Shown here: positions 1 to 64,000 of the stretch, in pieces | Position numbering within the stretch: the first letter of the stretch is position 1 | Layout: each line of letters begins with the position of its first letter | Source: Candidatus Aenigmatarchaeota archaeon | GTDB taxonomy: Archaea > Aenigmatarchaeota > Aenigmatarchaeia > GW2011-AR5 | Assembly (NCBI GenBank): GCA_016180945.1 | Contig: JACPAG010000001.1 | Location: forward strand, 133,856 to 197,855 | DNA length: 64,000 bases | Direction of reading: 5' to 3' | Notes under the pieces: generated by a model | Databases searched by the model: none | What the model was told of the DNA's origin: nothing | Seen by the model: the letters and a program-made list of their open reading frames with translations, nothing else | Translations under genes and position numbers: made by a program

Positions 1-1008
1 TTCTACGAGGTCGCTGTCTTCCGGATGGTCCGTTTTGTGCGCCACTATTGTTGCCAGTCCGCTTTTTGTCTTATGGAATCTCAGCAGTCTGCTGATATCC
101 ATCTCAATCATTTCGTCCCCGTAGATAACTATAGACGTATTTTTTATAAGCCTTTCAGCGTTTTTTATCGCCCCGCCCGTGCCCAAAGGCTCCTTCTCGA
201 AAACATATGTTATGTTCACGCCAAACTTCTTTCCATTGCCGAAATATTTCTTGATTTTATCGAACAGGTAATGCCCGCATATAACTATATCCCTTATTCC
301 ATACTTTTTCAGCAGCATCATCTGGTGCCACAACACAGGTTTTCCGTTTATCGGAATCAGCGGCTTTGGCAGTTTGTCCGTCAGCGGCCTTAGCCTTTCG
401 CCCCGCCCTCCTGCCAGGATTATAGCCTTGATATTTTTATCGGCTTTTTCTTCTGCCGTTATGAATTTTGCCGCCTCGAAGATATCGGCGCATATGTAAT
501 CCGGTTTCACGTCATACTTGCCGTCTTCCCCGGCATGGCCGGTTTTTACAAGTATCGTAGTGCATCCGATATTCTTTCCGCATTTTATGTCAACCGTCCT
601 GTCTCCTATCAGGTAAGAGGATGAAAAATCTATGTCAAATTTCTTTTTAGCCTTCAAGAGCATGCCCGTATCAGGCTTTCTGCATCTGCATTTTATCCGG
701 TATTTTCTTGCCCAGTCAGGAATATCCGTTCTCTTTTCCGGATGGTGCGGGCAGTAATAAACAGCATCGATTCGCGCCCCGTCCTTTCTTAATCTCTGCG
801 CTATTTCTTTGTTGATTTTCCTGATATCGCTTTCCCTCTGAATGCCTTTCGCAATCTGCGGCTGGTTTGTGACAACAACAACGACAAAGCCCAGGCCATT
901 GAGCATCTTCACCGCCCTGCCCGCATTTGGAAATATCTTAAGGCGTTTGGTTGTCAGCAAATCTTTGTTTATTACGCCGTCCCGGTCCAGAAAAACAGCC
1001 CTTTTCAT
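1..1008 (-). CDS. gmhB: GmhB-type heptose-1,7-bisphosphate phosphatase fused to an NDP-sugar nucleotidyltransferase (runs off the window edge)
   Basis: Manual translation: MKRAVFLDRDGVIN...CPHH...CRKP...GDR continues in frame into IILAGGRGERLRPLTDKLPKP; missing from the ORF track because no stop lies in the window. Confidence 0.85.
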   Translation of the reverse strand, partial: MKRAVFLDRDGVINKDLLTTKRLKIFPNAGRAVKMLNGLGFVVVVVTNQPQIAKGIQRESDIRKINKEIAQRLRKDGARIDAVYYCPHHPEKRTDIPDWARKYRIKCRCRKPDTGMLLKAKKKFDIDFSSSYLIGDRTVDIKCGKNIGCTTILVKTGHAGEDGKYDVKPDYICADIFEAAKFITAEEKADKNIKAIILAGGRGERLRPLTDKLPKPLIPINGKPVLWHQMMLLKKYGIRDIVICGHYLFDKIKKYFGNGKKFGVNITYVFEKEPLGTGGAIKNAERLIKNTSIVIYGDEMIEMDISRLLRFHKTKSGLATIVAHKTDHPEDSDLVE

Positions 1009-1024
1009 AAGCATCATCAAGAAT

Positions 1025-2029
1025 TCACTCTTCCCATGTTTTTACGCCGTCAAAATCAAAGGAAAACGGTATGTGAACCGCCCCTTTCTTTTCAAGCGCA
1101 TCTATAACGCCCTGTTTTTTATGCGGTCTGCAGAGCCAGAAGCCGCAGCCGCCGCCTCCCGCGCCTGAAATCTTGCCGCCGTATGCGCCTGCGTTTATTG
1201 CGGCCCCATAAATTTTATCAATGGATTTTGTCGTCGCCCCGCCAAATGTTTTCTTGTATCTCCATACCAAAGACATAACATTACCGAATTCTTCTAAGTC
1301 GCCTCTCTCTAGTGCCTCCCTGGACTTCAAACCTAATTCTTTTGTTTTTCGAAACGCTTCCAGCGACCCTGATCTTAACTGCTTGCTTATAGTTGTACCT
1401 GCGGTTTTTTTTCTTTCCGCAATGTAGAATAAAGCCAGGTTTTTTTCCAAATACTCGACGATCTTTTTGCTCGCCTTTAACGGGCTGATCTTGACATTCA
1501 TGCTCCTGTCGAATTCCATGAAATTCAGCCCGCCAAAAACAACCGCATACTGGTCCTGCTTCCCTACGCGATTGTTAAGTTTCTCCGTTTCTAATGTGAA
1601 AGCCAGCTCGGCCATCTCCCTTCTTGTCATGCCTAATTTATAGAATCCGTCAAATAATGCGATTACAGCCGCGTATGCGGCAGCTGAAACGCCTAAACCA
1701 GAATGGCGTGGCAGGTCGCTTGACAGGGTTATTTCAAACCCCAGTCCGTCTTTATTCAGCTCCTCGGCAACGGATTTGACCAAATCCAGTCTTCCGTTGT
1801 ATTTTATCGCCGAAGCGTCTGTTATTTCTTTTTCCCTCTTGCCGGAAGACTGCGAAGCTATTACCAGTTTCTTGTTGCCCCTTTCTTTCATCGTCCCGTA
1901 TACGTATTTTGTTATGGCCCCGCTTGTTACGCAGCCTCCCATAACTTTCGCTATTTCCGGCAAATCCGTCCCTCCGCCGGCAAACGATATTCTTGTGGGA
2001 GCTCGGCTGCGCAAAATCATGGTTATCAA
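1025..2029 (-). CDS. hddA: GHMP kinase, D-glycero-alpha-D-manno-heptose-7-phosphate kinase
   Basis: APTRISFAGGGTD, SGLGVS, GKQDQY and GAGGGG motifs; heptose cluster context. Confidence 0.85.
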   Translation of the reverse strand: MITMILRSRAPTRISFAGGGTDLPEIAKVMGGCVTSGAITKYVYGTMKERGNKKLVIASQSSGKREKEITDASAIKYNGRLDLVKSVAEELNKDGLGFEITLSSDLPRHSGLGVSAAAYAAVIALFDGFYKLGMTRREMAELAFTLETEKLNNRVGKQDQYAVVFGGLNFMEFDRSMNVKISPLKASKKIVEYLEKNLALFYIAERKKTAGTTISKQLRSGSLEAFRKTKELGLKSREALERGDLEEFGNVMSLVWRYKKTFGGATTKSIDKIYGAAINAGAYGGKISGAGGGGCGFWLCRPHKKQGVIDALEKKGAVHIPFSFDFDGVKTWEE

Positions 2030-2172
2030 ATCATTCTATTTTACCAAACTTTTTTCTTAAGCGGTATAAGGAGGTAAGAATATAAGCCGCTTCTAAATGG
2101 TGAATTCCAATGTTGTTTACCTGAGCGAATTTTTGAAGATAACTCGTTTCGTCTTACTTCTTCCTGCCATAC

Positions 2173-2868
2173 TTAACTGCTCTGCATTATCTTTCTTATG
2201 TTTTCCAGCCGCTCAAGGGTGTGTATGTCAAAAAACCTCTGGCCCGACACAACATTCCCGAGCTGTCTTGCAGAAATCAGTTGCGGGTAAACGTCTTTTT
2301 CCAGTGAAAATCTCTGCACGCCAATAGAAAAAACGCTTTTTTTGAAAATGCTGACGCCGGCGTCCAGGTGAGTAAAATACGGTTTCGGCTCCGCGTTATT
2401 GTATTCTGTTATTTCCCCGTCTCTGATGCAGACGTTGTTCGGCCTTATGTTTTCGTTGTTGTCATAGACAGTCATCAGCGCGTCTTTCCCGTCCCTCCTG
2501 AACTTATCTATCAGGGCATTGTAATCTATTGGAAGATACGTGTCGCCGTTAAGCACCAGAAAAACATCTTCCAGCAGCGGAAACGCATTCTTGATGGCCC
2601 CGCCGCTGCCCAGCATGTCGTCCTCGGAATATCTGATGTTTACGCCAGACTGTTTTCCGTTGCCGAAGTGCGATTTTATCTGGCTTCCCAGATGGCCGAC
2701 AAGGATCACGATATCGTCTATGCCGTGTTTTTTTAGCGATTCTATGTGATACTCGAGAAACGGTTTCCCGTAGACCTTTAGCATGAGCTTGGCGGTTATG
2801 TGCGTCAGCGGCCTTAGCCGCGTTCCCAGACCGCCGGCGAGTATGACAGATTGCATAGGAATCAACAC
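2173..2868 (-). CDS. hddC: Heptose-1-phosphate guanylyltransferase-like nucleotidyltransferase
   Basis: ILAGGLGTRLRPLT and LNGDT motifs; lies between hddA and gmhA. Confidence 0.75.
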   Translation of the reverse strand: MLIPMQSVILAGGLGTRLRPLTHITAKLMLKVYGKPFLEYHIESLKKHGIDDIVILVGHLGSQIKSHFGNGKQSGVNIRYSEDDMLGSGGAIKNAFPLLEDVFLVLNGDTYLPIDYNALIDKFRRDGKDALMTVYDNNENIRPNNVCIRDGEITEYNNAEPKPYFTHLDAGVSIFKKSVFSIGVQRFSLEKDVYPQLISARQLGNVVSGQRFFDIHTLERLENIRKIMQSS

Positions 2869-2879
2869 GGATTAAGAAA

Positions 2880-3521
2880 TTATACCAGCCCCTTCATGTT
2901 CAGCTTCAGGTTCACGTAAGTCTTTATCATGTGGGCAATGGAGTGATGAACGTCTTCGACGCGTTCCATGTTGTTGCTCTCAACGACTATGCATTCCTTC
3001 ACCACGTCCTTGAGCTTTCCGCCCCCGCAGCCCGTCAACCCGACAGTCATAGCCCCGCACGAATTGGCGTATTCTACGGCGTTTATTACGTTCATTGAGT
3101 TTCCGGACCCGCTTATGCCTATGACAACGTCGCCCTTCCCCACAAGGTTCAGTATCTGTTCCCTGAAGACCTGGCTGTAGTCTATGTCGTTTGTCCATGC
3201 CGTCAATAAAGGCGTATTGTCCGACAAGCACGCAATTCTGAATCTCTTTTCGCCGGGCGCAACAGGCCATATGGTCCCTTTTGCGAGGTCGCAGACCATG
3301 TGCGCAGCCGTCGCAGCCGAGCCGCCGTTCCCCATGATGTACACATAATTCCCTTTCTCGTAAGCTCCCAGAAGAATATCAGCTATCCCCTCGATCTTGT
3401 CTATCGGCAGGCTGTCAAAAGCCCCCTTAAGCTTGTCTATATAGTCTTTTGTAAAGACCTTTATGGCATCGCCGCTTTTCACGCTTTTTATCTCAGCCAC
3501 CGCAGCTTCTTCTATATTCAT
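2880..3521 (-). CDS. gmhA: Phosphoheptose isomerase (SIS domain)
   Basis: GNGGSAA, GISGSGNS and EDVH motifs. Confidence 0.9.
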   Translation of the reverse strand: MNIEEAAVAEIKSVKSGDAIKVFTKDYIDKLKGAFDSLPIDKIEGIADILLGAYEKGNYVYIMGNGGSAATAAHMVCDLAKGTIWPVAPGEKRFRIACLSDNTPLLTAWTNDIDYSQVFREQILNLVGKGDVVIGISGSGNSMNVINAVEYANSCGAMTVGLTGCGGGKLKDVVKECIVVESNNMERVEDVHHSIAHMIKTYVNLKLNMKGLV

Positions 3522-3609
3522 ACTTTTTCATACTCTGCCAACATTTAAATATGTTCTCGTGCAGCATTAGAAATAACACAAATGATATGAATACAGCACG
3601 TGGTATCCG

Positions 3610-3656
3610 ATAATATGGGATACGACACGTGTTAAGCGAAGCGACACGTGGGGTAT
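3610..3656 (+). repeat. A-type hairpin element (TAC/GTA variant) directly before an ATG
   Basis: ATAATATGG-GATAC-GA-CACGTGTT...GACACGTG-GG-GTAT-ATG. Confidence 0.7.
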
Positions 3657-4439
3657 ATGGTAGAAAGGGTAACGATAACAATACGTTCTGACGTCCTGAA
3701 GAAGATAGACAGGATGGTAAAGGATAACGATGCCCGCAACAGGTCCCACGCAATAGAGAATCTGATTTCAAAAGTGCTGGACGATATCGACACGGCGCTC
3801 ATTCTTGGCGGCGGGAAAGTACAAAAGCCCATGATACCGGTGCATAGCAAGCCCGTGCTGGAACATCAGATAAATATGCTGAAGAAAAACGGCATAAGGA
3901 ACATCATAGTTTCTGCTGGTGCCAGCATAAAGGAATATTTTGGAAGCGGAAAGAAGTATGGCATAAACATAACGTACGTCCTTGAGAAAGAGCCATGCGG
4001 CACGTCAGGCGCCCTGTACCTTTCAAAAGGGCTTCTTAAATCAACGTTCGCCGTCCTGAACGTCGACACGCTTATGGAGCCCGATATAAAAGAAATGCTG
4101 GAATTCCACAGGAATAATAAGTCCATGGTCACGATGCTGCTTGTTACGGCCGACAAAACAGACAATGCTGGAGTAGCAGTCATGCGTGGCAATCACGTGG
4201 TGAGTTTTGTTGAAAAGCCCTCAAAATCAAAATCAAAGCTTGTGAATGCCGGCTTTTACATTTTTGAGCCGGCTGTACTCAAGTTAGCCAAAAGAAAAGG
4301 CGCGATAGAGGACGTAATATTCCCGAAACTGGCAACGAATAATAAATTATGCGGGTTTCTCCACGACAAGCCGGTATTCGATGTCGGAACACCCGAAGGT
4401 TATGGCAAAGCCCAGAAAGAATGGAAGGACGTTTATTGA
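3657..4439 (+). CDS. Ribbon-helix-helix (CopG-like) domain fused to an NDP-sugar pyrophosphorylase domain
   Basis: N-terminal ERVTITI...IDRMV...NRSHAIE; ILGGG...KPMIPV and VNAGFY; divergent from the heptose cluster. Confidence 0.75.
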   Translation: MVERVTITIRSDVLKKIDRMVKDNDARNRSHAIENLISKVLDDIDTALILGGGKVQKPMIPVHSKPVLEHQINMLKKNGIRNIIVSAGASIKEYFGSGKKYGINITYVLEKEPCGTSGALYLSKGLLKSTFAVLNVDTLMEPDIKEMLEFHRNNKSMVTMLLVTADKTDNAGVAVMRGNHVVSFVEKPSKSKSKLVNAGFYIFEPAVLKLAKRKGAIEDVIFPKLATNNKLCGFLHDKPVFDVGTPEGYGKAQKEWKDVY

Positions 4440-4440
4440 T

Positions 4441-5080
4441 GGTAACGTTCCGGATTTTACGAAGATGGTTTCAGTCAGTTTGAGCGCACGAAGTAAGCCG
4501 TAAAATCCATGAAGCCTATATTGAAGTATTGTCAAAAACGAGGAGCGAAGCGACGAAGCGTTAGGTTTCGGGCGACACCATAAAGCTTATAAATGTTACT
4601 AAATAGTAATACTAGTGAGTTTATGAATACAATTCTAGGGAACCATGTCCAAGAAGACTTGAGACAACTTGAAAGAAAATTACCTGGCCGTGGTACAGCA
4701 ACCTATCAACTTGCTAGACATGTAGCAGATTATATTTGGCCTAGCATATCACCAGAAGATTTTGTTCATGCATACTTCTTAGCGTTGGGAGATTTACAAA
4801 CTGCCGGGGACAGAAGAAGTACAAAAACCCAGAGACCACCACACGAATTAGTCGGTTGCCCGGCAGAGCTGTACGCTGTTTTAGCACTGGACATACCACA
4901 AATAGCAGATGCTATTTTCCCGGAAGATTTTGCTGGAGAAGTAAAAGAAGTTTTTAGGGGTGGCAGATATAAGATACCATACTAATCCCAATGAAATATT
5001 TGCCCGAAGCACAATGTCACTTAACTCCATATTATGCGTTATGTTTGACTTCTAACGCGCTGATTCTTGTGTTATGCGAA
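4441..5080. mobile_element. Single-gene cassette 1 with attC-like hairpin flanks
   Basis: Right flank 5002-5080 matches 41878-41956 (30/33 identical core plus GTTATGCGAA); left flank shares its architecture with 41046-41199. Confidence 0.6.
4623..4985 (+). CDS. Hypothetical protein (cassette 1 cargo)
   Basis: ORF with its own TATA-like box (CTTATAAAT near 4587); no recognisable motif. Confidence 0.65.
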   Translation: MNTILGNHVQEDLRQLERKLPGRGTATYQLARHVADYIWPSISPEDFVHAYFLALGDLQTAGDRRSTKTQRPPHELVGCPAELYAVLALDIPQIADAIFPEDFAGEVKEVFRGGRYKIPY

Positions 5081-5116
5081 AAATATGACTTTTATTAACC
5101 GCTGTAATAAGTAATT

Positions 5117-5734
5117 ATGCGACTCGTTTCCAGGCTGGAAAAAGACGGCGTTTCACGTCTTATTCTTGACACGCTTGCAATGTCTGTCAGAAAAATAGAG
5201 CCGTTTTACGATACGCTGGAAATAAGCTTCGGCGGCAAGAATTCCGTAAGGATAACCGACTCTGCCGTTTTTATTTCCCTCGACAAGTCAAACGACTTTT
5301 TGATGGAGAGAGACGAAAAAGCAATAAAGGCCCTCGTTCTCAAGTTGGTCGCGCTCGCCGGAACCAGGAGATTAGCCATAAACGTGCCGTTTCTGGAGGA
5401 AATATTGTCGGACAGGGAGCTCATAAAAGACGGCTTCGGAGACGAGCTGTTTTACTACTATTATCTCTCTCTTGCGAACGCCGAAAAAAGCGCCGGCTTT
5501 GAAAAATTTCTTGAAATCAGCATCCCGTGGCTGAGCTTTGCCGGCCTGGATGATTCCTATTCGTCCTTTCTGTTTAACCTTTCAAAAATCTTCAATTATC
5601 GAAAAGAGTTTGAATCCGTGACAAAGGATTTTTTCGAAAAGGTCAGAAAAATGAAAAAAACAGACGTGCAGGCAGTTGCCAAGGCCTATGTCTCTCTTGT
5701 CAGCAAATACAATTCCTCTATAGAGGCTAGTTAA
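5117..5734 (+). CDS. Hypothetical protein
   Basis: 205-aa ORF. Confidence 0.7.
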   Translation: MRLVSRLEKDGVSRLILDTLAMSVRKIEPFYDTLEISFGGKNSVRITDSAVFISLDKSNDFLMERDEKAIKALVLKLVALAGTRRLAINVPFLEEILSDRELIKDGFGDELFYYYYLSLANAEKSAGFEKFLEISIPWLSFAGLDDSYSSFLFNLSKIFNYRKEFESVTKDFFEKVRKMKKTDVQAVAKAYVSLVSKYNSSIEAS

Positions 5735-5747
5735 CAGGGGGAAGATT

Positions 5748-5874
5748 AAAATGGGATACGACTGGAAGGAGCAAAAATTATAATATGGCGATCGACTTTC
5801 GTGCAGAAGCCAAGAGGCTTCTGACGAATCAAGAAAGCAGGGCTTTCTTTATTTTGCCGGAGCAAAAAGGGGAT
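5748..5874 (+). repeat. Tandem A-type elements with a nested B twin-hairpin (5800-5853)
   Basis: Removing 5800-5853 restores TCGAC-TTTTTGC-CGGA-GCAAAAA-GGGGAT as at 27554; ATACGACTGGAAGGAGCAAAAATTATAA recurs near 60042. Confidence 0.8.
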
Positions 5875-6681
5875 ATGCAGATAACAAAATATAAATGGGA
5901 CAACTGGGAGCCGCATTTAGTCCTGAAATCGGGCAATGAAACCAGGAAAATCCGTCTTTTCGGCAATCACTCGTTCGTGCTGGGCCAGAAGACATGCACG
6001 GGATTCTTTTCCGGCGGCAAAAGTTATGAATGCCCGGGAAAGAGAAAGCTGGACTACGGCCAGCAGTGCAACGAATGCAAAATCCGCGACCTCTTCGCGC
6101 TCTGTATGCAGTGCACCGGCGAGAAATGCATAAACGAAAAAAGGCGGGCGGAGTGCGAGAAAGAAAACTACTTTATCTACCTGGCGGCATTCGATTCCCT
6201 GCTCAAAGTAGGCATCTCATACGAATACCGCTTTTTAGAGAGGCTTGTCGAGCAGGGCGCGGATTTCGGCGCCAAGATAGGACGCGTAAAAGACGGGCTT
6301 GCAGTCCGGGACATAGAACAGAAAATAATGCAGAATCTGGACATAGTAGACCGCGTAAGGGGGGCTGAAAAACACAAGATGCTGTTTTGCAACCCCAACA
6401 CAGCAGCAGCCAATATTTCCAGGGCAATCGCGGCCCTTAGGAAAGATTTCAGCCAGTATCTCATCAGGCCGGAAATATACGATATGCGTTCTTACTACAG
6501 GCTGCACAACGTTTTCCTGAATCCGTCTGCAATGGCGATAAAGGACAACACGGAACTGTCCGGCGAAATCGTGGCAGCAAAAGGCAACATTTTTGTTCTC
6601 AGGAAAGGCGGCGAATTTTTCTCGATTAACGCCCATGAGATTATAGGGCGTGAGATTCTGGGCAACGGGCTCTCTATTTAA
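5875..6681 (+). CDS. DUF2797-like Cys-rich protein
   Basis: Cys clusters, IYLA...KVGIS and EQGA; ATG follows the GGGGAT of the repeat, so the first 30 codons of the track ORF are repeat-derived. Confidence 0.7.
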   Translation: MQITKYKWDNWEPHLVLKSGNETRKIRLFGNHSFVLGQKTCTGFFSGGKSYECPGKRKLDYGQQCNECKIRDLFALCMQCTGEKCINEKRRAECEKENYFIYLAAFDSLLKVGISYEYRFLERLVEQGADFGAKIGRVKDGLAVRDIEQKIMQNLDIVDRVRGAEKHKMLFCNPNTAAANISRAIAALRKDFSQYLIRPEIYDMRSYYRLHNVFLNPSAMAIKDNTELSGEIVAAKGNIFVLRKGGEFFSINAHEIIGREILGNGLSI

Positions 6682-6702
6682 AAATTGACTGCTTATTGTT
6701 AT

Positions 6703-6894
6703 TATAATATGGCAATCGACTCGCGGAGTGTAGCGACCAAAAATTACACGCGAAGACCAAAGGTCTTCGGTGCATCGAAGAACTGTTGACAGTTCTTCGA
6801 ATGTAAAATGGCGCTCGACTTCGCGCAAAATACAGAGTATTTTGGCGACTCAAGAAGGCTTTGCCTTCTTCGAGTTGCCGGAGCAAAGGGGAGT
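6703..6894 (+). repeat. Composite of two A heads and two B twin-hairpins (6746-6803, 6822-6875)
   Basis: Removing the B units restores AAAAATTA|TAAAATGGC and CTT|TGCCGGAGCAAAG. Confidence 0.8.
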
Positions 6895-7548
6895 ATGAAC
6901 GTTTTCAAGCACATAGCCGTTTTTAACGGCATAGGCTACGATTCCAACGTTTTCCTGCTGGACGGGGAAATTCTTGTCGACACGGGTTCCGGTACCAGGT
7001 TTCCGATTTTGAAAAAAGGAATAGGGGAAAAATCAGACGCCTCTGAGATAAAAACAATTGTCAATACGCACTGCCACTTTGACCATTGCGGCGGCAACAA
7101 GAAATTCCGTTCGTGGCTGGGCGCGGAAATAGCCGCCCACAGGCAGGACAAGCCGTTTATCGAAAGCGGCATCAATACGATGGCAGAGCTGTTCAAGGAA
7201 AAGCCGCTGGTATCGACTGTCGACAAGGAACTGAAGAACGGCTCCAGGCTTAAAACGGCAAATTTCTCTTTTGAAGTTATAGCCACTCCGGGCCACACTC
7301 CCGGATCCGTATGCCTCTACGAGAACGAGCACAAAATACTTGTTTCAGGCGATACGCTGTTCGAGGACGGCATCGGCCGGGCAGACCTGCCGGGCGGCAG
7401 CAACGCGAAGCTTTACAACTCCTTGGAGAAGCTTTCCAGGTACCATATAAATTATCTTCTTCCGGGTCATGGCAATGTAAAAGTCGGCGGCGTGGATTTT
7501 CTCATAAAACAGATGCTGTCCGCAATGAACAGGGACCTGAAGATTTAA
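6895..7548 (+). CDS. MBL-fold metallo-hydrolase (glyoxalase II-like)
   Basis: THCHFDH, TPGHTPG, GD and PGHG motifs. Confidence 0.85.
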   Translation: MNVFKHIAVFNGIGYDSNVFLLDGEILVDTGSGTRFPILKKGIGEKSDASEIKTIVNTHCHFDHCGGNKKFRSWLGAEIAAHRQDKPFIESGINTMAELFKEKPLVSTVDKELKNGSRLKTANFSFEVIATPGHTPGSVCLYENEHKILVSGDTLFEDGIGRADLPGGSNAKLYNSLEKLSRYHINYLLPGHGNVKVGGVDFLIKQMLSAMNRDLKI

Positions 7549-7568
7549 AAATATTTTCAGTTAATTAG

Positions 7569-7662
7569 TAAAATGGCACTCGACTCAAGCAAAGACCAAA
7601 AGGTCTTTGATGCATCAAAGGCTTCTACAGAAGCCTTTGCTTGAACCGGAGGTTAGGGGAGA
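7569..7662 (+). repeat. A element with nested B (7586-7643)
   Basis: Removing B restores CTCGA-CTAACC-GGA-GGTTAG-GGGAG. Confidence 0.8.
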
Positions 7663-8130
7663 ATGAAGAAAAAGAAAAAAGAATACACGTTCTTTTGGGA
7701 GCAGCCTCTTGAGCAGGCAAAAGAGATAAAGGACCTTTTCAGCGAGCCGTTCGAGTTCAAGTTTACAGTCCCGAGATTCACGTTTCCGGAAATCAGGTTC
7801 GAGAAGACAATACCGGTCAATGTCGCAGAAACAGGCACAGAAATAATAATCAAGGCGGAAGTGCCCGGCTACAAAAAGAACGAGATAAGCATCAATGTGA
7901 CGGAAAACACGATAGAAGTTTCAGCCTTCAGGAAGCAGGAAAAAACAGAAAAAACAAAAGGCGTCTACAGCCAGGAAAAGAGCGCAGGCGCGGTGAAAAG
8001 AGCCTTCACTTTACCGGCAAAGGTCGACCCTGCAAAGGCCGAAGCAAAGCTGGAAGAAGGGCTCCTCATTGTTGTTCTCCCAAAACTTTATCCTGACCAG
8101 AAAAAAAGAAGGCGGCTGGAGATTAAGTAG
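7663..8130 (+). CDS. Small heat-shock protein (Hsp20)
   Basis: AEVPG, RAFTLP and EGLLIVVLPK motifs; C-terminal LEI. Confidence 0.9.
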   Translation: MKKKKKEYTFFWEQPLEQAKEIKDLFSEPFEFKFTVPRFTFPEIRFEKTIPVNVAETGTEIIIKAEVPGYKKNEISINVTENTIEVSAFRKQEKTEKTKGVYSQEKSAGAVKRAFTLPAKVDPAKAEAKLEEGLLIVVLPKLYPDQKKRRRLEIK

Positions 8131-8271
8131 GTTGTTATTTCAAAATTCTTGTTACAATGTACCCGACATATGCTATCAGAACTGCCAAAAGTGAAATTAC
8201 ATAGCTAAGTCCGCTTGCAGGATAGAAAATAATTTCGTAGACTATTAATAAAAATAACGATTTAAACTTGA

Positions 8272-9297
8272 TTAATTTTTATTACATTTTATTATTCTTT
8301 CTTCTTCGTTTACATCAAATTTAACGTCCAAAAACTTCTCGCATACCCATATGTTTGTCAGCGTATGGGCCGTTATTTTCGATACCTTTACCCTGCTTTC
8401 GCCTCTGGCTAAAGCCATGTACGGTATAATCTGGTCGCTCATATGCTCGTCTATCGGCGCATCCGAAGCATGGTTTTCTATTAAATTTGTAATCGCCTCT
8501 TGCGCCACTTTCTCGGCGCTCTTCCCTGGTTCGGCTATTGAATTGCTTCCGATAATAGAGTTCTCATACAGTACAAACAAATCCATCCCGCCGCCGGTAG
8601 AATGCGCATCGACATACTCCGCTTTTATCTCCGGCACAACCTGAAATTCTTTGAACAGCCTTTCTCTGGAATACTTCTGCATCCTCTCCGCGACCTTAGC
8701 CTTTTCCAAATCCTTGCTGGCAACACAAGAACCAAAAACATGCACAGGCTTGCCGCGCTTGACCAGTTCCAGCGGAGCCAGAACAGACGGCAATATTTTC
8801 GCTTCGACTTCGCCCCCGCCCTTTGGGTAGAAACCGTGCCTTATCAGTGTCACTTCTCCTTTATACCCCATTTTCTTTAGTATGTCCAGCGTGGCGTTCT
8901 GGATATACGATATGCTGGGCGCCCACTTGTTTAATGTTCCTCCAATGATTTTTATGTCCAGTTGCGAAGCGCAATGCATGGCAGGTATCATCAGCGCCTG
9001 CAGCACTAGCGCAGCCGAGCCGGCCGTGCCTACGTTTAATGATAGCGACCCGCCTCTTATTTCGTTGGGATAAAATTCTATCGCCGTCGAACCTATTTCA
9101 TTTCCTTTTACCTGTGCATCGCACAGTTTCGCAACCGCGTTCACCGCGGTTGAGTGCTGCGCCCGCAGTCCCTGATTGCGCCGCTTCGCGCGAATGTTAA
9201 TTATTTTGCATGGCTTTCCTGTAACAGCCGATAAAGCCACGGCTATCCGTACTATCGAGCCGCCGCCTTCGCCGTAAGAGCCGTCGATTGAGAGCAT
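8272..9297 (-). CDS. rtcA: RNA 3'-terminal phosphate cyclase
   Basis: DGSYGEGGG, GFYPKGGG, DEHMSDQ and TAHT motifs. Confidence 0.92.
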   Translation of the reverse strand: MLSIDGSYGEGGGSIVRIAVALSAVTGKPCKIINIRAKRRNQGLRAQHSTAVNAVAKLCDAQVKGNEIGSTAIEFYPNEIRGGSLSLNVGTAGSAALVLQALMIPAMHCASQLDIKIIGGTLNKWAPSISYIQNATLDILKKMGYKGEVTLIRHGFYPKGGGEVEAKILPSVLAPLELVKRGKPVHVFGSCVASKDLEKAKVAERMQKYSRERLFKEFQVVPEIKAEYVDAHSTGGGMDLFVLYENSIIGSNSIAEPGKSAEKVAQEAITNLIENHASDAPIDEHMSDQIIPYMALARGESRVKVSKITAHTLTNIWVCEKFLDVKFDVNEEERIIKCNKN

Positions 9298-9366
9298 GAA
9301 AGATACATCAGGCGTAACCTTTAAAAGCCAAATCAGTTTTTAATAGTTTTTTGAGAATTCTATTGG

Positions 9367-9630
9367 ATGCCAACTGCTTCCTCACATGCTGTTTACAGAC
9401 CTCTTAGCCTCCCAGAAAGGGCAAGGGTGGCTGTTAATAGATGGGGTTATTTTATAGTAGACGATGTGCAAGCGCTTCACTTTAATAGATTTCGATGCCC
9501 TGTCGATACTTCTGTTGTTCTAACACCTGTCAAAAGAGTAGAAGGCGATACTTGGTATCTATGGGGTCAGTGCAGGAAATGTGACGGGCATTATCCCATT
9601 TCCACAGAACCAGAAAAACTTAACATCTAA
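9367..9630 (+). CDS. Small hypothetical Zn-ribbon-like protein
   Basis: CPVD...CRKC. Confidence 0.45.
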   Translation: MPTASSHAVYRPLSLPERARVAVNRWGYFIVDDVQALHFNRFRCPVDTSVVLTPVKRVEGDTWYLWGQCRKCDGHYPISTEPEKLNI

Positions 9631-9633
9631 ATG

Positions 9634-10875
9634 TCAAACCTTAATCTCGTCCCCGTTCTTTGGCGCTATCGCCTGTACGGAAGGGAACGCCTTTTCGATA
9701 TCACGCGCAAATTCCTTTGTCTTTTCGCCGTGGATGCAGATGACCGTTTCCGGGTTCAGCTTTTTGATTATGTGCATCAGCCCCGGTCGCCCGGCGTGCG
9801 CACTAAGCTGGAACTGGTCGAGATGGCAGTGGACGTGGAATTTCTCTTCGGCCGTCTGGAAAATCTTTGTCTCCAATAGGTTTCTCCCGGGCGATTCCTC
9901 GACAAGAAAGCCGGTAAACAAAACCTTGCTCTCCGCCCTGTGCTTCATTTCCCGCAGATAATGGATGGCAGGCCCGCCGCCTAGCATGCCGGCCGTTGCG
10001 ATGATTATCGGATAATGCTGCGCTGCCTTTATCCGCGATTCGTGCCCGTGAACCCAGTGGATCTTTTTTAGTATATTTTTCAGCCTCTTTTTGTCTTTGA
10101 GGTGATAGGAGTATTTCGATACTATGTCGCTTGCTTTCTTGGCCATGCCGTCTAGGGCGATTTTATTCGCATACTTCTCCAGTATCAGCAAAACCTCCTG
10201 CGCCCTGCCTGCGGCAAAAACCGGCAGCAGCACCTTCTCCTCGTTGGAGAGCGCCTCTTCTACGTGTTGTTTTAATCGTTCCTCTTCCTTTTCTCGTGGC
10301 GGATGGTTTTTGTAGGAGTATGTAGACTCTGTGATTAGGACATCAGCTGACTCAGGCAATTTACATCCTGCCAGCAGATTGCTTTCTGTAGTTTGGATGT
10401 CTCCTGTGTAGAAAAGCGTCTTTTTGTTTTTAACCAGCGCGCTTGCCGAGCCGGGTATGTGACCGGCATCGTAAAGCATGCAGGAAAATGCTCCGGTCTT
10501 GAATTTCTCCCTGTAAGAAACGCGACGTGTCCCCTTTACCATTTTTTTGATGTCATTTTTAACAAAAGGCACATTGTAACCGTTCTTCTTTCCCACCTTT
10601 ATCGAGTCCTCCAGCAGCATCTTCGACAAATCAAGCGTCACGTCTGTCATGAATGCACGGGGCTTTGTCTTTTCAAACAGTATCGGCAATCCGCCTGAAT
10701 GGTCCAGATGCGCATGGCTCAGTATAATTGCATCCGTTTTTGCCTTAATCGGGTATTGCGGCGGCTCTGGCTGTATCTTGACGCCGTAGTCAAGCATCAC
10801 TTTCGTTTTTCCATCGCTGACGAGGAATGCGCTTCTTCCGATTTCGTGGCCGTTCCCGAGTATAGAGATTTGCAT
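9634..10875 (-). CDS. beta-CASP MBL ribonuclease (aCPSF2-like)
   Basis: SHAHLDHSG, AGHIPG, ESTY, SAHA and HGE motifs. Confidence 0.88.
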   Translation of the reverse strand: MQISILGNGHEIGRSAFLVSDGKTKVMLDYGVKIQPEPPQYPIKAKTDAIILSHAHLDHSGGLPILFEKTKPRAFMTDVTLDLSKMLLEDSIKVGKKNGYNVPFVKNDIKKMVKGTRRVSYREKFKTGAFSCMLYDAGHIPGSASALVKNKKTLFYTGDIQTTESNLLAGCKLPESADVLITESTYSYKNHPPREKEEERLKQHVEEALSNEEKVLLPVFAAGRAQEVLLILEKYANKIALDGMAKKASDIVSKYSYHLKDKKRLKNILKKIHWVHGHESRIKAAQHYPIIIATAGMLGGGPAIHYLREMKHRAESKVLFTGFLVEESPGRNLLETKIFQTAEEKFHVHCHLDQFQLSAHAGRPGLMHIIKKLNPETVICIHGEKTKEFARDIEKAFPSVQAIAPKNGDEIKV

Positions 10876-10939
10876 ATTCTTTATACATTTATGGCGGGTG
10901 TTAAAAAAGGTTTAAAACCTTTTGCGGAAGCAGGAAACT

Positions 10940-11749
10940 ATGGTCTACACGCCGGCGGGTAGGAACAAGCAGCAGCAGGCATTGGATTATTCGAGCAAGT
11001 TCCAGACTCTTCCAAAATTTCAAGAAAGAATGAACCACACTCTGGGTTTATTGAGGTCGTTTTATGTTCCAGAAGAAGAGGTAATCAGTTTCCACGACTA
11101 CCTTATAAGAGAGTGCAGAAATCTGATTACCCGGTCAATATTTGAAGTGCCTTATATAGATAAGTCTTATGCAGGCGGAATGGACGCAACACAAGTTTTC
11201 ATCGAAGTAGGCCAACTGGAAGCAGGAGAAGCACGACTTCCGTTTACTCCAATTCAGAGGGCATATTTGGCTGTATGGGCCAGGGCCGTGTCAGAAAAGT
11301 TGTCAGATATTGCTAACCGTTACAATATGCCGGAATTATCGCCTGCATTTGAAAGATTCCTTCAGGGGGTTTTGAATCCTCCTCAGGCGCCAGCAAAACC
11401 TAAACTTACCGAGCGTTTGATAGGGATGTTTTCAGCCAAGCTGGCGTCGTATGCGATACCTGAGCAGGGAATTACCAGATATACAGGCATGTTCCAGCTG
11501 TATCTTGGCAAATTAAAAGAGATGCGCCCTCAGGCAGAAGTAAGCGCTTTAGAAGACATGAGCCCGGAAGAGTTGCAGGCATTGGGCACAGAAACAGGAA
11601 GATGGTTTCTTGACGCTGCGCTTTACGGCGATACACAACTTACAGAGAGGGCAAGACAGGAATTCCTTGCCAAAAAGGAAGCGCCAAAGCAAGAAGATCC
11701 AAGGTCTCCTTTCCAAAAGCAGATGGACGATTTGTTTGGCGCCAGATAA
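10940..11749 (+). CDS. Hypothetical protein
   Basis: Long ORF with no recognisable motif. Confidence 0.65.
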   Translation: MVYTPAGRNKQQQALDYSSKFQTLPKFQERMNHTLGLLRSFYVPEEEVISFHDYLIRECRNLITRSIFEVPYIDKSYAGGMDATQVFIEVGQLEAGEARLPFTPIQRAYLAVWARAVSEKLSDIANRYNMPELSPAFERFLQGVLNPPQAPAKPKLTERLIGMFSAKLASYAIPEQGITRYTGMFQLYLGKLKEMRPQAEVSALEDMSPEELQALGTETGRWFLDAALYGDTQLTERARQEFLAKKEAPKQEDPRSPFQKQMDDLFGAR

Positions 11750-11812
11750 ACCTGCCCATCAGCCTTATAAACATTGTTCTCCCAATAAAATAAAAATAAA
11801 CAAAGTGATCGT

Positions 11813-12193
11813 GATGAGCAGCCGATATCGTTCAGTCAGCAAGCCACAGAAGGCCTGGGACTGCTTTTACTCAGGGCGCTCAACAAAAACCAGATTCTTA
11901 TTCTGAAGGAAATTTCAAAAAGTAATGGAGAAAGTATAACCAACGTTCTCAATGGAATAAGTAAGGACAATAAGATAGCAATTTCTACTCTTAAATTAAA
12001 TGCCAGAATTCTTAGGAATCTAGGGTTAATCAGGTTTGGCACTAATTCCCATTTCCATTTAACGGAGTTAACAAAACTAGGTCAAAATATTCTTTCCATA
12101 CTTACTTCTCGGAGTAGCCTAACTGGCAAGGCAGCAGTCTGTAAAACTGTGAATCTCGGTTCGAGTCCGGGCTCTGAGACTCAAGGTGAATAA
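11813..12193 (+). pseudogene. Winged-HTH-like ORF whose ATG is out of frame; its 3' end overlaps tRNA-Tyr
   Basis: One frame reads LLLRALNKNQILIL...STLKLNARILRNLGLI...LTKLG to TAA at 12193, but the ATG at 11813 is in another frame. Confidence 0.5.
12108..12179 (+). tRNA. tRNA-Tyr(GTA), intronless
   Basis: Full cloverleaf: CTCGGAG/CTCTGAG acceptor, C1-G72, A73, anticodon loop CTGTAAA, T-loop TTCGAGT. Confidence 0.8.
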
Positions 12194-12214
12194 ATATGAA
12201 GAGTGATAGGCCCT

Positions 12215-12373
12215 ATGGAGAAGTTCGTGCCGTGCAACGATTGCCATGGGCCTTACAAGGAGGCATGCGACCTTCAGTGCCCAAGGTTATATGAAGGACA
12301 AAGAAAATCACAACTGATAGAAACAGAACAAGCAGGTAAAGAATATCGAATGCCAAGACCTTATGAGCACTAG
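12215..12373 (+). CDS. Small Cys-rich protein (52 aa)
   Basis: MEKFVPCNDCHGPYKEACDLQCPR...; below the ORF track cutoff. Confidence 0.4.
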   Translation: MEKFVPCNDCHGPYKEACDLQCPRLYEGQRKSQLIETEQAGKEYRMPRPYEH

Positions 12374-12505
12374 CATCTTTTATTTTTTCTTTTTTATCTA
12401 AGAAGACATTGTAAATGTCTTCTGGATCCATCTTCCAACAAACCACCGACTAAAGTCGATGGTATATAAGAAAGATGTGATATATAGTAAAAACAAAGTG
12501 ATATC

Positions 12506-13585
12506 ATGGACGTAGAAACAAGGCTCCAATTAATAAAATCAGTTGGAGAAGAAGTGATAACAGAACAGGAATTGAGAGAACTTCTGGAAACGAAGGACCA
12601 TCCTGTCGCCTATGACGGCTTCGAGCCGTCGGGACTTTCTCATCTGCCGTTTGGAGTATTCCGCCCGCTGCTTTTGCAAGACTTAGTCAAGGCAGGCATT
12701 CACTTCAAGCTTTACATAGCCGACTGGTTCGGATGGCTGAACAACAAGATGGGCGGCGACCTGGATAAAATAAAGAAGGTCGGCGACTATTTTATTGAGG
12801 TCTGGAAAGCCGCCGGCGTTCGTAATGTTGAGTTTGTCTGGGCGTCTGACATAATGTCAGACCGCGAATACTGGAAGAAGGTCATACTGATTGCTAAAAA
12901 CACAACGGTCAATCGTGCCAACCGGATGCTTACCATCATGGGCCGCACGCAGGGAGAACTCCAGGAAACAGCCCAATACTTCTATCCGATGATGCAGACA
13001 GCGGATATTTTTGCCCTGAGCGCGGATATATGTCAATTAGGGTTGGACCAGCGCCGGGCGAACATGCTCGCCCGGGAAGTCGGGCCAAAGCTCGGCTGGT
13101 GGAAGCCTGTTGTCGTGTCACATCACATGCTGATGGGGTTGGAGGGCGTGAAGCAGCCGGAAGGATTCGAGGAAAACAGGAAGATGGACGTGGAAATCTC
13201 GTCAAAAATGAGCAAGAGCAGACCACAAACAGCAGTCTTTGTCCACGACAGCAGGGAAGAAATAAAGAAAAAAGTAATGGGTGCGTTCTGCCAGCCGAAA
13301 CAAACAGATAACAGCCCCATGCTTGAATATTCAAAACACCTCATATTCAGACGCTTCGGTAAAATGAAAATAGAAAGGACGCAAAAATTCGGCGGCGACA
13401 TAGAGTTCAACAGTTACGAAGAGCTGGAAAAGGCGTTTAGGGACGGCAGCGTCCATCCGTTGGATTTGAAGAACGCTGTCGCAGAAAATCTGGATGCGAT
13501 GATAAAGCCGGTAAGGGAACATTTCGAGCGCGGCAATGCCAAAGAGCTTTACGAATTTGTGAAGAGGCAGGAAGTGACGAGATAA
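12506..13585 (+). CDS. tyrS: Tyrosine-tRNA ligase
   Basis: YDGFEPSG, YPMMQ, LGLDQ and KMSKS motifs. Confidence 0.95.
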   Translation: MDVETRLQLIKSVGEEVITEQELRELLETKDHPVAYDGFEPSGLSHLPFGVFRPLLLQDLVKAGIHFKLYIADWFGWLNNKMGGDLDKIKKVGDYFIEVWKAAGVRNVEFVWASDIMSDREYWKKVILIAKNTTVNRANRMLTIMGRTQGELQETAQYFYPMMQTADIFALSADICQLGLDQRRANMLAREVGPKLGWWKPVVVSHHMLMGLEGVKQPEGFEENRKMDVEISSKMSKSRPQTAVFVHDSREEIKKKVMGAFCQPKQTDNSPMLEYSKHLIFRRFGKMKIERTQKFGGDIEFNSYEELEKAFRDGSVHPLDLKNAVAENLDAMIKPVREHFERGNAKELYEFVKRQEVTR

Positions 13586-13639
13586 AGCTTACAAGGATTT
13601 TGAAGATATTTAGAATATGGGGAAAACGGCGAAAATATC

Positions 13640-13918
13640 CTACTCGACATGCACAAGCCTTGCCCTGCTGCGAAAAATTACATGCGCCTGTTCAGAGTAA
13701 TAATTACCCTCTACATCATCATACGGAAACGCATCATAGTTTATAGGAGCCAAATGCCCTGCTTGGGATAATCTGCCCATAGGCAAACCCATAGATCTAT
13801 GGACAACTATGTAATCAACCGGAGAACTTTTTCCAAAACCGAAAATGTCCGGTTCTTCTAAGCTATAGCCAGCCAACACAAAATCACCGGCGAGCTGCAA
13901 TAATCTGAAATTGGGCAT
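13640..13918 (-). CDS. Hypothetical protein
   Basis: 92-aa ORF. Confidence 0.45.
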   Translation of the reverse strand: MPNFRLLQLAGDFVLAGYSLEEPDIFGFGKSSPVDYIVVHRSMGLPMGRLSQAGHLAPINYDAFPYDDVEGNYYSEQAHVIFRSRARLVHVE

Positions 13919-13944
13919 GTATCAAATCTGTAGCAACAAACTAT

Positions 13945-14235
13945 TTATTGATTGAAAAACCAGAAATACCCCCTGTTTATTTTTCCATTCTTTATGATAA
14001 CCCCGTCTTTTTCCAGTAGTTTTATTTTGGACCTTCTTCCACCTTTTCCGCTATAATTTCCAACTTCACCAGAGCTTAAAACAACTTTGTAGCACGGATA
14101 TTTTTCAGGCTCCTTGTTGCATGCCATTATTCTTCCTACAGCACGCGGCGATGAATTTGTCATGCCAGCAAGTATGCCGTATGTGGTTACTTTCCCTCTT
14201 GGTATCTTCTTCAGAAGAAGCAGGGACTCATGCAT
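13945..14235 (-). CDS. O6-methylguanine methyltransferase / ATL-family protein
   Basis: IPRGKVTTYG, PRAVG and PCYKVV motifs. Confidence 0.85.
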   Translation of the reverse strand: MHESLLLLKKIPRGKVTTYGILAGMTNSSPRAVGRIMACNKEPEKYPCYKVVLSSGEVGNYSGKGGRRSKIKLLEKDGVIIKNGKINRGYFWFFNQ

Positions 14236-14263
14236 ATTTAAAAGTTACTGTGAGCTTATTAAA

Positions 14264-14710
14264 ATGGCTTTATATTCGCCAGATATTTTCCGCGATTTTG
14301 TTTCAGAAGCTGCTTTAGCCCGCGCGATGAGGGAACGTGGATCAACCCCTTTAGGAACGTACCTTGTTCGGAGAGGTGACTTGACTCCGGGTACATTAGC
14401 TACAGTTCTGGCATATCATAATAAAATATTTGTCGTCAATCCCGATGAGAGGCAACCTGAGAAAGGCGCACTGCAGCGTCTACCAAAAGAAAAAGCCGCT
14501 GAAAGAAGAGTGCTGCCCTACGCTCTTCAGAATGGGAATAGGTTAGTTGTAGTCATAGGGGCAGACCAAGTAGAAGAGGGGCGTCATTTAGATTTTAAAA
14601 AAGAGCTGGAAGCCGAGACGGGAATGCGCGTTGCTCCAGCTGTGAATCTTGGCGGAGCATTAAGCCGAGCGTATGTAGAACACGCGTATGATGCTCTAAA
14701 GACTGAATAG
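14264..14710 (+). CDS. Stand-alone MshEN / GspE N-terminal-like domain protein
   Basis: PLGTYLVRRGDLTPGTLATVLA then LPKEKAAERRVLP...RLVV. Confidence 0.55.
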   Translation: MALYSPDIFRDFVSEAALARAMRERGSTPLGTYLVRRGDLTPGTLATVLAYHNKIFVVNPDERQPEKGALQRLPKEKAAERRVLPYALQNGNRLVVVIGADQVEEGRHLDFKKELEAETGMRVAPAVNLGGALSRAYVEHAYDALKTE

Positions 14711-14783
14711 GCCTAGTTCTAAGAGTTTTCAATTAAGAGTGCAGACCTTGCGATTTAAATCCGCTTCCATAAACTAAATATGA

Positions 14784-15257
14784 ATGAAATACGTTTTAAT
14801 CATTTTATTTGCAATTTTGATAGCAGGTTGCGTAACTAACGGTGATGCTATGACTGTCAAGAAAGGCGACCACGTTTTCGTGAACTATACAGGCACGCTT
14901 GAAAATGGAACCAAATTTGATTCTTCAGAAGGCAGAGAACCGTTGGAATTCGACGTGGGCGCCGGCCAGATGATAAAAGGATTTGACGCCGCGGTTGTCG
15001 GCATGAAAACCGGCGAGGAGAAGACTGTAAAAATAAAAGCGGCAGATGCCTATGGTGAAGCAGACCCGAGAAACGTCATAGATGTACCGAAAAGTAACGT
15101 GCCACCCGGCGTCAAAGCAGGTGACACGCTCTACTCTCAGGGGCAGCCTGTTAAGGTAGTCGGCGTTACTAACAATACTGTTAAACTTGATGCCAACCAT
15201 CCGTTGGCCGGCAAGGACCTGACGTTCAAAATAAAGCTCGTGAAGATAGGGAAGTGA
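14784..15257 (+). CDS. FKBP-type peptidyl-prolyl isomerase (SlyD-like) with lipoprotein-like leader
   Basis: VNYTG...FDSS, GQMIKGF and DANHPLAGK motifs. Confidence 0.9.
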   Translation: MKYVLIILFAILIAGCVTNGDAMTVKKGDHVFVNYTGTLENGTKFDSSEGREPLEFDVGAGQMIKGFDAAVVGMKTGEEKTVKIKAADAYGEADPRNVIDVPKSNVPPGVKAGDTLYSQGQPVKVVGVTNNTVKLDANHPLAGKDLTFKIKLVKIGK

Positions 15258-15261
15258 TAAT

Positions 15262-16542
15262 GTGCTGGACATAAGGCTCGTGCGCGAAAATCCGAAGATT
15301 ATAGAAGCTGATTTGAAAAAGCGTTTCCAGGAAGACAAGTTGAAGTTGTTGAAGGAGTTAATAGACAAAGATAAAGAAAGGCGTGAACTGATACAACAGG
15401 TAGAAAGCCTAAAGCATCAGCGCAACATCCTTACAAAAGCAATAGCAGGACTGAAAGCCGGGAAAAAGCCGGCGGCGAAAAAGCTCGCTGAAGTGAAAAA
15501 AGTCCCGGAAAAGATAAGGTCATTGGACGAAAAGCTGGCAAAGCTTAACGATGAATGCAGCAACGCATTGATGCGGCTGCCTAATCTGCTGCATGATTCT
15601 GTGCCTGCCGGCAAGTCTGAGGACGATAACAGGGAAATTTCCAAATACGGAGATACACCTGATTTTTCTTTCGAGCCAAAAGACCATATAGACCTCGCCG
15701 TCGCGCTTAATTGCATTGACGTCGAGCGCGCCGCCAAAATATCCGGCGCGCGATTCTATTTTTTGAAAAACCAGCTGGCCTTGCTTGACATGGCCTTGAT
15801 GAGATGCGCCGTCGACTTCCTTGTAAAAAGAAATTTTTCATTTTCCATTCCGCCGTATCTTATGAGAAGAAAGCCGTACGAAGGGGTCGTTGACTTGAAT
15901 GATTTCGAAGGGGTGCTTTACAAGATAGAAGGCGAGGACCTTTATCTGATTGCAACCAGCGAGCACCCACTCACGGCGCAGCACATGGACGAGACGCTTT
16001 CAAAATTGCCGATAAAGTATGCGGGTCTTTCAACTAATTTCAGAAAAGAAGCCGGCGCGCACGGCAAAGACACGAAAGGCATATTCAGGGTCCACCAGTT
16101 CAACAAAGTCGAGCAGATAGTCATATGCCGCCCTGAAGAAAGCTGGTCATTCCACGAACAGCTGATAAAAAACGCCGAAGAATTTTTGCAGTCGTTGGAG
16201 TTGCCTTTCAGAAAAATGCTGATGTGTTCCGTCGAGACCGGCTCTGTAGCTTCGAAAAAATACGACCTGGAAGCGTGGATGCCTGCCCAGAAACGTTTCA
16301 GAGAAGTCGTCTCCTGCAGCAACTGCACGGACTATCAGGCCAGGCGGCTGAACATAAAATACCGCGAAAAAGACGGCGAAGCGCCCAAAGGATTTGTCCA
16401 TACTCTTAACTCTACGCTCGTTACAGACCGTGTCCTTGTCGCCATACTGGAAAACAACCAGCAACGGGATGGCTCGATAACCATCCCGAAAGCACTGCAG
16501 CCGTATTGCGGTTTTGCAGAGATAAAAAAGACTAACCTTTAA
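15262..16542 (+). CDS. serS: Serine-tRNA ligase
   Basis: ATSEH, FRKEAG, RVHQFNKVE, SCSNCTDYQ and HTLN motifs. Confidence 0.95.
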   Translation: MLDIRLVRENPKIIEADLKKRFQEDKLKLLKELIDKDKERRELIQQVESLKHQRNILTKAIAGLKAGKKPAAKKLAEVKKVPEKIRSLDEKLAKLNDECSNALMRLPNLLHDSVPAGKSEDDNREISKYGDTPDFSFEPKDHIDLAVALNCIDVERAAKISGARFYFLKNQLALLDMALMRCAVDFLVKRNFSFSIPPYLMRRKPYEGVVDLNDFEGVLYKIEGEDLYLIATSEHPLTAQHMDETLSKLPIKYAGLSTNFRKEAGAHGKDTKGIFRVHQFNKVEQIVICRPEESWSFHEQLIKNAEEFLQSLELPFRKMLMCSVETGSVASKKYDLEAWMPAQKRFREVVSCSNCTDYQARRLNIKYREKDGEAPKGFVHTLNSTLVTDRVLVAILENNQQRDGSITIPKALQPYCGFAEIKKTNL

Positions 16543-16612
16543 ATATTTCTTCTTATATTATAACCTGAAAGCAGGTTTTGTTGAATATTTACAATTTAGT
16601 TGAACGACTAGA

Positions 16613-16670
16613 AACAAACCGACGCAACCCAAAAAGACGCACAACTGTGCGTCAGTCTTCGTTGCGTCAA
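16613..16670 (+). repeat. Nested C-type palindrome (GACGCA...TGCGTC inside GACGCA...TGCGTC)
   Basis: 55/58 identical to a segment of the tRNA-Val intron (reverse complement of about 54485-54542). Confidence 0.85.
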
Positions 16671-16688
16671 ACAACGACGTGAACATAC

Positions 16689-18881
16689 ATGGGTTATACA
16701 TTAATTCTATGCGAGAAACCAACCGCCTCTAAGGCCGTTGCCGAAGCCCTGGCAGACGGAAAGCCAACAAAGAAAGGCGAGGAGAACAGCCGCGCAACAT
16801 GGTACGAGTTTAGCAGAGACGGGCAAAGGTTTGTCGTCGCCCCTGCCGTCGGTCATTTGTTTACATTAAAACAAACAGACAAGGGCTGGGCTTACCCCGC
16901 ATTCAATGTCGACTGGATTCCTTCTTACAAGGCCAATAAATTTGCAGCTTTCTCAGAGCCTTATTTCAGGAATATAGAAAATCTTGCAAAGGACGCGAAA
17001 GACGTTATCGTTGCGACAGACTACGACGACGAGGGCGAGGTCATCGCCTTCAACATCCTCCGTTTTCTTTTAGGCCGGAAAGACGCCTTGCGGATGCGCT
17101 TCTCCACAATGACAAAGGAAGAGCTTATCGGAAGCTACGAGCATGCCATGAAGCACCTTAACAAGAATCTGATAGAATCAGGACTTGCGCGCCATTATCT
17201 GGACTATTACTGGGGCATTTCCCTTAGCCGGGCGTTGACCAATGCCATCAAAGTCGCCAATAAGCGTTTCAGGATACTTTCAACAGGAAGAGTTCAAGGG
17301 CCAACACTACACCTCTTAGCAAAGCACGAGAAGAAGATCAAGGCATTCAAATCCAAGCCGTTCTGGGAGATAGAGCTTGACGTCCAGGTCGGCAAACAGG
17401 TTATGAAAGCCCGGCACGCAAAAGACAAGTTCTGGAGCAAAGACGAAGCCGAAAGCGTATTGTCAAAAGTGAAGAACAAGGACGCCGTCATAAGGAACGT
17501 AAAGAAAAAGATCATGACGCAGAAGCCGCCGAAACCGTACAACACCACGTCGCTTTTGGCCGATATTTACCGCTACTTCGGTTATTCGCCCCAGCAGGGC
17601 ATGGCCATAGCCGAAGCGTTGTATCAGGCCGCCTTAATCTCGTATCCAAGAACATCTTCGGAGAAGCTTCCTCCGGACATCAATTACAAGAAAATAATCT
17701 CAGCCCTCCGCAACCAGAAAAGTTATGAAAAAGATGCCGTGTCCTTGCTTTCAGGCATGCTCAAGCCGGAAGAAGGTGCCAGGACAGACGCCGCCCACCC
17801 GGCTATTTATCCGACAGGCGAATACAAAAGGATGGGCGATAAGCAGCAGAAGGTTTACGACCTTGTCGTCCGCCGTTTCCTCGCCTGTTTCGGCGCTCCT
17901 GCGAAGCGGGAAAGCCAGCGCATAGAGCTGGATGTTGCCGGCGAGATATTCTTTTTTCACGGCACCAAAACCATAGAAGCCGGCTGGACCGCATTGTACG
18001 GCAAATACGCCCAGCGCGAGGAAATTCTGCTGCCGAAAATATCCGCCGCCGACAGGTTTGATGTCAAAAAATCCGAAGCCCTGTCAAAAGAGACCCAGCC
18101 CCCGCCACGATTTTCGCAGGGTTCTGTGCTAAAGGAAATGGAGCAAAAATCTTTAGGAACCAAAAGTACTAGGTCACAAATCCTCCAGATACTTTACAAC
18201 CGTGGCTACATCATAGGCAAAAGCATCGAAGTGACAGAGCTTGGTTCTCAATTGGTCGATATACTGGAAAAGAATGTTCCCGATGTCGTCTCCGAACGTT
18301 TGACAAGCCATTTTGAAGAGCTCACAGACAGCATAGAAACGGGAAAGGTTGACAGGGAAACGGTAATGGCAGAAGCGCGTGACCAGCTGGTAAAGACATG
18401 CGACGAGTTCAGAAAAAAAGAGAAAAAGATAGGCGAAGAACTGACCAAGGCCGTCATAGCAACCCAGGACAAGCAGTCCATATTAGGCACCTGCATCAAA
18501 TGCAGCGGCACGCTCAAGGTCCACAAGATGTGGCGGACAGGAAAAAGATTTGTAGGATGCAGCGGCTACAAGAAAGGTTGCCGGGTCGGATTTCCGCTTC
18601 CGAGGGAAGGCGTCATAATGTCTACCGAAAAGATATGCGAGGAATGCAAGACGCCTATAATCCAGGTTTTCCGCCAAGCCGCAAGACCGTTTCGTATGTG
18701 TTTGGACATAACGTGCCCGACGAAAAAGGACTGGCTGGACAAGAGCAAGCTTGCTAAAGCGAAACAGGAAAGCCGGGCTGCCACCAAACTAGCCGAGCAG
18801 CTCAAGTGCGACTGCGGAAAATCATTCAAGTCTAAAAGGGCATTAACCCTTCATAAGAAAACACACAAGACGTCAGAGTAG
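16689..18881 (+). CDS. topA: Type IA DNA topoisomerase with C-terminal Zn ribbons
   Basis: EKP, ATDYDDEGE, GRVQ and ISYPRT motifs. Confidence 0.95.
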   Translation: MGYTLILCEKPTASKAVAEALADGKPTKKGEENSRATWYEFSRDGQRFVVAPAVGHLFTLKQTDKGWAYPAFNVDWIPSYKANKFAAFSEPYFRNIENLAKDAKDVIVATDYDDEGEVIAFNILRFLLGRKDALRMRFSTMTKEELIGSYEHAMKHLNKNLIESGLARHYLDYYWGISLSRALTNAIKVANKRFRILSTGRVQGPTLHLLAKHEKKIKAFKSKPFWEIELDVQVGKQVMKARHAKDKFWSKDEAESVLSKVKNKDAVIRNVKKKIMTQKPPKPYNTTSLLADIYRYFGYSPQQGMAIAEALYQAALISYPRTSSEKLPPDINYKKIISALRNQKSYEKDAVSLLSGMLKPEEGARTDAAHPAIYPTGEYKRMGDKQQKVYDLVVRRFLACFGAPAKRESQRIELDVAGEIFFFHGTKTIEAGWTALYGKYAQREEILLPKISAADRFDVKKSEALSKETQPPPRFSQGSVLKEMEQKSLGTKSTRSQILQILYNRGYIIGKSIEVTELGSQLVDILEKNVPDVVSERLTSHFEELTDSIETGKVDRETVMAEARDQLVKTCDEFRKKEKKIGEELTKAVIATQDKQSILGTCIKCSGTLKVHKMWRTGKRFVGCSGYKKGCRVGFPLPREGVIMSTEKICEECKTPIIQVFRQAARPFRMCLDITCPTKKDWLDKSKLAKAKQESRAATKLAEQLKCDCGKSFKSKRALTLHKKTHKTSE

Positions 18882-18889
18882 GTGTTCGT

Positions 18890-19621
18890 GTGAAAGGCAT
18901 ACTGTTGATACTAGGAATAACGTTTGTGGTGTTTGTTTCAGCCTGTGTCTCCCCTCCTACACAACCAACCAAAACAGACTCTTCCTTTACTTACAAAAAC
19001 GTCGCCATAAAATGGCTCGGTCACGCCGGCTTTGAAATCAGCGGCCCGGAAAAAATCTATGTCGACCCTTTTAAAATCAACAAGTCCGGCACGGCAGATT
19101 TCATTTTATTGACCCACGAGCATTTCGACCACTGCGACCCTGAAAGCGTCAGGAAACTCCAGGGAAAGAATACGGAAATATTTGGCACGCTCAACTGCGT
19201 AAAGCAGTTCACAGGAAGGATAAATACGCTGCGCCCCGGAGAAGAGGCGCGCTATCCGGACGGCATCACAATCACGTCAGTCAGCGCCTATAACCTGAAT
19301 AGCTCATACCATCCGAAGAATTTCGGCCGCGGATTTCTTGTAACTGTGGGCAACGTAACTGTCTACCACGCCGGCGACACGGACTTCATACCTGAGATGG
19401 AAAACATAACAGCAGACATCGCCCTGCTGCCTATAGGCGGCTTGTACACGATGGACGTCGAAGAAGCCGCAGCAGTCGCTAGAACAATAAAGCCGAAGAT
19501 AGTCGTGCCCATGCACTACAACTCCGACGCCTTCGGCATAACGAACATAAGCGCCGACCCTGAAAAACTGAAAGAGCTTCTTAATGGAACTGGCATAGAA
19601 GTGAAGATACTCAAATATTAG
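18890..19621 (+). CDS. Exported MBL-fold hydrolase (UlaG-like)
   Basis: Signal peptide with Cys; WLGHA, THEHFDH, HAGDT and PMHY motifs. Confidence 0.85.
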   Translation: MKGILLILGITFVVFVSACVSPPTQPTKTDSSFTYKNVAIKWLGHAGFEISGPEKIYVDPFKINKSGTADFILLTHEHFDHCDPESVRKLQGKNTEIFGTLNCVKQFTGRINTLRPGEEARYPDGITITSVSAYNLNSSYHPKNFGRGFLVTVGNVTVYHAGDTDFIPEMENITADIALLPIGGLYTMDVEEAAAVARTIKPKIVVPMHYNSDAFGITNISADPEKLKELLNGTGIEVKILKY

Positions 19622-19648
19622 GGATTCTATTAACTTGGCATATAAGTC

Positions 19649-19825
19649 TTATTTCTCGTATAGACCAGCAAACATGAACATGAAACCAAGCCCTATGAAA
19701 ATTATTCGCAGGGGATTATAAACAGATATGGTTTCTTGAAGGGGCAGTAAAGTCGTATAACCCCAGAAGAGTGCCCCTAAGACAAAGGAAAGAACCGAAA
19801 AAGAATACCATTGTTTTTTATTCAT
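19649..19825 (-). CDS. Small two-helix membrane protein (58 aa)
   Basis: Manual translation MNKKQWYSFSVLSFVLGALFW...GLYEK. Confidence 0.5.
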   Translation of the reverse strand: MNKKQWYSFSVLSFVLGALFWGYTTLLPLQETISVYNPLRIIFIGLGFMFMFAGLYEK

Positions 19826-19933
19826 TTTCTTCCCTCTTTCAGCCCCTCAGGATACAACTGATGCCCGTTGGTCTTCAAAATTTATATCCTAGGTAACCTT
19901 ATTAACCTTTCCTTATTATTATTAAAGATTCCG

Positions 19934-20872
19934 ATGTGGGACAGGAAACATCTGCTGGATATTGAGGCTTTTTCTCGTACGGATATAGAAAACCTGATAG
20001 CACTTGCCAAAAGGCTCGAGCCGTTTTCAGGTATTGACAAGTCGAAAAAATTTAAGCCGCTCGGTTTGTGCAGCGGCCAGATCATGACGCTCTGGTTCGA
20101 GCCCGGCAAGGAAAACAGCACCCGGACCTTCGGCAGCTTTCCGGCTGCAATGATGCGCCTCGGCGGCAACTGCAAGGTATTCGACGAAGCAACCTCTTCC
20201 ATGACAAAAGGCGAAAGCCTTGAGGATACGACGCGCATATTGAGCGGCCACTCTGACGTTATTGTGGACAGGCATCATGACGCAGACCACGTCTATACGG
20301 TCGCGTCAGCGTCTTCAGTGCCAGTCATCAACGCCGGCAACGGCTCGGCCCAGCATCCAACACAAACGCTGCTTGACATTTATACAATGGTCAAGAAATT
20401 CGGCCGCATAGAAGGCCTGAAAGTTGCGGTGGTCGGCGACTTGAAGTACGGTCGTACAGTCCATTCTCTGGTAAAGGGACTGGAAAAGTTCGGCGTGCAC
20501 GCGACAGGCATCTGTCCGCAGGGACTGGAAATGCCCGGGGAATTCAGGACAGCCGGATACGAGGAAAGGATTATAGACATGAACGATATAGGCCGGGCGT
20601 TAAGCGAATTGAAGCCCGATGTGGTTTACGCAACCCGTATTCAGGCAGAGCGGTTTTCTGGCAATTCCGGAACATATGATTACATCATAGACAAAGCCGT
20701 TTTGTCCGGTCTCCCTAAAAATGCAGTCATAATGCACCCGCTGCCTCGGATTTCAGAGCTGAGCAGGGAAATCGACGCCGACGAGCGAAGCATCTATTTT
20801 CATCAGGCGGATAACGGCGTTCCTGTCAGGATGGCGATATTGTGTCTCTTGTTAGACCACGAATTTGAATAG
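19934..20872 (+). CDS. pyrB: Aspartate carbamoyltransferase catalytic subunit
   Basis: STRT, KGES, HPTQ, GDLKYGRT and HPLP motifs. Confidence 0.93.
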   Translation: MWDRKHLLDIEAFSRTDIENLIALAKRLEPFSGIDKSKKFKPLGLCSGQIMTLWFEPGKENSTRTFGSFPAAMMRLGGNCKVFDEATSSMTKGESLEDTTRILSGHSDVIVDRHHDADHVYTVASASSVPVINAGNGSAQHPTQTLLDIYTMVKKFGRIEGLKVAVVGDLKYGRTVHSLVKGLEKFGVHATGICPQGLEMPGEFRTAGYEERIIDMNDIGRALSELKPDVVYATRIQAERFSGNSGTYDYIIDKAVLSGLPKNAVIMHPLPRISELSREIDADERSIYFHQADNGVPVRMAILCLLLDHEFE

Positions 20873-20948
20873 GTTTTCTGTTACGAAAATAATATATTTT
20901 TCATAAGGGAAATGAGAGAACTTGAGAGAGAAACCGTAGGTTTCTTCT

Positions 20949-21251
20949 CTAGTGCGTCAGCACGTTTATCAGAACAAAAGCCGCCAAAGCGATGGAGCTT
21001 AAGAACAAGCCGATTGTTATGCTTCCGAGAACAACGCTGAGAAACACCAGCGAGAAAACGAAAACCATGAGCGTTATCCCTATCGTCTCTTCGAACGCCA
21101 GCACTGTCGTCACCAGAGACAGAATAATCAGGCCCGCCGAAACGCTAAGGACAACGTCTGCTATAAACTGGTTGAAAATGCTTATCAGGAGAATAAGAAA
21201 GATAAGTTCAATTCCGAGAACAGTCAGCTTTGGGACGGCTTCTTCGCCCAT
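20949..21251 (-). CDS. Membrane protein
   Basis: Hydrophobic 100-aa ORF. Confidence 0.65.
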   Translation of the reverse strand: MGEEAVPKLTVLGIELIFLILLISIFNQFIADVVLSVSAGLIILSLVTTVLAFEETIGITLMVFVFSLVFLSVVLGSITIGLFLSSIALAAFVLINVLTH

Positions 21252-21426
21252 ATGTAATTATATTAAAGGCAAAGATTTAAACAGAATGCCAATCAAGACA
21301 GCAGCGGACAAAATAAGGGCTATATAGCTGAAGACGATGAACGCGTTTTGGTCTATCATAGAAAAGTTCATCTATTGTTGCTGATGAAGTGGCTAATAAT
21401 CCCGTACATACTTATTCATGAATAAT

Positions 21427-21717
21427 TTAAAGAATGCTTACCAGCCCTTTCTCCACCATTATGAGGATTATGATAAGCTTCAGCGCCCCTGGCACGGCAA
21501 GCGCAGTAGCTATGAGAAATACCGACGCCAAATCCGTGACCCCGTCTATTATGGACAGCGCGTCCCTGTAAAAGAAATTCATGATGCCCGATATCAGGAG
21601 CGTGCCAAGAATCACGGACTCCAGAATAAACGGCAGGTCGTAAGAGCCGGTAAGTATGACGTAAGCCGCTATTAAGTCAATAACCCCGAGAAATTTTATG
21701 ATAAGCCATCCGACCAT
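21427..21717 (-). CDS. Membrane protein
   Basis: Hydrophobic ORF starting MVGWLIIKF. Confidence 0.6.
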   Translation of the reverse strand: MVGWLIIKFLGVIDLIAAYVILTGSYDLPFILESVILGTLLISGIMNFFYRDALSIIDGVTDLASVFLIATALAVPGALKLIIILIMVEKGLVSIL

Positions 21718-21757
21718 ACAAAACCCTGGATAAATTATCCAGAAAATGCTTAAGAAA

Positions 21758-22327
21758 CTAACGAAGCAGCTGTATGGAAGCGTTGAGCGCGGCAAACTCC
21801 GCGGTTCGTTCGTCCTTCGCCGAGCCGATTAGAAGAACGTCCCCTTTCCGGTAATCGAAAACATTGTTCAGTTCTTTCGGGACCTTCCATTTAACGCCGG
21901 CCATGCGCAAACGCTCATTGTAGATGAGCGTTGTCAGTCCGTCCGCGCCCATGAGTATCGCCTGGTCCCGCTGTTCAAGGCCGTGCCTTATCTTTATCGC
22001 CTTGCCCCTGGCAAGATACGCTATATTGTATTTGGACAGCGTCAGCCCGGTTTCTATTTTTTTCGGGCCTGAAATATTTTTTTTCAGGTAAGCAAGCAGT
22101 TTTCTTCCCCTCTTTGTAAGTATGTGCCCCCTTGTCGTCGGCTTCACAACTTTATTCCTCTCCAGGTTGTTGAGCAGCGTTCGTGCCGGCGCCTCGTTCA
22201 TCCCCAGCTTTTCCATCAGCCTTTCCCTTCCCGTGTTTGTTTCGCCTATCAGCAAAACAGCCCTCACCACATGCGCCAGCGCATAATTCGCCCTTATGTC
22301 TATTGTTTTTTCAAGAATTTTTATCAT
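21758..22327 (-). CDS. HTH plus DUF4443-like protein
   Basis: GRERL...RTLL HTH region and QRDQAILMGADG. Confidence 0.65.
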   Translation of the reverse strand: MIKILEKTIDIRANYALAHVVRAVLLIGETNTGRERLMEKLGMNEAPARTLLNNLERNKVVKPTTRGHILTKRGRKLLAYLKKNISGPKKIETGLTLSKYNIAYLARGKAIKIRHGLEQRDQAILMGADGLTTLIYNERLRMAGVKWKVPKELNNVFDYRKGDVLLIGSAKDERTAEFAALNASIQLLR

Positions 22328-22480
22328 ACGACCACCATCTAAGTCAAAAGGATGCTGCTTGCTTCAGTAAGCAGATGAATTACCAAAGGGATATGCAATT
22401 TGTGTATAGACATTTTTTAAAGCGCATATCCAATTATGGTCATAAAGCTGTCTAGTGTATAGCAGCATGTATTCACCTTA

Positions 22481-23158
22481 CTAGAATAATCCCAGCCTTA
22501 CTTCCTTAAGCTTCGCTTCCGTTATCTCAAATTCTATGGATTTCCCTTCGGCTATCGACCTGTGCTTCCTCACTATGGCCACCCTGCTTCCGGGCTTGTC
22601 CAGCTTTTTCAGTTCTATCAGCGCCTTCGACCAGTATTTTGCGATAGCCCGGGACGTTAGCTCTACCTGCTCGTCCTTCCCAAAACCGTAAACCTGGTTC
22701 GTTACCAGCACCGGTATTTTGTACTTTCGGCATATCATTGAGAGTATCGAGTACTGCGTGGCCAGCTGCTTGTTTATCAGCTGGAAATTCTCGTTGTCAA
22801 GCTCAAGACGGTACAGCGCGACAAGGGAATCAATGACTATAAGCCCGGCGTCCTCTTTTTTCACGACGGCTTCCAGCTTCTGCACCAGCGCATGCTGCTC
22901 CTTCCACGCATGCGGCTCCATGAAGATTATGTTTTTTAAATGATTTTCGTTTCCGCCCAGCTGCTTGAACCTGTCAAGAGAAAACGACCCTTCCGTATCT
23001 ATATAGACGGTCTTCCTCTCCTCGGCGCACACGATGGTCGCGCACAGGGCGATATTAGTTTTCCCGCACCCAGCCGGCCCGTATACGTTTGTTATGGCAT
23101 CCGTCTCAATGCCGCCGCTAAGAAGCTTGTCTAATGGCGTGTTAGTCATCAGCCGCAT
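22481..23158 (-). CDS. radB: DNA repair protein RadB
   Basis: GPAGCGKT, IDTEG and C-terminal KHR motif. Confidence 0.92.
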   Translation of the reverse strand: MRLMTNTPLDKLLSGGIETDAITNVYGPAGCGKTNIALCATIVCAEERKTVYIDTEGSFSLDRFKQLGGNENHLKNIIFMEPHAWKEQHALVQKLEAVVKKEDAGLIVIDSLVALYRLELDNENFQLINKQLATQYSILSMICRKYKIPVLVTNQVYGFGKDEQVELTSRAIAKYWSKALIELKKLDKPGSRVAIVRKHRSIAEGKSIEFEITEAKLKEVRLGLF

Positions 23159-23197
23159 GATAGAAATTTGCAGAGAAAGAATTAAAGGTTGACAGCG

Positions 23198-23309
23198 CCA
23201 ACCGATAATAGACAGTAGAAAAAACCAACCGTAGAATAGACAGAACGCCCCCCCCCCCCGTTCTGTCGAGAATTCGGTTGGAATTCGACTCCGTCTATTT
23301 CTCGGTTGG
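23198..23309. repeat. Nested inverted repeat (CCAACC...AATAGAC twice) around a poly-C-loop hairpin
   Basis: Two CCAACC/GGTTGG pairs enclosing GACAGAACG-(C)n-GTTCTGTC. Confidence 0.75.
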
Positions 23310-23402
23310 TGATGTAAATGCTTAACAAAGATTTGTCTATTTTTATTTTATTATTTTTAATAGGCTGGATATTCAGAACAGAACCTCTTGCTTCATTTCT
23401 AC

Positions 23403-23957
23403 TTATTCTTGTTGTTTTTCTGCTTGTTTATCAGAAATAGAGATATCAACGCATTGTATTTGATAATTTCTTTCCCACACTTTTATAGCTTCGTTTACTC
23501 TAAGACACAATTTGTGATATCCAATCTCAGCTGAGGAATTCACATAAATGATAGCAGAAAAATAATTCCAATCATAAGAGTTAATAGATACGGGATTATC
23601 TCTCGATTGCCCATTATAACTGAGATTTATTTCAAGTCCGTAAATATCTGTCAAATCGTATTGTGTTAGTAATGGAACTTCGTATTTATTTTGAACTTTA
23701 AAATCAATAACGTCTGTTCGCCCTTTAATTAAATTTATTGTTTCGTTTGTTGTCCAAAGATTATAGGATGATATATGACCTAATATATTGTTTCCAGAAA
23801 GTGTATGCTCTAATTGAGAAGTGGGATATGTTGCAAAATCCACATATGGTCTGATAAAAAATGCGAAAATTGGTAGAATCAACCAGATAATTTTAATTGC
23901 TAACCACATATTTGGATGATTTTTCTTGAATCTTTCCCAAGAAGCTGATATATTCAT
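23403..23957 (-). CDS. Membrane-anchored hypothetical protein
   Basis: N-terminal TM helix and beta-rich C-terminus. Confidence 0.65.
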   Translation of the reverse strand: MNISASWERFKKNHPNMWLAIKIIWLILPIFAFFIRPYVDFATYPTSQLEHTLSGNNILGHISSYNLWTTNETINLIKGRTDVIDFKVQNKYEVPLLTQYDLTDIYGLEINLSYNGQSRDNPVSINSYDWNYFSAIIYVNSSAEIGYHKLCLRVNEAIKVWERNYQIQCVDISISDKQAEKQQE

Positions 23958-23963
23958 CGTCCA

Positions 23964-24386
23964 TCATCTCTGGACGATGTATACTTCACCAGTCTTAGCA
24001 TCCAATATAACGCCATTGACATCCTTCAGAATTGCTGTAACTAAATGGAACCCAACACACTTTTCGTTTGTACCTTGAGGCATAATATCTATAGTTATTG
24101 GCATCAAATTCTTGCTATCTACTGTAAATCTATTTTCTGAAGAGGATGTTAAACAGTTTGGTTTTTGGAATTGTAACTCTACTTTCCCAGAAAAAGTAAT
24201 TTGCAAAGGGTTTGAAATTACTAGTCCTACGGTTGCTTTTTCGTTGGAATTTAGACGTACAAATTCATTTTGAACATTGATAGTTTGAATATATGGTTTA
24301 TCTGGAGGTGGTGTGGGTATTGATGTGCATCCAGAAATAAATACAATTAAAAATAATAGTAAAAGAATTTTATATTTGCTTTTCAT
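23964..24386 (-). CDS. Putative lipoprotein
   Basis: MKSKYKILLLLFLIVFISGC leader. Confidence 0.7.
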   Translation of the reverse strand: MKSKYKILLLLFLIVFISGCTSIPTPPPDKPYIQTINVQNEFVRLNSNEKATVGLVISNPLQITFSGKVELQFQKPNCLTSSSENRFTVDSKNLMPITIDIMPQGTNEKCVGFHLVTAILKDVNGVILDAKTGEVYIVQR

Positions 24387-24520
24387 TTCCTTTTCAACCA
24401 CTCTTCTATTAGATTTTCGACTTGCGAAGAATAATAAATATTCTCGTCAATGCATTTCTTTCTAAAAGCAGTCCATTTGTCCTCGTCTACGGTCAAAGAA
24501 ATTTTGATTTTGTTGCTCAT
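24383..24520 (-). CDS. Small ribbon-helix-helix protein (45 aa)
   Basis: MSNKIKISLTVDEDKWTAFRKKC...SSQVENLIEEWL; divergent from the transposase. Confidence 0.6.
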   Translation of the reverse strand: MSNKIKISLTVDEDKWTAFRKKCIDENIYYSSQVENLIEEWLKRK

Positions 24521-24703
24521 ATAATCCCTCTTTTTCTGAGTTCAACCAGCAAAGCAGCTACCAGAATAAGACTAATACCAGCGATGAACATACCAACATA
24601 GTTTATGTCAGGCATCCTTACCGTTTTCTATATGTATATATGTCTTTAAATACTTATAGTTAGATATATGTATAGAAAGGTAGAAGTCTATAAGGTGTCA
24701 TAA

Positions 24704-26041
24704 ATGCAAAATCAAGAAACAGAGTTAAGGCAAATTCGTGGTCTTGCCATGATTAGCAAGGGCGATAATCCGATAGTATTAGGCAACAATCTTTATCTCG
24801 TTCCTTCACAATCAAGCGACAACAAGTATACTGTTAATGGTAATGGTTTGTGGTCTTGCGAATGCATGGACTACAAAAACAGAAAGCAAGACTGTAAACA
24901 CATTCATGCTGTCCGCATCTGGTTGGCTTTGCGTGACAAGATAAAGAATTCCGATACTTTCCAGATAAAAGAAAGCATCTTTGAAAAACCAACTTGTGCA
25001 TTTTGTCATTCTTTCAGCATAATGAAGCACGGAAAGAGAAAATGCGAAAACATGGTTAAGCAAAGGCATCTTTGCAAAGATTGTAAGAAGACTTTCATAG
25101 AAGACAAATATTTCAAGAAGTTCAAAGGCGATGCAAAGATAATAACGCTTGTCATGGATTTGTATTTCAAGGGTTTGAGTCTGCGAAAGATACAGAACCA
25201 TCTTTTACAATTCTATGATTTCAAGGTAAATCACGAAACCATAAGGAATTGGATACTGAGATTCACAAGCAAGATAGCCGAATATGTAGATAATCTGCAA
25301 CCTAATCTTTCAACAGTTTGGCACGCCGATGAGATGGCTATCAAATCAAAAGGTAAGCAAGTTTGGGTTTGGAACGTGCTTGATGAAAGCACAAGATTCC
25401 TTATAGCCAATAACGTGACTGATGGGCGTAACATCAAAGAAGCACGACAAGTTTTCAAGAAGGCGAAAGAAAACGTAAGTGCGATACCGATAGAGATTAT
25501 AACTGATGGTTTGCCTTCTTACAGCAAAGCAATAAGAAAAGAGTTCAAATCATCAAAACAAATAGGCGGTACATTACCTGTTAAGCATACCCAATACGAA
25601 AGCATCCGTGAAAATCCGCATAACAACAAGATAGAAAGGTATCATGGAACTGCAAGAGAAAAAGATAAGTTAATGCGTGGTTGGAAAGGCAATAACAATT
25701 CACAGAAACTTCTTGATGGTTATCGTGCTTACTACAACTTTGTGCGACCTCATCAGGCACTTGACGGTTTAACGCCTTCGGAAGCTTCTGGAATAAAAAT
25801 ACAGAACAGAAATAAGTGGCTAGGACTAATCAAGACTTCTATGGATAGTACGATAGAAAAGAAGCCGATAAAGAAAGTTATTGGGTATGAGATAAAGGTC
25901 TTTGACAAAGAAGGCAAACCTATAAATAAGAAAAATATCAAGACATTCTTTACTGATAGAAAGAAAGCAGAAGAGTTTGTGGAATTTTATAATCAAGTGT
26001 ATTCAGAATTACAATTTATCATAACAATAATATATAAGTAA
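24704..26041 (+). CDS. DDE transposase (IS6/IS1-like) with SWIM and Zn-ribbon N-terminus
   Basis: CECMD...CKHI (SWIM), CAFC...CKDC, HADE, TDG, NNKIER and YYNFVRPH. Confidence 0.85.
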   Translation: MQNQETELRQIRGLAMISKGDNPIVLGNNLYLVPSQSSDNKYTVNGNGLWSCECMDYKNRKQDCKHIHAVRIWLALRDKIKNSDTFQIKESIFEKPTCAFCHSFSIMKHGKRKCENMVKQRHLCKDCKKTFIEDKYFKKFKGDAKIITLVMDLYFKGLSLRKIQNHLLQFYDFKVNHETIRNWILRFTSKIAEYVDNLQPNLSTVWHADEMAIKSKGKQVWVWNVLDESTRFLIANNVTDGRNIKEARQVFKKAKENVSAIPIEIITDGLPSYSKAIRKEFKSSKQIGGTLPVKHTQYESIRENPHNNKIERYHGTAREKDKLMRGWKGNNNSQKLLDGYRAYYNFVRPHQALDGLTPSEASGIKIQNRNKWLGLIKTSMDSTIEKKPIKKVIGYEIKVFDKEGKPINKKNIKTFFTDRKKAEEFVEFYNQVYSELQFIITIIYK

Positions 26042-26044
26042 GAA

Positions 26045-26320
26045 CTATCTACCTTTTTTTAATTTTAGTCTATAATTAAGATAATTCTCATCTTGAAATA
26101 TCATGAAAATTAAAATAATCAACACAGTAAAAACAAATAGACCAACGGTAACATAAATACCATATTCTGGAAGAAAAATAAAAATAGAAATAAAGGAAAG
26201 CGCAGCTAAAATAAGTTTAGCACTACCTTTTATAGAAAGGCCTCTAAACTTAAGTTCGTTCTGATTTGATTCTGTTTTTGTATCGTTCATTAAAACCACT
26301 AATATGAATAAATGATGCAA
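26045..26320 (-). CDS. Small membrane protein
   Basis: Two hydrophobic segments. Confidence 0.55.
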   Translation of the reverse strand: MHHLFILVVLMNDTKTESNQNELKFRGLSIKGSAKLILAALSFISIFIFLPEYGIYVTVGLFVFTVLIILIFMIFQDENYLNYRLKLKKGR

Positions 26321-26597
26321 ACAATATAATTAATCCAAACCACAAATAAATATGTGCATTCAATAATAAGCCAGCCAACACCAACACTATTGAAGTACTT
26401 GTAAATAATGAGGTTAATATTATATCATTTTGGTATTTTATACTTTTAATCTGCTTTTCCAAATGTTTTTCTAAGACTTTTTCTACCATTTCGGTTGAAA
26501 CATTAATTCTATATGCAACTTTAGTTTGTTCAGCAACACCTTCAAGTTCAACTTGTGGTATTTGCTCAATAGTTTCTAGTTCTTCCATAGAAATCAT
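26250..26597 (-). CDS. Membrane protein
   Basis: C-terminal TM pair; coupled to the adjacent ORF. Confidence 0.55.
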   Translation of the reverse strand: MISMEELETIEQIPQVELEGVAEQTKVAYRINVSTEMVEKVLEKHLEKQIKSIKYQNDIILTSLFTSTSIVLVLAGLLLNAHIYLWFGLIILFASFIHISGFNERYKNRIKSERT

Positions 26598-26956
26598 TTA
26601 CTCAGAAAATGTTCTAACCAAATACTTCTGTTAGTTGTAATAACAGCCTTCTTTCTATCGGCATGTTCTTTTGACGGATGTTCTATTCGTATAAATTCTA
26701 ATATTGGTAATTGAATAATTAAAGTACCTTCTTTCTTATCTTTGCTTAAATCAATTGTGGGAGGTTCGGGAAGTTTTCTAATTATGTTAAATTGGATGAG
26801 ACTAGGTATGACATCATGTATATCTGGATATTTTTTTATAAATTTATCTTTTAATTCTTTCAAGACAGCATCGTCAACAAAATCTGTTACAGCTAGACCT
26901 TCTGTGATAACTTGCGTCTGTGATACATCACTAATTTTATCTGATATTGTAGTCAT
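26594..26956 (-). CDS. Hypothetical protein
   Basis: 120-aa ORF with ATGA overlap. Confidence 0.55.
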   Translation of the reverse strand: MTTISDKISDVSQTQVITEGLAVTDFVDDAVLKELKDKFIKKYPDIHDVIPSLIQFNIIRKLPEPPTIDLSKDKKEGTLIIQLPILEFIRIEHPSKEHADRKKAVITTNRSIWLEHFLSK

Positions 26957-27147
26957 AAGTAATTATAATAAAGCAATGTTTAAAAATAGCTTAACTTTAC
27001 AAGATTATAGTCATCCAAACAACCTATTTTAGACACTCGCAATTTTCAACCTTTAAATAGACAGAACGCCCCCCCCCCGTTCTTTAAATATAGTTAGTGT
27101 CGCCCGTAACCCTAACCTTTAAATAATTTATTGTAGCAAGAAAAATA

Positions 27148-27504
27148 ATGACAATAGTAATCAGGCGTCGTATGGAACGGACAATCATAGTCAGGTTCCA
27201 CACGAACCAGGATAATTTTGATTCAGATTACGAGCGCAGCAAGTTTTTCCGCAGCCTTCACGGGTGGAAGCAGACCGTGCCCAAGGAGAACAAAAGGTAC
27301 CTATACCACCGTAACGGACTTCTGGACGAGGTCCCGCACGTGAAGATAGCGGATTCCGTCTTCGCCGTAGCCGCAGAGCACATGCGCCGCGTCGAGCAGT
27401 TTTTCGACCAGTGGGACGAGAAAGTCGAGTATGATATCATAGAGGCAATGATGGAGTTCAGGAAACTTGCAAATAGCTTAAATACAAGGAATGGCGATAA
27501 GTAA
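27148..27504 (+). CDS. Conserved-looking hypothetical protein (possible ferredoxin-like fold)
   Basis: ERSKFFRSLHGW...YHRNGLL; TATA box near 27118. Confidence 0.6.
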   Translation: MTIVIRRRMERTIIVRFHTNQDNFDSDYERSKFFRSLHGWKQTVPKENKRYLYHRNGLLDEVPHVKIADSVFAVAAEHMRRVEQFFDQWDEKVEYDIIEAMMEFRKLANSLNTRNGDK

Positions 27505-27540
27505 GTATTATTATAGCAAGGGAGCGGAGCGACCAAGCAT

Positions 27541-27582
27541 TATAAAATGGCAATCGACTTTTTGCCGGAGCAAAAAGGGGAT
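27541..27582 (+). repeat. Minimal A element before cdc48
   Basis: TATAAAATGGCA-ATC-GA-CTTTTTGC-CGGA-GCAAAAAG-GG-GAT then ATG. Confidence 0.85.
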
Positions 27583-30500
27583 ATGGAAGAAGATCTTAAA
27601 CTGAAGGTCGGCGAACTTACCGAAAGGGGCGACTTTGGCCGCGGCATAATCAGGATATCCGCAAAAGACATGAAGCGGCTGAGCATAACTGAAGGCGACA
27701 TCGTCGAGATGGAGGGCAAGCGCAAGACGGCCGCTATAGCCGTCCGTGCTTATCCCGCGGACGTTGGTCTTGATATCATAAGGATGGACGGCCTTGAACG
27801 AAGGAACTGCGGGGCCGGAATAGGAGAGCCGGTAAAAATAAAGAAGGCCGACGCCAAAGAGGCGAAGGCCGTGACAATCGCGCCTGCCCGCAAAGGCATA
27901 GCAATCCATATGGGCGGCAACCTGCTGAAGCAAAATCTTCTCATGAGGCCTCTGGTTACCGGAGACATAATTATCCCGAATCCTGTTGTCCAGGACAGGA
28001 GAAACCAATCTACGTTGTTCGAGCAGTTTTTCGGCATGGATTTCGGAGACTTTTTGTTCACCCCTTTCGGCGAGGAAAAATTCGTTGTTGTCAGCACCGA
28101 CCCTAAGGGCATCGTCCGCGTTACTAGGGCAACGGACGTAGAATTGCTGCCGCAGGCGACTACCCCGCTGGAAGAAAAAAATATACCGGACGTCACTTAC
28201 GAGGATTTGGGCGGCCTGCACGACGAGATACAGAAAGTCCGCGAGATGATTGAGCTGCCGCTGAAGCATCCTGAGCTTTTCGAGCGGCTTGGTATAGAGC
28301 CGCCAAAGGGGATTTTACTCCACGGACCGCCTGGCTGTTTGACAGGCGAAGCGCTTGTCGCTATAGAAGACGGACGGCTTGTAAGAATAGGTGAGCTTGG
28401 TAAAAATCTTGTTCCTGGAATATACGTAGCGGATTTACCAGTCTATCCGCCTGCCCATGCAAAAGCTATTCATGTTTACGACGTTCCTGAAACAGTGGAG
28501 GTCATTACTAAAAGCGGAAGAAGATTAAAAATGACTCCTAACCATCCTTTGATGACCGACAAAGGATGGGTGGAAGCTGAGAAGCTAAAAATCGGGGATA
28601 ATGTAAAGATATTTAATTGGCTTCCGAATCCACAGAATTATGTTCCAACAAACTTTGTGCTCAACGAAAAGAGACTTGTTAACGAAATAAAGGTTCCAAA
28701 AATATGGGATGAGAAGCTTGCAGAACTTATTGGCATATTTGTTGCAGAAGGCAGTATAGATGCCAGAAGAATAAAATTCACAATACATAGAGACGAAAGC
28801 GAGTTAAGAGAACGGATTGTTTCTCTGCTGCATGAAATATTCTCTGTTGATGTAACCGAAAGAGTTGGAATAACGAAAGCCGTTAGAAGAATAAGGGCTG
28901 CAAATAGAGGCATATGGGACTTTTTCAAACCTTTATGGACAAAAGAAAAAGTAATACCGCAAGAAATACTGCTTTCGCCCAATGCAGTGGCTTCAGGCTT
29001 CCTCAGGGGACTATTTGAAGGAGACGGCTCTGTCGTCAAGAAAAACAGGCATTTTGATAGGGCAGTAACCCTGAAATCAAAATCAAGGCAACTTCTTGAA
29101 GAAGTGCAGGTCCTTCTTTTGAGATGGGCGATAAGATCCTCTATTTACTCGTATAAAGAATTGTATGGCGAATCTAGCGTATTAAAAATCAGAGGACGGG
29201 ACAATCTGAAGAAGTACAAAGAAAACATAGGGTTTATTTCTAAAATAAAAACGGAAAAACTCGTAGAACAGCTTTCAACATATAAAAGGAAAACGCCCAA
29301 TGAAAATTCTGAATTCGAGCCTGTAAGGGAAGTCAGAAAGGTCAACGGCTGGGAAAGGGTTTATGATTTTGAAGTCCCAACAACACATTCATTTTTCAGC
29401 AATGGAATACTTTCGCATAATACAGGAAAAACATTGCTGGCCAAAGCCGTTGCCAACGAAAGCGGCGCGCGCTTTATAGTTATAAATGGCCCTGAGGTAA
29501 TGAGTAAATTTTACGGCGAGAGCGAGGAAAATTTAAGGAAAGTTTTCGAGCAGGCCGAGAAAAATGCGCCAAGCATAATTTTCATAGACGAAATCGATTC
29601 AATCGCGCCGAAGCGTGAAGAAGTCCGCGGCGAGGTGGAAAAACGCGTAGTGTCACAGATGCTTACCTTGATGGACGGATTGAAGAACAGGGGCAAGGTT
29701 ATTGTTATCGGAGCTACAAACATACCGAATTCTTTGGACCCGGCATTAAGAAGACCGGGAAGATTTGACCGTGAGATAGAACTGGGAGTGCCGAACAAAA
29801 TCGGCCGCAAAGAGATTTTAGAGATACATACAAGGGGCATGCCGCTGATGAAAGACGTCGAGCTGGACAAGATAGCCGAGATTACTTACGGCTACGTCGG
29901 CGCTGACATAGCCGCATTGTGCAAGGAAGCGGCCATGCACGCCCTGCGGCGCGTCTTGCCGGATATGGGAATAATAAAAGAAGACAAGCCTATTCCCCAG
30001 GAGGTTTTGAAAAAACTTGTTGTCAACAAAGAAGACTTTGATCATGCGCTCAAGATGGTCGAGCCGTCTGCGATGAGAGAGGTCTTGATAGAAATCCCGA
30101 ACGTCAAATGGGACGATATCGGCGGCTTGGAAAATATTAAACAGTCTTTGAAAGAAGTTATCGAATGGCCTCTGAAATACGGCGAATCGTTCAAGCGGCT
30201 CGGCATCAGGCCGCCAACAGGCGTTCTATTGTACGGCCCGCCGGGCTGCGGCAAAACCCTCCTGGCCAAGGCCGTCGCCAACGAATCCGGCGCAAACTTT
30301 ATTTCTGTCAAGGGACCCGAGCTGCTGTCAATGTGGGTCGGCGAGAGCGAACGGCATGTCAGGGACGTATTTAGAAGAGCGAAGCAGGTCGCACCGGCAA
30401 TAATATTTTTCGATGAAATAGACGCGCTGGTACCGCGCCGCGGATACGGCACAGACAGCCAGGTGACCGAACGGGTTGTTTCACAACTGTTAGGCGAGAT

Positions 30501-30936
30501 TTCCGGGCTGGAAGATTTGCACGATGTAATAGTCATAGCCAGCACAAACAGGCCGGATATCATAGACCCCGCATTGCTTCGTCCTGGTAGATTCGACCGC
30601 CAGGTCCTGGTCCCGACGCCTGATGAAAAAGCAAGGCTTGAAGTGCTCAAAGTCCATACAAGGGGGATGCCGCTTGCAAATGATGTGAATATCGAAAAGC
30701 TGGCAAGGGAGACAGGAGGATTTTCCGGAGCAGATCTGGAATCTCTCGCCCGCGAAGCAGGCATGCACGCCATGAGAAAGGATACAGAGGCAAAAGAAGT
30801 CACGGCCCGGGACTTCAGCCAGGCGCTGAAGGAGATAAAGCCGTCGGTCAGCGAAGAGATGAACCAGTTCTACGAGTCGATGATAAAGAAAAGAAAGTCG
30901 CAGAAAATGGAAGAAGAGATTCTGTACACTGGTTAA
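27583..30936 (+). CDS. cdc48: CDC48/VAT AAA ATPase containing an intein
   Basis: Two AAA modules ([19 protein letters not shown]). Confidence 0.95.
28336..29421 (+). mobile_element. Intein with LAGLIDADG endonuclease in the Cdc48 D1 Walker A motif
   Basis: GPPG|CLTG...SHN|TGKT; [14 protein letters not shown] and [10 protein letters not shown] motifs. Confidence 0.93.
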
Positions 30937-31126
30937 GTTCTGGCGGTACGTTCTGTTAGGAAAAAGCAGTCATCTTTTATCTAAGAAGAAAAAGTAGATA
31001 TTATGGTTAAGAAATCATAAACAATGTTTCAGTACAGTAAAAAATGTGCGGAAACAATCAATAAAAAAACATCATAATTGGTTGAAGAATGATTAAAGAG
31101 AAGTGTGATGAAAAGGGTGAAGGAAA

Positions 31127-31189
31127 ATGCCAAAGAAAAAAGGGAGAAAAAAATGGGAAAGAATAAATAGAAGAAGAAAAAAGAGATAG
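31127..31189 (+). CDS. 20-aa basic peptide (eL41-like composition)
   Basis: MPKKKGRKKWERINRRRKKR preceded by GGGTGA. Confidence 0.45.
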   Translation: MPKKKGRKKWERINRRRKKR

Positions 31190-31317
31190 AATTGATTGAA
31201 AGAAGGTTTCAGATCCCTAAAATCTGCTCCTATAATTAGTGGCTGGAAGACAGGGAAAACTTCCTGAACATAAAGATATTCACGGACTTTTTGTGCAAAG
31301 CTTGATGGTGATACTCC

Positions 31318-31797
31318 ATGAAAAATTTCTCTGAGAAACTGGAAGACTCGGATTCCATAGTCGAAGTCTTCAGTCTTGTAAAAGAGGCCGTTGATTGCAC
31401 GCTGGCCGAATCCCGTGCCGGCCTCAACCTGGGATTTGTCGAGCTCGGCAATTCCAGTCAGTGCGTATTCGCGTTTTATCCGGTCGGCTCGAACATAATC
31501 GTCATGAACAAGACGCCGATAAGAAGGGTAATGGAAACAAAACCGGAATTTCTGAAGCCTTACGTTTTCACGACCCTGCTGCACGAGTATCTGCACAGCT
31601 TAGGTTATTTGAACGAATTTGAAGTAAGAAAGCTGACATGCGCTATATGCAAGCGCCTGTTCGGCAATGGCGTCATAAGCGAATTCGCATGCGGCATAGA
31701 AAGGTATCTTCCTTACGTCACTTATCCCGGCGGCTCCCCGGCAACAGAAAACGAGATACAGGTTCTTGAAATAGAAGAGCAGGATTACATCGGGTGA
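31318..31797 (+). CDS. HExxH zinc-metallopeptidase-like protein
   Basis: LLHEYLHSLG motif. Confidence 0.7.
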   Translation: MKNFSEKLEDSDSIVEVFSLVKEAVDCTLAESRAGLNLGFVELGNSSQCVFAFYPVGSNIIVMNKTPIRRVMETKPEFLKPYVFTTLLHEYLHSLGYLNEFEVRKLTCAICKRLFGNGVISEFACGIERYLPYVTYPGGSPATENEIQVLEIEEQDYIG

Positions 31798-31807
31798 AAA
31801 GTTTCTT

Positions 31808-31955
31808 TTGACTGCAACTCCCCTTTTTGCTGCTGCAAACATTCGAATGACTTAAATGAGGAGAGCCATTTTATTTCTTTTCCGCAAGCGCTTTTCGGAA
31901 CAACTAGACGCACAGCTGTGCGTCAGCCCATTCAACGAAAAGGGCCTAAAGGAGC
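31808..31955 (-). repeat. Mosaic of hairpin modules (A-like, C and tRNA-Leu-intron-like) between convergent genes
   Basis: C palindrome at 31907-31924; AAAAGCGCTTGCGGAAAA shared with tRNA-Leu intron 2; AAAATGGC-TCTC...GCAAAAAGGGGAG. Confidence 0.7.
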
Positions 31956-32492
31956 TTATTTGTGGTACTTCTCCCACACCCCTATAAACTTTTCAAAATT
32001 CGCAAGAATCATCCTCCCGTCCCCGCCCTTTTCCGGATTGAACTGAACACCGAAAAGCGGATTCTCGACGTGCAGGATTATTTCAAAATCGTATTTTGCA
32101 GACCGTGCCATAGGCTCGAAAGACTCGGGCAGCTCTTCAATGACGTTCTCGTAGCTTTCAAAGACCGTGAAATTCCTTTTCATGTCCAATGTTAACGGAG
32201 ACGGCTTTTCCACCATGACTCTTTCCTGTCTTTCTGTTTTGGCCGTTTTTTTGATTTTCCCGCCGAAGGCAGCCGCGACGAATAGCGAGCCGGCCCCTAT
32301 GCCCAAAACAGGCTTTGCCGAGCTTTTGATTATTTTTTCATTGTCTTTTTGGTGCGAAAGCGACCCGTCAGAAAGAATATAAGCGGATGCTTTGACAGAA
32401 CCGGCCTCGCTGGGTTTTACGATTTTATTCTGCATCCTCAAGAATCCGGAAATCTCTTCCGCGCCTTTTCCGTTGTTCACAATCAGGAGCAT
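31956..32492 (-). CDS. Class I glutamine amidotransferase-like protein, probably inactive
   Basis: PVLGIGAG (catalytic Cys absent) and GVQFNPE (His absent). Confidence 0.75.
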   Translation of the reverse strand: MLLIVNNGKGAEEISGFLRMQNKIVKPSEAGSVKASAYILSDGSLSHQKDNEKIIKSSAKPVLGIGAGSLFVAAAFGGKIKKTAKTERQERVMVEKPSPLTLDMKRNFTVFESYENVIEELPESFEPMARSAKYDFEIILHVENPLFGVQFNPEKGGDGRMILANFEKFIGVWEKYHK

Positions 32493-32553
32493 ACAAACCA
32501 AATCAGAATTTCCATTGAAACTTTATAAGCTTTTGCCAGTGTAATTTTGTACT

Positions 32554-33141
32554 ATGGCTGAAGTAAAAGTTTTAATTGAAGGCTATGCAAAACAACTTAA
32601 AAAAGGGTGGGTGGCAAGTTCCACTACTTGTTTGATTACCGCAGAAAATAAAAAAATAATTACAGATCCGGGATGTAATCGTGAAAAACTATTAGAAGCA
32701 CTGGATAAGGAAGGCCTAACTACGGACGATATCAATTATGTTTTTCTATCTCATTGCCATCCCGACCATATTTTGCTTGCAGGGATTTTTGAAAAAGCAA
32801 GATTTGTAACTTTTGATACTAATTTAATGTACGATAAAGATATGATGCTCGAATTTGACAAACACGTATTAGGGAAAGATATTGAAATTATTGAAACACC
32901 GGGACACATGCTTGAACATCTTTCACTTTTAGTCAATACCCCCACAGGGAAAGTAGCAATTGCTGGTGATGTCATTTGGTGGATTGAAGGAGAAAAACAG
33001 GTATTTGATATAAATCAAAAAGACCATACGCAAGCAAAAGGAATGGACATGGAAAAATTGATTGAAAGCCGGAAGAAGCTTTTAGATAATACAGATTACA
33101 TAATCCCCGGACATGGAAAAATGTTTAAAGTTGAAAAATAA
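32554..33141 (+). CDS. MBL-fold protein (MBLAC1-like)
   Basis: SHCHPDH, TPGH and PGHG motifs; AT-rich. Confidence 0.8.
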   Translation: MAEVKVLIEGYAKQLKKGWVASSTTCLITAENKKIITDPGCNREKLLEALDKEGLTTDDINYVFLSHCHPDHILLAGIFEKARFVTFDTNLMYDKDMMLEFDKHVLGKDIEIIETPGHMLEHLSLLVNTPTGKVAIAGDVIWWIEGEKQVFDINQKDHTQAKGMDMEKLIESRKKLLDNTDYIIPGHGKMFKVEK

Positions 33142-33171
33142 TTTTTTCGGCGCGTCCCCAAATTATTCTAT

Positions 33172-34083
33172 TTATTTTGTAGTTACTATAGGTTCTTCTT
33201 CTACTATAATCGTGTGTTCATATTGCGAAACAAGTCCGTTCGCAACCTCCTTCAGCGGCGCGTAGTCGTAAATGACGCCTTTTTCCCGCAATTCTTTTAA
33301 TGCAATCCGTATTTTGAACAGCGAATCCGGCAAACCAAAGCTTGCTGCTTCCTTGTCCATCAGCCATCTTTCCGCAAAAGGCAGTCCGTTGAACCTTTGC
33401 ACGAAATCTATGATTTTTCGTGCGTCCTGGTTCCTGACGGGTCTTGATTTTAGAAACATGAATATCAGTATCGGTTCCGTTTCCTTTATTCTTCCCGCGC
33501 CCGCCGTGGCAAAAGGCTCTATTGCTATCACCTGGCCTTCCGATAGACGTTTCAGCCCGTTAAATCTTACATTCGGAATCTGCGGCTCTGCGTGCAGATG
33601 ATAATTTTCAAGCCCGTGGCCTGTAAGGTTTGAAACCGGATTGAAGCCGTAGCCGCGTATGGTTTCCTCTATTTTCGAAGAGATGTCAGAAATAAGCGCG
33701 CCCGGCTTTGCAACGGCAACAGCATTTTCCAATGCCGTTTTAGACGCTTCTGAAAGTTTCTCATGGGCTTCGCTAAACGATATTGTGTAAGCAGTGTCAG
33801 CCACGTACCCGTCTACATGAACACCCAAGTCAACCTTTAGTACGTCGTTTCTTTTTAGCGTCGTTTCATCCCCTTTGTACGGCGTGTAGTGCGCGGCCAG
33901 TTCATTCAGCGAAAGGTTTAACGGAAAAGCCGGATGCCCGCCCTTTTCTTTTATCATGCCTTCAAGTTTCCCGGCTATCTCAACAAGCTTTATTCCCGGT
34001 TTTATGATGTTTCGTCCTTCTTCCATCACTTCAGAAGCGATTTTACCCGCCCTGATGTATTTTTCTTTTATCTCGTCGTCCAT
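33172..34083 (-). CDS. map: Type II methionine aminopeptidase
   Basis: AAHYTP, DLGVHVDGYVAD, GHG, IEPF and QYEHT motifs. Confidence 0.95.
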   Translation of the reverse strand: MDDEIKEKYIRAGKIASEVMEEGRNIIKPGIKLVEIAGKLEGMIKEKGGHPAFPLNLSLNELAAHYTPYKGDETTLKRNDVLKVDLGVHVDGYVADTAYTISFSEAHEKLSEASKTALENAVAVAKPGALISDISSKIEETIRGYGFNPVSNLTGHGLENYHLHAEPQIPNVRFNGLKRLSEGQVIAIEPFATAGAGRIKETEPILIFMFLKSRPVRNQDARKIIDFVQRFNGLPFAERWLMDKEAASFGLPDSLFKIRIALKELREKGVIYDYAPLKEVANGLVSQYEHTIIVEEEPIVTTK

Positions 34084-34124
34084 ATCCCCTTTGCTCCGGC
34101 AAAGTCGATTGCCATATTATTATA
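34084..34124 (-). repeat. Minimal A element before map
   Basis: TATAATAATATGGCAATCGACTTTGCCGGAGCAAAGGGGAT then ATG. Confidence 0.85.
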
Positions 34125-34135
34125 AATTTTCACTT

Positions 34136-34777
34136 TTACCTTACTATGCTTTTTAGATCTGGCAAGGAATCTATTAAAAAGTCTGGCTTTGCAGCCGCCA
34201 AAACGTCTTTGTTTTGAAACCCGTACGTCGCGGCTATCGTTGTTATGCCAGCAGACTTGCCAGCTAAAATATCGTATGCCGTATCGCCTACAATTGCCGC
34301 CTTGCTTCTGGAAACGCCCGCCAAATCCAGAATTTTGTCGATTACTTCCGGATTCGGCTTTGGTTTTCGGACATCGTCTGCCCCAAGAACAAATTTGAAA
34401 TATTTTCTTATCGCCATCCCTTTCAGCAGAATTTCCGCTTCGTTGGAGTATTTTGTTGTCGCCACAGCCAGCTTACTGGATTTTAGGTATTCCAAAACGT
34501 CGATAACGCCGTCGTATACCTTTGTCCCTTGCACGCACGTCTTGCCATATATCTGCCTATACATCCTAGAGCAATTCCTTGCCTCGCCCTTCATACTATT
34601 CGGAAGATATCTTTCAAACATCTGGTCAAGCGGCATACCAATCATCTTTATGATATTTTTGTCGCTTACAGAAATTCCTGCCGCCTTGATGAGAACTTGG
34701 TTGAATGTGTTGGTTATGGCTTCTGTTGAGTCTACAAGTACCCCGTCCAGGTCAAAAATTACCAGGTCGAATTTCAT
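34136..34777 (-). CDS. HAD-family phosphatase (Gph/PpaX-like)
   Basis: FDLDGVLVDS, KPNP and GD...D motifs. Confidence 0.85.
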   Translation of the reverse strand: MKFDLVIFDLDGVLVDSTEAITNTFNQVLIKAAGISVSDKNIIKMIGMPLDQMFERYLPNSMKGEARNCSRMYRQIYGKTCVQGTKVYDGVIDVLEYLKSSKLAVATTKYSNEAEILLKGMAIRKYFKFVLGADDVRKPKPNPEVIDKILDLAGVSRSKAAIVGDTAYDILAGKSAGITTIAATYGFQNKDVLAAAKPDFLIDSLPDLKSIVR

Positions 34778-34861
34778 GATAGCACCCGTAGCCTAAGCGG
34801 TTAATTAATAGCGTCTTCAAAGCGTTTAAATCCTTTCTGGCGAAAGTAAAAGAGGGTTTGA

Positions 34862-35566
34862 GTGTTCGAAAAAAGCCACGGAATAATCGTCTCGTGCGAT
34901 GTAAAATCCGTCGATGAGTTAAAAAACCTTGTTATTTCTACGGCAGGCATAGACGGTATCGTTGGTTACAAGTTAGGATTTATGCTCGGCTTGCGATACG
35001 GCCTTCCGGACATCGTGTCGCTGGTTAAAGACGAGTCGGACCTGCCCGTCATTTACGATTATCAGAAAGCCGGGACTGATATACCGGAAATGGCCGATAA
35101 CTTCGCATCAATCATGAAGGACGTTCAGGTGGATTCTGCCATCATATTTCCGCAGGCCGGCCCCGCGACCCACGAGGCTTTTGTAAACGCCCTGAAAAAA
35201 GCCGGCGTAATCCCTATGGTCGGCGGGGAAATGACGCATCCGCAATATCTGGAAAAAGACGGCGGTTACATAAGAAACGATGCGCCGGAAGATATCTATA
35301 AACTTGCTGCAAGTCTCGGCGTGGAGTATTTCATAGTTCCCGGAAACAAACCGGACTCTGTCAAAAAATATGCAGAATTATTGGCCGAAGCCAGCCCGAA
35401 ATTCTGCATGCCGGGCATCGGCCGCCAGGGAGGCGACATCGAAACAGCCTTCAATGCGTGCGGCGAATTTGATGCTTACGCAATAATAGGCGCAGCCATA
35501 TACAAGTCTTCCGACGTAAAGCAGGCTGCAAAAAAATTCTGCGAAACAGCATTGAGGTTTGCCTGA
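34862..35566 (+). CDS. pyrF: Orotidine-5'-phosphate decarboxylase
   Basis: DYQKAGTDIP and PGIGRQGG motifs; pyr operon. Confidence 0.88.
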   Translation: MFEKSHGIIVSCDVKSVDELKNLVISTAGIDGIVGYKLGFMLGLRYGLPDIVSLVKDESDLPVIYDYQKAGTDIPEMADNFASIMKDVQVDSAIIFPQAGPATHEAFVNALKKAGVIPMVGGEMTHPQYLEKDGGYIRNDAPEDIYKLAASLGVEYFIVPGNKPDSVKKYAELLAEASPKFCMPGIGRQGGDIETAFNACGEFDAYAIIGAAIYKSSDVKQAAKKFCETALRFA

Positions 35567-36279
35567 TGGAGAAACTAAAAAAAGAATTTCTTGATATGCT
35601 GGTCAAAAAAGGCGCGCTGAGGATAGCGTCCGGAACAGATGACTTTTTTGTTTTCAAGAGCGGCCGCAGGTCCCCGAACTTCATTAATATCGGCGCGCTG
35701 ACGGACGGAGAATCGTTGTCGGCCCTGAAAAAAGCGTATGCAACTCTTATCTATAATTTGCTGAAAGAAAAGAAAATCCAGGATTTTGATTTTATATTCG
35801 GTCCTGCATACAAGGGAATAAACATGGCATGCCTCGCCTGCGAAGGGCTTTACGAGATAGGAATAAACAAAAGATACATGTACGACAGAAAAGAGGAGAA
35901 GAACTATGCAGACAAGCAGATGGACCAGCTCATTGTAGGATCCGGGTATTTTAAACAGGGCCAGAAAATCTTGCTGATAGACGACGTAATAACAACCGGC
36001 GGAACAAAGCTTGATGCATTGGACAAGCTAAAAGTTTTGGGTGACCACAAAGTTATTGGACTTGTCCTCGCCTTGGACAGGCAGGAAAAAATGGGTGACG
36101 TAGTTAACGTTGAGGGCAAAAGCGCAGTTGAAAATATTGAAGCCCTTGGTATACCATGCTTTTCGATACTCGATATGCAGGATATCTTCTCCCTTGTAAA
36201 AGATTCTATTCCGGGAGACATAAAAAAATACTGGATAGAATATTACGACAAGTATGGCGTTGTAAAATTGCATGATTAA
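35566..36279 (+). CDS. pyrE: Orotate phosphoribosyltransferase
   Basis: KSGRRSP, GPAYKG and DDVITTG motifs. Confidence 0.9.
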   Translation: MEKLKKEFLDMLVKKGALRIASGTDDFFVFKSGRRSPNFINIGALTDGESLSALKKAYATLIYNLLKEKKIQDFDFIFGPAYKGINMACLACEGLYEIGINKRYMYDRKEEKNYADKQMDQLIVGSGYFKQGQKILLIDDVITTGGTKLDALDKLKVLGDHKVIGLVLALDRQEKMGDVVNVEGKSAVENIEALGIPCFSILDMQDIFSLVKDSIPGDIKKYWIEYYDKYGVVKLHD

Positions 36280-36304
36280 CCGGCGATTAAACGGTCGTGA
36301 TTGA

Positions 36305-37222
36305 ATGGTCAGCATAGAAACAAGCATATGCGGCGTACGGCTTGTTAACCCTACTGTTCTTGCTTCAGGCATAGTCGGCGTGTCCGGAGCCGCTTTGGTT
36401 TTCGCCGCAAAGAACGGAGCCGGCGCAGTCGTATCAAAGTCCATCGGCCCGCGCGAGCGCGAAGGACATAACAATCCGGTGCTCGTCGAGTTCGAGGGCG
36501 GCTTTCTTAACGCCGTCGGCCTGCCGAATTCCGGCGTTGAAAATACGATAGATGAAATCAAGTTCGCTATTAAGCATTCGGCTTCTCCGGTTATTGCCAG
36601 CATTTTCGGCGGCACGAAAGAAGAATTCGGTCTCGTCGCAGAGCGTATATCAGAGGCGAAACCTCCGCTAATAGAAGTCAATTTATCGTGCCCTAACACA
36701 GCCAGCGATTTTGGAATGCCGTTTGCTTTGTCCTCAAAAGACGCCGCGGAAGTTATCAGTATAGTCAAAGACAATACAAAAATCCCTGTTATAGCAAAGC
36801 TGGCTCCGAACGTTCCCAGCATAAAAGAAATTGCAAAAGCTGTTGCGGACGCAGGGGCTGACGCTATATCAGCTATAAACACCATGCCAGGCATGGTCAT
36901 TGACATCAAAACATCCAAACCGGTTTTGCATAATAAAGAAGGCGGCGTCAGCGGTCCGGCGCTCAAACCCATAGCCATGAAATGCGTTTATGATATTTAC
37001 GAATCAGTCGACATACCCATAATCGGCATCGGCGGCGTAACTTATGGCAAAGACGCTGTCGAGCTGGCGATGGCCGGCGCATGTGCGGTGCAGATAGGCA
37101 CAGGAATTTATTATCGCGGCATAGAGATTTTCAAAAAGGTATCCGAAGAAATAAAAGAATTTTTACAGGAGCATGGTTATGATAAACTGGAAGACATAAT
37201 TGGGATAGCGCACGACGAGTAA
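36305..37222 (+). CDS. pyrD: Dihydroorotate dehydrogenase B, catalytic subunit
   Basis: NLSCPN, INT and GGVSG motifs. Confidence 0.93.
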   Translation: MVSIETSICGVRLVNPTVLASGIVGVSGAALVFAAKNGAGAVVSKSIGPREREGHNNPVLVEFEGGFLNAVGLPNSGVENTIDEIKFAIKHSASPVIASIFGGTKEEFGLVAERISEAKPPLIEVNLSCPNTASDFGMPFALSSKDAAEVISIVKDNTKIPVIAKLAPNVPSIKEIAKAVADAGADAISAINTMPGMVIDIKTSKPVLHNKEGGVSGPALKPIAMKCVYDIYESVDIPIIGIGGVTYGKDAVELAMAGACAVQIGTGIYYRGIEIFKKVSEEIKEFLQEHGYDKLEDIIGIAHDE

Positions 37223-37225
37223 ATG

Positions 37226-37267
37226 TAATATGGGATACGGCTACGCTACGTAGTAGCGGAGGGGTAT
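37226..37267 (+). repeat. A element (TAC/GTA variant) inside the pyr operon
   Basis: TAATATGG-GATAC-GG-CT-A-CGCTAC-GTA-GTAGCG-G-AG-GG-GTAT. Confidence 0.65.
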
Positions 37268-37268
37268 T

Positions 37269-38075
37269 ATGGAAGCACCAGAAATAGTCAAGATAACAAA
37301 AATTATTGATGAAGCCGAAGGCATAAAGAGCATTTTCCTTGAGAAAAAAATAGACGCGTCGCCAGGCCAGTTCGTGATGGTCTGGATACCGCGCATGGAC
37401 GAGAAACCCTTTGCCATCGCTTATATGGAAAAAGACGGTTTTGGAATAACAGTCGCAGCCGTCGGCCCGTTCTCGAACAAATTCTGCAGCATGAAGCCCG
37501 GCGACAAAGTCGGTTTTAGAGGACCATATGGCACAGGCTACAATCTTGGCAATGCTAAAAAAGTAGTCATGGTTGGAGGCGGTTACGGCTCGGCCTCTCT
37601 TGCTCTTTTGGGCGAGGTTGCAATGAAAAGAGGCGTTGAAGTTGTCTTTATCACAGGCGCGCGAACAAAGAGCAGGCTGATATATGAAGACAGAATCAAA
37701 AAACTGAATGCAAAAAATATCATCGCAACGGACGACGGAAGCTACGGCATAAAAGGCCGTGTAACCGACGCCTTGGAAGATATTCTCAAAAAAGAAAAAA
37801 TAGACAAGGTGTTTGCCTGCGGCCCTGAATTGATGCTGAAAAAGGTTGCCGATATCTGTATAGAGAAAAACGTAGATTGTGAAGTAAGTATAGAAAGGTA
37901 TTACAAATGCGGCTTTGGATTATGCGGCCATTGCTGCGTTGACCCTCTGGGCATAAGAGTTTGCGTTGAAGGACCGGTAATAGATGCAAAGTTGGCGCAG
38001 CAGATTACGGAATTTGGCAATTACCACCGCCTGAAATCCGGCAGAAAGGAAAAGCTTGGTGTAGTGAATGAATGA
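37269..38075 (+). CDS. pyrK: Dihydroorotate dehydrogenase electron transfer subunit
   Basis: PGQF, GPYG, CGP and CGFGLCGHC...C motifs. Confidence 0.92.
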   Translation: MEAPEIVKITKIIDEAEGIKSIFLEKKIDASPGQFVMVWIPRMDEKPFAIAYMEKDGFGITVAAVGPFSNKFCSMKPGDKVGFRGPYGTGYNLGNAKKVVMVGGGYGSASLALLGEVAMKRGVEVVFITGARTKSRLIYEDRIKKLNAKNIIATDDGSYGIKGRVTDALEDILKKEKIDKVFACGPELMLKKVADICIEKNVDCEVSIERYYKCGFGLCGHCCVDPLGIRVCVEGPVIDAKLAQQITEFGNYHRLKSGRKEKLGVVNE

Positions 38076-39291
38076 ACTTTCTATTTCCGGAAGAATAGTC
38101 GACCCGTTGGACGGGGTTTATGATGCAACTGTATTGATAAGAAGAGGCAAAATAGCAACAATAAGCGACAAAGGGTTGGAAGGCAAAAACGTTATTCAAC
38201 TTACATCTTCCCAGTTGCTTTTTCCGGGCTTCATCGACGCCCACGTCCATATGCGCGAGCCCGGATGGGAATACAAGGAAGATTTTCTAAGTGGCAGCAA
38301 AGCTGCTTTGCATGGCGGCGTGACAACGGTAGCCGATATGCCTAACCTGCCGGAGCCGATAACCACCAGAGACCGCTTAGTCAGAAAAATGAAGGTGGCT
38401 GGAAAATCTCTAGTCGATGTTCTGCATTTAGGCGGAGTCGGTCATGATTTATTTAACATAAAAAATCTTGCGGCTCTTGTCCCTGCATTCAAAATATATA
38501 CAGCAAAGAGCACGGGAGAACTGTTTCTTGATGGCTGGGGAAGAATAGAAGAAGCAGTAAAAATTATTTCTAAGCTGGAGAAGCCGGTAACGTTCCATTG
38601 CGAAGAACAGTCGATAATAGACAAAGACCCGTCAAGGCCAAGGGAAGCGGAGATCATAGCAGTCGAAAAAGTGCTTGAGATATGCAAGAAGTATGGAACA
38701 AAGGTAAACATCGCCCACATATCAGTCAAAGAAGCTCTCGAAATAGTTAACGAAAACATCGATCAGATGCAGCTTACCTGTGAGGTTGCCCCCCATCACG
38801 TATTCTTCAACAGGAAAGACGTCAAGGATTCGTTGATGAAAGTGAATCCGCCTCTGCGCGAAAAGAAAGATTCAGAGGCATTGCTCAAAGAATTGAACAA
38901 AGGAAAATGTATGATTGCTACAGACCATGCCCCGCACACGCTGGAAGAAAAAAACTCTGCCAACCCGCCTTCCGGCATGCCAGGCTTGGATACGTACGGA
39001 AATTTTGTTTTGTGGCTGCTGGTTAAACAAAAAATAAAACCGCAGACAATTTCTAAAGTCACGTCATTGAACGCAGCCAACTACCTCGGGATTAAAAACA
39101 AAGCCCGCATAAAAGAAAATTTCGCCGCCGACCTCGTCATACTCGACAAAAAGGGCAAAACAAAGATAGAAAACAAGAATCTATATACAAAGTGCGGCTG
39201 GTCGGCCTTTGACGGAATGACGTTTCCCGGGAAAGTTGTATGCACGATAAGGAATGGAGTGATAACAGCAAAAGACGGCATCGTATTGTAA
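38068..39291 (+). CDS. pyrC: Dihydroorotase
   Basis: DAHVHMREPG, DMPN, NPPLR and TDHAPH motifs. Confidence 0.92.
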   Translation: MNELSISGRIVDPLDGVYDATVLIRRGKIATISDKGLEGKNVIQLTSSQLLFPGFIDAHVHMREPGWEYKEDFLSGSKAALHGGVTTVADMPNLPEPITTRDRLVRKMKVAGKSLVDVLHLGGVGHDLFNIKNLAALVPAFKIYTAKSTGELFLDGWGRIEEAVKIISKLEKPVTFHCEEQSIIDKDPSRPREAEIIAVEKVLEICKKYGTKVNIAHISVKEALEIVNENIDQMQLTCEVAPHHVFFNRKDVKDSLMKVNPPLREKKDSEALLKELNKGKCMIATDHAPHTLEEKNSANPPSGMPGLDTYGNFVLWLLVKQKIKPQTISKVTSLNAANYLGIKNKARIKENFAADLVILDKKGKTKIENKNLYTKCGWSAFDGMTFPGKVVCTIRNGVITAKDGIVL

Positions 39292-39320
39292 CTTTAATAA
39301 TTGAATACGTAACTATTTTT

Positions 39321-41042
39321 ATGAAGAACCCTGAAGTCGCCCGCATTCTTTACAACATAGCGATATACATGGAGATGCAGGGCGAGATGGTTTTTAAAGT
39401 AAGAGCTTATGAGAAGGCGGCGCAATCTGTCGAGGCGCTGGGCGAGGATGTGAATGAAATTTATGGAAAAGGCGGCATGAAGGCGCTTGAGGAAATACCT
39501 GGCGTAGGGAAAAGCATAGCTGAAAAGATAGAAGAATTGTTGAAAACAGGAAAATTAAAATATTACGAAGCGCTGAAAAAGAAGATACCGGTGGACGTAG
39601 AAGGACTGAGAAGAATAGAAGGCATAGGACCAAAGACCATACTCGCGCTGTACAAGAAGCTGAAGATTAAGAACATAGAAGATTTGGAAAAAGCGGCCAA
39701 ATCGGGAAAAATACGAACGTTGGAAGGCTTCGGTCAAAAGAGCGAAGAAAATATTTTGAAGGGCATAGAATTCATGAAGCGCAGCTCCGGCAGGTACGTG
39801 CTTGGCCATATACTGCCGCTTGGAAAAGAAATAGAAAAAAGACTGGCTTCTTTGGAATACGTGAAGACAGCAATAGTCGCCGGCTCTTTCAGGCGCAGAA
39901 AAGAAACTATAGGCGACATCGATATTCTTGTTGTTTCTGGCGAACCCAAAAAGGTAATGGACTATTTTGTGAAAATGCCTGAAGTGATAAACGTCTACGG
40001 CAAAGGCGAAACAAAGTCTACCGTCAAATTGGAAAACGGGATTGACGTTGACGTCCGCGTTGTCGAAGAAAAAAGCTACGGGGCTGCGCTGAATTATTTC
40101 ACCGGCAGCAAGGACCATAACATCTCTCTTAGGAGAATAGCCGTGGAAAAAGGGCTCAAGCTGAGCGAATACGGATTATTTAAGAAACAGAAATTCGTTG
40201 GAGGCAGGACGGAGGAAGAGGTCTACAAAATCCTCGGCCTTCGTTACATAGAGCCCGAGATTAGAGAAAATACGGGAGAGATAGAAGCTTCAAAGAAGGG
40301 TGCCCTGCCAAAACTGATAGGTTACTCCGACCTGAAAGGAGATTTGCAAACCCAGACAAGCTGGACAGACGGTTCGGACACGATAGAAGAAATGGCGCTT
40401 GCCGCGAAGAAAACGGGGCTGGAGTATATAGCCATAACTGACCATACAAAAGCCCTGGCCATGACAGGCGGTTTGGATGAGAGCAAGATTGCAAAACAGG
40501 GAAAGGAAATAGATAAAGTAAACGAGAAACTTGAGGGAATAAAAATTCTCAAAGGAGCAGAAGTGAATATCATGAAAGACGGCCACTTAGACATCTCTGA
40601 TAAAGCCCTTTCACAATTAGATATAGTCGGTGCAGCAGTCCATAGCAACTTTAATCTTTCACGTGAAGACCAGACAAAAAGAATAATAAGCGCAATAAGC
40701 AACGAGCACGTTGATATTTTATTCCATCCGACAGGCCGCATCATACAAAAGCGTGAACCCTACGATGCCGATATCCAGAAGATAATAGACGCCGCGAAAG
40801 ATACGGGCACGGTTTTGGAAATAGACGCGTATCCTGACAGGCTGGACTTGAAAGACGAACATGTGAAGCTTGCCGTCAGTTCAGGCGCAAAGCTCTGCAT
40901 AGACAGCGACGCGCACAATAAAAATCATTTCCGCTTTCTTGAGTTTGGCATCGCCCAGGCCCGCCGCGGCTGGGCTGAAAAGAAAGACGTCATAAACGCT
41001 TTGCCATTGGGCAAGATGCTGAAGATGATTAAAGGGGAATAA
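39321..41042 (+). CDS. polX: DNA polymerase X with PHP domain
   Basis: HhH repeats, GSFRR, GDID, FTGSKDHN, TDH and DSDAH motifs. Confidence 0.92.
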   Translation: MKNPEVARILYNIAIYMEMQGEMVFKVRAYEKAAQSVEALGEDVNEIYGKGGMKALEEIPGVGKSIAEKIEELLKTGKLKYYEALKKKIPVDVEGLRRIEGIGPKTILALYKKLKIKNIEDLEKAAKSGKIRTLEGFGQKSEENILKGIEFMKRSSGRYVLGHILPLGKEIEKRLASLEYVKTAIVAGSFRRRKETIGDIDILVVSGEPKKVMDYFVKMPEVINVYGKGETKSTVKLENGIDVDVRVVEEKSYGAALNYFTGSKDHNISLRRIAVEKGLKLSEYGLFKKQKFVGGRTEEEVYKILGLRYIEPEIRENTGEIEASKKGALPKLIGYSDLKGDLQTQTSWTDGSDTIEEMALAAKKTGLEYIAITDHTKALAMTGGLDESKIAKQGKEIDKVNEKLEGIKILKGAEVNIMKDGHLDISDKALSQLDIVGAAVHSNFNLSREDQTKRIISAISNEHVDILFHPTGRIIQKREPYDADIQKIIDAAKDTGTVLEIDAYPDRLDLKDEHVKLAVSSGAKLCIDSDAHNKNHFRFLEFGIAQARRGWAEKKDVINALPLGKMLKMIKGE

Positions 41043-41201
41043 GGCTGGTTAACGTATGCGATTAACAGAAGTTCGCCACAGGCAAATTTGGAGAAATTCC
41101 TGCAAGGGATTTCTCGGATAATCGCTGTTAAGTGAGCCGAGTGATAGCGAGAGTGCAAGGTGTCTACCGAACGAAGTGGGGGAGAGTCGCTTAGGGCGGC
41201 G

Positions 41202-41828
41202 TTAAAATAATAAAGTAAACATTCCAAATAATATGAAGAGAATAGCAGTGACAATTTTTATTGTTTGTCTTGGAATCTTCTCTGCGACTTTGCTGCCAAC
41301 AAAAACATTTAATCCTATTACTATTGCGAGTGCTGAAACAAATCCAATAAAAATAGGTATAGGCACTAAGTACTTGGCAGCTAATAAACCAGAAGCTATT
41401 TGTGTTTTATCACCAAATTCGCTAAGTAAAACTGTTAGAAATGACGTTATTAAAGGGGTTTTGCTCAAAATTTTTTTGTCTGCCTTCTTGGATTTCTTAA
41501 AATAGAGTTTAACAAAGGCCCAGATTCCTAAAAGCACGAATAGAACGCCTACCCCGTTTTTGATTAGGCTTGATGATAACGAAAAACCGGAAAAAGCTCC
41601 TAATGCAATAGCAATTCCATCCATAACTGCATGAGCCAATAATGCTCCAGAAAATACTCTGAAAGGAGATTTATATTTTATTGCTAATCCGAGAATGACC
41701 AATTGTGTTTTATCAGCTATTTCAGAAGATTTATATTTTATTGCTAATCCGAGAATGACCAATTGTGTTTTATCAGCTATTTCAGAAATTAAGGCTAGTA
41801 TAAAAGCGGCAACAAATGGTTCAATCAT
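41202..41828 (-). CDS. TMEM165/GDT1 (UPF0016) cation antiporter with an in-frame 20-aa duplication
   Basis: EIADKTQ and EFGDKTQ motifs; AT-rich. Confidence 0.85.
   Translation of the reverse strand: MIEPFVAAFILALISEIADKTQLVILGLAIKYKSSEIADKTQLVILGLAIKYKSPFRVFSGALLAHAVMDGIAIALGAFSGFSLSSSLIKNGVGVLFVLLGIWAFVKLYFKKSKKADKKILSKTPLITSFLTVLLSEFGDKTQIASGLLAAKYLVPIPIFIGFVSALAIVIGLNVFVGSKVAEKIPRQTIKIVTAILFILFGMFTLLF
41667..41787. repeat. Perfect 60-bp tandem duplication
   Basis: The unit encoding SEIADKTQLVILGLAIKYKS occurs twice. Confidence 0.9.
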
Positions 41829-41978
41829 AGTAATCTGTATTAAGAATGAGTTTATATAAAAATTTATTGAAAAGCCCGCCCGTAGCAATTTCACTTAACT
41901 ACAGATTATGCGCTATGTTTGACCTGAAAACATGCCTTTCTGGTATGTTATGCGAACCCGTCAATTAAATGTTTGCCC

Positions 41979-44762
41979 TCACTTCCAGTAAACTTTAGTC
42001 TTTGCGAACAGCTTTTCCGCCGCTAAAATGTCCTTGAACAGCTTTTCTTTTGCCGGCAGCGTAGCCAGTATCCGTGCCGCCGTCTGCGGCCCTATGCCGT
42101 GGCCGGCCATCGTCACAACGGCTTTTTTCCCGTAGACTATAACCAGGTCCGCGCTTCGCCTTAACGTCTGGAATTCTTTTTGTTCATCAGCGTTCAGTTC
42201 CTTTTTCTTTATCTTTTTCTTTATTATCTCAATCGACTTCTGTTGTCCCCGCCTTGCGACAGCCATCAGTCTTGAGTGGCATTTAGGGCACTCCGGCTCT
42301 TCGTCGCATTCGCGGACGCTTTTTACGACGTTGTATTCCGCGCAATTCACGCACATTAGCCTTATCCGTGTCGAGAGAAGCCTTTTTCTGAACGCGTTGA
42401 ATATCTCTTTCTCGGGCATCCGCGGCTTCATGACCTCGCTGAACTGATGCGTTAGCCCCAGTTTTCCCAGCTCGCTTAGCCCGTCCTGTACCGTGATTTT
42501 TATCTTTCCGTCTTTTATCATTCCTAAAACGCGTTTTGCGTTTTCCACGTCCATCTTTTCCAGAAATATTTCTCTTAATGTTTCTTTGTAAGCCGGCGAG
42601 CCCGCATACAGCGACACGATTTTGTTGAGATTTATCTTGTCAAACCTTACATTTCTTGATATTATGCCAAACCTCTTCGCAACGTGCAAAAACCTCCACT
42701 TGAACAGCGACGACCTTTCTATCTCGCTCTGCAGCAGCCCGTCTATGTTCTCCGCCTCCAGAAGAAGTTTTTTAACGGACTCGGGTTTTGCCACGGTCTG
42801 GAGAATTATCCTGTAAGGGTCCATTTTCATATTTACAGAAACCCCCATCTCTCTTGTTAGCATAGCCGCCAGATATCTTCCGATCGTGTCGTTGACCAGC
42901 GAGCCGGAACAGGAATGGATGATTACAAAGTCTTTGTAATTCTCTATGAGAAAATCCTTGTCCGTAGGGACGAGATGGGATTTTTGTTTCTCTATAATTT
43001 TTGCCATCTCGGCCGCGGAATTATAGTCGACATTATAGTTATTCATCACCTTTTCTGCAGCGCGGCTTTTGATATTGTCGTCTATAAAACTTCTGAGCCT
43101 GCCGACTTCCTGCGCGATTTCATAAGGAACAGGGATAAGCTCTCCTTCCCATGCCGGTATAGATGACTCTATGTCTTCTATCGGCTCGACTATGACCTTC
43201 CGGTTCTCTATTTGTATTATCCTCCACGCCCGTCCGGAGCAGACAAACTTTTCTCCCGGTGCGCCGTGCTCCGCTACAAACGCCTCGTCCAGGTTCCCGA
43301 TCGGCTCGTTCTCTATTATAGAGATTACACGATATTGCCGTGTGTCCGGTATGGTTGAAAGGTTCTCGAAATAATATTCCCATGCGCGTTTTCTGCGTCT
43401 GACTATGTAGCCGTCCTTTGTTTCCGTCAGCCAGATAAGCTGGAGCGTTTCAAGAAATTTCAGTATTTCAACAATGTCGTTTTTCTTCAGGTCCTTGTAC
43501 GGATACGCCCGTGACACGATGCCGAATATATTTTCATCTGTCGTTTCATAGTTGTCCATCGTAAGGCCGGCAATCTGCGTTGCCAGAACGTCCATGGCGG
43601 AGTTGTGCATTTTCAGCGGCTCAAGACTGCCTTTGACAGCCCGGCTTGCTATTACAGCCGACTCAAAAACATCCTCGTCCCCTGTCAGTATTACGCCCTT
43701 TGAAACATCGCCGACCTTGTGGCCGCCCCTTCCTATTCTCTGGACCAGTCTTGTTACTTGTCTGGGCGACAGGTATTGGACAATCATGTCTATCGAGCCT
43801 ATGTCTATGCCCAGCTCTAAAGACGACGTTGCGATCAGAGACTTCAGAAGCTGCGATTTGAATTCCTGCTCGCTTTTTATGCGTTTTTCCTTTGACAGCG
43901 AGCCGTGATGAACCGTTTGCTTCAGCTCCCTGTCTAAACTTCTCAATCTTGACGACAGCACTTCGGCCGTTTCTCTGGTGTTTGTAAATGCTATGACGCT
44001 TTTGTGGGAGTTTATAAGTTCATAGAGCCTTCGCAGTCTGGCCGTAGTATCCGGGCCGATAATAAGTTCGTCGGATATAACCTTGTCTTTTGCCGTTGGT
44101 TTAGGCGATTCCACGCGTATTTCATATTTCTTTTCCGATGACGCATGGATTATTTTTACGTCCTTGCCGAGAAAATTCGCAACCAGCTCGGGCGAGCCTA
44201 TCGTAGCCGAAAGCCCTATTATCTGGAAGTTGCCGCAGAGCTGCCGCAGGCGTTCAAGAAGCAGCGAAAGCTGAATGCCGCGCTTGCTTTCAACAAGCTC
44301 GTGAATTTCATCAATGACTACGTGCTTTATGTTCTTCAGGTGGGTTTTCATTATCTTGCCCGTAAGTATCGCCCCCAGAGTCTCCGGCGTCGTGATAAGT
44401 GCGTGGCTCGGCATCTCCCTCTGTACGGCCCGCTCTTTCTGCGTCGTGTCGCCGTGCCGTACTGATATTTCCAGGTCCATTTTGTCCGCCCACCAGACCA
44501 GTCTGTCTAAAAGGTCTCTCGACAGCGACCTCAGCGGATTTATGTAGAGGATAGAAATAGGTTTTTCTTTTTTCGCGCTTGCTATGTCGAACAGCGGCAG
44601 CATGGCGCTTTCCGTTTTGCCGGAGCCTGTAGGCGCGATTATCAGCACGTTCTTTCCGGAAAGTATTTCCGGCACGCCCAGTTTCTGGGCCAGCGTCGGC
44701 CCTGCAAAACCCTTTTTTTTGATGAGTTCCTGCAGCTTTGGCGAGAACAGTTCGAAAACCAT
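41979..44762 (-). CDS. lhr: Lhr-family SF2 helicase
   Basis: APTGSGKT, DEIH, SAT, HHGS, SLELGID and QRIGRGGH motifs; C-terminal Zn finger. Confidence 0.9.
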   Translation of the reverse strand: MVFELFSPKLQELIKKKGFAGPTLAQKLGVPEILSGKNVLIIAPTGSGKTESAMLPLFDIASAKKEKPISILYINPLRSLSRDLLDRLVWWADKMDLEISVRHGDTTQKERAVQREMPSHALITTPETLGAILTGKIMKTHLKNIKHVVIDEIHELVESKRGIQLSLLLERLRQLCGNFQIIGLSATIGSPELVANFLGKDVKIIHASSEKKYEIRVESPKPTAKDKVISDELIIGPDTTARLRRLYELINSHKSVIAFTNTRETAEVLSSRLRSLDRELKQTVHHGSLSKEKRIKSEQEFKSQLLKSLIATSSLELGIDIGSIDMIVQYLSPRQVTRLVQRIGRGGHKVGDVSKGVILTGDEDVFESAVIASRAVKGSLEPLKMHNSAMDVLATQIAGLTMDNYETTDENIFGIVSRAYPYKDLKKNDIVEILKFLETLQLIWLTETKDGYIVRRRKRAWEYYFENLSTIPDTRQYRVISIIENEPIGNLDEAFVAEHGAPGEKFVCSGRAWRIIQIENRKVIVEPIEDIESSIPAWEGELIPVPYEIAQEVGRLRSFIDDNIKSRAAEKVMNNYNVDYNSAAEMAKIIEKQKSHLVPTDKDFLIENYKDFVIIHSCSGSLVNDTIGRYLAAMLTREMGVSVNMKMDPYRIILQTVAKPESVKKLLLEAENIDGLLQSEIERSSLFKWRFLHVAKRFGIISRNVRFDKINLNKIVSLYAGSPAYKETLREIFLEKMDVENAKRVLGMIKDGKIKITVQDGLSELGKLGLTHQFSEVMKPRMPEKEIFNAFRKRLLSTRIRLMCVNCAEYNVVKSVRECDEEPECPKCHSRLMAVARRGQQKSIEIIKKKIKKKELNADEQKEFQTLRRSADLVIVYGKKAVVTMAGHGIGPQTAARILATLPAKEKLFKDILAAEKLFAKTKVYWK

Positions 44763-44795
44763 CGGTATCAAGAAGAAATAATTGGAAGAGTTTAA

Positions 44796-44940
44796 ATCTT
44801 CGAATTCCACTTTTTCACTGTTTTAAAACAGTGGAATTCGGGATGCAAGCAAAAGACAAAGTCTTTTGATGTGCCAAACAACGGATGTTGTTTGAGCATA
44901 AAAAACACTGCTATAGAATAATTAATTGCAGTGGTTTTTC
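44796..44940. repeat. Hairpin cluster including a B twin-hairpin (44846-44898)
   Basis: CAAG-CAAAAGAC-AAA-GTCTTTTG-ATG-TGC-CAAACAAC-GGAT-GTTGTTTG-A-GCA. Confidence 0.7.
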
Positions 44941-44987
44941 ACAAAACAAATTGCGATTTAAATAATCACGATGCTTAACTAAAGAAT

Positions 44988-46745
44988 ATGAAAACAAGGT
45001 TGCCGCTGGCCTTGATAGCTGTCATTCTTATTGCCGGCTGCGTGCAGTCACCGGACTTCTTAGCCAAATCCAACCCCCTAGTCAAAGATTTCTTGGAAAA
45101 ATACCCGAACGCCGAAGTAAAAATAGTATTCTTCTCAAAGTTGCAAGCGCAGAATATCATCGAATCCCTTAAAGAAACCTGCGGTAATCCTTACATGGAA
45201 GCCAAAGATTTCTATATAATTTCTATTGCAGACAAAGAAAGCAATTTAGTTGTAAGCGCAGTGCTGGATTGGAATAACAAGACTGTCGAATGTGCCGTGA
45301 AAATGTCCCCGGGAACCCCGTCAAAGTCGCTGCCAACAATGCCAGGGCAGCCATCAACACCCGAATATCCTCCTACAAAAGACACGCCAATTGAAACCCC
45401 CACCCCAACCCCAATAGGCGCATGTCCTTCATGCAACGACAGCAACAAATGTACTTTTGATTACTGCAACGAATTCACAAACTTCGAATGCAAGCACAAA
45501 GCCGTAGAGCCTTGCTATAATGATGGGAACTGTGAAGAGCTAGAAACAAACCTACCATCAGGTCCTTCGTGCCTAAATTTGGGGTGGGGTGCTGCAGGAA
45601 GAGTGTCTGGCGGCTCTTCTACTTGGCCAGTTGAGGCAGGATATTTTGACTATGTGGAAAAGATAAACAGCGGCCAGAATAACGACTGCCCTGCAACATG
45701 CGAGGACGGTAACGCAAATACATCGGATTATTTCGATTTCAACGCCCAGCAATGCAAACATTATGACTGCTTTGCAGCATCGGACAAAACTCCGCCTACA
45801 ATAACAATCGTGGAACCCAAGAATGGAACGACGCTTTCAACACGTTCTACCGCACTGAAATTGGAAACTAACGAAGATGCCACATGCTGGTATGCACTGG
45901 ATCCTTATCCATATAGTCCTTATTCCAGAAGTGCATTGGGAAAGATGGCCAACACAGGCTTCAAATCGCATTCCCAAGCTTTGAACAATCTCTACGACTC
46001 CAACCAGGTTTACATAAGTTGCACGGACAATTCTGACAATAAACAAGAAAGTAAGATTATTTTCTATGCGGCAAAAGAACAATCACTTTATCCTAAATGG
46101 GAGCAAGACAATGTAAGCATCACGCCAGCGAGCTTGGATTCGGGAGGAGGAGCAATAGAGGCTGTGATAGCCACCCAGGACAACGGCTCGCCGAGCATAA
46201 GCAGCGTTGCATTCACGTTGTCTACGCCCGGAGTAGTAAACGAAACAAAAACTGCCACCGACACATGTGCTACCGCAATTCATACAGGCTATACGTCTAG
46301 ATGCTGGAAAGCAGCATTCAATATACTCGCTAACAGTGGAAACGCAAATAGAAATTATACTATAACGGTTTCAAATGCAAATATCCCTGGTACGCGTTCA
46401 GGTTCTTTCACAGTGCCGTTTTATTCTGGACCGCCTTCGATTAAAGCCGACCATATAAATAACACAGTTGCAATCTATACATCTGTAAGATTATCGGTCT
46501 ACACTAACACGGATTCTACATGCAGCTATAATATGGACGTACTGAGCGGTTCTTCGGTCAAGAATTTCGGCAAAATACAAATGCCGTCTACGGGAGGTAC
46601 ATTTCATTATGCTGACTTGAGCGTTCAAGCCAACAGCACGTACAACGCCTATATAGCATGTACGCATCTCCAGTATTCTAGTACGGCTTTTGTAACTTTT
46701 AGGACAAACGAGACACTTTCTGAACCCAGTGTCTTCACAACATGA
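44988..46745 (+). CDS. Secreted lipoprotein-like Cys-rich surface protein
   Basis: IAGC lipobox-like leader, Pro/Thr linker, CNDSNKCT-type repeats, beta-rich domains. Confidence 0.8.
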   Translation: MKTRLPLALIAVILIAGCVQSPDFLAKSNPLVKDFLEKYPNAEVKIVFFSKLQAQNIIESLKETCGNPYMEAKDFYIISIADKESNLVVSAVLDWNNKTVECAVKMSPGTPSKSLPTMPGQPSTPEYPPTKDTPIETPTPTPIGACPSCNDSNKCTFDYCNEFTNFECKHKAVEPCYNDGNCEELETNLPSGPSCLNLGWGAAGRVSGGSSTWPVEAGYFDYVEKINSGQNNDCPATCEDGNANTSDYFDFNAQQCKHYDCFAASDKTPPTITIVEPKNGTTLSTRSTALKLETNEDATCWYALDPYPYSPYSRSALGKMANTGFKSHSQALNNLYDSNQVYISCTDNSDNKQESKIIFYAAKEQSLYPKWEQDNVSITPASLDSGGGAIEAVIATQDNGSPSISSVAFTLSTPGVVNETKTATDTCATAIHTGYTSRCWKAAFNILANSGNANRNYTITVSNANIPGTRSGSFTVPFYSGPPSIKADHINNTVAIYTSVRLSVYTNTDSTCSYNMDVLSGSSVKNFGKIQMPSTGGTFHYADLSVQANSTYNAYIACTHLQYSSTAFVTFRTNETLSEPSVFTT

Positions 46746-46761
46746 AACTTCCTATTCAATG

Positions 46762-47454
46762 TTAATCCCTCAGGTCACCAATCCGTCCGATGTCCGTCCC
46801 GTCCAACAGGTACGCATGCGCCGAGTTTTTGTTCAGCTTTTTCGCAATCGGGCCGTTGAAGCGTTCGTATCTCTTGTCGTTTACAACCATCATGCCGGAC
46901 AGTTCGTTGAACGATGGCACTATTATAAGCGTCTTTCCGTCTATTTTCCCGCGTACCCAGCACGGCGCTATGTAAACAGCGCCCAGTTCATCGGTGAATC
47001 GCACGTGAGGATGATTGTGGCCTATGACTATCCTTTTTTTGTCCGTCTTTATATTCCTGTGACCGTGGGTCAGCAGGTAATCGCCGACGATAAAGGATTT
47101 TCTGACAGAAACGTTTTTGCCAGCCAGCTTTTCAATATTGCCGTCATGGTTGCCCTTTGTAATGATAACCTTCCTGAATTTCAATAATTCAAAAAATTCC
47201 GGTATTTCTTTCGCTTCTAAAAATCCCGTCCCGATGGAGTGCTTTACGTCCCCCAGAATAACCAGATTGGTTGTTTTCGTGATATCCTTGAGCTTGTTGA
47301 GCCTCTCTGAAAAGGACTTTATCTGGCTGGGTATCGCCACGCCCGCTTCGTAAAGCTCCTTGGCTATGCCTATATGCAAATCCGTGACGACCAGATGCCT
47401 GCCCAGCTTCATTGCCGGATATCCCGTGACAAACATTATTATACTGAATGACAT
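46762..47454 (-). CDS. Metallophosphoesterase
   Basis: DLHIG, GDVKH, GNHD, HGH and GHNHP motifs. Confidence 0.88.
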   Translation of the reverse strand: MSFSIIMFVTGYPAMKLGRHLVVTDLHIGIAKELYEAGVAIPSQIKSFSERLNKLKDITKTTNLVILGDVKHSIGTGFLEAKEIPEFFELLKFRKVIITKGNHDGNIEKLAGKNVSVRKSFIVGDYLLTHGHRNIKTDKKRIVIGHNHPHVRFTDELGAVYIAPCWVRGKIDGKTLIIVPSFNELSGMMVVNDKRYERFNGPIAKKLNKNSAHAYLLDGTDIGRIGDLRD

Positions 47455-47592
47455 AAATTTTTGAACGTATTACCATACCTTCGGAGGGTAACACATAAAA
47501 CTTGGATGGTCTTTTCAGGATTACTTTCAGAGGCATGGAGGAAATTATAGTCATGCAAGGAAACAAACAGCATATTACATCCTTGCTGACTA

Positions 47593-47677
47593 CACGCAGA
47601 AAACAAAGTTTTCTGGTGCACCAACTCGAGGAAAGCAAAGCTTTCCTGAGTCTCCAGAGACCTTTGGTCTCTTGGAG
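47593..47677 (+). repeat. Partial B plus complete B twin-hairpin overlapping a gene start
   Basis: CAC-G-CAGAAAAC-AAA-GTTTTCTG-GTG then CTC-G-AGGAAAGC-AAA-GCTTTCCT-GAG...AGAGACC-TTT-GGTCTCT. Confidence 0.75.
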
Positions 47678-48757
47678 AAGAAGTATCTGCTTTTGGCCAT
47701 GCTTGTATCGGGCTGTATTACAGCCCAGGTTGTTGATAATTCTTCTATGAATATTCCAGCTACAACTGCCGTAAATAGTACAACTACCACCGCGGTTCCG
47801 TTGGTATCGAATGTAACATCAACAACAATAAACATTCCAAACAATCCGATAAACATATCTATCACTGGCATAAACCCGAAAGAAGAATGGGCAGAAATAA
47901 AGAACAGCGGCCCGGACACGGATATAACAAACTGGATTATTTCTGATAGCGCCAATCATAAATACGTTTTTTCCGGTGTCCTTTATTCAAACGCATCCAT
48001 GAAACTGCATACAGGTCATGGTATTGATAACTCAACAGACACATACTGGAACTACAAAATATCCGTCTGGAACGATGATGGCGATACGGCTACGCTTGCC
48101 GATGCCGGCGGAAATGTCGTAGACAAGTATACCTACAATAAATCAGACGCAGCTGCAACTGTAATTACAACGTCCGCGCCCGCCGAATCTACAGCACCAT
48201 CAACTGCATCTACAACTATCGCATCTACGTCAACAACTGCATCATCGACAACTGCCACCTCGACGACGATATCAGAAACAACTACAACCACTGCGGCAGC
48301 CATAGGTCACGTGATGCTTAGCGAAGTATTTTATGACCCTCTCGGTAACGAAGCCAAAGAGGAATGGATAAAATTATACAATCCGACAGGCACTCCGATA
48401 GATCTGGCTAACTGGACTATAAGCGACAATTCCGGCATCTGGAAATTCCCTGCTGTCGTAATCCGCTCAGCATCTAATTTGACAATAGCCAGGAATTTTA
48501 CTGCATTCCAAAGCATGACGAGCTGTTCGCCGGATGTAAGCGGCCTTACACGCAGCCTGAATAACGACGGTGACCAGTTGTTTCTGAATGATACCAACGG
48601 CGACGTAATAGATTTTGTCGCATGGGAAGGCGGCTTTAACAATACTTACCCCGCATGGAACACAAGCGCCATGGAAGGGAAAAGTCTGAGGCGCATTTCT
48701 CTGGCAGACACAGATACCATTGCAGATTGGGCAGAGGACGAAGCGCATCCCTGCTAA
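47672..48757 (+). CDS. Lipoprotein with two lamin-tail-like domains and a Thr-rich linker
   Basis: EWAEIKN...WNDDGDTATL and SEVFYDP...EWIKLYN...LNNDGD. Confidence 0.8.
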   Translation: MEKKYLLLAMLVSGCITAQVVDNSSMNIPATTAVNSTTTTAVPLVSNVTSTTINIPNNPINISITGINPKEEWAEIKNSGPDTDITNWIISDSANHKYVFSGVLYSNASMKLHTGHGIDNSTDTYWNYKISVWNDDGDTATLADAGGNVVDKYTYNKSDAAATVITTSAPAESTAPSTASTTIASTSTTASSTTATSTTISETTTTTAAAIGHVMLSEVFYDPLGNEAKEEWIKLYNPTGTPIDLANWTISDNSGIWKFPAVVIRSASNLTIARNFTAFQSMTSCSPDVSGLTRSLNNDGDQLFLNDTNGDVIDFVAWEGGFNNTYPAWNTSAMEGKSLRRISLADTDTIADWAEDEAHPC

Positions 48758-48845
48758 AGAATAAAATATGAATATTTATGCATTTTTGCATAAGAGAAAG
48801 AACTAGCTTTTTAAATCATTCTTCGAAAATATTTTTGGTGATTGG

Positions 48846-50061
48846 ATGAAAACTTATGTTACAAGCGAAAGCGTCACAGAGGGTCACCCGGACAAAATCT
48901 TTGAGTGAAATGCTCAGGATGTCCAAAATCTGTGACCAGATAAGCGACGCAATTCTTGATGAATTGTTTAAGCAGGACCCGTATTCCCGTGTTGCTGTGG
49001 AATGCCTTACAACAACCGGTCTGGTTGTCGTCGCCGGTGAAGTCACTACAAGAGGCTTTGCAGATGTCCAGAAAATCGCAAGGCAGACATTGAAAGAGAT
49101 AGGTTACACAGACCCTACTTACGGCATAGATTGTGAAGACGCCGGCGTTCTTGTTTCCATCCATGGCCAGAGCCCTGATATTGCGCAGGGCGTCAACGAA
49201 GGCGAAGCAGCCGGCAAAGAATCCAAGGAACAGGGCGCAGGAGACCAGGGCATGATGTACGGTTTTGCAACCAGCGAAACGCCGGAACTGATGCCGCTTC
49301 CTATCATGCTTGCGCACAAATTAACAAGAAGGCTGTCTGAAGTGAGGAAAGCAGGTCTCATAGACTGCATCGGCCCGGACGGAAAATCTCAGGTCACGAT
49401 AGAGTACGACGATGGCGTCCCTAAAAGGGTCGAAGCAGTTGTCGTGTCTGCCCAGCACAAGCACGATGCAGCAATAGATAACGTAAGAAAAGAGATACTG
49501 GAAAAAGTGATAAAACCCGTATGCGGATACATGATGGACGAAAACACAAAAGTTCATATAAACCCCACAGGTAAATTTGTGATAGGAGGACCGGAAGGCG
49601 ACTCCGGCGTTACAGGCAGAAAAATAATTGTTGACACGTACGGTGGCATCGGCCGCCACGGGGGCGGCGCATTCAGTGGCAAGGACCCGACCAAAGTCGA
49701 CCGTTCAGGCGCATACGCGGCAAGATACGTAGCCAAGAATATTGTAGCAGCCGGCCTTGCGGACAAGTGCGAGGTGCAGGTTGGCTATGCAATCGGCGTT
49801 GCCAAGCCGCTGGCAGTTAACGTGGACTGCTTCGGCACCAACAAGATACCCGAAAGCAGGATAGTCGAGCTCGTGAACAGGCACTTTGACCTGAGGCCAA
49901 AAGCCATTATTGAAATGCTCAATCTCAGAAGGCCGATATTCAGAAAAACGACATGCTACGGGCATTTCGGCCGCAACGACCCGGACTTCACTTGGGAAAA
50001 GACAGACAAGGCGGAAATATTGAGAAGAGAAGCGCTGGCCATTAAAGAAGCCGCAGTATAG
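48846..50061 (+). CDS. metK: S-adenosylmethionine synthetase (bacterial type), split by a 31-nt intron: join(48846..48895,48927..50061), 394 aa
   Basis: Spliced N-terminus [24 protein letters not shown]; GAGDQG and GGGAFSGKD motifs; GGTGA SD before the ATG. Confidence 0.92.
48896..48926 (+). other. BHB-type intron in the metK mRNA
   Basis: Central helix GGAC/GTCC, two AAA bulges, inner hairpin, in-frame TGA if unspliced. Confidence 0.85.
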
Positions 50062-50068
50062 AAAAGCC

Positions 50069-50509
50069 TTAAGCCGGGCAGAGAACTTCGTCGCCCTTGC
50101 CGGGCGTTGTTATTTTTATTTTGTCGCCTGTAGTGCAACCTTCCGGCGTTGCCCGCCCGTCCTTACATGTGACTATAGCATCTACGGCCAGCGTGGCGCT
50201 TGAAGCAGAGAACTTCGTGCTGCCGTCTGCGCAATCAATATTCACTGAATTCTTGAAGCCCACAATGGATTTATACGGTATCGCAGTGGAACCCGTGTTT
50301 CTTATTACAACATTCATAGGGCTGGCTTTAGTTACGGAATCTATGCGTATATTCATGCTCTGCGTCTCCAGCTGTTTTTTAAGCTGTTCCTCTGTCTGCT
50401 GCGTTGCAAGCTCGCTCACCCTTGTGAACCATACAAACGCAAAGCCTACCATCGATATCGTTATCAGCAGCAGCAGAATGATTGCAATAACCGGCGTGAT
50501 ACCTTTCAT
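50069..50509 (-). CDS. Archaeal type IV pilin-like protein
   Basis: Class III signal peptide MKG|ITPVIAIILLLLIT. Confidence 0.85.
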   Translation of the reverse strand: MKGITPVIAIILLLLITISMVGFAFVWFTRVSELATQQTEEQLKKQLETQSMNIRIDSVTKASPMNVVIRNTGSTAIPYKSIVGFKNSVNIDCADGSTKFSASSATLAVDAIVTCKDGRATPEGCTTGDKIKITTPGKGDEVLCPA

Positions 50510-50732
50510 TATACAATTATCATTTCGGGTCATATAAATACTTTTCTTATTCTTTGGCTTTGTTCTGGGTAACTGATAAATGGACAAGGTTATACTAACC
50601 ATAATCATAAAATAGAAAATAATTCGTCAAAAGCTGTATTTTTCCGTGCGAATTTCCTATTTCCGGATTACAAAAATTATTTAAACCGCCTTGCACATAA
50701 TAAAATTAAATCTTGATTGAGGTGAAATCAAA

Positions 50733-50759
50733 ATGGCAAAGAAGAAAAAGAAAAGATAA
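50733..50759 (+). CDS. Candidate 8-aa basic micropeptide MAKKKKKR
   Basis: GAGGTGA SD 7 nt upstream, TTATTTAAA box near 50677, T-rich tract downstream. Confidence 0.4.
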   Translation: MAKKKKKR

Positions 50760-50787
50760 ATTTTATTTAGGAATTCTTTTTGTTTCT

Positions 50788-51591
50788 TTATTTTTTCTGA
50801 AGTAACTTCAGATTTTTGTTTACGGCTTCTTTCAATTTTATTATCTCTTTTTCGTTGAACATGCTATGGGACTCTACGTACCTCTCCACCGGCTCTATTT
50901 TTGGCGGCCGAGACGTAATCTCGATTTTATCGTCTATGATTTCGTACAGCACCCACGAAGCCGTTTCCACGGCAAGCCGCGCAACTTCCATGGTGTTCGA
51001 AGCATCGTAGCCCCACGCCGCCGGGCACGGGCAGAGGACTTCTATAAACCTGAAGCCGGTCATCGCCGCGGCTTTCTTCAGTTTTTTAATGTAGTCCTCG
51101 ATGTGCGACACGGAAGCGGTCGCGGCATAAGCCGCTTCTATATTCCTTGTATTGGAAAATACATTCCCCGTGCTTTGTATGTTGTCGTAGCCCCGGTTGT
51201 TGTAGCATACGTATAGAATGTTGTCATTTCTTCTGGCTGCGGCGAGCACGCTGGAAAGATGGATGTTTGTAGCCCCGTCGCCGGCATACACAAGCACGTT
51301 GCCGCCGGCGCGCGCCAGGCCGCTGGCTACAGCCGCCGCATTCAATCCTGCGTGGACAAACGGCACCGACAGGCTTTTGTATCTGCCGAACAACGAAATA
51401 TCCCCGGAAGAAACAACAAGAACAGGATTGTCAATTATCTGCAGAGCTATCTTTAACCCGAGTACGGAGCCGCAGCCGGAGCAAATCGGGTTTGACGTCA
51501 TCACTATTTTGTTCTTTTCAGCCAGAGCCAGAATTTCCGGCCCGACAGTTATCTCCTTTTCCTGTATTTCAGCTTCCAGATCCTCTTCCAT
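50788..51591 (-). CDS. porB: 2-oxoacid:ferredoxin oxidoreductase beta subunit (divergent)
   Basis: CSGC, GDG...NN and CPCP motifs. Confidence 0.8.
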   Translation of the reverse strand: MEEDLEAEIQEKEITVGPEILALAEKNKIVMTSNPICSGCGSVLGLKIALQIIDNPVLVVSSGDISLFGRYKSLSVPFVHAGLNAAAVASGLARAGGNVLVYAGDGATNIHLSSVLAAARRNDNILYVCYNNRGYDNIQSTGNVFSNTRNIEAAYAATASVSHIEDYIKKLKKAAAMTGFRFIEVLCPCPAAWGYDASNTMEVARLAVETASWVLYEIIDDKIEITSRPPKIEPVERYVESHSMFNEKEIIKLKEAVNKNLKLLQKK

Positions 51592-51712
51592 ATCCCCTCA
51601 CCAACAACTTGACGCACCGCTGTGCGTCGATTTGTTCCGAGTCGATCGCCACACGCGAAGAACCAGAGGTTCTTCGGTGCATCAAAAGACACTGTCTTTT
51701 GATTGTTTTATA
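51592..51712 (-). repeat. A element carrying a C palindrome (51611-51628) and an inverted B (51652-51705)
   Basis: Removing B restores TATAAAA|TGGCGATCGAC; ends GAGGGGAT then ATG. Confidence 0.8.
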
Positions 51713-51724
51713 AAATATTTTCCT

Positions 51725-52171
51725 TCAACCCTTCTTAATGCTTATCTCTTCAAGTATCTTCGCTATGTTGTCCCTGACCTCCTTATACCTTTCCAGAAGC
51801 TCTGCTACCCTCTGTTTTAACCTTTCTTCCTGCCCGTCAAGAAAGTACCATGTTCCGTACTCGCCGAATTTTCTCTTCATCACAAACCGCTTGATGGGCA
51901 TGGACCTTCTTGCAGACGTCAGGAATAATTCGTTGTGCTTCGGGAATCTTTCCTTTATTTCTATTGCAGCCGCCGGCCCGTTTTGCCGCAAAAACGATTC
52001 GAAGCCGTTTAAATTTCCCGCCTCGGGCTTCCTTGCCCCCCGGACCCAGTGATAGACAGCCGAGTACGATAATCCTGTTTGCCCGGCTATTTCCTTTATC
52101 CCGGCCCCCTTGTTATGGAGTTCCATGACCCTTCCATAATTTTTCGAATAGAATTCCCTTCCTCGCCTCAT
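51725..52171 (-). CDS. HTH-domain protein within the por operon
   Basis: IKEIAGQTGLSYSAVYHWV. Confidence 0.7.
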   Translation of the reverse strand: MRRGREFYSKNYGRVMELHNKGAGIKEIAGQTGLSYSAVYHWVRGARKPEAGNLNGFESFLRQNGPAAAIEIKERFPKHNELFLTSARRSMPIKRFVMKRKFGEYGTWYFLDGQEERLKQRVAELLERYKEVRDNIAKILEEISIKKG

Positions 52172-52177
52172 TCTTTA

Positions 52178-53233
52178 TCACATTACCCAGAACCTCTCTT
52201 TGCCTTCTGTTTTCAGCGCTGAAAACATATCTATGAAATCCTTTTCGCTTATGTGCCTGCCAATAGACGTGAAGCTGGCTGCGTTGCACAGCGGCCTTAT
52301 CTCAGTGTATAGTTGCCCTGTTGCGCCCGGCGAAACGGACTGGTCAACAACTCCTGCTTTCTTTATCTGTTGCAGCGCTTCTTTTATTTCATCCTCGGGA
52401 AACGGCCTCAGGACACGAATCCTTAGAAGGCCCGCCTTTTCCCCCTGTTCGCGCAGCCGGTTGACAGCAGCCTTGCCGGTTGACGAGTGAAAGCCCGCCA
52501 CAACCAGAGCATACTCAGCATCGTCCATCATGTACTTCTCTACTGTCGGGTACAATCTTTTGAATTTCTCATCCCATTTGTCCTGCACATTTTTTATCAC
52601 GCCGGCCGCGTTTTTCATGGCCTTGTGCTGGCTGGCCCTCATTTCCATGTACTCGTCGCCTACCGGCGCCCCGACCGTTTTTGCAGCCCCCATTTTTAGT
52701 TTGGGCAAAAAATTGCCGATCTTCTTTTCCGTCGGCACCAGGACAGGCTCCCGGAAATTCGGGATGCCGTCTATGTTTACGACCGACGGCAGCAGGGCTT
52801 TTTCGCTGATGCGGTAAGCCATTATTATGCTGTCCATAATCTCCTGGTTGCTCTCGGCCAGGAATATAATCCATCCGGCGTCGCGCAGAAGAAAGACGCT
52901 GTGCTCTGCTTTTATTGTATACGCGCCCAGCCCGCGCGAGACGCAGGCGGCAACCAGGGGCAGCCGCATGAACGAAGCCGTATAAAATTCGTGCATGGCG
53001 TGCGGCACGGAGAATGTCGTGAACGTCCTCTTTTCGGCAAGTACCGAACCGATGGAAGACGCGACGGCCGAGCTTTGCGAATCGACTTCAAAAATATCCA
53101 TGGATTCGTTGATTTCAGAAATCTTTTTTGCTATATTCAGCGAGAGCGGCTCTGGAAAATGCGGCATCGCCTGCACAGCCGAGAGCTTTGCGCCGTAAGC
53201 GGCAGCATCCGTGGCGCTTATAAGTTCGCTCAT
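52178..53233 (-). CDS. porA: 2-oxoacid:ferredoxin oxidoreductase alpha subunit (divergent)
   Basis: RLPLV, LPSVVNIDG and RVLRPFP; YPITP motif replaced by HFPEP. Confidence 0.8.
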   Translation of the reverse strand: MSELISATDAAAYGAKLSAVQAMPHFPEPLSLNIAKKISEINESMDIFEVDSQSSAVASSIGSVLAEKRTFTTFSVPHAMHEFYTASFMRLPLVAACVSRGLGAYTIKAEHSVFLLRDAGWIIFLAESNQEIMDSIIMAYRISEKALLPSVVNIDGIPNFREPVLVPTEKKIGNFLPKLKMGAAKTVGAPVGDEYMEMRASQHKAMKNAAGVIKNVQDKWDEKFKRLYPTVEKYMMDDAEYALVVAGFHSSTGKAAVNRLREQGEKAGLLRIRVLRPFPEDEIKEALQQIKKAGVVDQSVSPGATGQLYTEIRPLCNAASFTSIGRHISEKDFIDMFSALKTEGKERFWVM

Positions 53234-53245
53234 TTTCGAAACACC

Positions 53246-53530
53246 TTATTCCCTTTCCTCCGTTATCGCGCCGCACGGGCATTCGCGCAGGCATATCAAA
53301 CAGCCGGTGCATACGTCATAGTTTATCTTCGGAAAGCCCTTCTCTATTACAATGGCATTTTCGGGGCAGGCGGCATAGCAGCCGTACGTCTTTTTGCATT
53401 TTTTCAGCTCCAGCCTCGGCCTGAAAACCCGCACCGGGAAAACTTCCGCCTGCGTCGGTTTCTTCTCTTTTATGCCGTCTTCCGCAATCATGGTACTCAT
53501 CACAATTTTCTTTCTTTTCTCAGAAGACAT
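53246..53530 (-). CDS. porD: Oxidoreductase delta subunit / 4Fe-4S ferredoxin (start may be 53500)
   Basis: CTGCLICLRECP; first cluster motif incomplete. Confidence 0.8.
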   Translation of the reverse strand: MSSEKRKKIVMSTMIAEDGIKEKKPTQAEVFPVRVFRPRLELKKCKKTYGCYAACPENAIVIEKGFPKINYDVCTGCLICLRECPCGAITEERE

Positions 53531-53626
53531 TCGTCTTCTGGAAACTCCAGAAAGCTTTGCTTTCTGCGAGTTAAACCCAAGGGCGTTTCTTTATCCCCTA
53601 ATTTCGTTAGTCGATAACCATATTAC
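53517..53626 (-). repeat. A element (53592-53626) followed by a B twin-hairpin (about 53517-53571)
   Basis: TAATATGGTT-ATC-GA-CTAA..TTAG-GG-GAT; CTC-G-CAGAAAGC-AAA-GCTTTCTG-GAG...CAGAAGAC-GAAT-GTCTTCTG. Confidence 0.75.
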
Positions 53627-53689
53627 TTATATATTTTCTTTTCCCAAGGCTTTTCTTTTTAAAAAGAAAAGGCTTAAAGAAAAGGGCTT

Positions 53690-54211
53690 TTACATCCGCT
53701 TTACTTTTTTGAACCCCTCGTCCATGGCTGCAAGATTCTCTTTCTGGTTCTGCCTGATTTCAATCTCCGCGGCTCTTTTCATGGCGCGCAGCGAGATTTT
53801 AGTGAATATTTTGCAGAGCCCCCCCAGCATGGCCGTATTCGGTATTGGTTTCAGCAGCGTTGAAAGCCCTATGTCCGTTGCGTTAACATAATAGTTTTTG
53901 ACGTCCTTCTTCTTTATGCCGCCGAATCTTTCAGGCGCATTGAACAGAACAGCACCCGCCCTGACGTCCTTTATATCCCCGAGGAGCGTTTTGTCCATCA
54001 CAAGCAGGAAATCCGGTTCGGTGAGGTCTTTAGATAATATAGGCTTTTTGTCCGTCTTGACGTAGCTTGTTATGGGCGCAATCCTGGGCTCCTGCTTCCA
54101 GAACGTGAAATCCTGCACGTAAAAGCCGGAAAGAAAACAAGCCCTGTCGACTACCCGGCTGGCTATTTCCACGCCCTGCCCGCCCCTCCCGTGGATGCGG
54201 AATGTGTACAT
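53690..54211 (-). CDS. porG: Oxidoreductase gamma subunit
   Basis: HGRGGQG and PNTAMLG motifs. Confidence 0.85.
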   Translation of the reverse strand: MYTFRIHGRGGQGVEIASRVVDRACFLSGFYVQDFTFWKQEPRIAPITSYVKTDKKPILSKDLTEPDFLLVMDKTLLGDIKDVRAGAVLFNAPERFGGIKKKDVKNYYVNATDIGLSTLLKPIPNTAMLGGLCKIFTKISLRAMKRAAEIEIRQNQKENLAAMDEGFKKVKRM

Positions 54212-54361
54212 ATTCCAATAAATTGGGCGCAACAGCTTTTAAAACTAGTGCTTTTTCTGCGAAAATTTGCTTAGAAACACCTGAAATGATGTTGTAGTTT
54301 AATTATTCTTATTTTCTTTTGACTGCAGGCTACTTTTCTTTCTAAAAGAAAAGGAGCCTAA

Positions 54362-54571
54362 TGGGCCGGGCAGGAATCGAACCTGCAGCCTTCGCGGTGT
54401 AAACGCGACGTCATACCAATTTTGGTTCCCAAAATACAATTCACATTAGTTCTTTTGGGGTTCACCAAGACCTTTTCGAACACATTGACGCAACGAAGAC
54501 TGACGCACTGCTGTGCGTCTATTTGGGTTGCGTCGGTTTGTTCAAAGGGATTGGTACTAGACCACCAGCCC
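54362..54571 (-). tRNA. tRNA-Val(TAC) with a ~138-nt D-arm intron (about 54421-54558)
   Basis: GGGCTGG/CCGGCCC acceptor, TCGCG-TTTACAC-CGCGA anticodon arm, TTCGATT; intron junctions uncertain by a few nt. Confidence 0.85.
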
Positions 54572-54574
54572 AAG

Positions 54575-54692
54575 CGCTGGGAGAGAGATTTGAACTCTCG
54601 TGTGCTTTCGCACACAGGTTGTTTACAAGTCGTTTTCCGCAGAAAAGGGCTGTAGCAAACCTGCGCCTTGGACCAGACTTGGCTATCCCAGC
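54575..54692 (-). tRNA. tRNA-Ser(GCT) with a 32-nt 37/38 intron (54621-54652)
   Basis: Long variable arm, G73, BHB central helix TTGC/GTAA. Confidence 0.9.
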
Positions 54693-54756
54693 AATAAAAC
54701 TTTATATATTACCGAAGCATATTAATAAAAGATTTATCTAAGACGAAGGTGGTTTG

Positions 54757-55050
54757 ATGGCTATAAGTGTCAAGAATTTCTCGGATATGGCGCGCAAGGA
54801 CGTCTTCACCAGCAGGGGTATCTATTGCGGAAAGGTGGTCGATATCGGTCTGGACTTTGACAAATTCCGGGTCAAATCGGTTGTCGTGGACGCCGTAAGG
54901 GGGTCGCACTTCGCATCCATTGTCGGCGACAAGAAAGGCGTTGTTGTGCCCTATGCAATGGTCCAGTCTGTGGGCGATATCGTGTTAATCAAGCACGTGC
55001 CTCTGGCGGCAGTGGAGACCGAGACGGAAGAAGCGCCTGTCGAGGCCTGA
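54757..55050 (+). CDS. PRC-barrel domain protein
   Basis: KDVFTSRGIYCGKVVD...VPYAMVQSVGDIVLI. Confidence 0.8.
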   Translation: MAISVKNFSDMARKDVFTSRGIYCGKVVDIGLDFDKFRVKSVVVDAVRGSHFASIVGDKKGVVVPYAMVQSVGDIVLIKHVPLAAVETETEEAPVEA

Positions 55051-55125
55051 TTCTCTTTTGCTCAATAAACGCTAGAAAGTAGGCGTGCCAATAGATTATC
55101 ATTCAAGGAAAAATAAATAATAATA

Positions 55126-55192
55126 ATAATATGGCACTCGACTTGAAACAGACTGACGCACAGCAGTGCGTCTAGTTATTGAGGGGAGGTAT
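55126..55192 (+). repeat. A element with a nested C palindrome (55155-55172)
   Basis: TAATATGGCA-CTC-GA-CTT...GAG-GG-GAG. Confidence 0.75.
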
Positions 55193-55516
55193 ATGCCAGC
55201 CGACAAAGAAAAGCCCGTCGAAGAAAAGGCAAAGCAGCTGATGGACCTGAGGACGCTGATGCTGACGTCGATAACGTCAGCCCTGGCTTTGGTCGTCGGC
55301 TTGTTCTGGAACGACGCCATAAAATCTGCCATCGAAAAGCTTGTCCCGCAGGGCGGGGACGTTGCCGCAAAGTTTGCGTCAGCAATCATAGTAACTATCA
55401 TAGTTGTGGTGGTTGTTTACCTTCTTTTCCGCGCGCAGCGGATAGCAGCAGGGCAGCTAAGAGAAATGGCAGAATTGAAAGATAAATTAAGGAGAAGGAC
55501 GAAAGGAATAGTATAA
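55193..55516 (+). CDS. Small membrane protein (DUF5654-like)
   Basis: ITSALALVVGLFWNDAIK. Confidence 0.7.
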   Translation: MPADKEKPVEEKAKQLMDLRTLMLTSITSALALVVGLFWNDAIKSAIEKLVPQGGDVAAKFASAIIVTIIVVVVVYLLFRAQRIAAGQLREMAELKDKLRRRTKGIV

Positions 55517-55645
55517 GTATGGAAAAAAGTAAGGAAAAGGCAATGGTTCTCCTTTCGACTTAGCACATCCCCAGCCTACTTACCTTTTCCCTTTGCTTCT
55601 GCTTATTAATATTCTCAGTCAAGCAAATAATAACAACTTTGCAAT

Positions 55646-55766
55646 GCTCCCGTCGTCTAGTCCGGTCAAGGATAGGAGCCTTTCGCTTTTGTATAATATG
55701 GCAGTCGACTTTTGCCATAGCAAAAGGGGATAGCTTCGGACGCGAGTTCAAATCTCGCCGGGAGCA
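55646..55766 (+). tRNA. tRNA-Glu(TTC) with a 46-nt 37/38 intron (55686-55731) consisting mostly of an A element
   Basis: GCTCCCG/CGGGAGC acceptor; GGAGC-CTTTCGA-GCTTC anticodon arm after splicing. Confidence 0.88.
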
Positions 55767-56956
55767 TCATACTCAAAACTTAGATAGTAGTTCTTCTCAC
55801 TAGCAGCACAATGGCTGGGTGGCTACAATTGTAGTCACCCAGAGGCAAAACTACTTATATTTGTAGTCACCTATAGTTATTATGCATATAGAAAAAAGGC
55901 GTGTCGGCAAGAGGACAAAATACTATCTTGCCCATGCTCTCAGGGACGGCAGGCAAGTCAAAAAAATAAGGGTTTATTTGGGTGCTGATAGCAAAGCCGT
56001 TAAGGGGAGGAGGGCTTCTGCCGAGCAAATAATCATGGAAAGAATTAAGGCATATGAAATAATTTCCGATCCTTTTCGCCATGCGCTTAATACAAGGGAA
56101 ATTGAAGATATCAAGTCCCTGGAAGCAAAGGGCGGCATAAGAATAAAGCATCTAAGCGAAGATGATTGGAAAACATTTATAGAATCCTTCGTTTACGACA
56201 CAAATGCCATCGAAGGGTCTTCCGTCACATTTACAGAAGTAACAGAAATACTGGAAAAGCAGGAGTGGCCCAAGGAGAGGGAGAAATGGGAGATATCGGA
56301 AACGTACGGCGTGAGGGATGCCATACAGCTGATAAGAAGCACTAAGGAGCATTTGTCATTGGAGCTCATGAAAGAGCTTCATAATGTCTGCTTCAGGAAT
56401 TCCAAGCCGTTTGCAGGCAAATTCCGTGAGAAAGGTCAGGAAGTTGCCGTTGTCGACGGGCAGGGAAGGGTAATTCATAGGGGCGCCCCTTCAGGCATGG
56501 TCGTCAAGCTTCTCAAGGACCTAGTTTCATGGTACAGCAAGAACAGGAGAAAATATCCTGCGATTGTCCTGGCAGTCGTGGTGCATAATCAGTTCGAGAC
56601 TGTACACCCTTTTGCTGACGGCAATGGACGGGTCGGAAGGCTTTTGCTCAACAATATTCTTCTCCGGCACAACAAGCCGCCGGTGAATATAGAACTGAAA
56701 AACAGGAAGAAATACTATGCAGCGCTGGGAGAATATCAAGAAAATGGAAATATAAGGCCGATGATAGAGCTTATACTCAAGGAATACAGGAATTTGAAGA
56801 AACTGCTGAAGAAATGACGCCAAAGGCGTCTGTCTACAGTTGAATACAGCCCATGAAAATGTAGTCACCTAGCACAGTTCTCTTACCGGCATAAATCCAT
56901 TGTTGTTCAGCCAAAAGTGGGCGCCTGTTTTTTCATCCGGGGTTCGCCGGGAGCAT
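55755..56956. mobile_element. Fic islet at the tRNA-Glu 3' end
   Basis: TCGCCGGGAGCAT at 55755-55767 is repeated at 56944-56956. Confidence 0.6.
55882..56817 (+). CDS. Fic-domain protein
   Basis: HPFADGNGRVGR and TNAIEG motifs. Confidence 0.9.
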   Translation: MHIEKRRVGKRTKYYLAHALRDGRQVKKIRVYLGADSKAVKGRRASAEQIIMERIKAYEIISDPFRHALNTREIEDIKSLEAKGGIRIKHLSEDDWKTFIESFVYDTNAIEGSSVTFTEVTEILEKQEWPKEREKWEISETYGVRDAIQLIRSTKEHLSLELMKELHNVCFRNSKPFAGKFREKGQEVAVVDGQGRVIHRGAPSGMVVKLLKDLVSWYSKNRRKYPAIVLAVVVHNQFETVHPFADGNGRVGRLLLNNILLRHNKPPVNIELKNRKKYYAALGEYQENGNIRPMIELILKEYRNLKKLLKK

Positions 56957-57712
56957 TTATTTTTTCATCATCTTTTCAAGATACTCTTTGTCTTTTATCG
57001 TCTGCTCAATCGGATTTCTTTTCCCTTCAAACTCGACGACAAGATAACCATTATAATTCTGTTTCTTCAGCAGTTTTATCAGCTCAGTCCACGGCACTTC
57101 TCCTTTTCCCAGCGGCGGGAAAGAAAACAGTTTTATGGAATCTTTAGCATGGACATGGACAAAATATTTGCCCAATTTTGTGGCGGCCTCTAATGTATCC
57201 ATACCAGAAAGGTTGAAATTCGCCGGGTCGAAATTCAGCCGGAGTTTCGGAATTTCTTTGAGCAGCGCCGAAACATCGCCTATCGTGCTTATTGCATGCA
57301 GCGGGCTGTTTTCCAGAGCAATTGTTATTCCATTTGCCGCGGCATAGTCGACAGCCCTTGCCATATTTTCTATCATCGCTTGTTTATCGGCCCCTTTTCC
57401 GGAATGAGTGCAAATTATGTTAATCCCCGCGGCATGCGCATATTCCACTACTTCTCTAAATCGTTTCATCTTACTCTTCTCAAAAAAATTCGTGTATCCG
57501 CCCAAGGAAGTGATGGATAAGTTCAATTCGTCTGCCAAGTCGCTTAATTGTTCTGGCCCTAAAGTCATCTGCTCGGCGTCTTCGCACATGACCTGCACGC
57601 CTTCAAATCCCATAGAAGAAATTTTTTCCAGCGCCCGTTTTGTATACCTGTATCTTTTGATAGCGCCTAGTTTAGCCAGCCCCATAAAAGAATAAGTTCC
57701 TAATTTAGCCAT
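56957..57712 (-). CDS. Sugar phosphate isomerase/epimerase (TIM barrel)
   Basis: LEN, FDPAN, HAKD, G.G.V and VEFE motifs. Confidence 0.8.
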   Translation of the reverse strand: MAKLGTYSFMGLAKLGAIKRYRYTKRALEKISSMGFEGVQVMCEDAEQMTLGPEQLSDLADELNLSITSLGGYTNFFEKSKMKRFREVVEYAHAAGINIICTHSGKGADKQAMIENMARAVDYAAANGITIALENSPLHAISTIGDVSALLKEIPKLRLNFDPANFNLSGMDTLEAATKLGKYFVHVHAKDSIKLFSFPPLGKGEVPWTELIKLLKKQNYNGYLVVEFEGKRNPIEQTIKDKEYLEKMMKK

Positions 57713-57909
57713 GCTTGATGGAAACGGCAGGAAGTTGAAGTTGTAGTCCAGGCATCCGAGTTTCATGGCTTTAATAAAGACAACAAGTTTTAAATCTAAG
57801 AATTCCATCCTCTTTTGCATCTCGGAGTGTTGTAGTTAGAGTGTTGAATCTAGGGTGATAGGTAGGTTTAAAAAACGCCGCCCAGCATTAAGATATAGAG
57901 GTGAATAAA

Positions 57910-57945
57910 ATGGAAGCATCAATAAAGTTCAGAAAGCGGTTTTAA
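57910..57945 (+). CDS. Candidate 11-aa micropeptide MEASIKFRKRF
   Basis: GAGGTGA SD and TTTAAAAA box near 57867. Confidence 0.3.
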   Translation: MEASIKFRKRF

Positions 57946-58041
57946 TGTGGTAACGAAACGAATGAATGAGTGATTTATTCATTGATTTATTCATTTATTG
58001 ACTTCCTAATCCTTATCCATACTTCTTCTCTACAAAGAAAA

Positions 58042-58326
58042 TCAAACGTCCTGAAGCCTTACCTTTTTCACAACGATATAATTTTCTACGTAGTTTAATG
58101 TCGCCTTTGGCGCAATTCTGGCTATTTTTTTCTTTGCCGTTCTTTGGTCCAGATGCTGGTTCTCTATCTTAACTATATCCTTTTTGCCCAGCGTTTCGCT
58201 GTCAATATTCATCAGTATGGATACGACGCCTTTTGGTTTCAGTGCTTCTACCACTTTCGTTGCTTTGCCGGCTGTTATGTGGTCTATCACTGTGCCGGCT
58301 TCTATATCAGTAATTCGTTTTTCCAT
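58042..58326 (-). CDS. pyrI: Aspartate carbamoyltransferase regulatory chain, allosteric domain only
   Basis: GTVIDHI, KKDIVKIE and APKATLN; no Zn-binding C-terminal domain. Confidence 0.8.
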   Translation of the reverse strand: MEKRITDIEAGTVIDHITAGKATKVVEALKPKGVVSILMNIDSETLGKKDIVKIENQHLDQRTAKKKIARIAPKATLNYVENYIVVKKVRLQDV

Positions 58327-58439
58327 GATAAAAATACGCCAGAAAAGGATTAGAAGATTAGATAAAAGATTTTATCATGGAATAGGTTTCGGTGATAAGT
58401 TTAAAACTAATAAATTAGTAAAAGCAATTGCGGGAGCCA

Positions 58440-58617
58440 GCGGGGATAGTAATTGTTAATGGAATGTTAATAATTACACCCATCGCCTAGCCTGGTCAAT
58501 GGCGCAAGGTTGAGGAAGCCCTTTTCCGCTTCGGCGCAAAAGCGCTTGCGGAAAATATTAGGGCTGTAAAGGCCTTGTTCCTTAGTGGATTCGGGAGTTC
58601 AAATCTCCCTCCCCGCA
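58440..58617 (+). tRNA. tRNA-Leu(GAG) with two introns: 8/9 (58448-58483) and 37/38 (58516-58571)
   Basis: GCGGGGA/TCCCCGC acceptor, CAAGG/CCTTG anticodon stem, long variable arm; both inserts fold as relaxed BHB motifs. Confidence 0.85.
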
Positions 58618-58685
58618 TGAGAAGAATTGTATATTGTCAAAGCCCGTTCGAAAGCTTCTTAAATGTATATACATAGTATATACGT

Positions 58686-59471
58686 ATGACAAGCGTGGTT
58701 AAGGCGGTCAAGAGGTACGGAAACTCGGGAGGCGTTTACGTGCCCAGCAAATGGATAGGCGGGAAAGTAAAAGTGGAGTTGATAGAGGAGCCCCTGGACC
58801 CTAGGCATGTTCTGGCCAGAATACCGCTGGAGCACGTGATCAGCGCGATTTTATACGGCTCTTACGCGAGAAAAGAGTCGCTGGAAGGCTCGGACATGGA
58901 CATATTGCTGGTTGTCGACGACGACTCCAAGATAAGCATAGCGCCGGAGCTGAAACAAAAATACGATATACAGATAAAGAGCCTGAGAAATCTCAGAAAT
59001 GCCTTGGTACACGACCCGGTTTTTTACAAAATAATCAAGGATGAAGCTGTAGCTATTTTAAATCATCAGTTTCTCGACAGCTTAAAAAAAGAGGCGCCAA
59101 AAACAATTGATATAAAGAAAAGAATTGAACTGGCCGAATCCTCCCTGAACATAACAAAAGAAATACTAAAAATTGGCGGGGATATTGCAAATCTGGTTTA
59201 CCCGCTTATAATGCGCCTGAAAGAGATTCTTCTGATAGAATATTTCCTTGAAGATAAGAAATATTCGACTAAGGCACTGAAGCACGAGATTCTGGATTGT
59301 GGAATAACCTCGAAAGAATTTTCTCTGCTGATGGATATATACAGAACATCAAGGAATGGCAAAAGGATTCCAAAAACCCTATTGTCAACAGATACAATAA
59401 CAAAAATAACATTGCTCCTGGAGAATAAGATACAGTATGTCAAGCAAAAAGCGCGCGAAAAAAGGGATTGA
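58686..59471 (+). CDS. AbrB/DUF2080-like domain plus minimal nucleotidyltransferase (TA-associated)
   Basis: YGNSGGVYVP and LYGSYAR...SDMDILLV. Confidence 0.8.
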   Translation: MTSVVKAVKRYGNSGGVYVPSKWIGGKVKVELIEEPLDPRHVLARIPLEHVISAILYGSYARKESLEGSDMDILLVVDDDSKISIAPELKQKYDIQIKSLRNLRNALVHDPVFYKIIKDEAVAILNHQFLDSLKKEAPKTIDIKKRIELAESSLNITKEILKIGGDIANLVYPLIMRLKEILLIEYFLEDKKYSTKALKHEILDCGITSKEFSLLMDIYRTSRNGKRIPKTLLSTDTITKITLLLENKIQYVKQKAREKRD

Positions 59472-59643
59472 GTCCTTGGAGAAGCAGATAGAACTGCATA
59501 AAAGCAAGCTAAAGGCGGCAGAAGAAAGCGGAAACATCGGCTTGGCTAATTACTATGAAAAGGAAATAGAACATTTCGAGCAAGCAAAGGAAAAGCTGGA
59601 GCGCAGAGCAATGCCGAGGGCGAAAAGGAAAAAGATGCCCTGA
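59437..59643 (+). CDS. Small basic coiled-coil protein, probable partner of the MNT gene
   Basis: Overlaps the MNT stop; KGIESLEKQIELHKSK. Confidence 0.6.
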   Translation: MSSKKRAKKGIESLEKQIELHKSKLKAAEESGNIGLANYYEKEIEHFEQAKEKLERRAMPRAKRKKMP

Positions 59644-59794
59644 ATGTGCTATCCGAATATTTATATATAGGGGCAATCGCAATAGTTGAATTATAGTGAA
59701 ACCAGAAAAGAATCGGTATATTAATTTCTGGTTTTACATATAGTCAGCAAGGATGTAATATGCCGTTTATTTCCTTGCATGACTATAGATAAGT

Positions 59795-60013
59795 ATGGCA
59801 TTCCATCTTTCTGTGAACGTGCACAGTTTTCCGAAGTGCAGCAGGTGCGGCAACGACATGGCGCTGGTACTGGTTTCGGAAACGGAAACAAGAATCGGCG
59901 AAGGAAAATCAGGCGTCTTCAGCAGCTCGCCCAAGTCCACGCAGTCGGAAGAGGATACGGACAAGGCATTCTTCGGCTGGAAATGCAGCTGCGGCAATAG
60001 TATTACCGCATAA
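59795..60013 (+). CDS. Small Zn-ribbon protein
   Basis: CSRC...WKCSCG. Confidence 0.6.
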   Translation: MAFHLSVNVHSFPKCSRCGNDMALVLVSETETRIGEGKSGVFSSSPKSTQSEEDTDKAFFGWKCSCGNSITA

Positions 60014-60032
60014 GACATTTTTATTATGATTA

Positions 60033-60152
60033 ATAATAGGAATACGACTGGAAGGAGCAAAAATTATAAAATGGCTATCGACTCAAGCAAAGACCAGAGG
60101 TCTTTGATGCATCAAAAGACTTTGTCTTTTGATTGTGCGGAGGCAAGGGGAT
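60033..60152 (+). repeat. Tandem A heads with nested B (60084-60135)
   Basis: Removing B restores ATC-GA-CTTGC-GGAG-GCAAG-GG-GAT. Confidence 0.8.
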
Positions 60153-60543
60153 GATAGATAAAGTCGGAGCCCTCATACTTGTTGACAGAAAGATTCTGCT
60201 CGCCCGGCCGAAAAACAAAAATGCGTTTCTCATACCCGGCGGCAAAAGAGAAGGCGATGAAAGCGACGAGCAGACGCTGCGCCGTGAAATCATGGAAGAA
60301 TTGGGAACGGAAATAATAACAATGAAACACTACGGCACATTCCAGGACGAGGCCGTCTTTGGAGGCATGGTAAAGATTGCCGCTTATCTCTGCGGCGTGA
60401 AAGGCAGGATGAAGCCGCAGTCCGAGATAGAAGAAATCCGCTTTTTCGGAAAAGACGAGCTTCAGAAATCAAGCGGGGAATATATAGGAAGCGTGATGAA
60501 GAATCATATTTTGCCGAAGCTCATAGCGGACGGGCTATTGTGA
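60151..60543 (+). CDS. NUDIX hydrolase
   Basis: PGGKREGDESDEQTLRREIMEELG. Confidence 0.9.
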   Translation: MIDKVGALILVDRKILLARPKNKNAFLIPGGKREGDESDEQTLRREIMEELGTEIITMKHYGTFQDEAVFGGMVKIAAYLCGVKGRMKPQSEIEEIRFFGKDELQKSSGEYIGSVMKNHILPKLIADGLL

Positions 60544-60645
60544 TAAGAAGCAAAACCAGAAAAAGCGATTAGAAAATAGGAATTTAATCATACAACCATA
60601 GATGAACTTAAACTTCCATTTCCAACTTACCCAGGTGAAAAAAAA

Positions 60646-60918
60646 ATGCGCCGCTGCACGATTGTTGTTTCCGGCCTAGTCCATGGAGTCGGCTTCCGTT
60701 CGTTTGCTTCTAAGATAGCCAGAGAACTCGGGCTTAAAGGCTTCGTGCAAAACCTTCCGAACGGAAAGGTCAGCGTAGTTGCAGAAGGTTACGAAGCCTA
60801 CATCAACAAACTAATCGACGCCCTGAAGAAAGGTCCCCCGCTCTCTGCCGTAGAGAATGTAGAAACAAAATGGAGCGACCCGAAAAACGAGTTCGGCGAT
60901 TTCGAGATTAAAATCTGA
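60646..60918 (+). CDS. acyP: Acylphosphatase
   Basis: GLVHGVGFR and GFVQN motifs. Confidence 0.9.
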   Translation: MRRCTIVVSGLVHGVGFRSFASKIARELGLKGFVQNLPNGKVSVVAEGYEAYINKLIDALKKGPPLSAVENVETKWSDPKNEFGDFEIKI

Positions 60919-61075
60919 ACGCAAAATAAGCCGCCGACAGAATCAGGAATGCAACGGACAGGATTATTGCTATCATAGAGACAGCGCCGCCGGTAATCCA
61001 CAGCCTCAATATCTCTAAAGACAGCGCTATGCCCAGAAAAAACCTGATGTAGCTTCCCAGAGCCATGGTAATCAT
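60908..61075 (-). CDS. Small two-helix membrane protein (55 aa)
   Basis: Manual translation MITMALGSYIRFFLGIAL...AYFAFRF. Confidence 0.5.
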   Translation of the reverse strand: MITMALGSYIRFFLGIALSLEILRLWITGGAVSMIAIILSVAFLILSAAYFAFRF

Positions 61076-61841
61076 CCACGGATAAACCTTTTATACTTTA
61101 AGTTGAGTATTATAGCTGTTTTTTGGGATGTGGATTTGACAATCCATATCGAACGGGCGCAAGGTTTGGCAGTTAATTCTTTGCGTAAACTTTACCGATG
61201 AGACTCAATACTCATACGTTCCGTGGAGATAGAATCTTGCGGAATTTGAGTCTGCAGCACAAGGCGTTGTTTTAGACATTGGGCAAAGCCCATCTATGAA
61301 AAAACATTTCAGGCTGCAGAAAATCGTGAAGGCGTGATTGGAATAGTTATGCCAGATGGAAGCACGAATAGGCAGAACACTATCAGAGATGATAGGGAAA
61401 AGTGTAGTAGTTCTCCCAACAATTCCGGTTGATCCCGCCGGAGACTACCATTATCAGGATTCGGCTAAGCCATGCGAAGCAGAGCCGCAAGGCTCGCTGT
61501 ACTGCTCAGTAACGCGTAGTTAACCTGCCCTTAGCAAGGGGATAACCGCGCGAAAGTGCGGATAATACCCTATAGGCAATAATGGCTGGAAGGCCTCTTT
61601 GCTGAAAGCCGCAAGGCAGCTAAGGATGGGACTGCGTCGGATTAGGCTGATGTTAGGATAAAAGCCTAACATACCTGTAATCCGTACGGGTCGTGAGAGC
61701 GATGGCCCGGAGATGGTTTCTGAGACATGAAACCAGGTCCTACGGGACGCAGCAGGTACGAAAACTTCGCAATGCATGAAAGTGCGACGAGGGGATCCTG
61801 AGTGGGTTCGACTTTGTCGAACTCTTTTGTCTACTGTAAAA

Positions 61842-61891
61842 AATTCTTTCCTTTCACAATTATTTTTATAATGAGAGAAAAGAATTTACCT
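61842..61891 (+). other. 16S BHB intron 1 (50 nt)
   Basis: Helix GTAA/TTAC, bulges AAA and CTA. Confidence 0.85.
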
Positions 61892-61930
61892 AGGTAGGCG
61901 AATAAGGGGTGGGTAAGACGGTTGCCAGCC

Positions 61931-61960
61931 TATTGGCTAGGTTTTCTAGCCAGTCTGGAA
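61931..61960 (+). other. 16S BHB intron 2 (30 nt)
   Basis: Helix CCAG/CTGG; splicing restores CCAGCCGCCGCGG. Confidence 0.9.
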
Positions 61961-61969
61961 GCCGCGGTA

Positions 61970-62028
61970 ATTCGGAGAATCGTAATATATTTTGGTGATT
62001 CTAGAATTTTCGGTTCTTCGAACCGCAA
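61970..62028 (+). other. 16S BHB intron 3 (59 nt)
   Basis: Helix GCGG/CCGC, bulges TAA and AAA. Confidence 0.88.
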
Positions 62029-62104
62029 ATAACCGCGCCCCAAGTGGTAGCCACGATTATTGGGCCTAAAGCGTCCGTAGCTGGTCTGATGTGTCTTTGG
62101 TGAA

Positions 62105-62145
62105 ATCACCGCAGGAATTTTTCGAAATTCCTGCGAAGACACTAA
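62105..62145 (+). other. 16S BHB intron 4 (41 nt)
   Basis: Helix GGTG/CACT, two AAA bulges; restores GGTGAAATC. Confidence 0.88.
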
Positions 62146-62259
62146 ATCTGGCAGCAAACTGTCAGGCTTGCTGGAGATACTATCAGACTCGAGACCGGGA
62201 GAGGTCGATTGTACGGGATGGGTAGGGGTAAAATCCTTTAATCCATTCAGGACAACCTG

Positions 62260-62958
62260 ATAGCGTTGAGCCACAGATTTAAACACCCAGAAACAAGAAC
62301 AATACATGGCGAATAATGCGCTTATCGCGAGGCTTGTCGGTCACGCATTTGGAGATGGACATATACATAAAACCAAAAGGTATTTTATCTATGTTAACTC
62401 CAATCAGCAGATGCATGAACACGTAAACAATATGGTAAGACAAGCCTTTGGTGATGTGTCTGTAAGCAAGGGAACTTCGATTTCAGGAACGCCGCGATAT
62501 CAATATTCAAATATCGTTGGCATAGGACTGTCGAAGCATGGCGCACCAATCGGTTCCAAAGTTTTGCATGAAATAAAGGTTCCCGAATGGATAGCTTCTG
62601 GAGACGCAGACATAAAGTCTGCATTTCTAGGTGCATTATTTGACGACGAAGGATATTTCAGAGATACTCCGACTTCCAGACAGATTGTTTTCAAAGCAGC
62701 GAAGTCGTTGTCTCTAAAGAAAAATCTCGAAGAATATCTTCGACAAATAATTTCTATGCTGGATTCATTTGATATAAAGACATCCAGCATTAGAAGCGAT
62801 CAGATAAAGAAAACCAAGAACGGAACCGAGATGATATCACTTCGTTTCTGGATAACTAAAAACGAAAACTTTCAGGTGTTCAGGAAGCACCTTCAGCTCC
62901 TGCATCCGGAAAGGATAGAAAAGCTGAATAATATTCTTTGTGGCTCGCGCTAGGTTAA
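62260..62958 (+). mobile_element. 16S BHB intron 5 (699 nt) with homing endonuclease
   Basis: Helix AACC/GGTT; restores ACCTGTGGCGAAGG. Confidence 0.9.
62306..62953 (+). CDS. LAGLIDADG homing endonuclease
   Basis: LVGHAFGDG and FLGALFDDEG motifs. Confidence 0.88.
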   Translation: MANNALIARLVGHAFGDGHIHKTKRYFIYVNSNQQMHEHVNNMVRQAFGDVSVSKGTSISGTPRYQYSNIVGIGLSKHGAPIGSKVLHEIKVPEWIASGDADIKSAFLGALFDDEGYFRDTPTSRQIVFKAAKSLSLKKNLEEYLRQIISMLDSFDIKTSSIRSDQIKKTKNGTEMISLRFWITKNENFQVFRKHLQLLHPERIEKLNNILCGSR

Positions 62959-63159
62959 TGGCGAAGGCGATCGACTGGAACGGGTCTGACAGTGAGGGAC
63001 GAAAGCTAGGGGAGCGATTGGGATTAGATACCCCAGTAGTCCTAGCTGTTAACGATGCCCGCTTGGTGTTACAGATCTTTCGTAGATCTGTAGTGCCGTA
63101 ACGAAGGTGTTAAGCGGGCCGCCTGGGGAGTACGGCCGCAAGGTTGAAACTTAAGGGAA

Positions 63160-63826
63160 AGAAAGTAAACCCGATAGTACACTTAAATGTTTTGCCAACT
63201 ACTAGAGAACAATGAACACAAAAATTAACCCAGAAATTGCATATCTTTTGGGTGCACTAAGAGACGCCACCGCAGATGTTAGAAAAGGAAAAAACTACGA
63301 AATAAAAATAGCCCAGAAAGAAACCGAGTGGCTAAGACTTCTGCAGAAGCTCTTCAAAAAGAATTTTGGATTTCGTGGAAATATAACAAAACACGTTAAC
63401 GGAACAGAAATTCTGAGGTTAAGCGGAAAAGCAATAGTACAAAATATTCTGGAGATTTCAGAGATGAAGATTCCGCAGGAACTCTGGAACACGCCAACAA
63501 TTATCAGAAAACAGCCACCAGAAATCCAAAAAGATTATCTAAGGGGCTTTTTTGATGCAGAGGGCGGTCTTCCAAAAGACCCAAAGAACGCAAAGCAGAA
63601 GTATTTGTCGTTCAGCCAGAAAAACAGGGAGCCTCTTGAATTTCTTCGCGGGGTTCTAATAAAACAGAACTTCAATCCAACAAATATTACTTTCTGCGGA
63701 AACGTCTGGGAATTCAGGCTAACAAGGAAAAAAGATCTGGTTAATTTCAATAAAACTATAGGAAGTTGGCATAAGGATAGGAAAAGAAGACTGAAAATTC
63801 TTTGTAATGGGATTACTTTCCCCTAA
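63160..63826 (+). mobile_element. 16S BHB intron 6 (667 nt) with homing endonuclease
   Basis: Helix AGGG/CCCT; restores TTAAGGGAATTGGCGG. Confidence 0.9.
63212..63826 (+). CDS. LAGLIDADG homing endonuclease
   Basis: YLLGALRDA and YLRGFFDAEG motifs; the stop codon is the last 3 nt of the intron. Confidence 0.88.
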   Translation: MNTKINPEIAYLLGALRDATADVRKGKNYEIKIAQKETEWLRLLQKLFKKNFGFRGNITKHVNGTEILRLSGKAIVQNILEISEMKIPQELWNTPTIIRKQPPEIQKDYLRGFFDAEGGLPKDPKNAKQKYLSFSQKNREPLEFLRGVLIKQNFNPTNITFCGNVWEFRLTRKKDLVNFNKTIGSWHKDRKRRLKILCNGITFP

Positions 63827-63855
63827 TTGGCGGGGGAGCACTACCAGGGGTGGAG

Positions 63856-63966
63856 ATGTTAGAAGAAGAGCTAAAAAGATTCTATTAGCATTCTCAGATT
63901 AAAGAAGGTAGAGAAACAGATGCTGCATTCTCATCTTAGAAAAATAGTCTTCTTCTAGCACCACTA
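63856..63966 (+). other. 16S BHB intron 7 (111 nt)
   Basis: Helix GTGG/CCAC and a 13-bp inner stem. Confidence 0.88.
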
Positions 63967-64000
63967 GCTGCGGTTCAATTGGATTCAACGCCAGGAAAGA

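Follow-up and report, generated by a model that had tools for sequence, protein, structure and literature searches.

A dispersed gene-leader cassette occupies the intron of a tRNA-Glu(UUC) gene in a DPANN archaeon and may supply part of its splicing signal

We propose that the intron of the tRNA-Glu(UUC) gene at positions 55686-55731 of the window (the whole analyzed stretch of DNA, 64,000 nt) is an ordinary BHB intron whose body has been taken over by a DNA copy of a passenger cassette, and that this copy supplies the splicing signal. We consider this account probable, and weigh several other readings of the same data below. The original prediction had described the intron as essentially one more copy of a repeat, the A element. 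This description has held up: the intron matches the cassette pattern and is recognized over positions 1-41 of 41 (32.6 bits, E 2e-7) by a covariance model of gene-leader copies, which was trained on 35 short leader copies and zero tRNA-linked ones. The present analysis adds this model-based membership, a structural reason for the coincidence of repeat end and splice site, a comparative dating, and the recurrence of the cassette in other tRNAs and in both orientations.

The genome around the locus (G000) belongs to the DPANN archaea and comprises 987,615 bp in nine contigs, with a completeness of 84%. The 5' exon of tRNA-Glu(UUC) (55646-55685, + strand) contains the anticodon stem at 55675-55679, C32 at 55680, the anticodon TTC at 55682-55684 and G37 at 55685. 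It is followed on the same strand by the 46-nt intron (55686-55731), located at the canonical position 37/38 with a strict hBHBh' motif, and by the 3' exon including the discriminator base (55732-55766). The exons were delineated from the sequence, with ARAGORN allowing for introns and with the Rfam tRNA model. The latter scores 43.3 bits over 55646-55766, covers model positions 1-71 in a standard cloverleaf and places a 49-nt insert in the anticodon loop. The intron letters read as originally reported, and its limits are returned by both ARAGORN and a BHB scanner. No Rfam family besides tRNA matches the locus at E ≤ 0.01. The gene was overlooked by ARAGORN without introns and by a gathering-threshold Rfam scan of the window. 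This is a warning for annotation: standard tRNA finders can pass over an essential gene, and first-ATG calling can enter the cassette's own ATG. In a motif search, it was the sole Glu-UUC gene detected in the 84%-complete assembly, and one further Glu-type gene, Glu(CUC), was found on contig C4. The exons are contiguous around the 46-nt insert, i.e., the halves do not lie at separate loci, and an ordinary promoter-like AT box is present upstream of the 5' exon.

The locus is identical in contigs of X2 and X4, which stem from one study together with the likely source and are not independent. In the X5 and X9 contigs of relatives, tRNA-Glu shows 9-12 changed letters and 13-15 gap letters, and two X9 contigs skip exactly 55686-55731. 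These contigs indicate that related organisms exist with a similar insert, and with a different or absent insert, in tRNA-Glu. An exact scan with 22 nt of the 5' exon gave no match in the metagenome_contigs or genome_contigs collections. A degenerate 3'-exon pattern found two loci in the collections, an unrelated Glu-CUC gene and a g10-like gene without a 37/38 intron.

All intron bases but the first belong to a sense copy of the cassette, arranged on the + strand as a 5-nt tag and four cassette parts. The 5' tag TTTTG (55687-55691) duplicates the 5' arm of the hairpin in the cassette; in the predicted precursor it forms helix h' with the hairpin's 3' arm. The TATA-like box TATAATA (55692-55698) corresponds to the consensus AATTATAATA found directly before TGGC in an alignment of 35 leaders. 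Next come the 5' box TGGCAGTCGAC (55699-55709), in which GTC is the 5' strand of a closing helix and GA belongs to an internal loop, and the perfect hairpin TTTTGC-CATA-GCAAAA (55710-55725), whose 3' arm pairs with the 5' tag instead in the pre-tRNA fold. The last part is the 3' box GGGGAT (55726-55731): GGGG pairs with C32-U35, and AT forms the 3' bulge together with A38 (55732). The order and spacing of the TATA-like box, TGGCnnTCGAC, the perfect hairpin and GGGGAK are those of the family, and the TATA-like box falls inside the family's variation. The closing helix over the GA/GG loop is kept as well (GTC...GAT, the first pair being G-U), and this helix and the splicing fold are mutually exclusive. 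Instead of a start codon 0-7 nt after GGGG, the 3' exon comes next.

On the precursor, the BHB scanner found exactly one motif without mismatch in the central helix. It comprises the helix CTTT/GGGG (55680-55683 with 55726-55729), the bulges CGC and ATA (55684-55686 and 55730-55732), h of 5 bp and h' of 6 bp. The predicted cuts fall after 55685 and after 55731, the annotated intron limits, and the earlier claim that the 3' splice site lies exactly at the GGGGAT end is thereby confirmed. RNAfold, too, pairs the 5' tag with the 3' arm of the cassette hairpin. The central helix consists of one G-C and three G-U pairs. The minimum free energy of the precursor is -26.4 kcal/mol, and the best structure that includes the canonical motif reaches -15.8 kcal/mol, a gap of 10.6 kcal/mol versus 2.3-8.8 kcal/mol in the introns of eight relatives. 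In most relatives' tRNA-Glu introns the inner helix is weaker than in G000. At their 3' ends these introns have GAAG, GGAG or AAAG and then AA or AT, and GGGGAT can therefore be read as one more instance of the required form: four purines pairing with CUUU, then A, then A or U. In the modeled structure, repeat end and splice site coincide because the splicing motif uses the 3' box of the cassette as one of its strands. Genes were found for a single EndA (205 aa, C3:37289-37906, with the two domains PF02778 and PF01974) and for RtcB (545 bits); a candidate for the RNase P RNA is full length at 49 bits, below the family threshold. Excerpts of one source describe alpha4-type EndAs with an extra loop in DPANN lineages as accompanying heavily disrupted tRNA genes (PMC5829648). 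We infer that the tRNA-Glu intron is spliced out and that the cassette has no function inside it.

The cassette is dispersed over the genome. The pattern ATGGCNNTCGACTN{8,24}AGGGGA has three matches in the window (the cdc48 leader, the 'map' leader and the intron) compared to none in 100 shuffles, and 53 genome-wide compared to none for a reversed control. A looser regular expression yields 119 distinct copies genome-wide, a few of them spurious. The insert between the boxes is at most 26 nt long in 77 of the 119, and the others carry extra hairpin modules of up to ~170 nt. A start codon that opens an ORF of at least 50 codons follows GGGG by 0-7 nt in 81 of the 119 copies, the commonest spacing being 3 nt (42 copies). 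A 5' tag repeating the hairpin arm is present in just three of 63 short copies (0.7 expected). As the original prediction had stated, copies stand in front of cdc48 and map. The former (27538-27583, + strand, 39.6 bits) runs directly into the ATG at 27583 of a gene whose protein carries an intein (Pfam CDC48_N, AAA, Intein_splicing, LAGLIDADG_3). The latter (34083-34124, - strand; 50.5 bits, as a training-set copy) directly precedes an M24 methionine-aminopeptidase-type gene (Pfam Peptidase_M24). Further copies in the window are a short one at 53592-53630 (- strand; 47.6 bits, as a training-set copy) with no start codon or ORF found after it, and two long forms on the + strand. One of these, with an extra hairpin insert between the boxes (55122-55189, 34.3 bits), sits ~450 nt upstream of tRNA-Glu and precedes a DUF5654 gene (Pfam); the other (60062-60153) precedes an ORF. 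Two more G000 copies are linked to tRNAs: one (36.6 bits) is flush against the 5' end of a tRNA-Asp gene with two introns, and the second (33.6 bits) is contained in the long insert that a class II tRNA at C2:208597-208774 carries. ARAGORN calls this class II tRNA Met-CAT.

The cassette has a predicted fold of its own, in which a closing helix of 3-4 bp leads through a conserved 2x2 GA/GG loop to a single C-G pair and then the hairpin. Covariation links the bases that precede CGAC with those that follow GGGG: in a set of 79 copies assembled with no pairing filter, 74 pair at the variable position (C-G 34, A-T 34, T-A 5 and G-T 1, the G-T being the intron copy). In an alignment of 35 rows chosen with a pairing filter, 92.1% of the cells are paired versus 72.9% in shuffles. 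On the same pairing-filtered rows the covariation score is 0.442 versus 0.115, with 0 of 500 shuffles as high. Other genera combine the same architecture with other closing pairs (AUC/GAU, CUC/GAG, CUA/UAG, AUA/UAU and AUAC/GUAU). A kink-turn or box C/D reading of the GA/GG loop was rejected, as the covarying register leaves no 3-nt bulge and Rfam reports tRNA only. The cassette contains ATGGCA, and a coding N-terminal extension was likewise discarded, given that inserts of 11, 13, 14, 16 and 18 nt shift the frame of this ATG.

Upstream of 901 cassette-free genes, TATA-like hexamers form a sharp peak at -29/-28 relative to the ATG, which is the spacing of leaderless mRNAs. A second, nearly exclusive gene class has GGTGA at -9 (TATA in 138 genes, the Shine-Dalgarno-like motif in 118, both in 5). 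In cassette leaders, the TATA-like box starts near -37 and GGGGA lies at -7. Within divergent spacers of 24-49 nt, the cassette box is the only TATA-like sequence open to the downstream gene. The cdc48 orthologues of 15 relatives have an ordinary TATA box and GGTGAT, and the cassette is absent there. In front of genes, the cassette would thus act as a portable promoter with a short leader. Whether GGGGAU works as an ordinary Shine-Dalgarno sequence is uncertain, with GGTGA peaking at -9 in non-cassette genes and the cassette GGGGA beginning at -7; the 3' end of the 16S rRNA reads GGATCACCTCC. A transcription start ~23-25 nt behind the TATA box would leave the 5' strand of the covarying helix outside the RNA. 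One way out is that the helix may act on read-through transcripts, sequestering GGGGAU.

Introns of this genome are rich in repeats. ARAGORN predicts introns in 21 of the 26 G000 tRNAs, and 11 of the 16 introns of at least 20 nt have BLAST matches (E < 1e-3) elsewhere in the genome, of up to 94 nt and 96% identity. In tRNA-Ser(GGA) and tRNA-Lys(CUU) of G000, introns near the same position hold other repeats. The 16S rRNA gene spans 3,947 nt compared to the 1,478 positions of its model and has many inserts, one of which holds a cassette copy without TATA box. The tRNA-Ser(GGA) cassette is sense in the relative G220 and antisense in the relative G010, an indication that DNA copies insert at a site that tolerates them. 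Together, these repeat-bearing introns, the 16S copy and the two orientations support the first of the two readings in the original prediction, namely that introns shelter the element. A search of titles and abstracts found no literature on such repeats in Aenigmarchaeota tRNA introns.

The original prediction had named the tRNA-Glu introns of relatives as a check, and our comparison covered exclusively other genera and families. In family f1, a 37/38 intron is present in tRNA-Glu(UUC) of G017, G010, G004, G003, G014 and G022. It is absent from G009/G023, G007, G012 and G011, and also from G220/G219. Six of the ten other f1 genera examined thus have the intron, with content unrelated to the cassette, and families f6 and f7 have it as well; the intron bodies do not align and none holds the cassette. 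Because six other genera carry the intron with unrelated content and a GAAGAA-type end, the tRNA-Glu 37/38 intron most likely predates the cassette. The simplest history, judged from the sequences at hand, would be that the intron is old and that, in the G000 lineage, a cassette copy replaced its body.

The cassette itself has a narrow and patchy distribution. A covariance-model search of 70 genomes of the order (E ≤ 0.001) returned 75 matches in G000, 19 in G220, 8 in G219, 1-6 in each of 13 further genomes and zero in the remaining 54, and the counts are patchy even inside a single genus. The strict pattern occurs in six of 371 genomes of the phylum, all in the same family as G000. Of 59 matches at the loci examined in relatives, 30 precede ORFs and about seven fall within tRNA introns (related genomes share events), far more than expected from the fraction of non-coding DNA that introns make up.

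Cassette-filled 37/38 introns recur in tRNA-Glu, Ser, Arg and Lys of five genera including G000. The 45-nt intron of G220 tRNA-Ser(GGA) holds a sense cassette and shares 92% identity over 47 nt with the Glu intron of G000. Its GGGG pairs with only two of the four loop bases, so pairing with the anticodon loop does not account for the cassette's position in every case. In tRNA-Arg(UCU) of G021 and G215, the strict motif is CTTC/GGAG followed by TA, and in tRNA-Lys(CUU) of G214 it is CTCT/GGAG followed by AA, with G018 the same by near-identical sequence. ARAGORN missed these Arg and Lys genes or set them incorrectly, and their identities were read from the anticodon loops. The offset between GGGG and the splice site depends on the anticodon, being +2 in Glu but +4 in both Arg and Lys, as co-option of the 3' box predicts. 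The Arg architecture is kept between genera with compensatory changes in the hairpin. The Arg intron copies common to two genera have degenerate TATA-like boxes (GTAGGA, GTAGAA), which fits a box without a role inside the intron. In G010, the antisense cassette of tRNA-Ser(GGA) lies within an intron that retains its own 3' end, and this genome also has a cassette flush with the first base of a tRNA. G220 has one more cassette in a non-canonical insert of another tRNA. Wherever a 37/38 intron holds the cassette in sense orientation (five cases), the cassette takes up almost the entire intron, and a distance of 0-2 nt separates its 3' box from the 3' splice site.

According to the model that we favor, a DNA copy of this lineage-specific cassette would have replaced the body of the 37/38 intron. 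Introns, gene spacers, tRNA leaders and rRNA inserts may be the harmless sites of a compact genome, since transcripts of such sites are either excised or left untranslated. In a single-copy tRNA gene, the copy would persist by itself providing the splicing signal: GGGG would form the 4-bp central helix with C32-U33-U34-U35, AU and A38 the 3' bulge, and the 5-nt tag behind the 5' splice site the inner helix with the 3' arm of the hairpin. The tag must either have arrived with the copy or have existed before. EndA would then cut after G37 and after the last base of the cassette, leaving the exons for RtcB to ligate.

A cassette that landed at random in an older intron would not be expected to fill nearly all of it and to have its 3' box at the splice site. 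This filling, the over-representation of tRNA introns among the cassette sites of relatives and a tag that the intron copies have but few short copies share keep intron gain by insertion a live rival: the cassette with its matching 5' tag would be an intron-forming element that made the cassette introns instead of taking them over. Placed behind position 37, its G-rich 3' box would pair with C32-U33-N-N of nearly any anticodon loop. Such an element would fit the cassette-only introns in four tRNAs of five genera, the near-identity of the G000 Glu and G220 Ser introns in different tRNAs and the missing tRNA-Glu(UUC) intron in four of the ten other f1 genera. We nevertheless consider it unlikely, given the tRNA-Glu(UUC) introns of unrelated content in six f1 genera and two more families, the other repeats in the Ser and Lys introns of G000 and the antisense G010 copy inside an intron with its own 3' end. 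Moreover, the needed tag is found in so few short copies, and no transposase was found in the 84%-complete genome, a search for Y1 (HUH) transposases returning a 29-residue fragment of 21.2 bits (C4:20707-20793), below cut-off. A different role would fall to the TATA-like box if the intron cassette were an active promoter. A transcript starting at ~55722-55728 would make the 3' half of tRNA-Glu a separate RNA, and the locus would represent an intermediate between intron-containing and split tRNA genes; we give both proposals little credence. Split tRNA halves with their own promoters are known from Nanoarchaeum, as excerpts of PMC4090602 state. The box lies within the family's variation, serves as sole TATA-like sequence in the short divergent spacers and belongs to a cassette that also stands flush against the 5' ends of tRNA genes (tRNA-Asp in G000, and G010). 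However, the two halves are contiguous behind an ordinary promoter-like AT box, a transcript beginning at GGGG would lack a strand for helix h', and the box has decayed in the older Arg introns. The two ideas can be joined in a cassette that is an intron-forming, promoter-carrying mobile module, spliceable at once behind position 37, with a hairpin arm able to close the inner helix, and giving the 3' half its own start; we regard this as quite doubtful.

The second reading in the original prediction was that the dispersed copies derive from, or still behave as, introns. Leader copies would then be intron-like RNA elements that the splicing endonuclease cuts at GGGGAK, or escaped descendants of a tRNA intron, both of which we judge highly improbable; the same holds for the consequence that mRNAs are trimmed to a leaderless form. 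The idea draws on the cassette's 3' end, which coincides with the 5' ends of functional RNAs, lying 0-3 nt from the start codon in most copies and 0 nt from the tRNA +1 in two genera. Hairpin, GGGG and AU also formally equal the inner half of a BHB motif, and lax BHB-like motifs with a cut at most 3 nt from the cassette end occur in 18 of 119 copies versus 5 of 119 random segments. Such an excess is expected, as a run of four G pairs with any pyrimidine run. With flanking helices of at least 4 bp, two of the 119 copies are left, the intron itself and the copy at 60062-60153, the sole leader copy with such a motif and at chance level, and leader copies were therefore rejected as BHB substrates. 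The covariation fixes the register of a 2x2 GA/GG loop rather than two 3-nt bulges, leader copies have no exon-side partner, and the tRNA-Glu introns of relatives are without cassette. The suggested tie between the repeats and the splicing machinery thus survives in one part, the 3' box as a BHB strand that recurs in other tRNAs, and is not supported in the other, the intron-like leader copies. That the gene was simply disrupted by a repeat insertion and is nonfunctional is barely credible. The weak central helix with its three G-U pairs would suit this view, and a second Glu-UUC gene could be missing from an assembly of 84% completeness. Yet the tRNA model gives the exons 43.3 bits, the BHB motif combines exact geometry and flanking helices of 5 and 6 bp, the assembly yielded no second Glu-UUC gene, and the tRNA-Arg counterpart has been kept between genera with compensatory hairpin changes.

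The tRNA-Glu intron is similar to canonical archaeal BHB tRNA introns in its 37/38 position, hBHBh' geometry, intact exons and the presence of genes for EndA and RtcB. In contrast to these, its body is a gene-leader cassette that supplies one strand of the central helix and one of the inner helix. An intron hosting a functional RNA is known from tRNA-Trp, whose intron encodes a box C/D guide RNA. In both cases the intron contains a recognizable module that is also present elsewhere, but the cassette lacks C/D boxes, and a kink-turn is incompatible with its covariation register. Correia elements of Neisseria, REP/BIME/REPIN elements of Proteobacteria and PATEs of haloarchaea are structured repeats, likewise dispersed, which bring along or generate promoters or occupy spacers. 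Like these, the cassette is short, centered on a hairpin, present in dozens of copies in non-coding DNA and patchy between close relatives. Unlike them, it has no terminal inverted repeats, a fixed polarity to the downstream gene with its 3' end 0-7 nt from the start, and a closing helix over a conserved GA/GG loop with compensatory change across genera.

To our knowledge, the only large-scale printed case of intron turnover is that of the families of similar introns in Thermoproteales. Near-identical introns have been described there in tRNAs of different identity (Fujishima et al., 2010, via excerpts of PMC4090602), and the same excerpts propose that the BHB requirement defines the possible intron sites. 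The 92% identity between the G000 Glu and G220 Ser introns is of the same kind. In contrast to a family of introns, our cassette has ~100 copies in gene leaders, a few in tRNA leaders and one in an rRNA insert, one of its intron copies is antisense, and most G000 introns hold other repeats. In the split tRNAs of Nanoarchaeum equitans and Caldivirga, the 3' half is transcribed from a separate promoter and carries a leader that can base-pair with the 5' half (excerpts of PMC4090602 and PMC3218864). Similarly, a promoter-like box is found just upstream of the 3' half of tRNA-Glu, followed by a stretch pairing with the anticodon loop of the 5' half; here, however, the halves are contiguous in one gene and the promoter box is putative.

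The intron of tRNA-Glu(UUC) bears on the gain and replacement of archaeal tRNA introns and on their conversion into split genes. The content of a canonical intron appears traceable to a dispersed cassette with ~100 non-intron copies, which would offer a testable route of intron turnover at the DNA level. In addition, the promoter-like box stands exactly where the 3' half of a split tRNA would need one. If the doubtful reading of the cassette as an intron-forming, promoter-carrying mobile module were true, it would explain the repeated gain or turnover of introns in the tRNAs of these DPANN archaea, and the locus would represent a living first step from an intron-containing to a split tRNA gene.

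Besides tRNA-Glu(UUC), other tRNA genes of the source genome (G000) are interrupted. The tRNA-Asp(GUC) gene (G000:C7:46043-46260, minus strand; locus L022), for which ARAGORN gave no call, carries two inserts, one located in the T-loop and one 3' of the anticodon arm. Its first base is directly abutted by a cassette, the dispersed repeat of TATA-like box, hairpin and GGGGAK, such that the final G of GGGGAG is tRNA position 1. A class II (Leu/Ser-like) tRNA (G000:C2:208597-208774, plus strand; L021) harbors inserts of about 92 nt in total, with a cassette copy among them. It is labeled Met(CAT) by ARAGORN; if read with two introns, it would instead be a Leu(CAA) gene containing a micro-exon of 7 nt. 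The tRNA-Leu(UAG) at G000:C4:127868-127972 (plus strand), labeled Pro(AGG) by the same program, seems to be interrupted by its intron at a non-canonical site, position 30/31.

In relatives from other genera, the 37/38 intron of the orthologous tRNA-Ser(GGA) contains the cassette in antisense orientation in G010 (L148, G010:C2:50980-51290) and in sense orientation in G220 (L109, G220:C69). Cassettes are also present as tandem direct repeats of at least three consecutive units in G220 (L117 and L115; contigs C26 and C29), the unit of about 61 nt comprising the cassette and a 16-nt linker.

Hairpin repeats likewise crowd the inserts of the 16S rRNA gene of G000, which have sizes of 52, 95, 57, 701 nt and more. 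According to the Rfam match, this gene starts at window position 61422 and runs past the window end (G000:C8:195277-199223; L108 278-4224), spanning 3,947 nt versus 1,478 positions in the model. One more insert of about 700 nt seems to be located upstream of the GGATCACCTCC 3' end, and the match stops short of this end.

The sole Y1-transposase-like signal in the G000 genome is a 29-residue fragment of 21 bits, which is below the cut-off (C4:20707-20793, plus strand). A cassette copy lies about 70 nt downstream of this fragment, at G000:C4:20866.

Gene starts across the G000 genome fall into two nearly exclusive classes, with both signals in only five genes. In leaderless-type starts, a TATA-like hexamer begins at -29/-28, with 138 genes in the range -31 to -27, whereas SD-type starts carry GGTGA at -9 (118 genes).

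Within the window, a Fic/DOC-family protein is encoded downstream of tRNA-Glu(UUC) (55882-56817, plus strand). The cdc48 gene (27583-30936, plus strand), directly preceded by a cassette, contains an intein that includes a LAGLIDADG domain (Pfam Intein_splicing and LAGLIDADG_3). The open frames of its orthologues in relatives range from about 760 to about 2,270 amino acids, a spread which suggests that the intein is present in some relatives and absent from others.
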